A stretch of 49,971 nt of DNA from sequence record DRR378314_1192, one strand, 5' to 3'. Shown here piece after piece: positions 1 through 49,971 of the stretch. The notes under the pieces are model-generated. The model did no database searches. It saw only the letters and a list, made by a program, of their open reading frames with translations, and was not told where the DNA came from. Both the position numbers and the translations under genes were made by a program. Numbering within the stretch: position 1 is the first letter of the stretch; the number at the start of each line of letters is the position of its first letter.

Positions 1-71
1 CGAAGGCGCACGCCTGGAAAGTGTGTAGGCTAGCAATAGTCTCCAGGGTTCGAATCCCTGTCTCACCGCCA
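1..71 (+). tRNA. tRNA-Ser(GGA), 5' end cut by the window edge
   Basis: Anticodon arm CACGC-CTGGAAA-GTGTG, long variable arm, T-loop GGTTCGAATCC, 3' end GCCA. Confidence 0.95.
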
Positions 72-160
72 GCATTTCCCGGGTCCAAACGATGCGATCG
101 TCAAGGCTGAGGGCGTCGCTCGCACAGACGGAATCCCGATGGAGCACGTATTGTCGGGTC

Positions 161-2107
161 ATGTCCTTGCTCAGATATTCCCGTTTCCGCCTCTGGATCC
201 TATGGTCTGCCGGTATGATTCTGCTTGCAGCTTTAACGGCATGCGATGGCGCTATCATTGACGCGCCGTCGCCGGTTTCCGGAAATGAGACGGAGTCTGC
301 CGAAGTTACGTCAACAGGAGCGGGCGTAGCATTCAATTCGGAGCGCAATGCATATTTCGGAGACCTCCACGTCCATACGGGCCTCTCCTTCGATGCTTAT
401 CTCGGGAATGTACGCACCTTGCCGGAAGATGCTTACCGGTTCGCGCGTGGAGAGACGATCACGCACGCCAATGGCATGCCTGTTCGCCTCTTGGGGCCCC
501 CGCTCGATTTCGTGGCGGTGACGGATCATGCGGAGTACCTTGGCGCGATGCGGGAAGCGAACGATCCGGCTCGTCGGTTGTCTAAAGACCCGCTCGCTGC
601 CGGGTTGTTCAGTGAGAACCCTGCGGAGGCCAATGCTGCATTCTTTCGGGTTCTGGCTCGCTATCGAGCGAACGACATGCCGGAAGGTTTCAAGGCACCT
701 GATGTGATCGGCAGGGCATGGGGTATCGTTCAGGACGCCGCCGAGAAGTATAATGAACCCGGTCGGTTCACGACTTTTGTCGGATACGAGTTCACCTCCG
801 AACCGGGTGGATTGAACCTTCATCGGAATGTCCTGTTTCGATCGGCGGCCGTGCCGGAATTTCCGTTTGCCGCGTTGGATTCCGAAGACCCCGAAGACCT
901 CTGGAAAAAGATGGAGCAATGGCGCGAAGAGGGGGCCGACGCGCTGGCCATTCCTCATAATTCCAACGGGTCGGACGGGATCATGTTTGAACTTGTTCGC
1001 CGGAACGACGAGCCGATGGACGCAGATTATGCCGCCTTGCGTATGCGCAATGAGCCGCTGGTCGAGATCACGCAGGTCAAGGGGACATCAGATACGCACC
1101 CGATCCTCTCTCCGAATGATGAGTGGTCAGATTTCGAGCTGATGGAAAAGCGGGTTGGGTCCAATGGTGACGTCACCAACTTCCGTGGCAGCTATGTGCG
1201 CCAGGCATTGAAGGATGGTTTGCTCCTGCAAGAGACTGATGGGTTCAATCCCTTTCGGTTCGGCTTTGTAGGTTCTTCTGACACGCACAACAGCGCGCCC
1301 GGATCGGTAGAAGAAGCGAACTATTTTTCAAAGGCAGGCGTTGTCGATGGAACGGCTGAGCTGCGCAGTTCGGTGCCGCCGGACCGTGCGACCACCTGGC
1401 CTGATGGGACACCAAATTCCCGCGAAGCATCCAAGCCCTATCAATCCTGGAGTTCGGCTGGCCTTGTTGGTGTGTGGGCAGAGTCCAACACCCGCGACAT
1501 GATCTTTGACGCCTTGCGGCGCAAGGAAACGTTCGCCACTTCCGGGCCGCGGATCAAGGTTCGGTTTTTTGCTGGATACGATCTGGCGGGAGAGGGAGGG
1601 GTGATCCCAGAGAGTATCGCCCAGATGGATGCACAGGCGGTCCCAATGGGCGGCGATCTGTCATATCTAGAAGACAAGGCGCCTGAGTTCTTTGTTTGGG
1701 GACTCCGCGATCCGTCATCTGCGTTCTTGCAGCGTGCGCAGATAGTGAAGGGGTGGGTCGAGGACGGACAATCTCGTGAGCAGGTGTTCGATGTCGCATG
1801 TGCTGACGGCGGCACGGTTGACCCCGAGACGTTCCGGTGCCCAGACAACTTCGCAATGGTGGATCTGGCGACATGTACGCCCACGCCGTTCAAGGGAGAC
1901 GTCGCTCTCCGCACGCTGTGGCAGGACCCGACGTTCGACCCTGACCAGCGGGCCTTCTACTATGTGCGGATACTGGAAAATCCGACGTGCCGCTGGTCTA
2001 CCTGGGACGCCATTCGAAACGGCACTCCGCCCAACCCTACGCTCCATCCAGTCATACAGGAAAGGGCGTGGAGTTCTCCAATCTGGTATGAGCCTGGGCC
2101 GACCTAG
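161..2107 (+). CDS. DUF3604 family PHP-like metallohydrolase, probable lipoprotein
   Basis: GDLHVHT, VAVTDH and GSSDTH metal motifs; C-terminal FYYVR..PTCRWS..QERAWSSPIW; lipobox LTAC. Start uncertain (ORF open from 92). Confidence 0.85.
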   Translation: MSLLRYSRFRLWILWSAGMILLAALTACDGAIIDAPSPVSGNETESAEVTSTGAGVAFNSERNAYFGDLHVHTGLSFDAYLGNVRTLPEDAYRFARGETITHANGMPVRLLGPPLDFVAVTDHAEYLGAMREANDPARRLSKDPLAAGLFSENPAEANAAFFRVLARYRANDMPEGFKAPDVIGRAWGIVQDAAEKYNEPGRFTTFVGYEFTSEPGGLNLHRNVLFRSAAVPEFPFAALDSEDPEDLWKKMEQWREEGADALAIPHNSNGSDGIMFELVRRNDEPMDADYAALRMRNEPLVEITQVKGTSDTHPILSPNDEWSDFELMEKRVGSNGDVTNFRGSYVRQALKDGLLLQETDGFNPFRFGFVGSSDTHNSAPGSVEEANYFSKAGVVDGTAELRSSVPPDRATTWPDGTPNSREASKPYQSWSSAGLVGVWAESNTRDMIFDALRRKETFATSGPRIKVRFFAGYDLAGEGGVIPESIAQMDAQAVPMGGDLSYLEDKAPEFFVWGLRDPSSAFLQRAQIVKGWVEDGQSREQVFDVACADGGTVDPETFRCPDNFAMVDLATCTPTPFKGDVALRTLWQDPTFDPDQRAFYYVRILENPTCRWSTWDAIRNGTPPNPTLHPVIQERAWSSPIWYEPGPT

Positions 2108-2126
2108 TATTGTGCAAACCACTGTG

Positions 2127-2156
2127 TCCGACGGCCTTTTGATGCGAGCCGTCGGA
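2127..2156. terminator. Inverted repeat between convergent genes, possible terminator
   Basis: TCCGACGGC-N12-GCCGTCGGA; no strong U tract. Confidence 0.4.
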
Positions 2157-2178
2157 GAAGAGGTGAAACTGAGGTGAC

Positions 2179-2631
2179 TTACCGCGAAGGCCGCGCGTCC
2201 TGCTTTTCCTTCTGAGCCGACGGATGTTCTGGTTTCTTTGAAGGGGATGCTTCAGGCTCATGTTTCTGGTGGCTGTCAGGTTTGGCGGCAGCTTTCTGCG
2301 ATGGCTTGTCCGCTGTCCGCGCGTTTGCGGCCCTTACCGGTTGGGGTTTGTTGTCTTGCAAAAGGGGCGCGTAAATCCATTTCTCGGACTGGCCTGGGCC
2401 AGAAATCCGCGCCCAGTCACCTTTGGTGACATAGATGGACACTTCCGTGCCAAGGTTCAGTACAGTGACGATGGAGTTGCTGACTCCGGGGCCGCCGCGC
2501 ACATTTGCCGCTTCTGCTTTCACATAGCGCGGAGCGGGCTGGGGCGATTGGGCGGTGGCAGTCGGCCCGAAGAGGGCCGTGCTGGCAACAAGACTTGCGG
2601 CGAGGATTGATTTAATGCGGTGCTTTGGCAT
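2179..2631 (-). CDS. Secreted bacterial SH3-domain protein
   Basis: AGGAGG RBS; signal peptide ending ATA; ANVRGGPG...GDWARI...WIYAPLL SH3b pattern; low-complexity basic tail. Confidence 0.8.
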   Translation of the reverse strand: MPKHRIKSILAASLVASTALFGPTATAQSPQPAPRYVKAEAANVRGGPGVSNSIVTVLNLGTEVSIYVTKGDWARISGPGQSEKWIYAPLLQDNKPQPVRAANARTADKPSQKAAAKPDSHQKHEPEASPSKKPEHPSAQKEKQDARPSR

Positions 2632-2828
2632 GGGTGCCTCCTGATGTGTTAAATTGGGAGTGATTGCCATCCTGACCGGAGAGTGTGCCCGTCTTTTGTC
2701 GTGGGGAGGGAAACTGGTGTCGGCCTGCAACATGTGTGACGGCGCAGTGACAAGGCGAAGGTATTCAGAGGGCAATCTTCACAGATCGGAAACTTGGACA
2801 TGAAATCGCTGCAAATCCTTTATGGAAT

Positions 2829-2844
2829 TTGAGCGATTGTTAAC
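2829..2844 (+). promoter_or_regulatory. CtrA-box-like site
   Basis: TTGA-N7-TTAAC, one mismatch to TTAA-N7-TTAAC, in a divergent intergenic region. Confidence 0.35.
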
Positions 2845-2901
2845 CAATTGGGCGGATCGTGAAGAAAGTTTCATCAACCGTCTCTGCCAAGGAACCTTGT
2901 C

Positions 2902-3420
2902 ATGCTGATGCGCGCAGCTGCCACTCTTGCCGGAACTCTCCTCATCGGACTTCCGGCGTTCGCCCAGGAACTCATCGTCGAACAACAGGTCGAACGTGTG
3001 ATCGTCATAGAGGACGAGGAGGGCGGTCTGGAGATGGAGTTGCTGCCGGCTGAAGAAGTGAAGCCGGGTGAGCAATTGTTCTATTCAGTGACGTACTCAA
3101 ATCCCGCGGATGCTCCGGCGAAAGACGTTGTTCTTACCCTGCCGGTGCCAGAGGATGTCAGTCTGCTCGGGGATTCTGCCGTTGCAGAATATGATCAGGC
3201 CTCGGTCGATTTTTCAGTCGATGGTGGCGCCACGTATATTCCGCGTGAAAAGCTGATCGCGGAATCGGGCCTTGAGGAAATTCAGCCGGTTCGCGTGTCC
3301 ATGCCGGAAGAGATTACGCACATGCGCTGGACCTTCAACCGCGAGATCGGGCCAAAGGATTCTGGCAAGATTTTCTTCGCGGCCGTCCTCAAGGACAATC
3401 CACGTCCCGTCAGCCCGTGA
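2902..3420 (+). CDS. Exported protein with DUF11-like Ig-fold domain
   Basis: Signal peptide ending AFA; VKPGEQLFYSVTYSN, FSVDGGATY, ITHMRW motifs. Confidence 0.7.
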   Translation: MLMRAAATLAGTLLIGLPAFAQELIVEQQVERVIVIEDEEGGLEMELLPAEEVKPGEQLFYSVTYSNPADAPAKDVVLTLPVPEDVSLLGDSAVAEYDQASVDFSVDGGATYIPREKLIAESGLEEIQPVRVSMPEEITHMRWTFNREIGPKDSGKIFFAAVLKDNPRPVSP

Positions 3421-3458
3421 ATTGACGAAGTGTTGCCTGCTGGCGTAACGCCTGCGGC

Positions 3459-4088
3459 ATGACCCAAGTAAAGATCTGCGGCCTGACTGATCCGGACCTC
3501 GTGCGCCATGCCGCGCAGTCGGGCGCGGACTGGATTGGATTTGTTTTCGCTGAAGCCAGTCCGCGGTTTGTCACGGAACCGGCGGCCGCGAGCCTGTTGA
3601 TGCAGGTTGGTCCCGCCCGGCCCGTGGCTTTGCTGGTTGATCCAGACGACGCGCAGATTGATCGTGTTGTTGATCTCGGGTTTCCAATCCTCCAATTGCA
3701 CGGGCAAGAGACACCAGACCGTGTGGCGGACATCAAGGCGCGAACCGGCAAGGAAATCTGGAAGGCGATCGGTGTTGCCGAAGCCGATGATCTTGTTCGG
3801 GCGGGTGATTATGCTGCCGCGGATCGGTTGCTCATCGATGCCAAACCTCCCAAGGGGGCTGACCGTACCGGCGGGCATGGTCTCGCATTCGACTGGAACT
3901 TGTTGAGTGCGTGGACAGCGCCGCGCCCGTGGCTGTTGGCGGGCGGGCTCCATCCGGGCAATGTGGTTGATGCAATTCGATTGACCGGGGCACCGGCTGT
4001 AGACGTATCTTCCGGCGTCGAGCGGCGAAAAGGTGTGAAGGACCGCGACCTCGTTTCAGAATTTCTTGGCGCCGCAAAACATTCTTAG
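3459..4088 (+). CDS. trpF: Phosphoribosylanthranilate isomerase
   Basis: VKICGL, QLHGQE, GGHGLAFDW, LAGGL, VDVSSGVE motifs. Confidence 0.97.
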   Translation: MTQVKICGLTDPDLVRHAAQSGADWIGFVFAEASPRFVTEPAAASLLMQVGPARPVALLVDPDDAQIDRVVDLGFPILQLHGQETPDRVADIKARTGKEIWKAIGVAEADDLVRAGDYAAADRLLIDAKPPKGADRTGGHGLAFDWNLLSAWTAPRPWLLAGGLHPGNVVDAIRLTGAPAVDVSSGVERRKGVKDRDLVSEFLGAAKHS

Positions 4089-4154
4089 AAATTACGATTG
4101 TTCCGTTTTTGTTCTGTGTTACGGTGAGGGCACATGAATGAGGGAGGAAACATC

Positions 4155-4538
4155 ATGTTTTCAGAAGAATTGACCCGCGTAGCAAACAGCCTGGCGGAGT
4201 GCTGCAATTCCGGGCGAGAGGCGGAAGCGCTGGATACATTATACGCCCCCGACTGCGTGTCCGTCGAAGCGTTGGCGATGGGGGATGGCGGCCGGGAAAC
4301 AGCCGGTCTTGATGGCATCCGCGGCAAGCATGACTGGTGGTATGGCGCGCACGAGGTTCACAAGGTGAGCGCAGAAGGTCCTTTTCTCTTTGGAGACGAT
4401 CAGTTCTCGCTCGTGTTCGACATGGATGTCACCAACAAGGAAACAGGTGAGCGGATCCAGATGAAGGAAGTCGGCTTGTACACGGTTTCCGGTGGCAAGA
4501 TTTCTCGCGAAGAATTCTTCTATCCGTTGATGGGCTAG
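4155..4538 (+). CDS. SnoaL/NTF2-like protein
   Basis: GGAGG RBS; LYAPDCVSVE...EVGLYTVSGGKISREEFFY pattern. Confidence 0.8.
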   Translation: MFSEELTRVANSLAECCNSGREAEALDTLYAPDCVSVEALAMGDGGRETAGLDGIRGKHDWWYGAHEVHKVSAEGPFLFGDDQFSLVFDMDVTNKETGERIQMKEVGLYTVSGGKISREEFFYPLMG

Positions 4539-4627
4539 CCCTTTACGGAGGCGGTCACATCACCGCGCTTTCCTTGGCTCGCCCTTCGGTCTAGATACGG
4601 GCGTGAAGTGCAAGGAAAGCAGGTAGA

Positions 4628-5839
4628 ATGGATTTGCGGAACACGTGGGACCAATGGCCGGATGCGAATGGCCGTTTCGGAGAGTTTGGCGGACGGTATG
4701 TGGCCGAAACGCTGATGCCTCTGATCCTGGATCTGGAGGCAGAGTACCGCAAGGCCAAGGAAGATCCGGCTTTCAAGGCCGAGATGGACGACCTGTGGAC
4801 CCATTATGTGGGACGTCCATCACCGCTTTATTTTGCTGAGCGCCTGACAGAGCATTTCGGCGGCGCAAAAATCTATTTCAAGCGCGATGAGCTGAATCAC
4901 ACCGGCGCGCACAAGATCAACAATTGCCTCGGTCAGGTCCTGCTGGCCAAACGCATGGGCAAGACGCGCATCATTGCCGAAACGGGTGCCGGTCAGCATG
5001 GCGTTGCCACGGCCACCATTTGCGCTCGTTTCGGTCTGGAATGTGTCGTGTTCATGGGCGAGACTGATGTCGAGCGGCAAAAGCCGAACGTGTTCCGCAT
5101 GAAATTGCTTGGCGCCAAGATTGTGCCGGTTTCGTCCGGTACAGGCACGTTGAAAGACGCCATGAATGAGGCGCTGCGCGACTGGGTCACCAACGTAGAT
5201 GACACATTCTATTGTATCGGCACGGCCGCTGGTCCGCACCCGTATCCCGAATTGGTGCGCGACTTCCAAAGCGTGATCGGCAAGGAAGCGCGCGCACAAA
5301 TCCAGGAGCGGGAAGGGCGTCTACCGGATGCCGTGATGGCGTGTATTGGCGGTGGCTCGAACGCGATTGGCCTGTTCCATCCCTTCCTTGAAGACGAGTC
5401 CGTGCGCCTGATCGGTGTTGAGGCCGCCGGGCATGGAATTGAGACTGGTGAGCATGCGGCGGCGCTGAATGGCGGCCTGCCAGGCATCCTGCATGGCAAC
5501 AAGACCTATCTTCTGCAAACCGACGATGGGCAGATCGTCGACGCGCATTCGATCTCAGCGGGCCTCGACTATCCCGGCATCGGGCCCGAGCACGCATTCC
5601 TGCGCGATACAGGCCGGGCGGAATACCTCTCTTGTACTGACCAGGAAGCGCTCGACGCGTTCCAGCTTTGCACACGCCTTGAGGGCATCATCCCGGCGCT
5701 TGAGCCTTCGCATGCTTTGGCCCGTGTGGGGGAAGTTGTGAAAGAACTGGGCCCAGACGGTTTGCTGATCCTGAACATGTGCGGCCGGGGCGACAAGGAT
5801 GTGTTCTCCGTGGCGAAGGCGCTCGGCGTCGACATGTAG
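4628..5839 (+). CDS. trpB: Tryptophan synthase beta chain
   Basis: [13 protein letters not shown] lysine, [25 protein letters not shown]. Confidence 0.98.
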
Positions 5840-5957
5840 AGCGGAACGGAATGAGCATGGTCCGCCGCATCACGCTTGGTGCAAAGGATTCGGATGGACG
5901 CGGAGACAAGAAAATGCTCCCCTTCACCTCTGACCAACCTGCTTCGAAGAGATCAGA

Positions 5958-6278
5958 TTGACCGATATCATACTTATCCGAATTACCTGTCCGTCTCGCC
6001 ACGTTGCTGAAACCATCGCTGATGGCGCCATCGAACATCGCCTCGCGGCGTGTGCAAACCTGGAAGGACCGGTCTCGTCCACCTATCGGTGGAAGAATGT
6101 CGTCGAGCAGGCGTTCGAGTTCGTGCTCTGGCTGAAAGCGCCTCAAGCGAACTGGGACCGGATCGAAGCGCTGGTCCTGACGCACCACCCCTATGATGTA
6201 CCGGCCATGGTCGCGCTGCCTTGCATTCAGGCGAATGCGCCTTATGAGGCTTGGGTTCACGAGAATACGGACACCTGA
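5958..6278 (+). CDS. cutA: Divalent-cation tolerance protein CutA
   Basis: LAACAN, STYRWK, HPYDVP, PYEAW motifs; TTG start; stop overlaps trpA start (TGATG). Confidence 0.9.
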   Translation: MTDIILIRITCPSRHVAETIADGAIEHRLAACANLEGPVSSTYRWKNVVEQAFEFVLWLKAPQANWDRIEALVLTHHPYDVPAMVALPCIQANAPYEAWVHENTDT

Positions 6279-7105
6279 TGCCAACTTCCCGCATTACAGA
6301 TACTTTCGCCAAGGCAAGCGGCGAGTCCCGCGCCGTTTTGGTCTCCTACCTGATGGCTGGCGACCCCGACCTTGAAACAAGCTTCGCAGCCATGTGCGCG
6401 CTTCGCGACAATGGGGCAGACATTATTGAACTCGGCGCACCGTTCACGGATCCGATGGCAGATGGCGCGTCGATCCAGAAGGCCGGCCTGCGCGCGCTCG
6501 CCCACAAAACGACCCTCGCTGACACGTTGGCGCTTGCTGCGCGGTTTCGCGAGGATGACAAGACGACGCCCGTGATTATCATGGGATACGCCAATCCGGT
6601 CTTTCGCATGGGCTTTACGAAGTTTGCCGAGGCGGCCCATGAGGCGGGCGTCGATGGCACGATCCTGGTTGATTTGCCGCCCGAAGAAGACGGAGAACTG
6701 CGCGATGCATACGCGCCGTATGATCTTTCCGTCATTCGCCTGGCGACGCCAACAACCCGTGAGGCCCGCATGCAAAAGGTCGCCGAGGGCGCCAGCGGCT
6801 TCCTGTATTTCGTCGCAGTGACGGGCGTTACCGGGGCCGGAAGCGCCGATCCGCAGGCCATTGCCGGGAACATTGAGATGGCAAAACGCGTTTCCGGATT
6901 GCCTGTTTGTGTGGGATTTGGCGTCAAAACTGGCGATCAGGCTGCAGAAATGGCTAAAATCGCCGATGGGGTTGTCGTAGGCTCTGCTTTCGTGGACCAT
7001 GCGGAAAAGGCCCACGAATCGGGGGAATTTGCTGATGCACCGCGGGGAATGGGCGCATTGGCGAAAGAGTTGAGCGAAGCGATCAGGACGGTCGCCAAGC
7101 AGTGA
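6278..7105 (+). CDS. trpA: Tryptophan synthase alpha chain
   Basis: AGDP, IELGAPFTDPMADG, GVTG, VGFG, ADGVVVGSA. Confidence 0.97.
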   Translation: MPTSRITDTFAKASGESRAVLVSYLMAGDPDLETSFAAMCALRDNGADIIELGAPFTDPMADGASIQKAGLRALAHKTTLADTLALAARFREDDKTTPVIIMGYANPVFRMGFTKFAEAAHEAGVDGTILVDLPPEEDGELRDAYAPYDLSVIRLATPTTREARMQKVAEGASGFLYFVAVTGVTGAGSADPQAIAGNIEMAKRVSGLPVCVGFGVKTGDQAAEMAKIADGVVVGSAFVDHAEKAHESGEFADAPRGMGALAKELSEAIRTVAKQ

Positions 7106-7133
7106 TGTTGAATGCCGCCGAGGAGGTTCTGGC

Positions 7134-8114
7134 ATGAACTGGATTACAAAGGTCACCCCGCCGGGCCTGAAGACCATGCTGGCGAAGAAAGACACGCCCG
7201 ACGATCTGTGGGTGAAGTGTCCGATTTCCGGCGAACTCGTCTATCGGACAGATCTTGAAGAAAACTGGCATGTGACACCGGCTGGCGCGCATCTTCGTAT
7301 CAGTCCGCGCACGCGCCTGCGCCTGCTGTTTGACGATGAACGCTGGGAACCGCTGGAGCTGCCTTCCGTTCCGCATGACCCTCTGAAATTCAAGGACGAC
7401 AAACCATACCCGTCGCGCCTCAAGGCAGCGAAGGCAAAGATTGCCGCCAGGGACAAAAAGGAATCCGAGGGTGGCGGCGCGCCGATCATCCAGGAAGACT
7501 GCATGGTCGCGGCCTATGGTAAAGTTGGCGGCGTGCCGACCGTTGTGCTCGTCCAGGATTTTGCCTTCATGGGCGGCTCACTCGGCATGGCAGCCGGTGA
7601 AGGATTTGTCGCGGCAGCGCATATGGCGCTCGCCCGCAAGGCGGCCTTTGTCGTTTGCACAGCGTCTGGCGGCGCGCGTATGCAGGAAGGCACACTCAGC
7701 CTGATGCAGATGCCGCGCACAACGCTTGCCATCAACGAGCTTGCGGAGGCGAAACTTCCTTACATCGTCGTGTTGACCGACCCGACCTCAGGCGGCGTTT
7801 CTGCGTCTTACGCGATGTTGGGAGACGTCCACATTGCGGAGCCGGGTGCCATGATCGCCTTCTCTGGTCCGCGCGTGATTGAGCAAACCATTCGTGAGAG
7901 CCTTCCGAAAGGATTCCAGCGCGCGGAGTTCCTGCGCGAAAAAGGGCAGGTCGACATTGTTTGCGATCGTCGGAAGCTGAAAGACACGCTGTCCAATTTG
8001 ATGTCCATGTTGATGCCGAATGCGCGACGGGCAGAGGATCGTTTGCCGGCCTCTCTGACGCCTCCCAAGACACACGCACCGAAATCCCACAAGAGTAAGG
8101 GCAGCTCTGCTTGA
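7134..8114 (+). CDS. accD: Acetyl-CoA carboxylase carboxyltransferase beta subunit
   Basis: LWVKCP, FMGGSLG, SGGARMQEG, PTSGGVSAS, GPRVIEQT. Confidence 0.96.
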   Translation: MNWITKVTPPGLKTMLAKKDTPDDLWVKCPISGELVYRTDLEENWHVTPAGAHLRISPRTRLRLLFDDERWEPLELPSVPHDPLKFKDDKPYPSRLKAAKAKIAARDKKESEGGGAPIIQEDCMVAAYGKVGGVPTVVLVQDFAFMGGSLGMAAGEGFVAAAHMALARKAAFVVCTASGGARMQEGTLSLMQMPRTTLAINELAEAKLPYIVVLTDPTSGGVSASYAMLGDVHIAEPGAMIAFSGPRVIEQTIRESLPKGFQRAEFLREKGQVDIVCDRRKLKDTLSNLMSMLMPNARRAEDRLPASLTPPKTHAPKSHKSKGSSA

Positions 8115-9364
8115 TTGGTAACAGTCCGGCCCTGGCCGAAGCGCTGGGGCGGTTCGAAGGGCTATATCCAGAGACGATCGAATTATCGCTCGGGCGTGTA
8201 CTGACTGCGCTCGACCTGCTCGGCCGTCCGCAGGACAAACTTCCTCCGGTTATCCATGTCGCTGGAACGAATGGCAAAGGGTCCACCTGTGCCTTCATGC
8301 GCGCGATGATGGAAGCTGCAGGTTTGCGGGTGCATGTTTTTACAAGCCCCCACCTTGTCCGCTTCAATGAACGCATCCGGCTTGCTGGGCAGATCGTTGA
8401 TGACGCTCGGCTGATCGACTGGCTGGAACGCACCTATACAGCGATCGAAGGGCACGAGATTACGCATTTCGAGGCAACGACTGCCACGGCATTGCTGGCA
8501 TTCTCCGAAGTGCCGGCCGATGTGCTCATTCTGGAAGTTGGACTGGGCGGTAGTTATGATGCGACGAACGTTATCAACCAGCCAGCATTGAGTGTTATTA
8601 CGCCAGTTGATTTCGATCATAAGGCCTTTCTCGGCTCAGACCTTCGCAAGATTGCTGGAGAGAAGGCCGGGATCATCAAGCCCGGCTGCCCGGCCTTGAC
8701 GGCGATCCAGCGCAAGGTCTGTGATGACGTTATTGCGAAACGGGCAGATGAGGTCGGAGCGCCGCTATACCGACTCAAGGCACATTTCATTGATGCGATG
8801 CCGGAGGATCTCGGCTTGTTGGGAGAGCATCAGCGCGCCAATGCTGCGCTCGCTGCAATGGCGGTGCAATTGTTCGGCAATTCGACAGTCATTGATCAGG
8901 ATGCGATCTTTGAAGGCGCGCGAAATGTGATCTGGCCTGCGCGCATGCAGCGCCTGAAAAAAGGGCCGGTTACGGATATTGTGCCGGGTCTGGAAGTGTG
9001 GCTGGATGGTGGGCACAATCCCCACGCTGCGCGGGCGATCGCGAAGCAGCTTAAAGGCCTTCCGGGGAAAACGGCGCTTGTTACCGCCATGCTCGCCTCA
9101 AAGGATTCAACAGGGTATTTCATGCCGTTTCGCGAGGTGAGACCTGACGTTTTCACGCTCCCGAACGCTCCGGGTCATCAGGGCGCAGACCCGCAAGCGC
9201 TCGCTGAAGCGGCAACCAATGCAGGTTTGAAGGCAACCGCATGCGGAAGTCTGGAGGACGCGATGAAAGCTGCGGCCGCAACAGGTGTCGACCGTATCCT
9301 GATCTGTGGGTCTTTGTATCTGGCGGGGGACGTACTTGCCCGCAATGAAGAACTGCCGACCTAG
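8111..9364 (+). CDS. folC: Folylpolyglutamate/dihydrofolate synthase
   Basis: HVAGTNGKGS, TSPHL, EVGLGG, DATN, LDGGHN, CGSLYLAG. Confidence 0.96.
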   Translation: MIGNSPALAEALGRFEGLYPETIELSLGRVLTALDLLGRPQDKLPPVIHVAGTNGKGSTCAFMRAMMEAAGLRVHVFTSPHLVRFNERIRLAGQIVDDARLIDWLERTYTAIEGHEITHFEATTATALLAFSEVPADVLILEVGLGGSYDATNVINQPALSVITPVDFDHKAFLGSDLRKIAGEKAGIIKPGCPALTAIQRKVCDDVIAKRADEVGAPLYRLKAHFIDAMPEDLGLLGEHQRANAALAAMAVQLFGNSTVIDQDAIFEGARNVIWPARMQRLKKGPVTDIVPGLEVWLDGGHNPHAARAIAKQLKGLPGKTALVTAMLASKDSTGYFMPFREVRPDVFTLPNAPGHQGADPQALAEAATNAGLKATACGSLEDAMKAAAATGVDRILICGSLYLAGDVLARNEELPT

Positions 9365-9367
9365 CGC

Positions 9368-10600
9368 CTATTCAGCAGCGAGTTTCAAACCGTCGCCTTC
9401 ATCACCCACGGTTTCGGCAATTTTCAGGGCAAGGCGGCGGGCAACTTCGTCCTTGCCCATGCGTGGCCAGCGTTCGGATCCGTCTCGCGAGATCAGAGCA
9501 ATCTCGTTCTCTGTTCCCCCCATCACATCGCCAGACACATCATTGGCGACAATCCAGTCACAATTCTTGCGCTTCAGCTTCGCTTCGGCATGCTCCTCGA
9601 CATCATGGGTTTCTGCCGCAAAGCCGATGACGAGGGAGGGGCGATTCTTTCGCTTGTTGGCTAGCGTTTTGAGGATGTCCGGGTTTTCCGTCAGTTCCAT
9701 GGATGGATGCTCGCTGCCTGCACCTTTGATCTTCAGCTTCTTGGTCGCTGCGCGGGCAGGGCGCCAGTCCGCAACGGCGGCCACTGATACGAAGACATCA
9801 GCAGGCAGAGCATCTTCGCAAGCTTTCAACATTTGCCGCGCCGTCTCAACGGGCACCAAATTCACGCCGCGCGGGGCAGGCAGGGAAACCGGCCCAGATA
9901 CGAGCGTGACCTGCGCGCCCAGACGCGCGAGCGCTTCGGCTATGGCGTAGCCCTGTTTGCCGGACGAATGATTTGAGAGGAAGCGGACCGGGTCCAGCGG
10001 TTCCCGTGTCGGGCCGGCTGTGACAAGGGCGTGAGTACCGGAAAGCGCGCCGGCGTTTTCACCCGCCAGCATGCGCTCAATCTCGGCTACAATCGCCGGG
10101 ATCTCTGGAAGCCGCCCAGGTCCAAATTCACCACAGGCCATCGCGCCTTCGTCCGGCTCCATCACCGTAACGCCATCGGCGCGCAATGTCTCGATGTTGC
10201 GCATGGTGGCAGGATGCTGCCACATCCGGACATTCATGGCAGGCACCATCAGAACCGGCTTGTCGGTTGCCAGCAGAGTTGTGGATGCAAGATCATTGGC
10301 AAGGCCACCAGCGGCTTTGGCCATCAGGTCTGCGGTCGCCGGGCAGGCGACGACGAGGTCAGCCGAACGAGACAGCTCGATATGGCCCATTTCGGCTTCG
10401 TCGCTGAGGTTGAAGAGTTCGGTGTACACCTTGTCGCCTGACAGGGCTGAAATAGACAGGGGCGTCACGAATTCCTGGCCCCCCTTGGTGACGATGCAAC
10501 GACAGGCAATGTCGCGCCGGCGCAACTCCCGGATAAGCTCCAGGCTTTTATAGGCGGCAATTCCGCCGGAAATGATCAGGAGGATGCGTTTCTGCGTCAT
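9368..10600 (-). CDS. coaBC: Phosphopantothenoylcysteine decarboxylase/ligase
   Basis: GGIAAYK, PAMN, ACGEFGPGR, TAGPTRE.LDPVR, GFAAET. Confidence 0.97.
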   Translation of the reverse strand: MTQKRILLIISGGIAAYKSLELIRELRRRDIACRCIVTKGGQEFVTPLSISALSGDKVYTELFNLSDEAEMGHIELSRSADLVVACPATADLMAKAAGGLANDLASTTLLATDKPVLMVPAMNVRMWQHPATMRNIETLRADGVTVMEPDEGAMACGEFGPGRLPEIPAIVAEIERMLAGENAGALSGTHALVTAGPTREPLDPVRFLSNHSSGKQGYAIAEALARLGAQVTLVSGPVSLPAPRGVNLVPVETARQMLKACEDALPADVFVSVAAVADWRPARAATKKLKIKGAGSEHPSMELTENPDILKTLANKRKNRPSLVIGFAAETHDVEEHAEAKLKRKNCDWIVANDVSGDVMGGTENEIALISRDGSERWPRMGKDEVARRLALKIAETVGDEGDGLKLAAE

Positions 10601-10729
10601 TAATCGGGGCCTTCAGTCTTGATGGCACTCTTACCGCAAATTCCTTGCCGATGCCCCATGAAATCCCCGTGAACCTGCCGTGTCAGTTAAGGATTTCGCC
10701 AGGTTTTGCAGGATTTTGTTGTCATCGGG

Positions 10730-12244
10730 CTATTTCGCCGCCCATATGATCAGGGCTACCAGAGCCGTGATGAAGCCGAACCAGCCCCACCAGGGCGCAA
10801 ACCGTCTGGTTGGCGGCGGGAGCGGTGCGGGCGGCTCAAGTGAGGCCTCAAACCTGTCCATCACTTCCGGCAATCGCTTCAGCCGGTTGGTGATCTCTTT
10901 CACATTTCCCGCCACTAGCTTTGCCGCGCCTTCCGGGCCGAAACTGCGGCGTATCCAGCCTCCAACAACCGGTTCAGACGCGAACCAGATATTGTGTGAG
11001 GGATCAATCGCGCGTGCGACGCCCTCGACCTGAACCATTGTTTTCTGGAGCAGGACCAGTTCCGGGCGCAGAGACATGCCAAATGTGTGCGTGTAGTCGA
11101 AGAGTTGCAGCAGAACGCGGCCCATCGAAACTTCTTCGGCGGGCTTGCCGTGGACGGGTTCCCCTATGGAACGCAGTGCTTGTGCAAACTCTCCGACGGA
11201 TTGGGTGGCCGGAACGTATCCAGCTTCGAAATGCACCTCGGCAACGCGCAGATAGTCGCGTTTCAGGAAGCCCCACAGAATTTCCGCCAGGAACCGGCGC
11301 TCTGTCATGCCGATCCGGCCGATGATGCCGAAATCGATCAGGGCTACTTTTCCCTCTGGCGTGATGATCAGGTTTCCTTCGTGCATGTCCGCATGAAACA
11401 CGCCGTATTCGATGGCATGCGTGAGAAAGCCTTGCGTGATGTCGTTCGCCAGTTTCTTGCGGTCGATACCTGGACGGTCCAACGCCTTTGGGTCAGTCAA
11501 GGGTGTTCCATCAATCCAGTCGATGGTCAGAACGCGGCGACCCGTGCGATCCCAATCGACGCCAGGCACAACGAAATGGCCGGATTTCTGACTGATCTCA
11601 TGCATTTCGTCCGCGCCGCCTGCTTCCAGACGCAGATCAGTCTCGCGCATCATGGCAGCGGCGATGGTCTCTGTGAACGCAACCGGTTTGAGGCGCTGGC
11701 TTTCCGCGGATATGCCCTCAATTGTACGTGCCGCGCGCTTCATGGCGGAGAGTTCCACCGTCAGCTGTCGCTCAATTCCGGGACGCAGGATCTTCACGGC
11801 GCGAGTGCCACCTGCCAGCTCCATCTTGTGGACCTGCGCCAGAGAGGCGGCTGCGACCGGGTCTGACAGATCTCCAAACAGGCGTTCTGCGTCGGCCGCG
11901 CCGAATTCTTCAGCGAGGGCAGCGCGCGCCGCTTTCAGGGAGAAGGGGGGCAGCTTGTCCTTCAGCCGCCCCAAGTCTTCGGTTACTTCGGCGCCGAATA
12001 CATCGGGCCGCGTCGCCAGGAATTGCCCCAGCTTGATGTAAGCCGGGCCGAGCTTTTCGAGAGCGCGGGCAAGTCTCTGGCCAGGCCGACCTTTCGCGCC
12101 ACCACCGACGAGCCGCAGGGTCCGTCCGGCGATTCGGGCGGGCAGGGGCAGGCGGGTCTGATATGCGCCCGGCAAGATGACGTCATGGCGGGCCAGAGCG
12201 ATCCCTGCACGCATCAGGCGGCGATAATCTCCGATCATTCCCAT
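10730..12244 (-). CDS. ubiB: Ubiquinone biosynthesis kinase-like protein UbiB
   Basis: LGPAYIKLGQ, AAASLAQVH, AVKILRP, FHADMHEGN, DFG; GGAG RBS before ATG 12244 (alternative start 12256). Confidence 0.95.
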   Translation of the reverse strand: MGMIGDYRRLMRAGIALARHDVILPGAYQTRLPLPARIAGRTLRLVGGGAKGRPGQRLARALEKLGPAYIKLGQFLATRPDVFGAEVTEDLGRLKDKLPPFSLKAARAALAEEFGAADAERLFGDLSDPVAAASLAQVHKMELAGGTRAVKILRPGIERQLTVELSAMKRAARTIEGISAESQRLKPVAFTETIAAAMMRETDLRLEAGGADEMHEISQKSGHFVVPGVDWDRTGRRVLTIDWIDGTPLTDPKALDRPGIDRKKLANDITQGFLTHAIEYGVFHADMHEGNLIITPEGKVALIDFGIIGRIGMTERRFLAEILWGFLKRDYLRVAEVHFEAGYVPATQSVGEFAQALRSIGEPVHGKPAEEVSMGRVLLQLFDYTHTFGMSLRPELVLLQKTMVQVEGVARAIDPSHNIWFASEPVVGGWIRRSFGPEGAAKLVAGNVKEITNRLKRLPEVMDRFEASLEPPAPLPPPTRRFAPWWGWFGFITALVALIIWAAK

Positions 12245-12265
12245 GTGCGGCTCCATTGCGCCGTG

Positions 12266-12290
12266 GGAACCGGTCGTTCCGTGCAGCGTT
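12266..12290 (+). promoter_or_regulatory. EcfG/SigT-type general stress promoter
   Basis: Exact GGAAC-N16-CGTT, 35 nt upstream of the small ORF at 12326. Confidence 0.65.
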
Positions 12291-12325
12291 TGTTCAGGGA
12301 TAATCTATTTATGGAGGAGGCTATC

Positions 12326-12505
12326 ATGGCCACTAAAAAAGCACCGAAAAACAAAGGAATTCTATACTTTGTGATGAGTGGTTTGCTTGTGTCGGCGATG
12401 ATCGCCGCAGCTGTGTATTATGCAGACACGAGTCCGCCACCCAATGAGCTGTTGTTGGACCCGACCCAGCGCTCCAGTTTGACACCGGAAATGAACCCGA
12501 GCTGA
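12326..12505 (+). CDS. Small single-pass membrane protein (59 aa)
   Basis: GGAGGAGG RBS; basic N-terminus MATKKAPKNK then hydrophobic GILYFVMSGLLVSAMIAAAVYY; fills the ubiB-ubiE gap. Confidence 0.7.
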   Translation: MATKKAPKNKGILYFVMSGLLVSAMIAAAVYYADTSPPPNELLLDPTQRSSLTPEMNPS

Positions 12506-12511
12506 CGCGCA

Positions 12512-13300
12512 TCAAACTGCCCAGCCAAAGTGCAGGGCGGCGATGCCACCGGAGTAATTCGTTACACTGACGCGGGAGAACCCCGAGGCTTCAATTTCCT
12601 GACGGAACTCATCCTGTGCGGGGAATTTGCGGATGGATTCCACGAGATACTGGTAGCTGGCTTCATCGCCAGCGACGAGGCTGCCCAATTTCGGGATGAC
12701 ATTGAAGCTGTACGTGTCGTAGGCGGCCTGCAGCGCCGGCACGGTCATATGGCTGAATTCCAGAACAGCGAGACGACCACCCGGTTTCAAGACGCGGCGG
12801 AATTCTCGCAGGCCCGCGACGCGGTCCGCAAAATTGCGAATGCCAAAGGAAACCGTCACCGCATCAAATGATCGGTCCGGGTAGGGTAGGCTTTGCCCAT
12901 CAGCGCAGACCCAATCGAGACGACCCTCCCATTTTTGATTGTCCGGGCGCGCCTTGCCTGCGTCCAGCATGGCATCATTGATGTCGCACACAATCGCCGT
13001 CGCTTGCGAATCGAGGCCGCGTCGTTTGCCTGCCTTGTCGGCCAGCGTCAGGAACGCACGGGCGAGTTCACCCGTACCACCAGCGACATCCAGATGCCGT
13101 TCTCCCGGCTGCGGATTTACCTGGTTCATCGCGTCATGCTTCCAGAGGCGATGCACGCCTGCAGACATGAGATCATTCATCAGATCGTAGCGAGACGCCA
13201 CTGAGCGAAAGACACCCTTCACGCGGGCGACTTTTTCTGACTCGGTTACGTCCTCAAATCCAAATGAGACTGTACGTTCGGTTTCACTGTCTGCCGTCAT
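12512..13300 (-). CDS. ubiE: Ubiquinone/menaquinone C-methyltransferase
   Basis: VFRSVASRYDLMNDLMSAG.HRLWK, LDVAGGTG, YQYLVESIRKFP; start approximate. Confidence 0.95.
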   Translation of the reverse strand: MTADSETERTVSFGFEDVTESEKVARVKGVFRSVASRYDLMNDLMSAGVHRLWKHDAMNQVNPQPGERHLDVAGGTGELARAFLTLADKAGKRRGLDSQATAIVCDINDAMLDAGKARPDNQKWEGRLDWVCADGQSLPYPDRSFDAVTVSFGIRNFADRVAGLREFRRVLKPGGRLAVLEFSHMTVPALQAAYDTYSFNVIPKLGSLVAGDEASYQYLVESIRKFPAQDEFRQEIEASGFSRVSVTNYSGGIAALHFGWAV

Positions 13301-13348
13301 GCGTGTCACCATAGTTGCCTCGTGCATGGTAGGCTATATGCCATTGCC

Positions 13349-14194
13349 ATGCCTGAATTACCCGAAGTCGAGACAGTTCGCCGCGGACTTGCCCCAGTCA
13401 TGGAAGGGCAGCAGATTCTGCACCTCAGCCAGAATCGCGCTGATTTGCGGTTTCCTTTTCCTGAGCGGTTCGCTGAGCGCCTCACGGGCGCGCGCATTAC
13501 ACATCTTGGACGAAAGGCGAAGTTTCTCACGCTCGCCCTGTCCACGGATGAGGTTCTCGTCATGCATCTTGGCATGACGGGGCGCTTTACCGTTTCTGAC
13601 ACGAAAATTGGCGAGTTCCACCATGAAACCGGAACCGATCCGCGCCACGATCACGTCGTGTTTGAACTCGCAAGCGGGGCGCGGGTGACCTACAATGACC
13701 CCCGGCGGTTTGGATTCATGGAACTTTGGCCAGCCGCGCAAATCGAGGCCTATCCACGGTTAATGGCGATGGGGCCGGAGCCGCTGTCGAACGGGTTTTC
13801 GGAAGCGTATTTGAATAGCGCCCTCAAGGGACGGAAAACACCTGTCAAATCTGCCCTTCTGGACCAGGCCGTCATTGCCGGCCTTGGCAATATTTATGTA
13901 TGCGAAGCGCTCTGGCGAGCAGGTGTGTCGCCCCGGCGACACGCGGCGACAATCCCGGGTCAACGGGCGGCACGGCTGGTGCCAGCCATCAATAATGTGA
14001 TTGCCGAGGCGATTGCGGCGGGTGGGTCCTCCATTTCAGACTTTGCGAGCGCCAGTGGCGAACTGGGGTACTTCCAGCATGCTTTCGCCGTCTATGACCG
14101 GGAGGGGCAGGCGTGTCGGAACTGCGATCAGCCCATTCAGCGTATCGTCCAGTCTGGCCGGTCGAGCTTCTTCTGTAGCAAATGCCAGCGCTAG
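13349..14194 (+). CDS. mutM: Formamidopyrimidine-DNA glycosylase
   Basis: MPELPEVET N-terminus, HLGMTG, GLGNIY, C-terminal CxxC..CxxCQ zinc finger. Confidence 0.98.
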   Translation: MPELPEVETVRRGLAPVMEGQQILHLSQNRADLRFPFPERFAERLTGARITHLGRKAKFLTLALSTDEVLVMHLGMTGRFTVSDTKIGEFHHETGTDPRHDHVVFELASGARVTYNDPRRFGFMELWPAAQIEAYPRLMAMGPEPLSNGFSEAYLNSALKGRKTPVKSALLDQAVIAGLGNIYVCEALWRAGVSPRRHAATIPGQRAARLVPAINNVIAEAIAAGGSSISDFASASGELGYFQHAFAVYDREGQACRNCDQPIQRIVQSGRSSFFCSKCQR

Positions 14195-14586
14195 GATTGC
14201 CGAGCTGAAAGCGCGCTGAGAATTCGAATGGCGGCCATCAGGTCAGCTTGTTCGGCCAGATCGTCGATGTGTTTTTTTGCTTCCTGTTGAAGCATTCTCA
14301 GTTTGCGGGCTTCCGACTGCTGGCTGGTCGGAAGTGCGGGCACGGGCAGGAAGAAAAACCCTACAGGCTTGCCGAGCGCGATTGCCACTTCCCGGAGTCG
14401 CCCAACCGACAACCGACTGTGCCCAGCTTCATATTTCTGGATCTGCTGAAACGTCAGTCCCAGTGTGCTGGCCAGATCTTCCTGCGTGAAGCCCTGCTCG
14501 CGCCGAGCCTGACGAATCTGAACGCCTGTGAAGCGATCCGCGCCAGTGGGTCGTCGGGATGTGGTCTTTGACCTGTCTTGCGGCAT
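14191..14586 (-). CDS. XRE-family HTH transcriptional regulator
   Basis: IRQARR..GFTQEDLA..LGLTFQQIQKYEAG pattern. Confidence 0.88.
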   Translation of the reverse strand: MPQDRSKTTSRRPTGADRFTGVQIRQARREQGFTQEDLASTLGLTFQQIQKYEAGHSRLSVGRLREVAIALGKPVGFFFLPVPALPTSQQSEARKLRMLQQEAKKHIDDLAEQADLMAAIRILSALSARQS

Positions 14587-14689
14587 CTTGATGTCCTGGA
14601 CACAGCGCTAACCCAGGAAGTGTATACAATCAAAAGTTGAAATCAACTGCGATCGATCAATTTGTACCAGCAACGGTTGTGCGGCGGCG

Positions 14690-15043
14690 CTATTTTGGGT
14701 CGAGTCGGATAACTTCCTCACCGGATTCTGCCGATTGTTCTGGCAGGGACAGGATAGTGGACGGCTCATCGTCAAAGTTTCCCGTTCCAAACTCGCCGGA
14801 CCGGATCAACAGGCCATCATCTTCATCATCCTGTCCAATGCGCAGGTTCAATGCGCCAGAGGTCGAGTCGTCCGACAGGGTGGTTGATGGAAGATTCAGG
14901 TTCAGCGACCCCGTGTACTCATCTTCGATCTGAGCGGTCTCTGTTGCAATGACGGCTTGCGCCTCTTCGCTGTCAGCCGCCTGCGAACAGGCGGTGCCCA
15001 CAAGGCAAAGTGAAGCGAGCGCAAAGGTTGTCGTCAGTTTCAT
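14690..15043 (-). CDS. Acidic hypothetical lipoprotein
   Basis: MKLTTTFALASLCLVGTAC lipobox-like signal; D/E-rich body. Confidence 0.6.
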   Translation of the reverse strand: MKLTTTFALASLCLVGTACSQAADSEEAQAVIATETAQIEDEYTGSLNLNLPSTTLSDDSTSGALNLRIGQDDEDDGLLIRSGEFGTGNFDDEPSTILSLPEQSAESGEEVIRLDPK

Positions 15044-15071
15044 GAACATGTCCCCATTCTTGGCGCGTGCC

Positions 15072-16022
15072 CTAGCGGCTCGCAAGTTTGTCCAGCACAG
15101 AGTCCCAGAAAATGGAGGCGATATCAATGCCGCTCAGCTTCTTGATCGCCTGAACTCCGGTTGGAGATGTGACATTCACCTCGGTCAGGCGACCGCCGAT
15201 GACGTCTATGCCTGTGAGAACAAGTCCCCGACGCTTCAGCTCCGGGCCAATGGCATCACAAATTCGTTTGTCGGCATCGCTCAGGTCGCTGGCTTCGGCA
15301 GTGCCGCCAACAACGAGGTTGGAACGGACCTGCCCATCCTTGGGGCGGCGGTTCACTGCGCCTACGGCCTTGCCATCGATCAGGATGATCCGCTTGTCAC
15401 CTTCGCTGACGGCTGGAAGGAATGCCTGAACCATCACTGGTTCGCGGGAGCGGCTAAAAAAGAGTTCGGTGAGGGAGTCAAAATTGGAGTCGCCGTTCTT
15501 CAGGCGGAATACACCTGCACCGCCATGCCCATAAAGGGGCTTGATGATGATGTCCTTGTGCCTGTCACGAAACTCCTGAATTGCCTCCAGATCGCGCGAC
15601 ACAAGGGTAGGGGGCATTAGCTCCGGGAACATCAGCGGAAAGATTTTTTCCGGGCTTGAGCGCACGCCTTCCGGATCATTCACGATCAGTGTCTTGTCCG
15701 AAATCTGCTCCAGCTGGTGACAGGCTGTAATATAGCTCATGTCGAAGGGCGGATCCTGACGCATCAGGATGACATCGACATCGGTTGCAAGGTCCAGTCG
15801 TGTCGTGTCGCCGAACAAGCCCGGCGTTTCCCTGACGCGCTGTACGCGCGCCGGGCGCACTTCTGCCGTAAGCCGGCCTGCTTCCGTGCTGAGTTTTTCG
15901 GGGCCGTAGACGAACAGCTCCATGCCGCGCGCCTGCGCGGTTTCAGCCAGGGCGAAAGTGGTGTCACCGTCAATATTGACGGATTCGAGCGGATCCATCT
16001 GGATCGCAACGCGCAAACTCAT
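15072..16022 (-). CDS. gshB: Glutathione synthetase
   Basis: QMDP, MRQDPPFD, KPLYGHGG, GDKRI, RSNL..GG, EVNVTSPTG. Confidence 0.97.
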   Translation of the reverse strand: MSLRVAIQMDPLESVNIDGDTTFALAETAQARGMELFVYGPEKLSTEAGRLTAEVRPARVQRVRETPGLFGDTTRLDLATDVDVILMRQDPPFDMSYITACHQLEQISDKTLIVNDPEGVRSSPEKIFPLMFPELMPPTLVSRDLEAIQEFRDRHKDIIIKPLYGHGGAGVFRLKNGDSNFDSLTELFFSRSREPVMVQAFLPAVSEGDKRIILIDGKAVGAVNRRPKDGQVRSNLVVGGTAEASDLSDADKRICDAIGPELKRRGLVLTGIDVIGGRLTEVNVTSPTGVQAIKKLSGIDIASIFWDSVLDKLASR

Positions 16023-16068
16023 GGGGGCGGCTCCTTGATGGGCCGCCGCCCGTGCGGTGAGGCCCTGC

Positions 16069-16752
16069 TTAGTAACTTGCGCCGATCAGCTCGCCGTCGG
16101 CACTTGTGTCATATGAGGCATCAGGCGCGCTTTGATAAGAGGCTCCGCCCTGAAGTGTTGGCGCAGCCTGTTGAGAGCGGCCATCCCGCACGCGAACATA
16201 AGATACAACCTGCTTCACGCCGCCAACGACGCTCGCTTCCTCAGCGGCGCGCTTCAGTTCTTCTGCAGAGCGGGCGATGCCCATCAGGTAAACGACGCCA
16301 TTATAGGTTTCGATATTGAAGTTCACACTCTTGACGGAGCTCGATCCGACAAGGCGAGAGCGCACCCGTGCCGTGATCAACTCGTCCGATACATTGGCCA
16401 GGAAGCCGCCTGCTGGTTCGATCCGAATCTCGTTTGCGACGTCACGTGTCAGCGGCGACGTCCAGGCTATGCCTTCGGCTTTGACTCGGTCTTCCGGCGT
16501 ATCAACGCGCCCTGACAACAGAACGAGACCGCTCGTTACTTCAACATCAACTTCGCCAAACCGATTTGCGCTTTCGGAAAGAAGCTTGCTTTTGATCTGA
16601 TTTGAAGCGGTCGCATCGTCGACGGCTTCGCCAAGTGATTTGTCCTGAACGGCGGCGACACCGACAGCGCCAGCTGTACCAAGGGCCGCTGCGGCACAAC
16701 TGCAAAGGGGCATGGCCAACACAAGGGCGGCGGCGGCAAGTTGCGTGCGCAT
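16069..16752 (-). CDS. Tandem BON-domain lipoprotein (DolP/OsmY-like)
   Basis: Lipobox-like LCSC; two BON repeats (G.VLLSG.V; NGVVYLMG). Confidence 0.88.
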   Translation of the reverse strand: MRTQLAAAALVLAMPLCSCAAAALGTAGAVGVAAVQDKSLGEAVDDATASNQIKSKLLSESANRFGEVDVEVTSGLVLLSGRVDTPEDRVKAEGIAWTSPLTRDVANEIRIEPAGGFLANVSDELITARVRSRLVGSSSVKSVNFNIETYNGVVYLMGIARSAEELKRAAEEASVVGGVKQVVSYVRVRDGRSQQAAPTLQGGASYQSAPDASYDTSADGELIGASY

Positions 16753-17014
16753 ATGAGTCTACTCCATCAGCGATCTTATCAATGTGCGTACCTGCCATCA
16801 GGTTGCGGCGAAAATCTGGCGAGACTGACACCAACTGCAAATTGGCATGGTTTCCCGCTGAAATCGATCCGAATCACCCGTAATTCACTGGTTGTTCCGG
16901 CCTGCGGATGCTATTATCTTGAGCAGATCGTAACCAGAAGGAACCGGACCCCTGACCCCTAGCGCCCCGCGGCTACAGCCCGCCCAGCAGGCCACTCTCG
17001 ACGACATCCGCAAC

Positions 17015-17347
17015 GTGGCCGAAACTCTCGCCAAGGCCCTTGAGGATGACAAGGCGGAAGATGTTCTCTTCATAGACCTTGAAGGCAAATCTTCGCTCGC
17101 TGACTTCATGATCATCGCATCAGGCCGTTCTGGTCGTCACGTCGCGGCTCTGGCAGATCATCTCGCACAGGACATCAAGAAGCTGACCGGACGCCCGGCC
17201 AGTATCGAAGGTATGCCCAATGCTGACTGGGTGTTGATCGACACCGGGGACGTTATCGTGCATCTGTTCCGTCCCGAGGTCCGTGAGTTCTACAATCTCG
17301 AGAAGATCTGGGCCTCTGACAACGCCCACCGCACACCCGCTAATTAG
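17015..17347 (+). CDS. rsfS: Ribosome silencing factor
   Basis: DDKAEDV, IASGRS.RHV, WVLID.GDVIVHLF..E.REFYNLEKIW; real start may be upstream (in-frame CTG at 16952). Confidence 0.95.
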   Translation: MAETLAKALEDDKAEDVLFIDLEGKSSLADFMIIASGRSGRHVAALADHLAQDIKKLTGRPASIEGMPNADWVLIDTGDVIVHLFRPEVREFYNLEKIWASDNAHRTPAN

Positions 17348-17356
17348 CGCGCACGG

Positions 17357-17821
17357 ATGCGGATCATTTTCCTCGTCGTCGGTCGGATGAAGTCCGGGCC
17401 GGAGCGCGAACTTGTCGATGAATACATCAAGCGGGCCGGCCCCATTGCGCGGTCTCTTGGATTTCGAGGAATTGAAGAGGTCGAAGTGGCGAGCGGGGGC
17501 GGGCTTGACGCAGAGGCCGAGCGGATCCTGGCGAAACTGCCCGCTGGCGCCAAATGCATTCGACTGGACGAGTTCGGACGAGCACATCGATCTCGTGATT
17601 TCGCCACCAATCTTGCAAAATGGCGCGACCAGGGTGTCCCAGACCTGGTGTTCCTTATTGGTGGAGCCGAAGGCTATGGTGACGCAGTGAAAGCAGCGGT
17701 GCCGGACACAATCGCATTCGGGCCTCAGACCTGGCCACACAGATTCGTTCGCGTCATGATTTCAGAACAGGTCTATCGTGCTGTGTCGATTCTGGCGGGA
17801 ACACCCTATCACAAAGACTAA
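17357..17821 (+). CDS. rlmH: 23S rRNA pseudouridine-1915 N3-methyltransferase
   Basis: FLIGGAEG, TWPH, EQVYRA..ILAGTPYHK; follows rsfS. Confidence 0.96.
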   Translation: MRIIFLVVGRMKSGPERELVDEYIKRAGPIARSLGFRGIEEVEVASGGGLDAEAERILAKLPAGAKCIRLDEFGRAHRSRDFATNLAKWRDQGVPDLVFLIGGAEGYGDAVKAAVPDTIAFGPQTWPHRFVRVMISEQVYRAVSILAGTPYHKD

Positions 17822-17931
17822 CCAGCGTAGAGCGATGGCGCAGGCATCAGGATCATGATGAACGCCAGAGCGGCAATCAGGCCCATCACCGTAACTGACA
17901 GAAGTCTTGTCAGGGAAATTGGATTGCTCAC
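17818..17931 (-). CDS. Putative 37-aa single-pass membrane peptide (not in ORF track)
   Basis: GTG start with AAAGGA RBS; MSNPISLTRLLSVTVMGLIAALAFIMILMPAPSLYAG; stop overlaps the rlmH stop. Confidence 0.55.
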   Translation of the reverse strand: MSNPISLTRLLSVTVMGLIAALAFIMILMPAPSLYAG

Positions 17932-17985
17932 CGGTTCGGTCCTTTCTTGCTGCTCGGGCCTATTTGGTGCCGCGTTGCCTATATG

Positions 17986-18011
17986 AACACTCTCCTAACG
18001 GAATAGGTTCC
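17986..18011 (-). promoter_or_regulatory. EcfG/SigT-like promoter
   Basis: GGAAC-N17-TGTT upstream of the 37-aa ORF. Confidence 0.4.
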
Positions 18012-18126
18012 ATGCGCGGCGTGCATGCGGCCATTTGAAGGCAGCGCGTTACGCTTTGTTGATCCTTGCAAGTTCCCGGCCTAGAGCTTTAACCGTCATG
18101 GAAATGCGAGGTGGGAGGCCTGGTTG

Positions 18127-19422
18127 ATGTCGGGATTGCGGGATTTCCTGAAAGTCTATTGGCCATTGGTGGTCGTCGCCCTTGCCGGGGTATTGCTGGC
18201 CCTCGTGCTTATGGACCCGGCCCCTCCAAAGAATATTCGATTTGCCGCCGGTAGCCCGGGCGGCGCCTACCATGCGTTTGCAGAGCGGTATCAACGCTTG
18301 CTCGCGGAAGAGGGCGTTGAGGTTGAAATTGTTGAGACTCAAGGTTCGATCGACAATCTGCGTCTGCTCGACGATTCCGAAGCCGATGTCGGACTGGTGC
18401 AAGGCGGTCTTGCGACGGATCGCGACCGCGAAGAATTGCGGTCGATTGGTGGGCTGTTTCCGGAACCGTTCTGGGTTTTCGTTCGCAGTGATTTTCCTGC
18501 GGAAAGTCTGGGAGACTTGCGCGCAGGCCGCATCGCTATTGGGGGAGATGGCTCAGGCACGCGTATTCTGGCGCTGGACCTGCAGGCAGATTATGGCGGG
18601 GAATGGATCGAGACGACGCGATTGACGCTATCCGGCACGACAGCGGCGGACGCGCTTCTGGCAGGTGAGGTCGATGCCGCTGCGTTCGCGGCTTCAGTGG
18701 AGTCTTCCTATATTGATCGGCTTTTGGTCAATGAGGATGTGCGCCTACTGCCATTCGAGCGCGCGCCTGCGCTGGCTCGGCGTCACGAGGCTTTGTCCGA
18801 TATCATCCTGTTGCGCGGTGTGGTGGACATTGGAGAGGATATTCCAGCAGCAGATGTGCCCCTTGTCGCTCCGGTGGCTCAATTGGTCGTCCGCAAGGAT
18901 TTGCACCCGGCGATTGAGGCACTGCTCATCGACGCGGCTACATCAATCCATTCCGAAGGCACGCTTCTCGCGCCTGCTGGACACTACCCGGACCCTGATC
19001 TGATTGATTTGCCGATAACGGATCAGGCACGCCGATACTACCAGAATGGTCCCTCCTTTCTTCGGCGCTATTTCTCTTTTGATGTGGCGAACTTTCTGGA
19101 GCGCGCCTGGGTTCTGGCAATTCCGCTGCTGACGCTTCTGTTTCCGCTCGTTCGAGTGGCGCCACCTATCTATCGCTGGCGCGTGCGCCGGAAGATCTAT
19201 GTCTGGTATGAAGACTTACGCACGCTTGAAGAGCGGGGCCGGGCTGCAGATCGCGATGATCAGCGAGATCAGGTGCTTGAAGAACTGGAGGCATTGCAAG
19301 CCGAGATCGGCGCGGTGGAGGTTCCCTTGTCCTACACGGATGACCTTTATCGCTTGCGAAGCCATGTTGAATTCGTGAAGCAGCTCGTTTGCAATCATAA
19401 CCCGGTAAGGGTTGCCGGCTGA
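18127..19422 (+). CDS. TAXI-family solute-binding protein with N- and C-terminal membrane segments
   Basis: AAGSPGGAYH, TQGSIDNL, GLVQGG, GSGTR; C-terminal hydrophobic helix and YRWR tail. Confidence 0.85.
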   Translation: MSGLRDFLKVYWPLVVVALAGVLLALVLMDPAPPKNIRFAAGSPGGAYHAFAERYQRLLAEEGVEVEIVETQGSIDNLRLLDDSEADVGLVQGGLATDRDREELRSIGGLFPEPFWVFVRSDFPAESLGDLRAGRIAIGGDGSGTRILALDLQADYGGEWIETTRLTLSGTTAADALLAGEVDAAAFAASVESSYIDRLLVNEDVRLLPFERAPALARRHEALSDIILLRGVVDIGEDIPAADVPLVAPVAQLVVRKDLHPAIEALLIDAATSIHSEGTLLAPAGHYPDPDLIDLPITDQARRYYQNGPSFLRRYFSFDVANFLERAWVLAIPLLTLLFPLVRVAPPIYRWRVRRKIYVWYEDLRTLEERGRAADRDDQRDQVLEELEALQAEIGAVEVPLSYTDDLYRLRSHVEFVKQLVCNHNPVRVAG

Positions 19423-19423
19423 C

Positions 19424-20626
19424 ATGTCTGAGGCCCGCAAGATTGCGATTGCCGGTGCGGGCATTGGCGGACTTGCAGCAGCGGCGTTTCTTGCCCGCGA
19501 CGGCCACAAGGTTTCCGTATTTGACCAATTCGATGCGCCGAGACCTGTCGGGGCTGGACTGATCCTGCAGGAAACCGGTCTCACCATATTGGGCGAGTTG
19601 GGACTGCGCGAAGCTGCGTCGGAGCTGGGTTCAACCATTCGTCGCCTGCATGGACAATCCGTGGACAATGGACGGACGGTGCTGGATGTTCAGTATGGGG
19701 CTTTGCGACCGGGACTTTGCGGGGTTGCGATCCAGCGCGGCGCACTGTTTGATCTCGTATACCAAGCCGCTGTGTACGCAGGCGCAGAAATTGTGCCTTC
19801 GACGCGCATCATTTCGGCAAGCGCCGGACAAGGCCTGTTGACGACAGGGGTGGGGGCCACGCTTGGCCCATTTGACATTGTGGTGGATGCCCTTGGCGTT
19901 CGGTCGCCGTTATCCCTGCGGGCTCGCCATGCGCTTCGATATGGAGCATTGTGGGCAACTCTTCCGTGGCAAGAGAGTGCTGGCTTCGAGTTGGACGCAC
20001 TGGCCCAGCGGTACAGACAGGCGCGCCAAATGTCAGGCGTCATGCCATCTGGCCGTTCAAGCGACTCTGCGCAGGAATGCCTTACCTATTTCTGGTCTAT
20101 CCGCAATGATGCATACATGCAGTGGAAACAGGCGCCATTATCAGACTGGAAGCGTGAGGCCATTGATCTTTGGCCGGAGACCTCCGCGTTGCTGGAGCCG
20201 CTGGAAAACCACGATCAGTTGACATTTGCCCGATATGAACATCGCACGCACAGGCCGGTTGTTGACCAGCGTGTCGTTCACATTGGCGATAGTTGGCATG
20301 CTGCCAGTCCGCAATTGGGGCAGGGAGCCAATATGGCGTTGCTGGATGCGTATGCGTTGGCGCGCGCGTTGGGAGAGTCAGACGAGCTCGACCGACAATT
20401 GATGTACTATGCCCGCATGCGAAAAATGCATGTTCGATTGTTTCAGGCCATGAGTTGGTTGTTCACGCCGGCCTATCAATCCGATTCCGGAAGTCTCGCC
20501 TGGCTTAGGGATTGGCTGGCGGCTCCAGTCAGTCGTATATCTCCCGCTCCGAAAATTCTGGCGGCCATGGTAAGTGGCGGTCTCGGGTCTCCGCTCAAAC
20601 GGCTGGGGCTGCGGCCAGGAACTTAG
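19424..20626 (+). CDS. FAD-dependent monooxygenase/oxidoreductase
   Basis: IAGAGIGG Rossmann motif; [23 protein letters not shown]. Confidence 0.88.
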
Positions 20627-23322
20627 TCTGAGGCCAGTGCCTTCAGGCGATACATTAGATCAAGCGCTTCGCGGGGTGTGAGCGAGTCCGGATCTATTTG
20701 TTGCAAAGCTTTATCTGCCTCTGATGGGGCGACGATCTCTTCGGGGCCAGCGTCGTCTTCCGTGTCCGGTGTAAAAGACGCAGCTGCGAACAGGGGCAGG
20801 CTTTCGGGTGCACTGGGTTCCGCTTCCAGCTGTTTCAGTATTTGCCCGGCGCGTCTGACGGCTTTCTTCGGAAGTCCCGCCAGTTTGGCAACTTGAACGC
20901 CATAGGATTTGTCCGCCGGGCCAGATTGTACTTCGTGCAGGAAGACAAGGTCGTCCTTCCACTCTTTCGCGCGCAGCGACGCGTTTTCTGCACCGGGCAG
21001 GTCTTCGACGAGCTGTGTCAGTTCATGATAGTGCGTGGCAAACAAGGCCCGCGATTTATTGACAGAGTGCAAATGTTCGACCGCTGCCCAGGCGATGGCA
21101 AGGCCATCCCATGTTGAAGTGCCGCGACCGACTTCGTCCATGATGACGAAGCTGCGCTCGGTTGCCTGGTTCAGGATTGCGGCAGTTTCCACCATTTCAA
21201 CCATGAAGGTTGATCTGCCTCGGGCCAGGTCGTCCGACGCGCCGACGCGAGAGAAGATGCGGTCACAGAGGCCCAAGGTGATGGATCGTGCGGGCACGAA
21301 TAAACCGGACTGGGCCAATATCACCGCCAGTGCACCCTGCCGCAAATAGGTCGACTTACCTGCCATGTTTGGACCAGTGACGAGAAGTAGGCGCGTACCC
21401 GTATCGTCGCCGCTCAGGTTCAGATCATTTGCAGTGAAGCCTTGCCCATCTTTCTTCAGGGCGGCTTCGACGACCGGATGGCGCAAGCCGGTCGCCTTGA
21501 ATGTGGTGTCATCGGTCAGGGCCGGGCGAACCGCATCCGCTTCGAATGCCCATTCCGCGGAAGCGGCGGCGACATCCAGTTCAGCAATGGCAGAGGCAGA
21601 CCGGGAGAGGGAAGGGCTCAGCCCATCAATGCGGCTGCAGAACTGGTCAAAGATTGCAAGTTCGCGTCCTTTGGCTTCGTCTTCTGCGCGCGATATTTTC
21701 CCGGCGAGTTCAGACAATTCCTGCGTTGAAAAGCGAACATTGCTAGCCAGTGTCTGGCGATGAATGAAGGTCTCTGACAAGGGGGGCTTCATGAGAGCGT
21801 CCCCATGCCGGGCAGGCACATCAACAAAATAGCCGAGCACATTGTTGAATTTGATCTTCAACGCGGAAATGCCGGTTTCGTCCGCATATCGGGCCTGGAG
21901 CGCAGCAATGATCTGGCGGCTGTCATCACGAAGGCCGCGCGCCTCGTCCAGCGCAGCGTCCCAACCTTGGGCGATGAATCCGCCGTCACGGGCCAGGGTA
22001 GGTGGGTTTTCGGACAACGCTGTTTCGAGATCGCGGGAGAGCTCGGCAAGCGAGGCATCCTTATTGAGGTTCAGCGCTTGGGTTGCGTCAGAAATCCTGG
22101 ACGGCAAGACGGTTCCCAGAGCCGTGAGGCGGCTTGCAGCTTCGTGGGCGGCAACCAATGCGCGACCAATGGCGACAAGATCCCGCGGTCCACCTCGCCC
22201 GAGGCGGAGGCGGGTTCGTGCCCGTTCAAGGTCTGGCGCTGCTTTGAGGCTCGATCTGACCGTCTCAACCGTATCGCGGTCGTCGGCAAACCAGGACACG
22301 GCATCGAGGCGCGCCTCGATCTCGTCCCGGTTGACGGACGGACGCGCCAGCCTGGCGGCCAGAAGGCGCGCGCCAGGCGCTGTGACAGTCCGATCAATCG
22401 TGCCGAGCAGAGAGCCACTGCGATCTCCGCGCATGGACCGGTCGATCTCGAGGCTTGTTCGTGTTGCCGGATCAATGGCGAGATGGCCTTCCGATCGAGC
22501 TCGAACCGGTGGGTCCAGGCGGATCTCGCTGCCCGCCTGGGTCAGCTTCACATAATCCAGCAACAATCCAATCGCTGCGAGCTCTGCGCGATTGAAATCA
22601 CCGAGCGCCTCCAGCGCGGCAATGTTGAAGGTTTCCTTCAGAAGGTCTTCGCCAGCTTTGTGATTGGCGCTACGGGCCGGGCGGAATGTGACCGGAGCGC
22701 TTGAGAGCGCGACCGTGTTGGCGACGGCAGTCTTGTCGAGATCGCCGTTGGACACCAACAATTCCGAGAGGGGGTAGGCCATGAGGGAGTCAGCCAACGC
22801 ATCGGCAGCAAGCGCCGTGACATCAAATCGTCCGGTTGAAACATCGCACACCGCAATCGCAGCTTCGGTGCCACCGGTTCCGAGCGCGATGGCGGCAAGC
22901 GCCTGATCCTGTCGTGCCGGCAGCAGCGCGTCTTCGGTCAGCGTTCCTGGCGTTACGATGCGGACGATGTCGCGATTAACGATCGCCTTTGAACCGCGTT
23001 TCTTGGCTTCCGCCGGAGTTTCTGTCTGCTCACATACCGCAACCCGGCATCCGGCCTTGATCAGTCGTGCGAGATATCCCTCGGCGGCATGGTAGGGTAC
23101 GCCCGCCATCGGAATGGGCTTGCCATCATACTCCCCCCGAGAGGTTAGCGTGATGTCCAGCACCTTCGCGGCTTCAATAGCGTCCTCGAAGAAGAGCTCG
23201 TAGAAATCACCCATACGAAAGAAGAGCAGGGCATCGGCGTGCCGTGCCTTGATCGACAGGTATTGCGCCATGAACGGGCTCGGCGCGGACGCAGGTTTCG
23301 AGGGTGTAGCGGTATCAGCCAT
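20623..23322 (-). CDS. mutS: DNA mismatch repair protein MutS
   Basis: [43 protein letters not shown]. Confidence 0.98.
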
Positions 23323-23494
23323 GGAGCGGGACGCTAGCGCCAGTGCCAGAGATTCGCAAAGCCTCGCACCAGCTTGCGCGCGACAAAGTGATCATATCGC
23401 ACTGATTGGCCGGTTTTGCTGTTGGCATGCCAATCGCACCGGCCTAGTTTGCGGCCTCATCTGAAACTTTTTGCAACAACGGATTTTCCGCGCG

Positions 23495-25771
23495 ATGACC
23501 ACAAAACGGCCGAGCTTCACAGATCAGGAAGCCCTCGATTTCCACTCGCAGCCACATGCTGGCAAGATTTCGATGGTGCCGACCAAGCCAATGGGCACTC
23601 AGCGCGATCTGTCGCTGGCTTACAGTCCCGGCGTTGCCGTTCCTGTTCTCGCCATCGCTGAGGATGAGGATCGCGCCTACGATTACACGGCCAAGGGCAA
23701 CATGGTGGCTGTTATTTCCAACGGTACCGCTATTCTTGGTCTCGGGAATCTGGGGCCAATGGCATCCAAACCGGTGATGGAAGGCAAATCCGTCCTGTTC
23801 AAACGGTTCGCTGACATTGACAGCTTCGATGTGGAAGTCAGCACGACGGACGTCGAGGAGTTCATCACAACAGTTCGCAATATCGGCGCGACTTGGGGCG
23901 GGATCAATCTGGAAGACATTTCCTCGCCGGATTGCTTCATCATTGAGAGTCGTCTGCGTGAAGAATTGGACATTCCAGTCTTCCATGATGACCAGCACGG
24001 CACCGCGATCATCGCGGCGGCTGGCCTGATCAATGCGTGCCACATTACGGGCCGCAAACTGGAAGACCTGAAAGTTGCTGTGTCCGGGGCAGGGGCTGCC
24101 GGCCTTTCCTGTGCAGGACTTATCCGGCACCTCGGCGTGAAAGCCGAGAATATCCTGATGTGCGACTCCACTGGTGTGGTCTATGAGGGGCGCTCCGAGA
24201 AGATGGATCAGTTCAAGTCTGCCTTCGCGGTGAAGACAACCAAGCGCACGCTTGCGGAAGCCATGGATGGCGCCGACGTCTTTCTGGGACTTTCGGTGAA
24301 GGGCGCTGTCTCAACAGAGATGGTGAAGTCCATGGCGAAGGACCCGATCATCTTTGCAATGGCTAATCCGGATCCGGAGATTACGCCGGAAGACATCAAG
24401 TCGGTTCGCGATGATGCGATTATTGCGACCGGACGGTCGGACTATCCAAACCAGGTCAACAACGTTCTCGGCTTCCCATATATTTTCCGCGGCGCGCTTG
24501 ATGTGCGGGCTCGTGGTATCAATGAGGAAATGAAAGTCGCGGCTGCGCAGGCGCTGGCCGAGCTGGCGCGTGAAGACGTGCCGGATGAAGTGGCAGCTGC
24601 GTACCATGGTGCCCGCCCAAGCTTCGGGCGTGAATATATTATTCCAACCCCGTTTGACCCGCGTCTGATCAGCTTTATCCCGCCATTCGTGGCCCAGGCC
24701 GCAATGGATACCGGCGTTGCGCGTAAACCTATTGAAGACATGGAAGCCTACCGCCACTCTTTGGCTCGCCGGGCTGACCCATCGGCTTCGTTCATTCAAG
24801 GCGTTCAGGCGCGTTGCAAGGAGCTGCAGCGCCGGATCGTGTTCGCTGAGGGCGAAGAGCCTGCCGTTGTACGTGCCGCTTTCAGCTTCAAGAACCAGGG
24901 CCTTGGCCATCCGATCCTCATCGGCCGCGAAGCTCAGGTCGAGCGCGCCATGGAACAGATGGGTGTCGCCAAGGGGTCGCTGGAAATCATCAATGCGCGC
25001 GTATCCGACAACAATCCGCTCTATACGGACATGCTGTATGCGCGCCTCCAGCGTGACGGCTACCTGAAGCGCGACGCCCAGCGTCTCGTCAATCAGGACC
25101 GGAACGTGTTCGGTTGCTGCATGCTGAAGAATGGCGATGCTGACGGCATGGTGACCGGGGTGACCCGGAACTACGACGTCGCGTTGAATGACTCGCTGCT
25201 CGTCCTGGACCCGATCCCGGGCCAAGCTGTGATCGGCATGTCCATGGTGATTAACCGGGGACGTACCGTCTTTATTGCGGACACGAGCGTTACCGAACTG
25301 CCGCAGGGCGAAGATCTCGCCAATATCGCAATGGAATCTGCGCGCGCGGTTCGTTCGCTCGGATTCTCTCCGCGCGTTGCCTTCCTCTCCTACTCTACGT
25401 TCGGAAATCCGATGGGTGAGCGTGGGGAAAAAGTGCGCGAAGCGGTGGCAATTCTCGACAGTATGGGCGGCATCGATTTTGAGTATGAGGGCGATATGAG
25501 CGCCGACGTTGCACTCAATCCGAGCCACAAGCTGCTCTATCCGTTCTCCCGCCTGACTGGCCCGGCGAACGTGCTGGTGATGCCTGCGATTCATGCAGCT
25601 TCAATCTCGACCAAGCTTCTGGAGTCCATGAGCCGTGCAACGGTGATCGGCCCGATGCTGCTTGGTTTGGAAAAGCCGGTTCAGATCGCCTCCCTCGGTG
25701 CGACCGTGGGCGACATTGTGAACCTCGCCACGATTGCGGCTTTCGACGTAGATCACGTACACGGCAGCTGA
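23495..25771 (+). CDS. maeB: NADP-dependent malic enzyme with PTA-like domain
   Basis: LAYSPGVA, FHDDQHGT, GAGAAG, GRSDYPNQVNN, C-terminal phosphotransacetylase-like domain. Confidence 0.96.
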   Translation: MTTKRPSFTDQEALDFHSQPHAGKISMVPTKPMGTQRDLSLAYSPGVAVPVLAIAEDEDRAYDYTAKGNMVAVISNGTAILGLGNLGPMASKPVMEGKSVLFKRFADIDSFDVEVSTTDVEEFITTVRNIGATWGGINLEDISSPDCFIIESRLREELDIPVFHDDQHGTAIIAAAGLINACHITGRKLEDLKVAVSGAGAAGLSCAGLIRHLGVKAENILMCDSTGVVYEGRSEKMDQFKSAFAVKTTKRTLAEAMDGADVFLGLSVKGAVSTEMVKSMAKDPIIFAMANPDPEITPEDIKSVRDDAIIATGRSDYPNQVNNVLGFPYIFRGALDVRARGINEEMKVAAAQALAELAREDVPDEVAAAYHGARPSFGREYIIPTPFDPRLISFIPPFVAQAAMDTGVARKPIEDMEAYRHSLARRADPSASFIQGVQARCKELQRRIVFAEGEEPAVVRAAFSFKNQGLGHPILIGREAQVERAMEQMGVAKGSLEIINARVSDNNPLYTDMLYARLQRDGYLKRDAQRLVNQDRNVFGCCMLKNGDADGMVTGVTRNYDVALNDSLLVLDPIPGQAVIGMSMVINRGRTVFIADTSVTELPQGEDLANIAMESARAVRSLGFSPRVAFLSYSTFGNPMGERGEKVREAVAILDSMGGIDFEYEGDMSADVALNPSHKLLYPFSRLTGPANVLVMPAIHAASISTKLLESMSRATVIGPMLLGLEKPVQIASLGATVGDIVNLATIAAFDVDHVHGS

Positions 25772-25871
25772 TTTCGCGGCCATTGAAATTACGCTGCGTC
25801 AGGACTCGCCCGTGGCGGGTGGCGCACCTATAGTCGTGTCAGCAAATGGACCACAGGGAGGCCCGAACAGC

Positions 25872-27302
25872 ATGAAAGAATACAAGCAGTTCTATATCGA
25901 CGGCGCATGGGTAGATCCCGTAGAGCCACGGACAATGGAAATCGAAAATCCGGCAACTGAAGAGAGTTTTGCCGTCATCTCGATCGGCTCGAAAGCAGAT
26001 GTCGACAAGGCCGTTGCTGCTGCGAAGGCTGCCTTCCCATCATTTTCGCAAACGAGCGTGGAGTATCGCGCTGAGTTGCTGGAAAAGATTGCTGCAGGCA
26101 TCAAGGCGCGTATGCCTGAAATGGCTGAGGCGATCTCAAATGAGATGGGTGCGCCGATGTGGCTGGCCAACGCAGCGCAAGTGCCAGCTGGTATGGGCCA
26201 TTTCGGCACCACCGCTGCGATCCTTCGCGAATATCAATTCGAAGAATTAAAAGGCACGACATTGCTCCGCAAGGAGCCGATTGGCGTCTGCGGGTTCATC
26301 ACGCCATGGAACTGGCCGCTAAATCAGATTGCCTGCAAAGTGGCGCCTGCCATTGCAGCAGGCTGCACGATGGTTCTGAAGCCATCCGAGATTGCTCCCC
26401 TGGATGCCATGATCCTCACTGAGATCATGCATGAGGCCGGGGTGCCGAAGGGCGTGTTCAACCTCGTGAACGGTGATGGTCCGGGCGTTGGTTCCTCTCT
26501 CTCGGCCCACCCGGATGTTGACATGATGAGCTTTACCGGCTCGACCCGTGCTGGTGTTCTGGTCGCCCAGGCCGCTGCACCGACGGTGAAACGCGTCGCC
26601 CAGGAGCTGGGTGGCAAAAGCCCGAATATCATCCTGCCTTCAGCGGATCTCGAAAAGGCCGTCGGCGGTGGCGTGATGCAGATGATGACCAATTCTGGTC
26701 AGTCCTGTAACGCTCCGTCGCGCATGTTCGTCCAGAAGGACCAGCAGGAACAGGCGATCGCTATTGCAAAAGCCGCTGCTGAATCTGTGAAGGTGATGAT
26801 GCCTGCAGAGGCGACGCCGGGCGCAATCGGACCGATTTCCAACGGAAATCAGTACCAGAAGGTTCAGGACCTGATCCAGAAGGGTATTGAAGAGGGCGCA
26901 ACCCTGGTTGCTGGTGGTCCGGGACGTCCGGAGGGCTTCAACAAGGGCTATTTTGCGCGTCCGACCGTGTTTGCAAACGTGACGAATGACATGACGATCG
27001 CTCGGGAAGAAATTTTCGGGCCGGTGCTGGTCATGATCCCGTATGAGGACGTCGACGATGCGGTCCAGATGGCGAACGATACGGTTTATGGTCTTGCAGG
27101 CTATGTGCAGGGCGCAGAAGAAGAGGCCCGCAAAGTGGCTAACCGCATCCGCGCTGGCCAGATCCAGGTCAATGGAGCCCGCCCGGACTTCACGGCGCCA
27201 TTCGGTGGCTATGGCCAGTCTGGCAATGGCCGCGAATGGGGCGAATACGGTTTCGAGGAGTTCCTCGAAGTGAAAGCCGTGATGGGTTACAAGGCCGCGT
27301 AA
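25872..27302 (+). CDS. Aldehyde dehydrogenase
   Basis: ITPWNWP, FTGSTRAG, ELGGKSP, GQSCNA, EEIFGPV; GGGAGG RBS. Confidence 0.95.
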   Translation: MKEYKQFYIDGAWVDPVEPRTMEIENPATEESFAVISIGSKADVDKAVAAAKAAFPSFSQTSVEYRAELLEKIAAGIKARMPEMAEAISNEMGAPMWLANAAQVPAGMGHFGTTAAILREYQFEELKGTTLLRKEPIGVCGFITPWNWPLNQIACKVAPAIAAGCTMVLKPSEIAPLDAMILTEIMHEAGVPKGVFNLVNGDGPGVGSSLSAHPDVDMMSFTGSTRAGVLVAQAAAPTVKRVAQELGGKSPNIILPSADLEKAVGGGVMQMMTNSGQSCNAPSRMFVQKDQQEQAIAIAKAAAESVKVMMPAEATPGAIGPISNGNQYQKVQDLIQKGIEEGATLVAGGPGRPEGFNKGYFARPTVFANVTNDMTIAREEIFGPVLVMIPYEDVDDAVQMANDTVYGLAGYVQGAEEEARKVANRIRAGQIQVNGARPDFTAPFGGYGQSGNGREWGEYGFEEFLEVKAVMGYKAA

Positions 27303-27327
27303 TCTGGCGTTTCAGACAAATGAGTAC

Positions 27328-27352
27328 AGGGCGGCCTCCGGGTCGCCCTTTT
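27328..27352 (+). terminator. Rho-independent terminator
   Basis: AGGGCGGCC-TCCG-GGTCGCCCT followed by T-rich tract. Confidence 0.8.
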
Positions 27353-27458
27353 CTGTTTCAGGAACAATCTGCTCGCTGAAACGTGAAGCCAATTCAACTA
27401 GTGTTCAGCCAGTTTCCTCCATAAAATGGCGGGATCAACACTGAGGAGGGTTCGCCCC

Positions 27459-28034
27459 ATGCCTATATTAAAGCTTTCAGGCGCATTGGCCGCGCTGGCC
27501 TTACTAGGTGCCTGCGCCACCGCTACGCCCTATCAGGCTGCCATTGACGGCAATAGCGGCTACTCAGAAGTGAAGATTGAAGACAATCGCTTTCAGGTCG
27601 AGTTCTCCGGTAATTCGCTGACTGACCGAAAGACGGTAGAGACCTATCTTCTCTATCGCGCTGCAGAGCTGACTCGTCTGAATGGGTATGATCATTTCCG
27701 GGTTGTGCGCCGCGAAACAGACTCGAACAGCCGACTGGTTCCGGTTGGGGGAGCATATTCTCCGTATTACAGCCATTTTCACCTGAATTATGCCTATTTC
27801 GGCCCCTATGCCCGCTATTATCACGATCCTTTCCTGCGATCGCGGCACGCGCGTTTTGGGCCGCTCGACCCTTACTGGGGCGGCCCATCTGAATATCGTG
27901 AGCGTACCAAGTACGTGGCATCTGCCGAAATCCTGATGGGTAAGGGCGAGAAGCCTGACGATGCGGCGTATTTCGATGCTGAGCAGGTAACCTACAATCT
28001 GGGCATGAACATAGTTCGGCCTCAACCAAACTGA
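27459..28034 (+). CDS. Conserved alphaproteobacterial lipoprotein (CC0125/CC1285-like)
   Basis: GAGGAGG RBS; lipobox LGAC; FSGNSLT.R.TVETYLLYRAAELT..GYDHF pattern. Confidence 0.75.
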   Translation: MPILKLSGALAALALLGACATATPYQAAIDGNSGYSEVKIEDNRFQVEFSGNSLTDRKTVETYLLYRAAELTRLNGYDHFRVVRRETDSNSRLVPVGGAYSPYYSHFHLNYAYFGPYARYYHDPFLRSRHARFGPLDPYWGGPSEYRERTKYVASAEILMGKGEKPDDAAYFDAEQVTYNLGMNIVRPQPN

Positions 28035-28058
28035 CCTTTGATTGCGAAACCGCATTGC

Positions 28059-28086
28059 AGCCCCGCCTTTTGGCGGGGTTTTTTTA
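28059..28086 (+). terminator. Rho-independent terminator
   Basis: GCCCCGCC-TTTT-GGCGGGGT followed by a T run. Confidence 0.9.
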
Positions 28087-28161
28087 TGTCTTCGCCACTG
28101 GCCTTTGGTCCCAACGCGCCCCAAATGGACCGGCTAGACGAAATGCGGGGACCTTCCGGAC

Positions 28162-29430
28162 ATGCCAGATTCAGAACAACCCCCGCAACAACCTCTCATA
28201 AAACAAGGAGCACACGGTCGCTCGGTGCCAAGCCGAACCGAGATGGTGGTCATGGTTGCCGCCTTGATGGCACTGAATGCTCTGGCCATCGACATCATGC
28301 TGCCTGCACTTGGGGAAATCGCCAGTGCCACCGGGCTGACAGGCGCGTCGCCAGAAGATGCCAACCGGCAGCAATTGATCATATTCGCCTACATTCTCGG
28401 CTTTGGCGCCCCACAGCTTTTCTGGGGACCGATTTCTGACCGGTTTGGACGGCGGATGCCATTGTTCATTGGCCTGATCGGATACGCGCTAACGGCGGTT
28501 CTGTGCGCAGCACTGCGAGATTTTCACGCCCTGTTGGCGGCGCGTTTCCTTCAAGGCGTTTTTGCCTCTGGCGCCCGCCTGGTTGCGGTCTCGGTTGTGC
28601 GGGACCTTTATGCCGGCCGTCGTATGGCTGGATTCATGTCTCTCGTCATGACCATCTTCATGATCGTTCCAATGATCGCGCCAGCGATGGGGCAGGTCGT
28701 CTTGTTCATCGCGCCTTGGCAATGGATCTTCGGTGTGTTGGCCCTGTTTGGACTGGCGCTTCTGGTCTGGACCTGGTTTCGCCTGCCAGAAACCCTCCCC
28801 GAAGATGCGCGCAAGCCGCTCAATCTGGCGTCGGCCTTTGGAAACTATCTGGAAGTCGGACGCAGCCGCGTCACCTTCGGCTATATGTGTGCGTCCGGCA
28901 TCATATTTGGTGCGCTCTTTTCCTTCATCGGTTCCTCCGAGCAGGTCTTCCGCGGTGTATTCGGACAGGAAGAGACGTTTGCCTTCTGGTTCGCTGGCAT
29001 CGCTGCAGCACTGGCGGGCGCAAACTTCTTCAACTCCCGTTTCGTGGAGCGTGTAGGTATGCGCCGGCTCAGTCACGGGGCGATGGTCGTGTTCATCCTG
29101 ATGTCGTCGGCGCTTGCGTTGAGGACCTGGCTGTTTGGTGAAAGCCTTTACTGGTTCTTCCCGATGTTCACGCTGACCTTTGCCTGTTTTGGCATGATGG
29201 GTGCGAACTTTTCAGCGCTGGCGATGGAGCCGCTTGGCAAGATCGCGGGTACGGCGTCCGCAGCCTACGGGTTTGCGACGACGACTGTCTCCAGCCTGCT
29301 CGGCATGGTGATCGGCAGCTATTACAATGGAACGACCCTGCCCTTGATGCTCGGCTTTGTGGCGCTCGGCGTTGGATCGCTCATCGTTGTTCTGATCACG
29401 GAAAAAGGAAAACTGTTCAGTTCTCGCTGA
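28162..29430 (+). CDS. Bcr/CflA-family MFS efflux transporter
   Basis: ALAIDIMLPAL, GPISDRFGRR, ARFLQG, RLPETLP; many hydrophobic helices. Confidence 0.92.
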   Translation: MPDSEQPPQQPLIKQGAHGRSVPSRTEMVVMVAALMALNALAIDIMLPALGEIASATGLTGASPEDANRQQLIIFAYILGFGAPQLFWGPISDRFGRRMPLFIGLIGYALTAVLCAALRDFHALLAARFLQGVFASGARLVAVSVVRDLYAGRRMAGFMSLVMTIFMIVPMIAPAMGQVVLFIAPWQWIFGVLALFGLALLVWTWFRLPETLPEDARKPLNLASAFGNYLEVGRSRVTFGYMCASGIIFGALFSFIGSSEQVFRGVFGQEETFAFWFAGIAAALAGANFFNSRFVERVGMRRLSHGAMVVFILMSSALALRTWLFGESLYWFFPMFTLTFACFGMMGANFSALAMEPLGKIAGTASAAYGFATTTVSSLLGMVIGSYYNGTTLPLMLGFVALGVGSLIVVLITEKGKLFSSR

Positions 29431-29437
29431 TCGCCGT

Positions 29438-30841
29438 TCAGCGGCGCTTGCGTGATGCAGGTTCACGAACACGCGCAAGCGGCCGGACCTGGCTTTCAAG
29501 ATGTTCGATGATCAGGCCGGCAATATCCTTGCCCGTGGCGGACTCGATACCCTCAAGGCCGGGGGAGGAATTCACTTCCAGAACTTTCGGGCCTTTCTCC
29601 GTTTGTAGAAGGTCTACGCCAGCGACCCGCAGGCCAAGTACCTTTGCTGCCTCCCGCGCCGTATCTCTCTCCTGCCGCGTCAGTTTGATCGTGGATGCGG
29701 TGCCGCCACGGTGCAAATTGGACCGGAACTCGCCCTTCTGTGCCTGGCGCTTCATTGCGCCTACCACCTTGTTGCCAATCACAAAGGCTCGCACATCGGT
29801 CCCGGCCGCCTCTTCCACGAATTCCTGAACCAGGAAGTTGGCGTCCAGCCCGCGGAAGGCGTCAGTCAAGCTTTCCGCAGCCTTGCGTGTTTCTGCCAAC
29901 ACGACGCCTTTGCCCTGTGTCGATGAGAGCAGCTTCACCACCACCGGTGCGCCTCCGGCCAGAGAGATAAGGTCTTTCGTGTCTTTCGGGCTGTGGGCAA
30001 AGGCGGTGACCGGCATGTCTATCTTGGCGCGTGCAAGTAATTGGTGGGCCATCAGCTTGTCGCGCGAATGCCCGATGGAACTCGCGCTGTTCAGGCAGAA
30101 AGCGCCAGTATTGGTGAACTGGCGCAATACGGCGAGCCCGTAATCCGTTATCCCCGCACCGATACGCGGGATGACGGCGTCATAACGCGGCAGCGCCTTG
30201 CCATCATAATGCACTTGCGGGTGCGTTGTGCCGATTTGCATGTAGCAGCGGGCCGTGTCGATGGCTTCGATCACGTGGCCGCGCGCTTGCGCTGCTTCTA
30301 TCAGGCGCTGACTGGAGTAATTCTTCGGCTCACGCGTTAGCAGGGCGATCCGGAGGGGGCGTTTTACAGGGCGCTTTTTCGGCAGGCCGGCATAGGCGGC
30401 GAAGTCCAGCTTCGGCTGACGGAACGACGCGTTGGCATCGACAATCATGTCGGGCTGGATTGCGCCGCGTCCGAACAGCATTCGGTAGGACATGCTTTCG
30501 CGATTGGTTAGCGTCAGTTGGATCGGCCAGCGTCGGCCACCCATTTCCACATCGGTCTGGATTACATAGCGCAGCTCTGTTTCCCCGTTCGAGCTTGTCA
30601 CGTCGCGGCGGTCCACGACCGGTGCTGAACATGTCACCTCGAGCGCGGGATTGTTCGGGTCTGGTTGTATCAGGAAGCGCACTTGCGGCGCGTCAGCCGG
30701 ACCAAATGGCTCGATCACGCTGGCGTGCAGCGCAGACGTGCGCGCGCCTGTATCCACCTTCGCCTTGATGGCTGGCAGGCCAAGATCAGGCAGCGCGAGC
30801 CATTCCTCCCAGCCGAGTTCAAAAGGTTTGGAATGGGGCAT
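29438..30841 (-). CDS. rimK: Fusion of RimB-like retropepsin-type peptidase and RimK alpha-L-glutamate ligase
   Basis: N-terminal [26 protein letters not shown]-terminal ATP-grasp [35 protein letters not shown]. Confidence 0.92.
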
Positions 30842-31031
30842 GGATTTCGGAGCCTCAGTCGGGATTTTTCCGCCGCTTATGCTTGAGTGATGACAAGCAC
30901 AAGCGACAAGAGCATCAAAGCTGCAAACATTCCGTAGAGGTTTGTCGACCAACGGCGCGAACTTTCCAGAATTTGACCCGCTTCCGCCTCAATGTGCCAT
31001 CATGGGTTGAAATCGAGTTGCTCTGGATATC

Positions 31032-31364
31032 GTGATGATAGTCGTCATCTTTGCTTTCTCTGCGCTGTTAAGCGTGTATCCGCTCACCGCCTGGGATTGG
31101 AGATCCTTCGCAACAATGAGTGCGATTTCGCTCAGTCCGATACTGATCGTGTGGACGTTCTATTTTGTCACCGATGCAGGCGCCACCATGTTCTATGGGT
31201 TTCTGCTACTAGGCTCCCTAGCAGTCGTGAGCGCAATCGCAGGACGATTGATCACATTATCGTTGAAATCATTGTTCGCATGGCCACGCTACCTGACTTT
31301 TCCCCTGGAGGCGGCCCCGGTACTGTCGCTGCCGTATTGGAGCGGCCTATGGACGCTGGGTTAA
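31032..31364 (+). CDS. Small hypothetical multi-pass membrane protein
   Basis: 110 aa, largely hydrophobic; fills the intergenic gap. Confidence 0.5.
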   Translation: MMIVVIFAFSALLSVYPLTAWDWRSFATMSAISLSPILIVWTFYFVTDAGATMFYGFLLLGSLAVVSAIAGRLITLSLKSLFAWPRYLTFPLEAAPVLSLPYWSGLWTLG

Positions 31365-31404
31365 AGTGAGTGTGGTTCTGGAAGCCCCCAGAGCCTGAAC
31401 GCGT

Positions 31405-33399
31405 TCAGCCTTCGACCAGCCATGCCTTGTCTACAATGCCCACCACGTCGCCCATGATCTCGGTGATCTTGAAATCCTTCGGCGTGTAAACGCGGGCGAT
31501 GCCCATCTGGCGAAGTGCGCGGGAATCTTCCGGTGGGATGATGCCGCCCACAACGACCGGGACATTGTCGAGACCGACCTTGCGAAGCTCGGCAATCGTT
31601 TCGCGCACCAAATCCAGATGGCTGCCCGACAGAATCGACAGGCCCACGACATGGGCGTTGTTTTCCTTCGCCTGCGCGGCGATCTCGGATGGTGTGAAAC
31701 GAATGCCCTCATAGACGACATTCATGCCCACTTCCCGGCCGCGCGCGGCGATCTGCTCGGCGCCATTGGAGTGGCCATCAAGGCCGGGCTTGCCGAGCAC
31801 ATAGGTCAGCTGGCGGCCGAGCGCTTCGGAAACGCGTTCAACTTCCTTGCGGACCGCGGTGACATCTTCCTCACCTTCGGTCTTGATAACCATTGCAACG
31901 CCCGTCGGAGCACGGAATTCGCCGAATACCTCCCGCATCGCGGTGCCCCATTCGCCGGTCGTAACGCTGGCCTTCGCGCAGACGATGGATGGCTCCATGA
32001 TGTTGGTGCCATCGCGCGCGGCCTGCTTCAAATTGGCGAGCGCCTCATCGACGGCAGACTGGTCGCGTTGGCTGCGCCATTCCTTCAAGTCGCGCACCTG
32101 GGCAGATTCTTCTGCGGGGTCGACAGTCTGGATCGAGCCGTCACCCGCGCCGAGCGGGCTGTCTTCGCTTTCTGTATAACGATTGACGCCAACCACAGTC
32201 AGCTCGCCGCTCTCGATGGCCTTGATGCGTTCGATATGAGCGTCGACCAGACTTTCTTTCATGAAATCGATCGATTTGGTCGCCCCGCCGCGCTGATCAA
32301 TGTCGGCAAGTGTATCGCGGGCCAGCGCTTTCAATTCCTCAGTCTTGGATTCGATGACGTGGCTGCCATCGAAAATGTCTTCATATTCCAGAAGGTCCGT
32401 CTCATAGGCGAGGATCTGTTGCAGGCGCAAAGACCATTGCTGGTCCCACGGGCGTGGCAGGCCAAGCGCCTCGTTCCAGGCCGGCAATTGCAGGGCGCGG
32501 CATCGAGCTTTTTTGGACAGCGTGACCGCCATTGCTTCAATCAATATGCGGTAGACATTGTTTTCAGGCTGCGGCTCGGTCAGGCCGAGCGAGTTGACCT
32601 GAACGCCGTAGCGGAACAGCAGCGCCTTTGGGCTGGTGACGCCATAGCGCTCGCGGCCAATCTCCTCCCAGAGTTCCACAAAGGCACGCATCTTACAAAG
32701 TTCCGTAACGAAACGGACACCGGCGTTCACAAAAAATGAAATACGACCGAAAACAGTCTCAAAGTCTGATTCCGGAACTTGTCCGCCGGCTTTCACCGTA
32801 TCCAGAACAGAGATTGCCGTCGCCAGCGCGTAGGCCAGTTCCTGCTCCGGTGTCGCGCCCGCTTCCTGCAGGTGATAGGAGCAGACATTCATCGGATTCC
32901 ATTTGGGCACTTCAGTATAGCACCAACTAACCATGTCCGAGATCAGACGAAGGCTCGGCTCGGGCGGGAACACATAGGTTCCGCGGGAGAGATACTCCTT
33001 AACAATGTCGTTCTGGGTCGTTCCGCGCAGCTTCTTGCGATCATCTCCGCGTTCATCTGCCAGTGCGACGTAAAGCGCCAGCATCCAGGCCGCCGGCGCA
33101 TTGATCGTCATGGAGGTGTTCATCTCTTCCAGCGGCAACTGATCGAAGAGCAGGCGCATATCGCCAAGATGCTTCACTGGCACGCCGACCTTGCCGACTT
33201 CGCCCTTTGAGAGGATGTGGTCGGCGTCATAGGCGGTCTGTGTGGGCAGGTCGAAGGCGATCGACAGGCCTGTCTGGCCCTTGGCGAGATTGCCGCGATA
33301 GAGTTCATTGGATTTCGTCGCCGTGGAATGGCCCGCATAGGTCCGAAAGATCCACGGGCGGTCCGGCGCGTGCTGGTATGCTTTATCCATGTCTGCCAC
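31405..33399 (-). CDS. ecm: Ethylmalonyl-CoA mutase (MeaA), B12-dependent
   Basis: PWIFRTYAGHS, GTTQND, SYHLQEAGA, GVQVNSLGLTE, GKPGLDGHSNG B12 motif; lies near ccrA. Confidence 0.93.
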   Translation of the reverse strand: MADMDKAYQHAPDRPWIFRTYAGHSTATKSNELYRGNLAKGQTGLSIAFDLPTQTAYDADHILSKGEVGKVGVPVKHLGDMRLLFDQLPLEEMNTSMTINAPAAWMLALYVALADERGDDRKKLRGTTQNDIVKEYLSRGTYVFPPEPSLRLISDMVSWCYTEVPKWNPMNVCSYHLQEAGATPEQELAYALATAISVLDTVKAGGQVPESDFETVFGRISFFVNAGVRFVTELCKMRAFVELWEEIGRERYGVTSPKALLFRYGVQVNSLGLTEPQPENNVYRILIEAMAVTLSKKARCRALQLPAWNEALGLPRPWDQQWSLRLQQILAYETDLLEYEDIFDGSHVIESKTEELKALARDTLADIDQRGGATKSIDFMKESLVDAHIERIKAIESGELTVVGVNRYTESEDSPLGAGDGSIQTVDPAEESAQVRDLKEWRSQRDQSAVDEALANLKQAARDGTNIMEPSIVCAKASVTTGEWGTAMREVFGEFRAPTGVAMVIKTEGEEDVTAVRKEVERVSEALGRQLTYVLGKPGLDGHSNGAEQIAARGREVGMNVVYEGIRFTPSEIAAQAKENNAHVVGLSILSGSHLDLVRETIAELRKVGLDNVPVVVGGIIPPEDSRALRQMGIARVYTPKDFKITEIMGDVVGIVDKAWLVEG

Positions 33400-33416
33400 G
33401 GAATTCTCCCCTTATT

Positions 33417-33433
33417 ATGTTGCGCCGCAACAT
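33417..33433. promoter_or_regulatory. Perfect palindromic operator upstream of ecm (PhaR-like TGC-N3-GCA core)
   Basis: ATGTTGCG-C-CGCAACAT. Confidence 0.55.
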
Positions 33434-33515
33434 GCCGTGTGAAACGACACAAGGCAAGCGTGCATGCTTGCGTCAGGATGTCAGAGCAACCAGATGGAGG
33501 CGAGAGGAGAAATAC

Positions 33516-34031
33516 GTGAACCAGCCGACCAGTCTGATCCAGTCCGCCTTGCTTTTGCGGATAATCGCTATCCTCATCTTTCCGCTTGGCGTGGTCGTCG
33601 CGGCGCTTCTGGAGCGCAGCGTGCTGATGGTGGCGGCGTTGGCGGCCGGAATGCTTCTGGCCAGCTGGGTTGAGCGTTTCCGGTTGCATCGACTGACTGG
33701 CCATGAAGGGTATCCTGCGGTGACGGGATTGTTGCCAGGGTTCGCCGTGCGTGCCGGTTTGCTGGCAGGATTGTTCATTGTCTGCCTCGGCGTGTTTGCG
33801 TTGTTTCGAGAGACGTCCCTGGCGCGCGGGTATGGCGCGGTGGATGTCGGGCTATTCTGCGCGACAACGGGCATCGCCCTGCTGGCAAATACTTTCAGTG
33901 CGCGCATCGCAACACAGGAAGTGTCGGCAGTGATGAGCCAGATGAATACAGGCGTTTCCAACAGTGCAAGTTCCGGGGCAGGGAACGGCAATGGAGAGAT
34001 CATCGAAGGCGAGATCATCGACAAGGAATAG
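33516..34031 (+). CDS. Hypothetical membrane protein (about 4 TM)
   Basis: GAGGAG RBS with GTG start; hydrophobic helices; EIIEGEII tail. Confidence 0.65.
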   Translation: MNQPTSLIQSALLLRIIAILIFPLGVVVAALLERSVLMVAALAAGMLLASWVERFRLHRLTGHEGYPAVTGLLPGFAVRAGLLAGLFIVCLGVFALFRETSLARGYGAVDVGLFCATTGIALLANTFSARIATQEVSAVMSQMNTGVSNSASSGAGNGNGEIIEGEIIDKE

Positions 34032-34150
34032 CCATCTTCCTGTGTGAAATCCGTTAGCGCAAACATCCCCATGTTTGCTACGGCTTTCTGGACATTTCGC
34101 GGCTGCCTGAAATCAGGTATAGCGCCCCCGCGTACACGGAGTTTCCGGCG

Positions 34151-34453
34151 ATGACTGACATGATCGGCCTTGTGGCCGCTGCCCTCACCACGCTTTCATT
34201 CCTGCCACAGGCCCTGATGGTCATCCGGACCGGCCGGACGGATGGCATTTCGCTGATCATGTATACGATGTTCACGGCGGGCGTGACGGGCTGGTTGGTC
34301 TATGGCTTCCTGCTCAACTCAATGCCGATTATCATCGCCAACTTGGTTACAATCCTTCTGGCGAGTGTGATTTTGGGCCTGAAAGTGCGCCACACGCTTC
34401 AGGCGAGGGCCCAGGCGGCCACCTTGGAGACGTCTGCGCCCAGCGCTTCATAA
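34151..34453 (+). CDS. SemiSWEET/PQ-loop transporter
   Basis: AAALTTLSFLPQ, T.GISL.MY, WLVYG, PIIIAN. Confidence 0.9.
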   Translation: MTDMIGLVAAALTTLSFLPQALMVIRTGRTDGISLIMYTMFTAGVTGWLVYGFLLNSMPIIIANLVTILLASVILGLKVRHTLQARAQAATLETSAPSAS

Positions 34454-35283
34454 TATAGCCGCTGTACAAGACGGGTTACCGGGCCGGGCTTGCCGTCGCC
34501 GACAGGGCGATCTTCCAACTGGACCACAGGCGCAATCATCGCACCGGCCGAGGTGGTGAAGATCTCCCGCGCAGCATAGGCTTCATCGGGAGTGAAGGCG
34601 CGCTCTTCCACGGTGAGGCCTCGATCTCTCAGGCGGGCAATAACATGTGCGCGCGTGATCCCGGGCAGAATGTCGCTGGACAGGTTGCGGGTGATGATCT
34701 GGTCGTCCTCGGTCACGATCCACGAATTGGCTGAGGCGGCTTCGGTAACGTATCCATCTTCCACCATGAACGCGGTTTGCGCGCCCGCTTCACGCGCGGA
34801 TCTATAGGCGAGGGCCTGAGACAATAACTGGGTTGTCTTGATGTCGCGCCGCCGCCAACGAATATCGTTCAGGAAGATCGCGCGAATTCCATGCTCCGCA
34901 ACCGGACCGATCAAGGGGCGATGATCGGCGAAAAGAAGTACGGTCGATGTAAAGACATCCGGCCCGGCAAAGTCGCGTCCGTCATATGCGCCGGCTGTGA
35001 CCTGCAAATAGATCAGACCTTCCTGCAAACCGTTCTTGTGCAGGAGCTGTACATGCAGGTCTTCCCAGTCAGCGGCACTGTGCGGGTTCGGGATGGCGAT
35101 GGCGTCCAGCGTGTTACGGAGCCGTGAAACGTGGCCCTCGAAATCGACCAATCGTCCGCCATAGACTGCAGTTACTTCATAGGCGGCATGAGCAAAAAGG
35201 AATCCTCGATCCAGTGGGGAAATCCGCGCATCCTGCCGCTGGGTAAATGCGCCGTTCAGATATACGATGTCGCCCATTGGCAT
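34399..35283 (-). CDS. Class IV aminotransferase (D-amino acid transaminase-like)
   Basis: YLNG, DRGFLF, YEV, YLQVT, RDIKT, TEAASAN, ILPGITR. Confidence 0.9.
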   Translation of the reverse strand: MPMGDIVYLNGAFTQRQDARISPLDRGFLFAHAAYEVTAVYGGRLVDFEGHVSRLRNTLDAIAIPNPHSAADWEDLHVQLLHKNGLQEGLIYLQVTAGAYDGRDFAGPDVFTSTVLLFADHRPLIGPVAEHGIRAIFLNDIRWRRRDIKTTQLLSQALAYRSAREAGAQTAFMVEDGYVTEAASANSWIVTEDDQIITRNLSSDILPGITRAHVIARLRDRGLTVEERAFTPDEAYAAREIFTTSAGAMIAPVVQLEDRPVGDGKPGPVTRLVQRLYYEALGADVSKVAAWALA

Positions 35284-35305
35284 GAATGCAACGCCCCCTT
35301 GCTGA

Positions 35306-35326
35306 TTTTTGTGCAGCGCAACAAAA
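35306..35326. promoter_or_regulatory. Imperfect palindrome in the aminotransferase/ccrA divergent region (TGC-N3-GCA core)
   Basis: TTTTTGTGCAGCGCAACAAAA; shares TGCRNCGCAACA with the ecm site. Confidence 0.5.
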
Positions 35327-35444
35327 TTCTTGCATGCGTCACACTCAGCGGCCAAGGTGGCGGGAACCGGATGTTTTGTGAAGACATGAAAAATGTGCGC
35401 CAATGCGTTCCGGAAGTGTAATCAAGGAGGAGGGCCCCCCTGCC

Positions 35445-36701
35445 ATGGCAAGGGAGACAAAAGACATTTACGAACTCGGTGAGATCCCGCCGGAGTTCCA
35501 TGTACCGAAAATGATGCATGCCTGGGCAATTCGCCGGGAGCGCCACGGTCGACCGTCAACGGCGATGCAGCTTGAGCAAGTGCCTGTGCCGGAGATCGAT
35601 TCCGACGAGGTGCTGGTGCTCGTCATGGCAGCTGGCGTGAATTATAACGGCATCTGGGCCGGGCTGGGCGAGCCGATTTCGCCATTCGATATTCACAAGC
35701 AGGATTATCACATCGCAGGCTCAGACGCCGCGGGGATTGTCTGGGCGGTCGGCCGCAAGGTGACTCGCGTGAAGCCAGGCGATGAAGTTGTCATCCACTG
35801 TAACCAGGACGATGGCGATGATGAGGAGTGCAATGGCGGCGACCCGATGTTCTCGCCGAGCCAGCGCATTTGGGGTTATGAGACTCCGGACGGTTCTTTT
35901 GCGCAATTCTGCCGCGTTCAGGCGCGTCAGTGCATGCCGCGTCCGAAACATCTGACCTGGGAGGAGAGCGCCTGCTACACGCTGACACTCGCAACGGCCT
36001 ACCGGATGCTGTTCGGACACCGCCCGCATATTTTGAAGCCCGGTGAGCACGCCCTGATCTGGGGCGCATCCGGCGGACTTGGCAGTTTTGGGGTTCAGCT
36101 TTGTGCTGTCACCGGTGCGCACGCGATTGGCGTCGTTTCGTCAGATGACAAGTTCGACCACGTCATGTCGCTTGGCGCGAAAGGCGTGTTGAATCGGAAA
36201 GACTTCAATTGCTGGGGCCAATTGCCCACGGTGAACGGCCCGGAATTCAGCGACTACATGAAGGAAAGCCGCAAATTCGGCAAAGCGATCTGGGAAATCA
36301 CCGGCAAGCAGGATGTCGACATCGTGTTCGAACATCCGGGCGAGTCGACGTTCCCCGTGTCGGTTTTTGTCGTCAAGCGTGGCGGCATGGTTGTGATCTG
36401 TGCCGGCACGACAGGCTTTAACCTGACTATGGATGCGCGCTTCCTCTGGATGCGCCAGAAGCGGGTGCAGGGCAGCCACTTTGCAAACCTGAAACAGGCT
36501 TCGGCCGCCAACAAGCTGGTCATTGATCGCCGGATTGATCCCGGCATGTCGGAGGTCTTCCCCTGGGCAGACATTCCGGCAGCGCACGAGAAGATGCTGG
36601 ATAACAAGCACCTTCCGGGCAACATGGCCGTGCTGGTCACCTCGCCGAAGCCGGGCCTGCGCACGGTTGAAGACGTGCTCGCTGTCAGCGGACAGGCCTG
36701 A
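35445..36701 (+). CDS. ccrA: Crotonyl-CoA carboxylase/reductase
   Basis: VMAAGVNYNG, IWGYETPDGSFAQF, WGASGGLG, FEHPG, RFLWMRQKRVQGSHFAN. Confidence 0.96.
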   Translation: MARETKDIYELGEIPPEFHVPKMMHAWAIRRERHGRPSTAMQLEQVPVPEIDSDEVLVLVMAAGVNYNGIWAGLGEPISPFDIHKQDYHIAGSDAAGIVWAVGRKVTRVKPGDEVVIHCNQDDGDDEECNGGDPMFSPSQRIWGYETPDGSFAQFCRVQARQCMPRPKHLTWEESACYTLTLATAYRMLFGHRPHILKPGEHALIWGASGGLGSFGVQLCAVTGAHAIGVVSSDDKFDHVMSLGAKGVLNRKDFNCWGQLPTVNGPEFSDYMKESRKFGKAIWEITGKQDVDIVFEHPGESTFPVSVFVVKRGGMVVICAGTTGFNLTMDARFLWMRQKRVQGSHFANLKQASAANKLVIDRRIDPGMSEVFPWADIPAAHEKMLDNKHLPGNMAVLVTSPKPGLRTVEDVLAVSGQA

Positions 36702-36717
36702 CCCTTCCGACCCAAAT

Positions 36718-36757
36718 AGGAAAACCCCGTCGGCGATGGCCGGCGGGGGTTTTTCCT
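36718..36757. terminator. Bidirectional Rho-independent terminator
   Basis: AGGAAAA-CCCCGTCGGC-GATG-GCCGGCGGGG-GTTTTTCCT between convergent genes. Confidence 0.85.
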
Positions 36758-36775
36758 TGCCCTGAAAACACCAGG

Positions 36776-37507
36776 CTAAAGCTCGTCCATGCCGCCCGGA
36801 TTCCGACGGCGGCGGATCAGCCACATGACGCCGCGAAGATCAGACAGGGCATCAGCCAGTCGGCCAAAATTGGTGTAGTTCGACTTGCCGGAGCCACGCT
36901 CGCGGTGGTTCACATCGCGATACTCTACATCGAACCCCTCCGCCCGCATCAGGGCAGGGACGTAGCGATGGATGTGATCGAAATAGGGAAGCTGCAGGAA
37001 CGCGTCGCGATAAATCGCCTTCACGCCGCAGCCCGCATCATCGCAATCGTCTTTCAGCATACGCTTGCGGATCCTGTTGGCAAATGTGCTGCCGAAGCGT
37101 TTCCACGCGGTGTCCTTGCGCTTGGTGCGGCGCCCCATCACCATTTTCAGGGATTCCGGTGCGTCAGCGCGTGTCAGCTGGCGGTAGAGATCTGGCAGGT
37201 CGGCCGGGTCGTTCTGACCGTCGCCGTCAAGTGTGCCGACCACTGGTGCGCGCGCGGCGAGGATACCGGACCGTATAGCGCGGCTCTGGCCAGCATTCTT
37301 GCGGTGGCTGATGACGCGCAGCATTGGAAAACGCGCCTTCAGGTCCACGAGACGTGCACGTGTATCGTCGCTGGATGCATCATCCACAAACACCATCTCG
37401 AAGGCGCGGCCATCCAGCGCGCGATGAATCTCGGTGACCAGGGGTTCGACATTGCCGGATTCATTGTGAACCGGAACGACAATGGAAAATTCGAGTGACT
37501 GGGCCAT
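36776..37507 (-). CDS. GT2 polyprenyl-phosphate glycosyltransferase (DPM1/ArnC/RgtE-like)
   Basis: SIVVPVHNE, VDDASSD, LDGDGQNDP, DAGCG.K, HRER..GKSNY. Confidence 0.9.
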   Translation of the reverse strand: MAQSLEFSIVVPVHNESGNVEPLVTEIHRALDGRAFEMVFVDDASSDDTRARLVDLKARFPMLRVISHRKNAGQSRAIRSGILAARAPVVGTLDGDGQNDPADLPDLYRQLTRADAPESLKMVMGRRTKRKDTAWKRFGSTFANRIRKRMLKDDCDDAGCGVKAIYRDAFLQLPYFDHIHRYVPALMRAEGFDVEYRDVNHRERGSGKSNYTNFGRLADALSDLRGVMWLIRRRRNPGGMDEL

Positions 37508-37673
37508 GGCTGGCACCTTTCAGCAAGGGAATCGCGCACGCGCGCGAGGCAGGTTTCGCACGCTCATACAAAGCGATTTGACGCAAGGCGAGCCCTATGG
37601 CGCATCTATCGCTTACTGAAACTCAGCGCAAAACAATGAAGACGTGCCGGGATGAACACGGTAAACGGCATTT

Positions 37674-39728
37674 ATGACTTTGCTTGATCGACTGTCGACC
37701 GGCTGGAAGCCGTGGGTTGTCCTGTTCATCCTGGCCTTCGGGGCAGCCGCGCCGGGCGTGTTCAACCTGCCCGCGCTGGACAGGGATGAAAGCCGGTTTG
37801 CGCAGGCCTCCAAGGAGATGCTGGAAGAGAAGGACTACATCCGCATCCAGTATCAGGACGAGCTTCGCAACAAGAAGCCGGCTGGTATTCACTGGCTGCA
37901 GGCGGCATCGACGGCTGTCTTCACCGGCCCGGAGGCAAAACAGATCTGGACATATCGCGTGCCCAGTTGGCTCGGCGCAGCGTTCGGGACACTTGCCTGT
38001 TTCTGGACCGGGCTGGTGCTGGTCGGTCGCAGGGCAAGCTTTGTCGGTTCGGCCCTGTTTGGGGCGACCCTGCTGCTGACTTCGGAAGCACACATTTCGA
38101 AAACCGATGGCGTTCTGGTTTTTCTGACGACCCTCAGCATTGGCGCATTGGCGCGCCTCTACATGCGCCGAGACCAGTCCAAGAAGATGGCGCTACTGTT
38201 CTGGGCCTGCATGGGCACAAGCTTCCTGATCAAGGGGCCAGTTACGCCTATGGTAGCGGCCTATGCCGGCATGGGCGCCTGGGTCTGGGCCAAGGCGACA
38301 GATGGGAAGGGCGGCGACTGGTGGCGCGTTCTGACATGGTGGCCGGGGCCCGCGATCTTCGTGGCGATGGTGCTGCCCTGGTTCCTGTGGATTCAGGCGG
38401 CGACCGATGGGCAATACATCAAGGGCGCGGTTGGCAAGGATCTGAAAGACAAGTTCACTGGCGCGTCCGAAGGGCACGGCGGTTGGCCTTTTTATCATTT
38501 GACGCACATTCCGGCCTGGTTCTTCCCGGCCACCTTGTTCTTCGTTCCGGGGCTCGTGGCGGCGTGGAAACGGCTAAAGCCCAGCCGTCCGCGCGGGCAA
38601 GCCTGGTTGAAGCATGTTGTGCTTGTCAGCGGTGCGATCTTCGTCGGACTGCTGGCCTTGAATTATGTGTTGCCCTTCATGCCGCGCCCGCAAGGCGATG
38701 GGATGATCGCAAGCGCCTTGAACTCAGTCGCATCATTGAAACCGCTTCCGGCTTGGCCTGCGCTATTCATTGGCGTGTTCTGGTGGCTGTCGGGCCGTGA
38801 CACATGGATGGCGCGGTGGCCTGTGGGCGAGGAGGTGATTCCTGACGAGACGCGTGCCATGCGCTTGCTCGTCGCCTGGGCTCTGCTGACATACGCCTTT
38901 TTTGAGCTGATGCCGACGCTGCTCAGCCATTACATTCTGCCAGCTTACCCAGCGTTTGGGCTCATGGCGGGCTATGCCTCGACACGCATGATGGAAGGTG
39001 AGTTCCTGCCGGTCACGCGGTGGGTGTCCATTGCACTGTTCGCTCTCGGTGCCATCCTGTTGCTGGCGGTCTCCTTTCCCGGGGTCACGACCTATTTCAT
39101 GGCAGAGACGGCAGGCGACTTTTCGACGGCGCTGCCCAAGGATGTGTTGGAGACTTGGACGGACTATCGGGAATTCCCGCTCTGGTTCTGGTGGATCGGC
39201 TTTGCGCTGTGCGGCGTCGCGATTATCGAGTTCAGCCGCCGGCATGAGTGCAATGCGGCCATGTTTGCCATCTATGCCGCCGTGGCGATTGGCTGGCATG
39301 TTCGCATTTTCATGTTGCCGACCCAGATTTGGGTGCAGCCGACAGAGACCGCGCGTCTTGCCTTGGAGGATGTGTGCGGTGTGCCGGGTGAGGCATGTGC
39401 GTGGGAAGCGCCACAGCGTATTCTGGCGCTCGGCTATGCAGAACCGTCCTATGTGCTCACGCTGGGCACACAGAATCTGCATCCGCCAGAGACGCCGCTC
39501 GACCTGCCTGAGGATCTTTCAGCCTATCCGGTGGTCTATCTGGTCAATCTCGAAGACCGCAAGGCCGAGCCGCCCATTCAGGATGAACTCACGCATCTCC
39601 GGTCACAGGCAGAGCAGATGTCGCTTTGCGTGACCGAGACCGAATCCTATTACGCACTGAACTATTCCAACGGTGATCCAGTCAACTTCCGCGCCTTGAG
39701 GTTTGATGCGGGCGGCTGTCCGGACTGA
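37674..39728 (+). CDS. ArnT/GT-C family polyprenyl-phosphate-sugar transferase
   Basis: DRDESRFAQ, RNKKP.GIHWLQ, YRVPS, FLIKGP, HYILP; many TM helices. Confidence 0.88.
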   Translation: MTLLDRLSTGWKPWVVLFILAFGAAAPGVFNLPALDRDESRFAQASKEMLEEKDYIRIQYQDELRNKKPAGIHWLQAASTAVFTGPEAKQIWTYRVPSWLGAAFGTLACFWTGLVLVGRRASFVGSALFGATLLLTSEAHISKTDGVLVFLTTLSIGALARLYMRRDQSKKMALLFWACMGTSFLIKGPVTPMVAAYAGMGAWVWAKATDGKGGDWWRVLTWWPGPAIFVAMVLPWFLWIQAATDGQYIKGAVGKDLKDKFTGASEGHGGWPFYHLTHIPAWFFPATLFFVPGLVAAWKRLKPSRPRGQAWLKHVVLVSGAIFVGLLALNYVLPFMPRPQGDGMIASALNSVASLKPLPAWPALFIGVFWWLSGRDTWMARWPVGEEVIPDETRAMRLLVAWALLTYAFFELMPTLLSHYILPAYPAFGLMAGYASTRMMEGEFLPVTRWVSIALFALGAILLLAVSFPGVTTYFMAETAGDFSTALPKDVLETWTDYREFPLWFWWIGFALCGVAIIEFSRRHECNAAMFAIYAAVAIGWHVRIFMLPTQIWVQPTETARLALEDVCGVPGEACAWEAPQRILALGYAEPSYVLTLGTQNLHPPETPLDLPEDLSAYPVVYLVNLEDRKAEPPIQDELTHLRSQAEQMSLCVTETESYYALNYSNGDPVNFRALRFDAGGCPD

Positions 39729-39731
39729 TGG

Positions 39732-41969
39732 CTAAAATTTGTATCCGATCCGCAGGCCGTAGGTGCGCGGGTCAGACCGGAACGTGTCATAGCCGATGAA
39801 GCCATAACCGGACACGGCATAGTCTTCATCTGTCAGGTTCCGACCCCAGGCTGTGAGCGTGACGCCCGTGTCTCTGAGGGTGAAGCTTGCTTCGGCTTGC
39901 AAGGTTGTGAAGCCTTCCTGCATGCGACTCTCCAAACCTTCCGGATCAAGATAATAGTCACCGCGATATTTGGCGTGAATGGAAATGCGTCCGTCAATTG
40001 TGTCCGTGGCCGCAAATTCATACTGGCCACCGAACGTGGCTGACACGTCAGGTGCAAAGGGAAGGGGGTTGCCGTCAAACGTGTCTGCATTGCCGCCAAT
40101 GTCCGATTCCTGATCAATTTCGGTTTCGAGCAGGGTGAGTGCGCCTTGCAGGGCAAATTGCTCTGTAGCCTGCCAATTGAAATCAGCCTCCATCCCATAG
40201 GAAATCGCCTTGTCCAGATTGGAGAGGGAGTTGGAGGTGATGCTGGAGCCGTCCGGCAACACAAAGTTCACGAAGATGCGGGCCTGCGGGTCAGAATAGT
40301 CCTGTGCAAAGGCGGCGACCGCATAGGTCAGTCGGTCTGTCTTCCCCTTATATCCGATCTCATAGGCCGTCACGGTTTCCGCATCGAACAGGCCTTCATC
40401 CGCGAAATGGGTCACATTGTTCTGGACTTCGCCATTGAAGCCGCCCGACTTGTAGCTGTTGGAGACGGACGCATAGGCCGTTCCATGTTCCATCGCATAG
40501 GATAGGGCGGCGTGACCTGAGAGATATGTCTCTTCAATTTCATTCGACCCTGCAGCTAGGCCGAGCCCGCCCACATTGTTGTAGCCAATGGTGCCATCTT
40601 CAAAGATATGCCGCCCACTGCCTTGTCCCTCGATTTCCTCACGCGTAATGCGCGCGCCCAGCGTCGCGGTCAGGCTGTCGGAGAGGTCGAACTCATTGTG
40701 CGTGAATGCCGCAAGGGTGGAGCGATCTTGACGGATGTCTGTCACGAGCGTCATGGCAGCTGTATCAGACACGGGGGTTGGGCCAGCGCGGCTCGCTGCG
40801 CCAACATAGGGGCACGTTCCCAACAAAGTGTCGGCGTCGAGTTCGCCGCACCAGATTGTGTAGGTCTGGCTGAAGTTCTCAATTGATCCCGACACACCAA
40901 TCATGGTGCTGCCGCCATCCCAATCCGTGTGCAGTCGGATTTCTTGCGAATATTGGCGGAAGTCTCGGAGGTAGGCGAGGTTGGCGTTGAAGTTCGGATT
41001 TCCAAACAGTGCGACCGCGCCGTCGAAATCAAATCCGTATTCCTGATTGTAGCCCTCAAACGCCGTCAGGGATGTGAGTGCCCAGCGCCCAATATCGCGC
41101 GCGTATTCGGCTGAGATGCCGTAGAATTCGTTGTCCGTATCCTGAATGCCGTCGCTGCCAACCGCGATTTCATGATCGTCCAGATCAAGGGTGTCATTAC
41201 GCGGGGCGGCGTTGACGCCATTATCCTCTTCATAATGCGTGCGCAGCAAAAGTGATCCATCCGCGACGCTGTCCCAATTGAGGCCTAGCCGTACGCCGAA
41301 CTCGTCACGCTCACCACCTGCGGCCTCTGGCCCTGCAACATTGTCCAAAGCTGCATCACGGGACAGGTAGCGCCCGGCGAGCCGATAGCTGAACCCGGAA
41401 TCGAAAGAGTCGCCATATGCGCCATCCAGGTCCATGCGGTTCAGATTGCCATAGCCAAGACGGACATATCTGCGCTGGTCATTGCCCGGCCGGGCCGTGA
41501 TGAAATTGATCGCCCCACCGGAGGCGTTGCGTCCGTACAGCGTGCCTTGCGGGCCCTTCAGCACTTCAATTCGGTCCAGATCGTAAAGCATCAATCCGGT
41601 CTGCACGTTCGTCGCAAGATAAACGCCATCGGAATAAACAGCTGCCGCTGTTGGGGTGAGTGCCTGATGGTCGACCGCGCCAACGCCACGTATCTGAAAG
41701 GCCACTTGCGTGCCATTGGCCACGGCGGCTTCGACACCCGTCAGCAGGTCGGTCACGTCTTCCGCGCTGACATAGGCATCAGCCAGTGAAAGGTCGCCAC
41801 TATCGATTACACTGACAGACATGGGGATGTCTGAAAGCGGCGCTGCGCTCGGCGTGGCAGTCGTGACGATTGTGTCCAGCCTTTGCGCCGTGTCACCGGT
41901 TTGGGCGGCGGCGGGCAGGGCAAGCGAGGCAAGAATGAGCGGGGCGACGCAGCGCGAATTCTGTTTCAT
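39732..41969 (-). CDS. TonB-dependent receptor
   Basis: Signal peptide; TonB box DTIVTTA; RIEVLKGPQGTLYGRNASGGAINFIT; terminal PRTYGLRIGYKF. Confidence 0.95.
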   Translation of the reverse strand: MKQNSRCVAPLILASLALPAAAQTGDTAQRLDTIVTTATPSAAPLSDIPMSVSVIDSGDLSLADAYVSAEDVTDLLTGVEAAVANGTQVAFQIRGVGAVDHQALTPTAAAVYSDGVYLATNVQTGLMLYDLDRIEVLKGPQGTLYGRNASGGAINFITARPGNDQRRYVRLGYGNLNRMDLDGAYGDSFDSGFSYRLAGRYLSRDAALDNVAGPEAAGGERDEFGVRLGLNWDSVADGSLLLRTHYEEDNGVNAAPRNDTLDLDDHEIAVGSDGIQDTDNEFYGISAEYARDIGRWALTSLTAFEGYNQEYGFDFDGAVALFGNPNFNANLAYLRDFRQYSQEIRLHTDWDGGSTMIGVSGSIENFSQTYTIWCGELDADTLLGTCPYVGAASRAGPTPVSDTAAMTLVTDIRQDRSTLAAFTHNEFDLSDSLTATLGARITREEIEGQGSGRHIFEDGTIGYNNVGGLGLAAGSNEIEETYLSGHAALSYAMEHGTAYASVSNSYKSGGFNGEVQNNVTHFADEGLFDAETVTAYEIGYKGKTDRLTYAVAAFAQDYSDPQARIFVNFVLPDGSSITSNSLSNLDKAISYGMEADFNWQATEQFALQGALTLLETEIDQESDIGGNADTFDGNPLPFAPDVSATFGGQYEFAATDTIDGRISIHAKYRGDYYLDPEGLESRMQEGFTTLQAEASFTLRDTGVTLTAWGRNLTDEDYAVSGYGFIGYDTFRSDPRTYGLRIGYKF

Positions 41970-42077
41970 GCGCGGCAGTTACCAACCCGCTGGAATGCGA
42001 CGCAACTTCATTTAGCTGATAGCTGAGCTGCACGAGCGAAACCGACGTATTCTGGCAACACTGCTGCAGGTTCAGGT

Positions 42078-42650
42078 TTACCGGGGGGCCCGTTTTGCGA
42101 GGATACGCTGCAGTGTGCGCCGGTGCATGTTCAGGCGACGTGCCGTTTCCGAAACATTGTGATTACACAATTCGTACACGCGCTGAATATGCTCCCAACG
42201 GACACGGTCCGCAGACATCGGATTTTCCGGCGGGGCAGGTTTTTCGTCTGGCGAAGCCGTGAGCGCACGGATGATATCGTCAACATCGGCTGGCTTCGAC
42301 AGGTAATCGACGGCTCCGGCCTTCACAGCGGCGACTGCTGTCGCAATTGCGCCATATCCGGTGAGGATCACTGCGCGCGCGTCAGGACGGTGTTTTTGCA
42401 GGACTTCCACCACATCAAGACCGCTGCCATCTTCCAGGCGCAGATCCAGAACCGCGAAAGCGGGCGGGTTAAGACGGGCAATATCCTTGCCTTCAGAGAC
42501 CGAAGATACCGCAGAGACCACAAAACCGCGTTGAGCCAGGGCACGGGCCATACGCTGCACGAAGGGGCCATCATCATCCATGACGAGACAGGAGCGGTCC
42601 TCAACATCCTTGAGGCTCTCGTGCAGATTTACGTTAACTGGCCGATCCAT
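42078..42650 (-). CDS. regA: RegA/PrrA/ActR redox response regulator
   Basis: LTGYG.IATAVAAVK, PMSADRVRWEHIQRV, NVSETARRLNMHRRTLQRILAKR. Confidence 0.97.
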   Translation of the reverse strand: MDRPVNVNLHESLKDVEDRSCLVMDDDGPFVQRMARALAQRGFVVSAVSSVSEGKDIARLNPPAFAVLDLRLEDGSGLDVVEVLQKHRPDARAVILTGYGAIATAVAAVKAGAVDYLSKPADVDDIIRALTASPDEKPAPPENPMSADRVRWEHIQRVYELCNHNVSETARRLNMHRRTLQRILAKRAPR

Positions 42651-42677
42651 GATCTTATCCTTGGTGTAATATTGGCC

Positions 42678-42707
42678 ATATAGGTCTGAACCGTCACTTA
42701 ATCCAAG
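42678..42707 (-). promoter_or_regulatory. Internal promoter for regA (RpoH/RpoD-like)
   Basis: CTTGGA-N17-CCTATAT overlapping the regB stop. Confidence 0.5.
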
Positions 42708-44068
42708 TCAGGCGCCTGCAAAAGAGTCAGTGGCCACAGGGTCTGGACCACAGCGCCGCGTTTCGGCGGTGTCCGGTTTCGCGTCGCAATGCGGCCACCT
42801 GTGCGCTCAATCAGCGTCTTGGCGATGAAAAAGCCAAGCCCCATGTCGCCGCCGCCCAGATGCGCTTCGCCGCGTTGCGACACATAGGGTTCGCCCAGTT
42901 TCGGCAGCACTTCCGGAGCAAATCCGGGGCCGTCATCGCTGATTGTGATGATGATCTGGTCCGCCGTCCAAGTCGCGACGACATTCACGCGCGTATCGGC
43001 AAAGCTGACAGCATTCTCGATGAAGGCACCGAGCGCATGCAGCACTTCCGGGCTGCGCTTGAGGACCGGGGCGCGAGCATCACCGCCGTCTCCGGCCTCT
43101 GCCCGGACACGCACCTCAACACCCAGGCCCTTGAAGGGGGCGGCCGCCTCGGCAACCAGTGAATCGAGCGGGATCTGGGCGTGGACAATGTCTGTGGCTT
43201 CCCGCGCTTCGCGAATGGTGGCCAGAATGGCGCGGCAGCGGTCGGCCTGTTCGGCAATCAGGATAATGTCCTCTGCGCGTGGGTCGTCCGGCCCCAGGTC
43301 GCCCTGAAGTTCCTTTGCAACCAGATGAATTGTCGCCAGCGGAGTGCCGAGCTCGTGGGTTGTCATGGCAGACATCGCGCCCAAGGCTGACAGTCTCTGT
43401 TCTCGCGCCATCACCACGCCGGCCGCGTCCAGCGCCCGCACGAGCCGCGCTTCATCCTGACTGACCCGCGCCGCCGAAAGGGCAAAAAAGACAACGCCGA
43501 CGGCAAGCGCCGCGAACTGGCCAAGCTGGAACAGCGCCGGCAGGGCAACAGTGCTATCGGCAACGCCCCAGGGCAGGGGCAGGTGAATCATCGGCATGAG
43601 GGCGGCCAGCAGGAGCGCGAGCAGCGCAATCAGCGTCGCCCGGAACGGGCTGAGGCTCAGTGCGGCCACTGTCACCGGAGCCACCAACAGCAACAGGAAG
43701 GGATTGGACAGGCCGCCCGTCGCAGCAATCAAGGCCGCCAGTTGCACGGTATCGAAGGCCAATTGCAGTGTGGCCTCCCAGCCGCGTGTCAGGCGCTGGC
43801 TCTGGAAGGCGAAAGACAGAAAGACGTTGAGCCACGCCGAGGCGGCGATAATCGACAGGCAAAGCGCCAGCGGCATGTCGAAATTCAGGCCAAATGCAAC
43901 AAAGAGTACAGCGGCGGTCTGCCCGGCCACGGCGAGCCAGCGCAATGTGATGAACGTACGAAGGCGCGTTCGCCCGAGGGCCGACTGCGCCGATCCCAGC
44001 CCTTCCGGGGGCAGGGTGAAGATCGCATCGTCGAGATCTATGTGTCCGTCGCGGGTCAAATCATCCAT
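42698..44068 (-). CDS. regB: RegB/PrrB/ActS sensor histidine kinase
   Basis: LRWLAVAGQ, TGGLSNPF quinone-binding motif, HELGTPLATI H-box, RCR cysteine, DDGPGF, MGLG. Confidence 0.96.
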   Translation of the reverse strand: MDDLTRDGHIDLDDAIFTLPPEGLGSAQSALGRTRLRTFITLRWLAVAGQTAAVLFVAFGLNFDMPLALCLSIIAASAWLNVFLSFAFQSQRLTRGWEATLQLAFDTVQLAALIAATGGLSNPFLLLLVAPVTVAALSLSPFRATLIALLALLLAALMPMIHLPLPWGVADSTVALPALFQLGQFAALAVGVVFFALSAARVSQDEARLVRALDAAGVVMAREQRLSALGAMSAMTTHELGTPLATIHLVAKELQGDLGPDDPRAEDIILIAEQADRCRAILATIREAREATDIVHAQIPLDSLVAEAAAPFKGLGVEVRVRAEAGDGGDARAPVLKRSPEVLHALGAFIENAVSFADTRVNVVATWTADQIIITISDDGPGFAPEVLPKLGEPYVSQRGEAHLGGGDMGLGFFIAKTLIERTGGRIATRNRTPPKRGAVVQTLWPLTLLQAPDLD

Positions 44069-44079
44069 TTGTGCCTTAT

Positions 44080-44094
44080 GCGGCAGCGTGACGC
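44080..44094. promoter_or_regulatory. RegA/RegR box
   Basis: GCGGC-N5-GACGC between divergent regB and senC. Confidence 0.5.
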
Positions 44095-44130
44095 TTGCGC
44101 CAAGCGCCGCTTGCGGCCCATATCGCCCTC

Positions 44131-44772
44131 ATGATGATCAGATCGCTCCTTGCCCCATCCGCCTTGCTGGCCGCCGCCTTGCTGGCCGCGTGTTCCCCAT
44201 CGTCTGCGCCAGAGGCTGACGCTGCCCCGCGTGCCAAGTCCAGCGGCGTGCAGGCCAGTTGCACTGGCCGGGCCTATCCCGAGATTGGCGGGCCGATTTC
44301 CCTGATCAATGATGCGGGGGAACGCGTCACGGAAGAGACCTATAAGGGGCGTCCGACGCTGATCTATTTCGGTTTCACCTATTGCCCGGATGTCTGCCCG
44401 ATGACGCTGGTGAATGTGGAGCGCGCTTATTCGCAGTTGCCCGAAAATATTGAGCCGCCCCAGACCCTGTTGATCTCTGTAGATCCCGAGCGTGATACGC
44501 CAGAAGCGCTTGCCGCTTATGTGAAAGCGCCCCGTTTCCCGGAAAACCTGGTCGGGCTGACAGGCTCACCGGAAGACGTGCGCGCGGCAGCCGATGAGTT
44601 CCTGTCGGATTATTCCCGGATCGAACAATCGGGCAGCCAGTCTGAATACACGATGGACCACACATCTTTGCTGTACCTGATGGACGAGGACTGGCAGCTG
44701 AAAACCTTCTTCACCCATGAAGACACGGCAGAGACCATTTCGGCCTGCCTTGGCGAATTGCTGGCAGAATAG
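44131..44772 (+). CDS. senC: SCO1/SenC copper chaperone, lipoprotein
   Basis: Lipobox LAAC; FGFTYCPDVCP; ISVDPERDT; YTMDHT. Confidence 0.93.
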   Translation: MMIRSLLAPSALLAAALLAACSPSSAPEADAAPRAKSSGVQASCTGRAYPEIGGPISLINDAGERVTEETYKGRPTLIYFGFTYCPDVCPMTLVNVERAYSQLPENIEPPQTLLISVDPERDTPEALAAYVKAPRFPENLVGLTGSPEDVRAAADEFLSDYSRIEQSGSQSEYTMDHTSLLYLMDEDWQLKTFFTHEDTAETISACLGELLAE

Positions 44773-44776
44773 GTAA

Positions 44777-44799
44777 AGGCCCGCCGTGCTGGCGGGCCT
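44777..44799. terminator. Hairpin between convergent senC and the metal operon
   Basis: AGGCCCGCC-GTGCT-GGCGGGCCT. Confidence 0.6.
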
Positions 44800-44806
44800 G
44801 TCTGTT

Positions 44807-45193
44807 TCAGGCCAGCAAGCTCGCTGCGAAAAACGCAAAGAATGCGCCGATCACGAATGCGCCAACGCTGATCCACCAGACGATCCAGCTGATCCGGCGC
44901 GCCCGTGTGCAAGCGCGTGCCTGGGCCGGGTCGACTGGGCAGGGCAGCGAACGTGCATGCCATTGCCAGGCTCCGGCCACCGCGATCATCCCTGCTGCGA
45001 TAGAGAAGACCAGCTCCTTGTTCTTGCCGAGCCAGGTGATCTGCGGAACCGCTTCGATCAGGCCCGCCATGACGGCCCCGGCACCGATGCTGACCAGCAG
45101 TGCGGGCAGGGCGCAGCAGATCAGGGTTCCCGTCGAAGTGAACAGAGACAGGAAGGCCGGCAGCGTACTTGGCGCCTTTACTTCGCCGCTCAT
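44807..45193 (-). CDS. MerT/MerF-like metal transport membrane protein
   Basis: Three hydrophobic segments; TLICCALP vicinal cysteines in TM1; loop LPCP...RAC; ATGA overlap with the upstream gene. Confidence 0.7.
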   Translation of the reverse strand: MSGEVKAPSTLPAFLSLFTSTGTLICCALPALLVSIGAGAVMAGLIEAVPQITWLGKNKELVFSIAAGMIAVAGAWQWHARSLPCPVDPAQARACTRARRISWIVWWISVGAFVIGAFFAFFAASLLA

Positions 45194-45579
45194 GCGTCGT
45201 CGCCCCGGTCTATGCTGACGAGCGAATAGCCGGATTTGCGGATCAGCTTTCCGATTGTTTCATCATCCATGTTCGCGCCTGCCTTCAGGCCAAGGACGAT
45301 TTGTCCGTTGTCCAGGTCCACAGTCACGCTTTCCACGGCGTCCTGTTTCTTGAACACTTTGCGGACGGCCTGCGCACAAAAATCGCAGACAAGGCCATTC
45401 ACCTTGGCGGTGACGATTTGGGCCGAGTCGGCCACGTCTTTTGTGTCCACCAGATCGGGCGCTGCACCTTCATGTGCAGAATGATCCATTTTTGAATGGT
45501 CCATCATTTCGTCAGCCAATGCTGGCGTAGTCAGGACGGAAAGGGCGAGGATGCCAAAGGCGATCTTGTTCAGTTTCAT
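45190..45579 (-). CDS. Exported heavy-metal-associated (HMA) domain protein
   Basis: Signal peptide ending ALA; MMDHSKMDHSAH; VNGLVCDFC; SGY. Confidence 0.85.
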   Translation of the reverse strand: MKLNKIAFGILALSVLTTPALADEMMDHSKMDHSAHEGAAPDLVDTKDVADSAQIVTAKVNGLVCDFCAQAVRKVFKKQDAVESVTVDLDNGQIVLGLKAGANMDDETIGKLIRKSGYSLVSIDRGDDA

Positions 45580-45597
45580 GTCTGTGTTTCCTGTAAA

Positions 45598-46245
45598 TCA
45601 GAACCGGATGATCCAGTTCGCAAGCAGTTCCTCGGTCTCCAGAGTATAGCCGATTTCGACCATCTGGACGTCCTTGAAGAACCGGATGAGAGGGGTTGTG
45701 GTTGTGGGCTCGGCTGCTTCCGGGTGGTTGTCCACCTGCAGCATCAGCCAGGTATGGAGGTCTCCGAAGTCGCCGATATAGGGGGCAACGCCGAGCCGCG
45801 CACTGTGGCGCAGGCTCTGGTTTCCGGCATAGTCGGTCGCCCGTGCCTCATAGGAGGTAAACCAGCGCCGGGTTTCCCAGTCCGCAGCGAATGCCGCGAA
45901 ACCTGAAAGCTCTCCCGACGCATCGCCGAACGGGTCAGCTTCACCAACGCCCAGTTTCAGATAGGTGTTGGCCTGACTGCTGGGGCCATTCCATCGCTTC
46001 AGCAGGCGATTGTATTGCAGGCCGGTGAATTGCACGTCTTCGGCCCAGTTCCGTTCGGCATAAAAGCCGATGGAATCCGAGGCCGTTGGCGAATAATGCA
46101 GATGGAGCGACGACGCATCGCCATTGTTCATCTGCATTGCCGTCCAGCCTCCGGGATAGGAAACGGGACGTGCCTCGGCTATGGGGGCCAGGGCCGCCCA
46201 AGTCAGGCATGCCGCAACAGGTGCGGCGCGGGATAGGAAGGACAA
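45598..46245 (-). CDS. Hypothetical exported protein, probable small outer-membrane beta-barrel
   Basis: AAGGAG RBS with TTG start; signal peptide ending AEA; alternating aromatic strands; C-terminal ..NWIIRF. Confidence 0.7.
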   Translation of the reverse strand: MSFLSRAAPVAACLTWAALAPIAEARPVSYPGGWTAMQMNNGDASSLHLHYSPTASDSIGFYAERNWAEDVQFTGLQYNRLLKRWNGPSSQANTYLKLGVGEADPFGDASGELSGFAAFAADWETRRWFTSYEARATDYAGNQSLRHSARLGVAPYIGDFGDLHTWLMLQVDNHPEAAEPTTTTPLIRFFKDVQMVEIGYTLETEELLANWIIRF

Positions 46246-46250
46246 GGCCT

Positions 46251-46329
46251 TCTCCTTTGTTCCGGGTTGAATGGATGTTTCTCGGGAAACATCACACCCG
46301 GGGAGGGGGCGGCTCCGGTACAAAGGTGA
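46251..46329 (-). promoter_or_regulatory. Putative translational attenuator (anti-SD/SD helix)
   Basis: mRNA UCACCUUUGUACCGG (46329-46315) pairs 13 of 15 with CCGGAACAAAGGAGA (46265-46251); inner hairpin GAUGUUUC-CCGA-GAAACAUC. Confidence 0.65.
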
Positions 46330-46645
46330 TCGAGACAGGACTTGCGTCCAGCGGCGCATCGAACAGCGGTGGATAGGTCTGGCTTACCTTATCCCCTGCG
46401 GTAGCTGATGGAAGCGCCGCAACAATGGCAGGACAGCAACACGCTGCATTGTCCATCATGCCATCCATCGGTTCATCAGGCGCGTCGGCTGGGGCGTGCT
46501 CCATCATGCCCATGTCGCAATCAGCCGCCATCACATGAACCATCTGGCTCGCCTTTGCAGCGGGACAGCCCGCTTGCGCGGCGCTGGCTGTACCAGACGC
46601 GATCAGCAACAGGCTGAAGCAGAGAAGGGCGATCCTGTGGAACAT
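46292..46645 (-). CDS. CutF/CruR/CopL-like secreted metal-sensing leader protein
   Basis: Sec signal; Met/His/Cys-rich core with ACCCP; C-terminal PEPPPPRV; first gene of the metal operon. Confidence 0.7.
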   Translation of the reverse strand: MFHRIALLCFSLLLIASGTASAAQAGCPAAKASQMVHVMAADCDMGMMEHAPADAPDEPMDGMMDNAACCCPAIVAALPSATAGDKVSQTYPPLFDAPLDASPVSITFVPEPPPPRV

Positions 46646-46699
46646 CAACTCTCTCGTATCACGAAACCGGCCATGACCGTCAAATGACAAGGCAGTGAA

Positions 46700-47482
46700 C
46701 TATTGCGCCACCCAGCCCCCATCGATCGACAGGTCTGCGCCATTGATCTGGTCGGCATCAGGCGAACAAAGAAAGGCGACGAACCCGCCAATCTGCTCTG
46801 CTGTCACGAACTCCTTCGTTGGCTGGGCGGCAAGCAGCACATTTTTCACCACTTCGTCGCGGGTCATACCGCGTGCCTTTGCAGTGTCGTCAATCTGGCC
46901 ATCAACCAGCGGCGTATGCACATAGCCGGGACAGACAAGATTGCACCGTACGCCGTGTTCCGCCCCTTCGAGTGCAGTCACCTTGGTCAGGCCGGCGAGG
47001 CCATGCTTGGCGGCGACGTAAGCGGCCTTGAACGGAGAGGCGACCTTGGCATGTGCGCTGCCTGTATTGATGATGCGGCCCCAGCCCTTTTCCTTCATCG
47101 GCCCGAGCGCAAGGCGCGTGGTGTGAAAAGCCGCTGACAGGTTCAGCGCCATGATCAGATCCCATTTGGCAACGGGGAAATCTTCCAGCGGAGAGACAAA
47201 TTGCGTCCCGGCATTGTTGACGAGGATGTCCACCCCGCCGAATTCCTTCGTCACATAGTCGAACATGCCTTCGATGGCGTTCGGCTTGGTCAGGTCAGCG
47301 CCTGAATAGCCAACCTGTACGCCGTGTTCCGATTGCATCTCTTTCTGGAGAGACGCAATTTCATCGGCGTCGCCGAAGCCGTTGAGCACAATATCGGCCC
47401 CGGCCTGCGCGAGCCGCTCGGCGATCGCCTTTCCAATGCCGCTGGTCGAGCCGGTAACGAGGGCGGTTTTCCCCTTGATCAT
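46700..47482 (-). CDS. 3-hydroxybutyrate dehydrogenase
   Basis: VTGSTSGIG, NNAG.Q, SAH..ASPFKAAYVAAKHG, CPGYV.TPLV..QI, DGGW. Confidence 0.93.
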   Translation of the reverse strand: MIKGKTALVTGSTSGIGKAIAERLAQAGADIVLNGFGDADEIASLQKEMQSEHGVQVGYSGADLTKPNAIEGMFDYVTKEFGGVDILVNNAGTQFVSPLEDFPVAKWDLIMALNLSAAFHTTRLALGPMKEKGWGRIINTGSAHAKVASPFKAAYVAAKHGLAGLTKVTALEGAEHGVRCNLVCPGYVHTPLVDGQIDDTAKARGMTRDEVVKNVLLAAQPTKEFVTAEQIGGFVAFLCSPDADQINGADLSIDGGWVAQ

Positions 47483-47575
47483 GAATCTGTCTCCTTGAGG
47501 CAATGGCATGCTATGGGTAGGGATAAGTATGGCTCAGTTCGGGTCAATGGAAATCAGAGGAAATGGCGAGCGTTT

Positions 47576-48007
47576 ATGGGCGGTGAGACTTTAGCTTTTG
47601 TCGAGGCCTTCCCGCGCTTCCTGGTCTGGACGGGGGCGGCCGGCATCATGTTGGTCGCTGCCAGCACGATTTATGTGCTGCTGACGCCGTGGAAGGAACT
47701 GGCGCTTGTAAAGTCCGGAAACGCCGCCGCCGGGTTCGCGCTGGCGGGCGCGATTGTCGGGCTGGCTATTCCCATCGCCTCCTGTTTGGCATCAAGCGTT
47801 ACATTGGTTGACCTCGCCATCTGGGGCATCGTGTCATTGTTGATCCAATTGCTCGTCTACCGGCTCGTGGACGTGCTGCTGACCGATATTCCACGTCGGA
47901 TCGAGGAGGAAGAAGCGGGCGCCGCCGTCGTGCTGGTGTCTGCCAAGCTGGCCTCGGCCCTGATCATTGCAGCGGGTCTTTGGGACCCGGTGCTGCAAAG
48001 GTTCTAG
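47576..48007 (+). CDS. DUF350 membrane protein
   Basis: YVLLTPWKELALVKSGNAAAG pattern; about 4 TM helices. Confidence 0.85.
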   Translation: MGGETLAFVEAFPRFLVWTGAAGIMLVAASTIYVLLTPWKELALVKSGNAAAGFALAGAIVGLAIPIASCLASSVTLVDLAIWGIVSLLIQLLVYRLVDVLLTDIPRRIEEEEAGAAVVLVSAKLASALIIAAGLWDPVLQRF

Positions 48008-48025
48008 GGGAGGGCTGGAGACTTC

Positions 48026-48847
48026 ATGCGTTCGTTCGACTGGGTGATCTATGCGTTGGTTCTGGGCGTTGTCGTCTGGACCCTGTTCTCGCGAGATCCG
48101 AAAGCGGACGCGCCGGAGCCTCCGATTGCCCAGATCGAATCAGAAGGCCCGACGCTGCCGCCGCCCTCTCCGCTGGATGAACAGGTGCTGGTGCAGGTCA
48201 GCGAACCGAAAGACGGGATCGGGACAGCTTTCGCCGTAAACACGTCGGGCCAGTGGATCACAGCGCGGCATGTCGTCGATGGATGTAATTCTGTCGGCCT
48301 GCTCGTCGCCCCCGGCCAATATGTTCCGGTCGACAGTATTGTCGTGGACCCTGATCACGACCTGGCCTTGCTGACGACAGGTCGTAGCCCGAACCCAGTG
48401 AAACTGGATCTGGAATCTCCGCTCCGGATCGGCACCTATGGCTATCATGTCGGCTATCCACAGGGGCGCCCGGGGGAAGTGGCGACCAAGCTGATGTCCC
48501 GCTCGAAACTGATCACACGGGGCCGCAGGGAAGGGGCAGAGCCCATTCTCGCCTGGGCCGAGATCGGACGCACACGCGGCCTGACCGGGCCGCTCGGGGG
48601 CATCTCCGGTGGGCCGGTGTTTGACGCGAATGGTGCGGTACGGGGCGTGATTGTCGCGGAAAGCCCGCGTCGTGGCCGCATCTATACCGCCGCGCCGACC
48701 TCTGTCGATGCCTTCCTGACCAGTCTGAGCATCAACCGCGAAGACGGTCCAACCGAAGTCTTCGCTGAAGAGACCTATGGTCCTGTATCTGATAATGCCC
48801 GCCGCCGTTTGCAGGTGGTGAAAGTGGCCTGCCGGGTGACCCCATGA
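48026..48847 (+). CDS. Membrane-anchored trypsin-like (S1) serine peptidase
   Basis: N-terminal TM; GTAF, TARHV, DLALL, GYP, GISGGP catalytic-triad motifs. Confidence 0.88.
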   Translation: MRSFDWVIYALVLGVVVWTLFSRDPKADAPEPPIAQIESEGPTLPPPSPLDEQVLVQVSEPKDGIGTAFAVNTSGQWITARHVVDGCNSVGLLVAPGQYVPVDSIVVDPDHDLALLTTGRSPNPVKLDLESPLRIGTYGYHVGYPQGRPGEVATKLMSRSKLITRGRREGAEPILAWAEIGRTRGLTGPLGGISGGPVFDANGAVRGVIVAESPRRGRIYTAAPTSVDAFLTSLSINREDGPTEVFAEETYGPVSDNARRRLQVVKVACRVTP

Positions 48848-49743
48848 CACATTTTGCTTCTCATCTCATCGCTGGCGCGCGCCAGCTGGGCCCGCTTTGC
48901 GTGGGCATTGACCCGCATCCCGGGCGCATCCCTGCCCTGTTTGGCGGCGACACACCAGACGGGCTGGCGGCCTGGGGCGAAGCCGTGGTCGCCGCAGCAG
49001 CTGGCCGCGCCTGTGTGGTGAAACCTCAAGTCGGCCTGTTCGAGCGCCATGGACCGGACGGCATGCGCGCCCTTCAGCGCGTGTGTGATGCGTCGAAAGC
49101 GGCGGGTCTCATGGTCATCACAGATGCGAAACGTGGCGACATAGGCACGACTGCCAAAGGGTATGCCGCTGCCTATCTGTCACAGGACGCGCCATTCTAT
49201 TCCGATGCTGTCACGGTGAACCCGTACATGGGCATGGACACGCTGGAGCCGTTCCTTCAACAGGCCGAAGCGAATGGAAAGGGCGTCGTCGTATTGGCGC
49301 GAACGTCCAATCCTGGGTCTGCCGATTTTCAGGCGAAGGATCTTGAAGGCGCGCCGCTTTACGCCCGCGTGGTTGAGGCACTCGCCCCCGCGATAGAGCG
49401 CCTCAAAGGCGTGGATGGCTGGTCCAGCCTTATGCTGGTGGCCGGGGCGACAGGGCCGGATGAGGCTCGCAAACTAAGGACACTCGCGCCAAAAGCCTTG
49501 TTTCTCGTGCCCGGATATGGCGCGCAGGGCGGTGGCGCGGCGGATGCGCTTGCCGGTTTTGCGGAAGTGGGCGGGCGTCTTGAAGGTGGTGTGGTGAACG
49601 CCTCGCGGTCGGTGACTTTCCCTGACGGTTCGGAGTCTGCCGCCGACAAGGCGGCGTGGATGGCTCTTGTCGAGGCTGCGATTGATACGGCGCAGGCCGA
49701 TCTCTCCACCCATGCACGGCTTGGGGCGGCAACGCCCGCCTGA
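48844..49743 (+). CDS. pyrF: Orotidine-5'-phosphate decarboxylase
   Basis: LCVGIDP, DAKRGDIGTT, TSNPGS, VAGAT, LVPGYGAQGG, NASRS. Confidence 0.96.
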   Translation: MTHFASHLIAGARQLGPLCVGIDPHPGRIPALFGGDTPDGLAAWGEAVVAAAAGRACVVKPQVGLFERHGPDGMRALQRVCDASKAAGLMVITDAKRGDIGTTAKGYAAAYLSQDAPFYSDAVTVNPYMGMDTLEPFLQQAEANGKGVVVLARTSNPGSADFQAKDLEGAPLYARVVEALAPAIERLKGVDGWSSLMLVAGATGPDEARKLRTLAPKALFLVPGYGAQGGGAADALAGFAEVGGRLEGGVVNASRSVTFPDGSESAADKAAWMALVEAAIDTAQADLSTHARLGAATPA

Positions 49744-49842
49744 CCTAAAGACAGGTCTCGACAATCGGCCTGCCTCCACTACTCTCCCACTCCAAAGCGG
49801 CATCAGACCGTCTCAAGGAAACGAACAGGGAGAGGAACCGCC

Positions 49843-49971
49843 ATGACACACTGGCAGTCCACACTGATTGCAGGGGCATCCTTTGCAATTCTCGTCGCTT
49901 GCGGGCAGGCGAAAACCGCCGATCAGGCCCCATCGGCGGAACCGGAAGCCTTCGCGGCGGTCGACACCCAG
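49843..49971 (+). CDS. Lipoprotein, N-terminal fragment running off the window
   Basis: GAGAGG RBS; MTHWQSTLIAGASFAILVACGQ... with lipobox LVAC. Confidence 0.65.
   Translation, partial: MTHWQSTLIAGASFAILVACGQAKTADQAPSAEPEAFAAVDTQ

Follow-up and report, generated by a model that had tools for sequence, protein, structure and literature searches.

A candidate metal-responsive, ribosome-pausing leader heads an outer-membrane barrel operon in an alphaproteobacterial family

Results

An ORF for a probably exported Cys-motif protein precedes barrel, HMA and MerT-like genes

The window analysed here, a stretch of 49,971 nucleotides from record DRR378314_1192, carries an ORF (46292..46645; minus strand, as are all features below unless noted) that encodes a 117-residue protein ending in ITFVPEPPPPRV-stop, with a UGA stop codon at 46294-46292. 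An original prediction made from the DNA letters had proposed this ORF to be a metal-sensing leader on which ribosomes stall, and all the sequence features that it named are present in their places and exceed chance. The protein probably starts with a Sec signal peptide (residues 1-22, MFHRIALLCFSLLLIASGTASA; 46580..46645), as had been claimed: a positive start, a hydrophobic core and A-S-A can be seen by eye and the hydrophobic N-terminus is conserved in alignments, the assignment itself being one made by eye. The middle of the protein is indeed rich in Met, His and Cys. It contains Cys43 in an (H)CDM motif (46517..46519), invariant in 14 close homologues but not family-wide, and a CCCP motif (residues 69-72; 46430..46441) whose C69 and C71 are invariant in the alignments. 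This C-x-C arrangement does differ from the CxxC of CutF- and CruR-type examples. The tail, PEPPPPRV (residues 110-117; 46295..46318), includes four Pro codons (46312-46301), and its last Pro lies 44 residues after the last Cys.

Sequence comparison suggests an operon in the order leader, outer-membrane barrel, periplasmic HMA protein, MerT-like protein. The barrel gene (45598..46245) starts 46 nt after the leader stop at a TTG (46245-46243), as predicted; this choice of start is backed by its alignment with ATG codons that begin the homologues, and by the signal peptide that it yields, which ends in A-x-A before the conserved mature end RPVSY. The 215-residue product has this signal peptide followed by a predicted outer-membrane beta-barrel of 12 strands, with ...NWIIRF at its end (model pLDDT 84.6, pTM 0.78; Foldseek matches to 12-strand barrels). 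It has no match in Pfam or NCBIfam, and its 1825 relatives are all named hypothetical. The next gene (45190..45579) encodes an exported, CopZ/MerP-like HMA-domain protein of 129 residues (PF00403, E = 7.8e-9), with the CopZ and MerP models of the NCBIfam search staying below their cut-offs. It is followed by a gene for a 128-residue membrane protein with CC in its first hydrophobic segment (44807..45193). Calling the latter MerT-like is a lead only, the name being taken from its language-model neighbours in the Atlas, which are named MerT family; the MerT model (PF02411) matched none of 10 members examined at E <= 10. The NCBIfam search was also blank for the leader and the membrane protein. 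The genes senC/SCO1 and regBA adjoin the operon.

The leader family is small and diverges fast around a fixed length

Our sample consists of 39 leader loci, spread over several genera within a single family of Alphaproteobacteria; the nearest genome (G001, whose leader counterpart is L006) was used for genome searches, and loci in the other genera were reached solely via the adjoining barrel gene. Sixteen homologues of the leader were found, a set of 1.84 billion proteins gave 15 representatives at 50% identity, and a profile search of 24 genomes from other families of the order returned no match. The leader ORF stays open in all 39 loci, indels being in frame, and each has a probable signal peptide, a Cys motif, a tail of the form P(P/R/T)PP(R/K) before a UGA stop and, further on, a gene for a predicted 12-strand outer-membrane barrel. 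The leader is immediately upstream of the barrel gene in 21/21 loci of the genus and directly before it in 17/20 loci of other genera. The HMA and MerT-like genes come next in 20 of the 21 genus loci, the remaining one ending early, and are present in every locus that can be read that far. Leader and barrel gene also co-occur: among the 13 genus genomes searched for both, six have the two genes and in seven neither was found.

Comparison of these sequences indicates a small and fast-evolving leader family. With L006 left out, leader identity is 32-65%, against 61-91% for the neighbouring genes. Among 29 aligned members, with identity to the window leader down to about 20%, C27, C69, C71, P114 and P115 are the sole invariant residues family-wide, and distant leaders (L037-L042) carry CxGC aligned to the columns of the window's CC-C. 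Little is conserved beyond the Cys motif and the tail, yet the length between them is fixed: the distance from the last Cys to the last Pro is 44 residues in 23/39 leaders, 45 in 9/39, 46 in 1/39 and 42 in 6/39. This argues for a ruler rather than a fold. In 32 of the 39 leaders the chain ends exactly two residues after the last Pro. Some tails retain only PP (e.g., PETRPPKA), and PP alone is a weaker pause motif than a longer Pro run.

These data bear on the alternative of an ordinary secreted metal-binding protein, such as a periplasmic Cys/Met/His buffer or chaperone, coupled to the barrel gene by plain translational coupling, with a Pro tail that is structural or causes a mild constitutive pause without metal control. 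The Met/His/Cys-rich middle would suit such a protein, whereas poor conservation around a fixed Cys-to-tail length and a tail set exactly two residues from the stop in most leaders speak against it. The two genes may also simply be co-expressed, as RNA-library contigs bridge the leader/barrel junction (45683-46346 in the X2 record and 46106-46479 in the X4 record). This last point is weak: such contigs give nothing firm because their level, ends and strand are not readable and DNA is possible in these libraries, and stretches without contig cover carry no meaning. Together with the evidence from RNA structure and sister loci given below, we consider this alternative unlikely.

Predicted pairing between the leader end and the Shine-Dalgarno sequence of the barrel gene

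The original prediction had matched the codons preceding the prolines with the Shine-Dalgarno (SD) region of the barrel gene. A 5' anti-SD arm within codons 106-111 (46315..46329) and a 3' arm that includes the SD AAGGAG at 46257-46252 (46251..46265) are indeed Watson-Crick complementary at 13/15 positions (46329-46315 against 46265-46251). No other site on the window's minus strand reaches 13/15 matches, and 1/20000 shuffles of the 120 nt upstream yields one as good. An 8-bp hairpin with a 4-nt loop, H1, is nested within (GAUGUUUC/GAAACAUC, 46293-46274, i.e., 46274..46293), its 5' arm starting from the second base, the G, of the UGA stop. The alternative CCGGGU/ACCCGG pairing is likewise present in the sequence. 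Folding 46345-46230, a check that had been proposed, gave a minimum free energy structure of -37.8 kcal/mol that includes the long-range helix as well as the hairpin nested in it (z = -3.45; 1/200 shuffles as good). In the folds, a small alternative hairpin around the TTG start (GAAGG/CCUUC, 46237..46252) offers the SD region a second partner. The SD is paired with a probability of 0.90 in silico and costs 8.4-8.6 kcal/mol to open, so that the next gene would have the kind of SD-shielding RNA structure that marks CutF-type leaders.

SD occlusion of this size is common in the window and unexceptional. The 14 SDs scored there, the target's own (8.38) included, have a mean opening cost of 5.9 kcal/mol (sd 2.6), and one exceeds 8.59. 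Synonymous recoding of the leader end also retains much of the occlusion (6.06 +/- 1.41 kcal/mol, with 9/150 recodings at or above the observed value), and across loci the opening energy differs significantly from such recodings in a few only. Both observations favour the ordinary metal-binding protein.

A paused ribosome had been expected to free the SD, and this holds in part. In an in silico walk, a ribosome on the Pro codons lowers the opening cost from 8.4 to 4.9-6.5 kcal/mol; the SD is freed only partly, and its second partner, codons 2-4 of the next gene, persists. In the window and in L003, L006 and L025-L028, the SD opens while the ribosome is on the Pro codons and is closed again once it reaches the last two codons, while it scarcely changes (~6-7 kcal/mol) in L001, L002, L004 and L005. 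Re-closing of the window SD at the last two codons would ill suit coupling through a ribosome that terminates, and hence counts against the metal-binding protein with plain coupling.

A covarying hairpin at the stop codon and a lineage-variable SD pairing

The prediction was to stand or fall with conservation of the tail and of the pairing. It is refuted on neither count: a Pro-rich tail was found in 39/39 leaders, and in 29/39 loci predicted pairing of the SD to the 3' end of the leader reaches P >= 0.3, with little pairing to the leader end in 10/39. What is widespread is the pairing as such, and conservation does not extend to the specific arm UCACCUUUGUACCGG. In other lineages the anti-SD arm is made of the Pro codons, or of the last codons and the stop, which makes three different arm positions across the family. 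Cognate duplexes between leader end and SD are nevertheless more stable than non-cognate ones (-12.73 versus -10.36 kcal/mol; 0/20000 permutations as low).

The hairpin at the stop is conserved, and covariation, which the prediction had asked to be looked for, is seen in it. The UGA has a pairing probability of 0.79, compared with 0.36 in shuffles, reaching at least 0.8 in 20/27 representatives, and 18 distinct stems show 2-5 pair types at registers 4-9. From these comparisons, the stop codon appears to be base-paired in a covarying hairpin. For the SD helix, nine well-aligned sequences of one subgroup are 75.5% paired, versus 28-48% when slid, and their covariation is not above shuffles (113/500 reach it). 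RNAalifold on these nine recovered the stop hairpin and a different, short pairing between Pro codons and SD. It found no consensus structure on a 22-sequence MAFFT alignment, because the stems vary in length and position, and per-sequence folds and register counts were used there instead.

The blank consensus on 22 sequences is what would be expected if pairing and hairpin had arisen by chance from GC-rich DNA, around an ORF without a regulatory role. The z-score of the fold, the single shuffle in 20000, the excess pairing of the stop and the tails conserved throughout the sample all oppose this, and we find it hardly credible. Conservation of the stop hairpin with covariation also speaks against an ordinary metal-binding protein.

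Sister loci carry CsoR elements in place of the leader

A gene for a CsoR-type repressor (PF02583, 95 bits) occupies the leader's position in L032 and L035, and an operator-like palindrome, TACCC...GGGTA, is found in L032, L035 and L036; the window has no such palindrome. Since CsoR control elements replace the leader in these three sister loci, copper is indicated as the metal. The HMA domain, these sister loci and the adjoining senC/SCO1 and regBA genes together point to a copper link of the operon. The replacement is expected if the leader is a regulator, and less so if it is a metal-binding protein. It also bears on the direction of control: CsoR-type repressors are released by Cu(I), and metal would accordingly raise translation of the cassette in the window as well.

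Comparison with known arrest leaders

The SecM/secA pair of Escherichia coli is a case of an exported arrest leader that controls the SD of the next gene. As outlined in bioRxiv 10.1101/2025.02.05.636593, C-terminal arrest of SecM melts a stem and exposes the next SD, much as proposed for the window. Unlike the proposed window leader, SecM senses export activity rather than metal, and its arrest sequence is another one.

CutF and CruR are closer. Both are described as secreted Cys-motif leaders whose C-terminal Pro-rich motifs link copper to expression of the downstream gene (PMC9973294, PMC9426467). CutF, from the cutFOG operon of Rhodobacter capsulatus, is like the window leader a small, Sec-exported alphaproteobacterial protein with a Cys motif ~40-45 residues before a C-terminal Pro run (PMC9973294, bioRxiv 10.1101/2025.02.05.636593). 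Both stand a short distance before the next gene, have RNA structure that shields its SD (in the window by in silico prediction), and head a copper-related operon. They differ in their motifs (CxxxC, PPP and Pfam DUF2946 in CutF; CCC(P), PPPP(R/K) and a score under the DUF2946 cut-off in the window) and in RNA layout, the window having its anti-SD arm inside the leader ORF and a separate hairpin that carries the stop codon. The target described for CutF is a multicopper oxidase, that of the window an unannotated cassette of outer-membrane barrel, HMA and MerT-like proteins. Ozturk et al. (2023) delimit a 'CutF-like' class by rules, alongside iterative jackhmmer searches seeded with CutF (5,334 proteins in 29 sequence clusters), and the window leader passes those stated rules that were checked, with 117 residues (<150), PPPP at residues 112-115 (PP in the last 15 residues) and a same-strand gene after a 46-nt gap (<1000 nt); for the N-terminal signal rule, it has a signal-like segment by eye (PMC9973294). 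The main text of that paper contains no HMA, MerT or Hyphomon, and CCC solely within CCCP, the protonophore.

CruR (Bp2923) of Bordetella pertussis is also the first ORF of a copper-related operon and has its Cys motif at a conserved distance from a Pro-Pro arrest-type motif 2-3 residues from the end (PMC9426467, PMC12992588). It has a CXXC, a RAPP, a 162-nt unstructured gap and Rho-dependent termination, whereas in the window RAPP is missing and the gap is structured and 46 nt long; in CruR, copper relieves the arrest and the signal peptide is dispensable (PMC9426467). The leader might follow this logic, with constitutive arrest on the Pro run shielding the transcript from Rho, and metal relieving the arrest so that Rho terminates before the barrel gene and an uptake operon is off when metal is plentiful. 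The MerP/MerT-like pair resembles an uptake route, and with such a route repression by metal would make more sense than induction. The mRNA strand has more C than G from about 46330 to 46190 (33-42% C versus 21-29% G), a C>G bubble like that reported for cruR (PMC9426467), and in vitro arrest of CruR has been shown with the P and A sites occupied by Pro codons (PMC12992588). However, the gap in the window is short and strongly structured where cruR is described as needing an unstructured stretch (PMC9426467), the tail is not RAPP, and CsoR control of the sister cassettes points to induction by copper. We thus regard a CruR-type mechanism as quite unlikely.

A relation to DUF2946 (PF11162; curated cut-off 23.7 bits), which the prediction had suggested searching for, was not borne out. 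The window leader reaches 15.6 bits (E = 0.028), matches at E <= 0.1 were seen for 8 of 29 family members (best 0.0024) with none over the cut-off, and 10 database relatives gave five sub-cut-off matches, the best at 23.5 bits. Canonical CxxC...RGPP...RAPP proteins occur elsewhere in the genus with no profile match to the leader family: hhalign of the 29 leaders against 12 of these gave a probability of 0.5% (E = 0.12) over 8 columns near the Cys motif. The window leader has CCCP instead of the CXXC of DUF2946 (Roy et al., 2022) and lacks the RAPP found three residues from the C-terminus, its tail PEPPPPRV having PP. In DUF2946, 45 residues (+/-1-2) intervene between Cys motif and arrest motif; the leaders have a fixed ruler of 42-46, about five residues under the C93-to-P142 distance of CruR. 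Given scores below threshold and the lack of CXXC and RAPP, the leader is better described as CutF/CruR-like in its proposed working than as a demonstrable member.

Discussion

We propose, with a probability of about 0.6, that the ORF belongs functionally with CutF and CruR as a regulatory leader acting in cis, heading an operon of leader, barrel, HMA and MerT-like genes. Most likely it acts as a ribosome-pausing switch for the next gene, as CutF and CruR do. Sequence comparison suggests that it keeps only a probable signal peptide, the Cys motif, the Pro-run tail two residues from the UGA and the 42-46-residue ruler. The ribosome would pause on PPPP, for a time set by metal, most likely Cu(I), bound to the nascent Cys motif during export. 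While on the Pro codons, it would hold the anti-SD region and abut the stop hairpin, and the barrel SD would open more easily (8.4 to ~5-6 kcal/mol); at termination the SD helix would re-form (9.0 kcal/mol). Metal would lengthen the pause and raise barrel translation, as in CutF. We count against this switch the DUF2946 scores, the unexceptional SD occlusion and its partial release, the weak pairing in 10/39 loci, the covariation result for the SD helix, the blank RNAalifold consensus, the PP-only tails and the import-like pair.

A more far-reaching version, which we hold to be doubtful, is that the ruler and the UGA hairpin jointly set the dwell time. The ruler would place the Cys motif at the junction of ribosome exit and SecY when Pro-Pro fills the P and A sites, and the hairpin, 6-7 nt past the A-site codon, would stand at the paused ribosome's mRNA entry, so that peptide and mRNA together would fix how long the ribosome dwells there to open the SD of the next gene. 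The family would then be a separate invention or an extreme DUF2946 offshoot, it would control a previously undescribed envelope metal route in three parts (outer-membrane barrel, periplasmic HMA and MerT-like proteins), and leader and CsoR repression would be evolutionarily interchangeable.

CutF and CruR are the two metal-sensing arrest peptides studied to date. They are opposite in behaviour, and the leader family could serve as a third and compact test case. What appears new here, from the sequences compared, is the fixed 42-46 ruler, the covarying UGA hairpin, the lineage-variable SD pairing arm and the CsoR replacement in three sister loci. The family comes with natural variation (CCC versus CxGC; PPPP versus PRPP versus TRPP; three anti-SD arm positions) around an invariant ruler and a stop hairpin. 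The sister loci in which CsoR elements replace the leader provide a natural experiment in translational versus transcriptional metal control. The unannotated barrel family and its two partners are, in addition, indicated as a copper-linked envelope system.

Transcript boundaries

A promoter scan found no sigma-70-like site upstream of the leader. A terminator-like match at 46311-46295, a weak 5-bp stem within the Pro codons, was not taken as a terminator. The scan also found a GC-rich 10-bp hairpin (44777..44799, no strand assigned) between the convergent ends of the operon and senC/SCO1, which is a probable shared terminator.

The leader and its junction with the barrel gene

The 117-aa leader ORF of the original prediction was found on the minus strand at 46645-46292, with the C-terminal end ITFVPEPPPPRV, and the features described at its junction with the gene of a predicted outer-membrane barrel are confirmed. 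The leader stop UGA lies at 46294-46292, 46 nt before the TTG start of the barrel gene (46245). Of the 15 nt of the anti-SD arm in the leader 3' end (46329-46315, minus strand), 13 are complementary to 46265-46251, where the AAGGAG Shine-Dalgarno (SD) of the barrel gene lies (46257-46252). This site is the sole one of its kind on the window's minus strand, and one arose in 1 of 20,000 shuffles of the 120 nt upstream. The predicted 8-bp hairpin on the stop codon is also present at 46293-46274, its 5' arm starting at the G of UGA. The long-range helix and the nested hairpin both form in the MFE fold of 46345-46230, whose energy is -37.8 kcal/mol (z = -3.45, 1/200 shuffles equally good). An origin of these junction features by chance is very improbable.

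A 3-hydroxybutyrate dehydrogenase gene (46700-47509, minus strand), syntenic in 21/21 loci of the genus, ends 54 nt upstream of the leader start. No promoter-like site was found between this gene and the leader, so read-through from the one into the other is possible.

A small and divergent leader family

The leader family is small, as relatives numbered 16 in a large protein collection and 15 among 1.84 billion representatives searched exhaustively by profile. One database relative, P0012 (115 aa), matches the leader over 67 residues, after which its reading frame changes and runs on across the intergenic region; this suggests a copy with a frameshift or an assembly error. Positions invariant among 14 close homologues include C27, C43, CCCP (69-72) and PEPPPPR (110-116). 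Among 61 related genomes the leader profile matched 22, all of one genus (22/37), and none of the 24 belonging to other families in the order. The barrel gene, better conserved than the leader, gave access to further genera of the family and occurs in 47/151 genomes and 10/18 genera. The barrel, HMA and MerT-like genes keep the same order in all 20 loci fetched from these genera, and 17 of them have a small leader-like ORF directly upstream of the barrel gene.

In total 39 leaders were compared. All of them carry a Pro-rich tail and a UGA stop, the tail occurring in variants such as PEPPPPR[AVT], PEPPPPKA, PEPRPPKA, PET[PR]PPK[AV] and EPPPPRTI, among others. In a 29-member alignment, with identity to the window leader down to about 20%, only C27, C69, C71, P114 and P115 are invariant, and the CC-C of the window aligns with CxGC in the most distant members. 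In the nearest genome (G001, contig C4), the 105-aa counterpart (L006, ORF 1501-1815) has lost 12 residues in frame, including the signal-peptide end and Cys27, and is otherwise nearly identical to the window leader.

The spacing between the last Cys and the last tail Pro is close to fixed: 44 residues in 23/39 leaders, 45 in nine, 46 in one and 42 in six, with two residues following the last Pro in 32/39. The sequence in between is almost unconstrained, and the indels of the leader fall elsewhere. Roy et al. describe a comparably fixed spacing between CXXC and RAPP in DUF2946 (45 intervening residues, +/-1-2; PMC9426467); the ruler seen here is some 5 residues shorter than the stretch from C93 to P142 in CruR. 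The leader also diverges much faster than its neighbours, with identities across the genus (L006 left out) of 32-65% vs 61-91%. A fixed ruler combined with fast divergence is the pattern to be expected if the leader acts as a nascent peptide in regulation and not as a folded protein. That it is instead an ordinary secreted protein that binds metal, linked to the barrel gene by plain translational coupling, seems rather unlikely to us.

Proposed control of the barrel-gene SD by the leader 3' end

The proposed anti-SD/SD pairing is predicted in most loci, with differing partners. The SD core is paired with a mean probability of 0.66 over 39 loci, and in 29 of them at least 0.3 of this pairing involves the leader ORF's 3' end. 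The partner varies by lineage: codons directly ahead of the prolines in the window, L003, L006 and L025-L028; the proline codons in L001, L002, L007, L008, L010, L023 and L033; and the last codons with the stop in L011, L019, L021, L037-L040 and L042. Some arm changes between lineages look compensatory, such as CCUUUGU/ACAAAGG in the window vs UCUGUU/AACAGA in L004, or CCUG...CAGG in L025 vs CAAUU...AAUUG in L031. L030 and L031 are two copies of the whole cassette on one contig (G161, C25), each with its own leader and with differing anti-SD/SD sequences. Among 27 representatives less than 80% identical, leader ends bind their own SD region better than foreign ones (-12.73 vs -10.36 kcal/mol; 0/20,000 permutations gave as low a cognate mean).

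RNAalifold returned no consensus structure from the global alignment. In nine well-aligned sequences the SD helix is 75.5% paired, vs 28-48% when slid by 1-3 columns, and its covariation score was matched by 113/500 shuffles. The opening energy of the SD is in modest excess over synonymous recodings of the leader end (8.6 vs 6.06 +/- 1.41 kcal/mol; 9/150 at or above the observed value). It lies inside the range of the 14 SDs scored in the window (mean 5.9, sd 2.6), of which one is higher; the barrel gene's own is counted among them, at 8.38 by that scoring.

We moved a ribosome along the leader codon by codon, holding a 30-nt footprint unpaired. Opening the window SD costs 8.4 kcal/mol on the RNA alone, 4.9-6.5 for every P-site position between codons -15 and -3 (-6 to -3 being the Pro codons, four in all), and 9.0 with the ribosome on the last two codons. 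L003, L006 and L025-L028 share this pattern of opening and reclosing. It was not seen in L001, L002, L004 and L005, where the SD stays at 6-7 kcal/mol because of a second partner, a GAAGG/CCUUC hairpin around the TTG start. These costs suggest that initiation at the barrel gene would gain from a pause at the Pro run and not from a terminating ribosome, the effect being partial in silico.

The stop-codon hairpin recurs widely. In MFE folds of the stretch from stop to SD, the stop codon has its G and A, or more, paired in 35/39 loci; the hairpin begins just past the stop in three more and is absent in one. Its 18 distinct stems show 2-5 different standard pair types at registers 4-9. Across 27 representatives the stop codon is paired with a mean probability of 0.79, vs 0.36 in dinucleotide shuffles of the spacer, and with at least 0.8 in 20. 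When the P site holds Pro114 and the A site Pro115, the hairpin's first paired base lies 6-7 nt beyond the A-site codon, which we take to be about the mRNA entrance and the place of the ribosomal helicase. From this geometry, the hairpin could add to a pause at the Pro run.

Relation to known copper leaders

CutF of R. capsulatus, a DUF2946 protein exported by Sec, is described as having CxxxC and a PPP motif at its C-terminus, where a copper-dependent stall melts the stem shielding the cutO SD (PMC9973294; 10.1101/2025.02.05.636593). In CruR of B. pertussis, with CXXC and RAPP, copper is reported to relieve arrest and so allow Rho termination (PMC9426467); this arrest has been demonstrated in vitro (PMC12992588). 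Ozturk et al. report a rule-defined set of 5,334 CutF-like proteins, whose 29 clusters vary in Cys/His motif and in gene neighbourhood (PMC9973294).

The window leader falls under these rules in its length, Pro motif and downstream gene, and has a probable signal peptide as judged by eye, but scores below Pfam's DUF2946 threshold (15.6 bits vs 23.7). Eight of 29 family members gave sub-threshold DUF2946 matches, and an hhalign comparison of the family with 12 canonical DUF2946 proteins from the genus gave a probability of 0.5%. We thus infer a likeness to CutF and CruR in working, homology being only possible. Canonical DUF2946 proteins score above the cut-off in 28/41 genomes of the genus, so both leader kinds coexist, and many genomes hold two kinds of Pro-tailed leader. 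The canonical ones, at other loci (L043-L054), combine CxxC with a double RGPP...RAPP tail and precede a structured gap of about 75-85 nt.

As judged from sequence, the leader is genuine and conserved, a variation on a kind already published; we infer its stalling, metal specificity and direction of regulation. New here are the CCC/PPPP(R/K) family and its fixed ruler, the stop-codon hairpin, an anti-SD arm that shifts by lineage, the uncharacterised target cassette and the exchange of the leader with CsoR.

The putative target cassette and copper as the probable signal

The leader is absent from three of the 20 loci of other genera (L032, L035, L036). A CsoR-family repressor gene (PF02583, 95 bits) abuts the barrel gene in L032 and L035, its stop overlapping the barrel start, and a TACCC...GGGTA palindrome lies upstream in all three. 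The H-x4-C and upstream Cys pattern of these CsoR proteins is presumably of the Cu(I)-sensing type. Mainly because CsoR control replaces the leader in these sister loci, copper is the probable signal, and the metal would induce rather than repress.

The 215-aa product of the barrel gene (45598-46245, minus strand) carries a signal peptide; RPVSY is conserved at its mature N-terminus, its C-terminus reads ...NW[IV]xRF, and many Trp, Arg and His positions are invariant in its family. The product is modelled as a 12-strand beta-barrel (pLDDT 84.6, pTM 0.78), which solved 12-strand outer-membrane barrels match only generically (TM 0.4-0.5). It matched no Pfam or NCBIfam family, and its 1825 relatives in the protein collection are all without name, some source-labelled Hyphomonas, Henriciella or Hellea. 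An exported HMA-domain protein is encoded next, followed by a membrane protein of 128 aa whose first hydrophobic segment contains CC; the resemblance of this protein to MerT comes only from language-model neighbours, with no MerT match by Pfam. The HMA/MerT-like pair is import-like in look and 46330-46190 is a C>G stretch, both of which would suit Rho attenuation of the CruR type, a reading that we nevertheless consider improbable.

A GC-rich hairpin (44777-44799) closes the operon against a convergent senC/SCO1 gene, beyond which lie ActS/PrrB/RegB kinase and ActR/PrrA/RegA response regulator genes (42078-44772 for the three).
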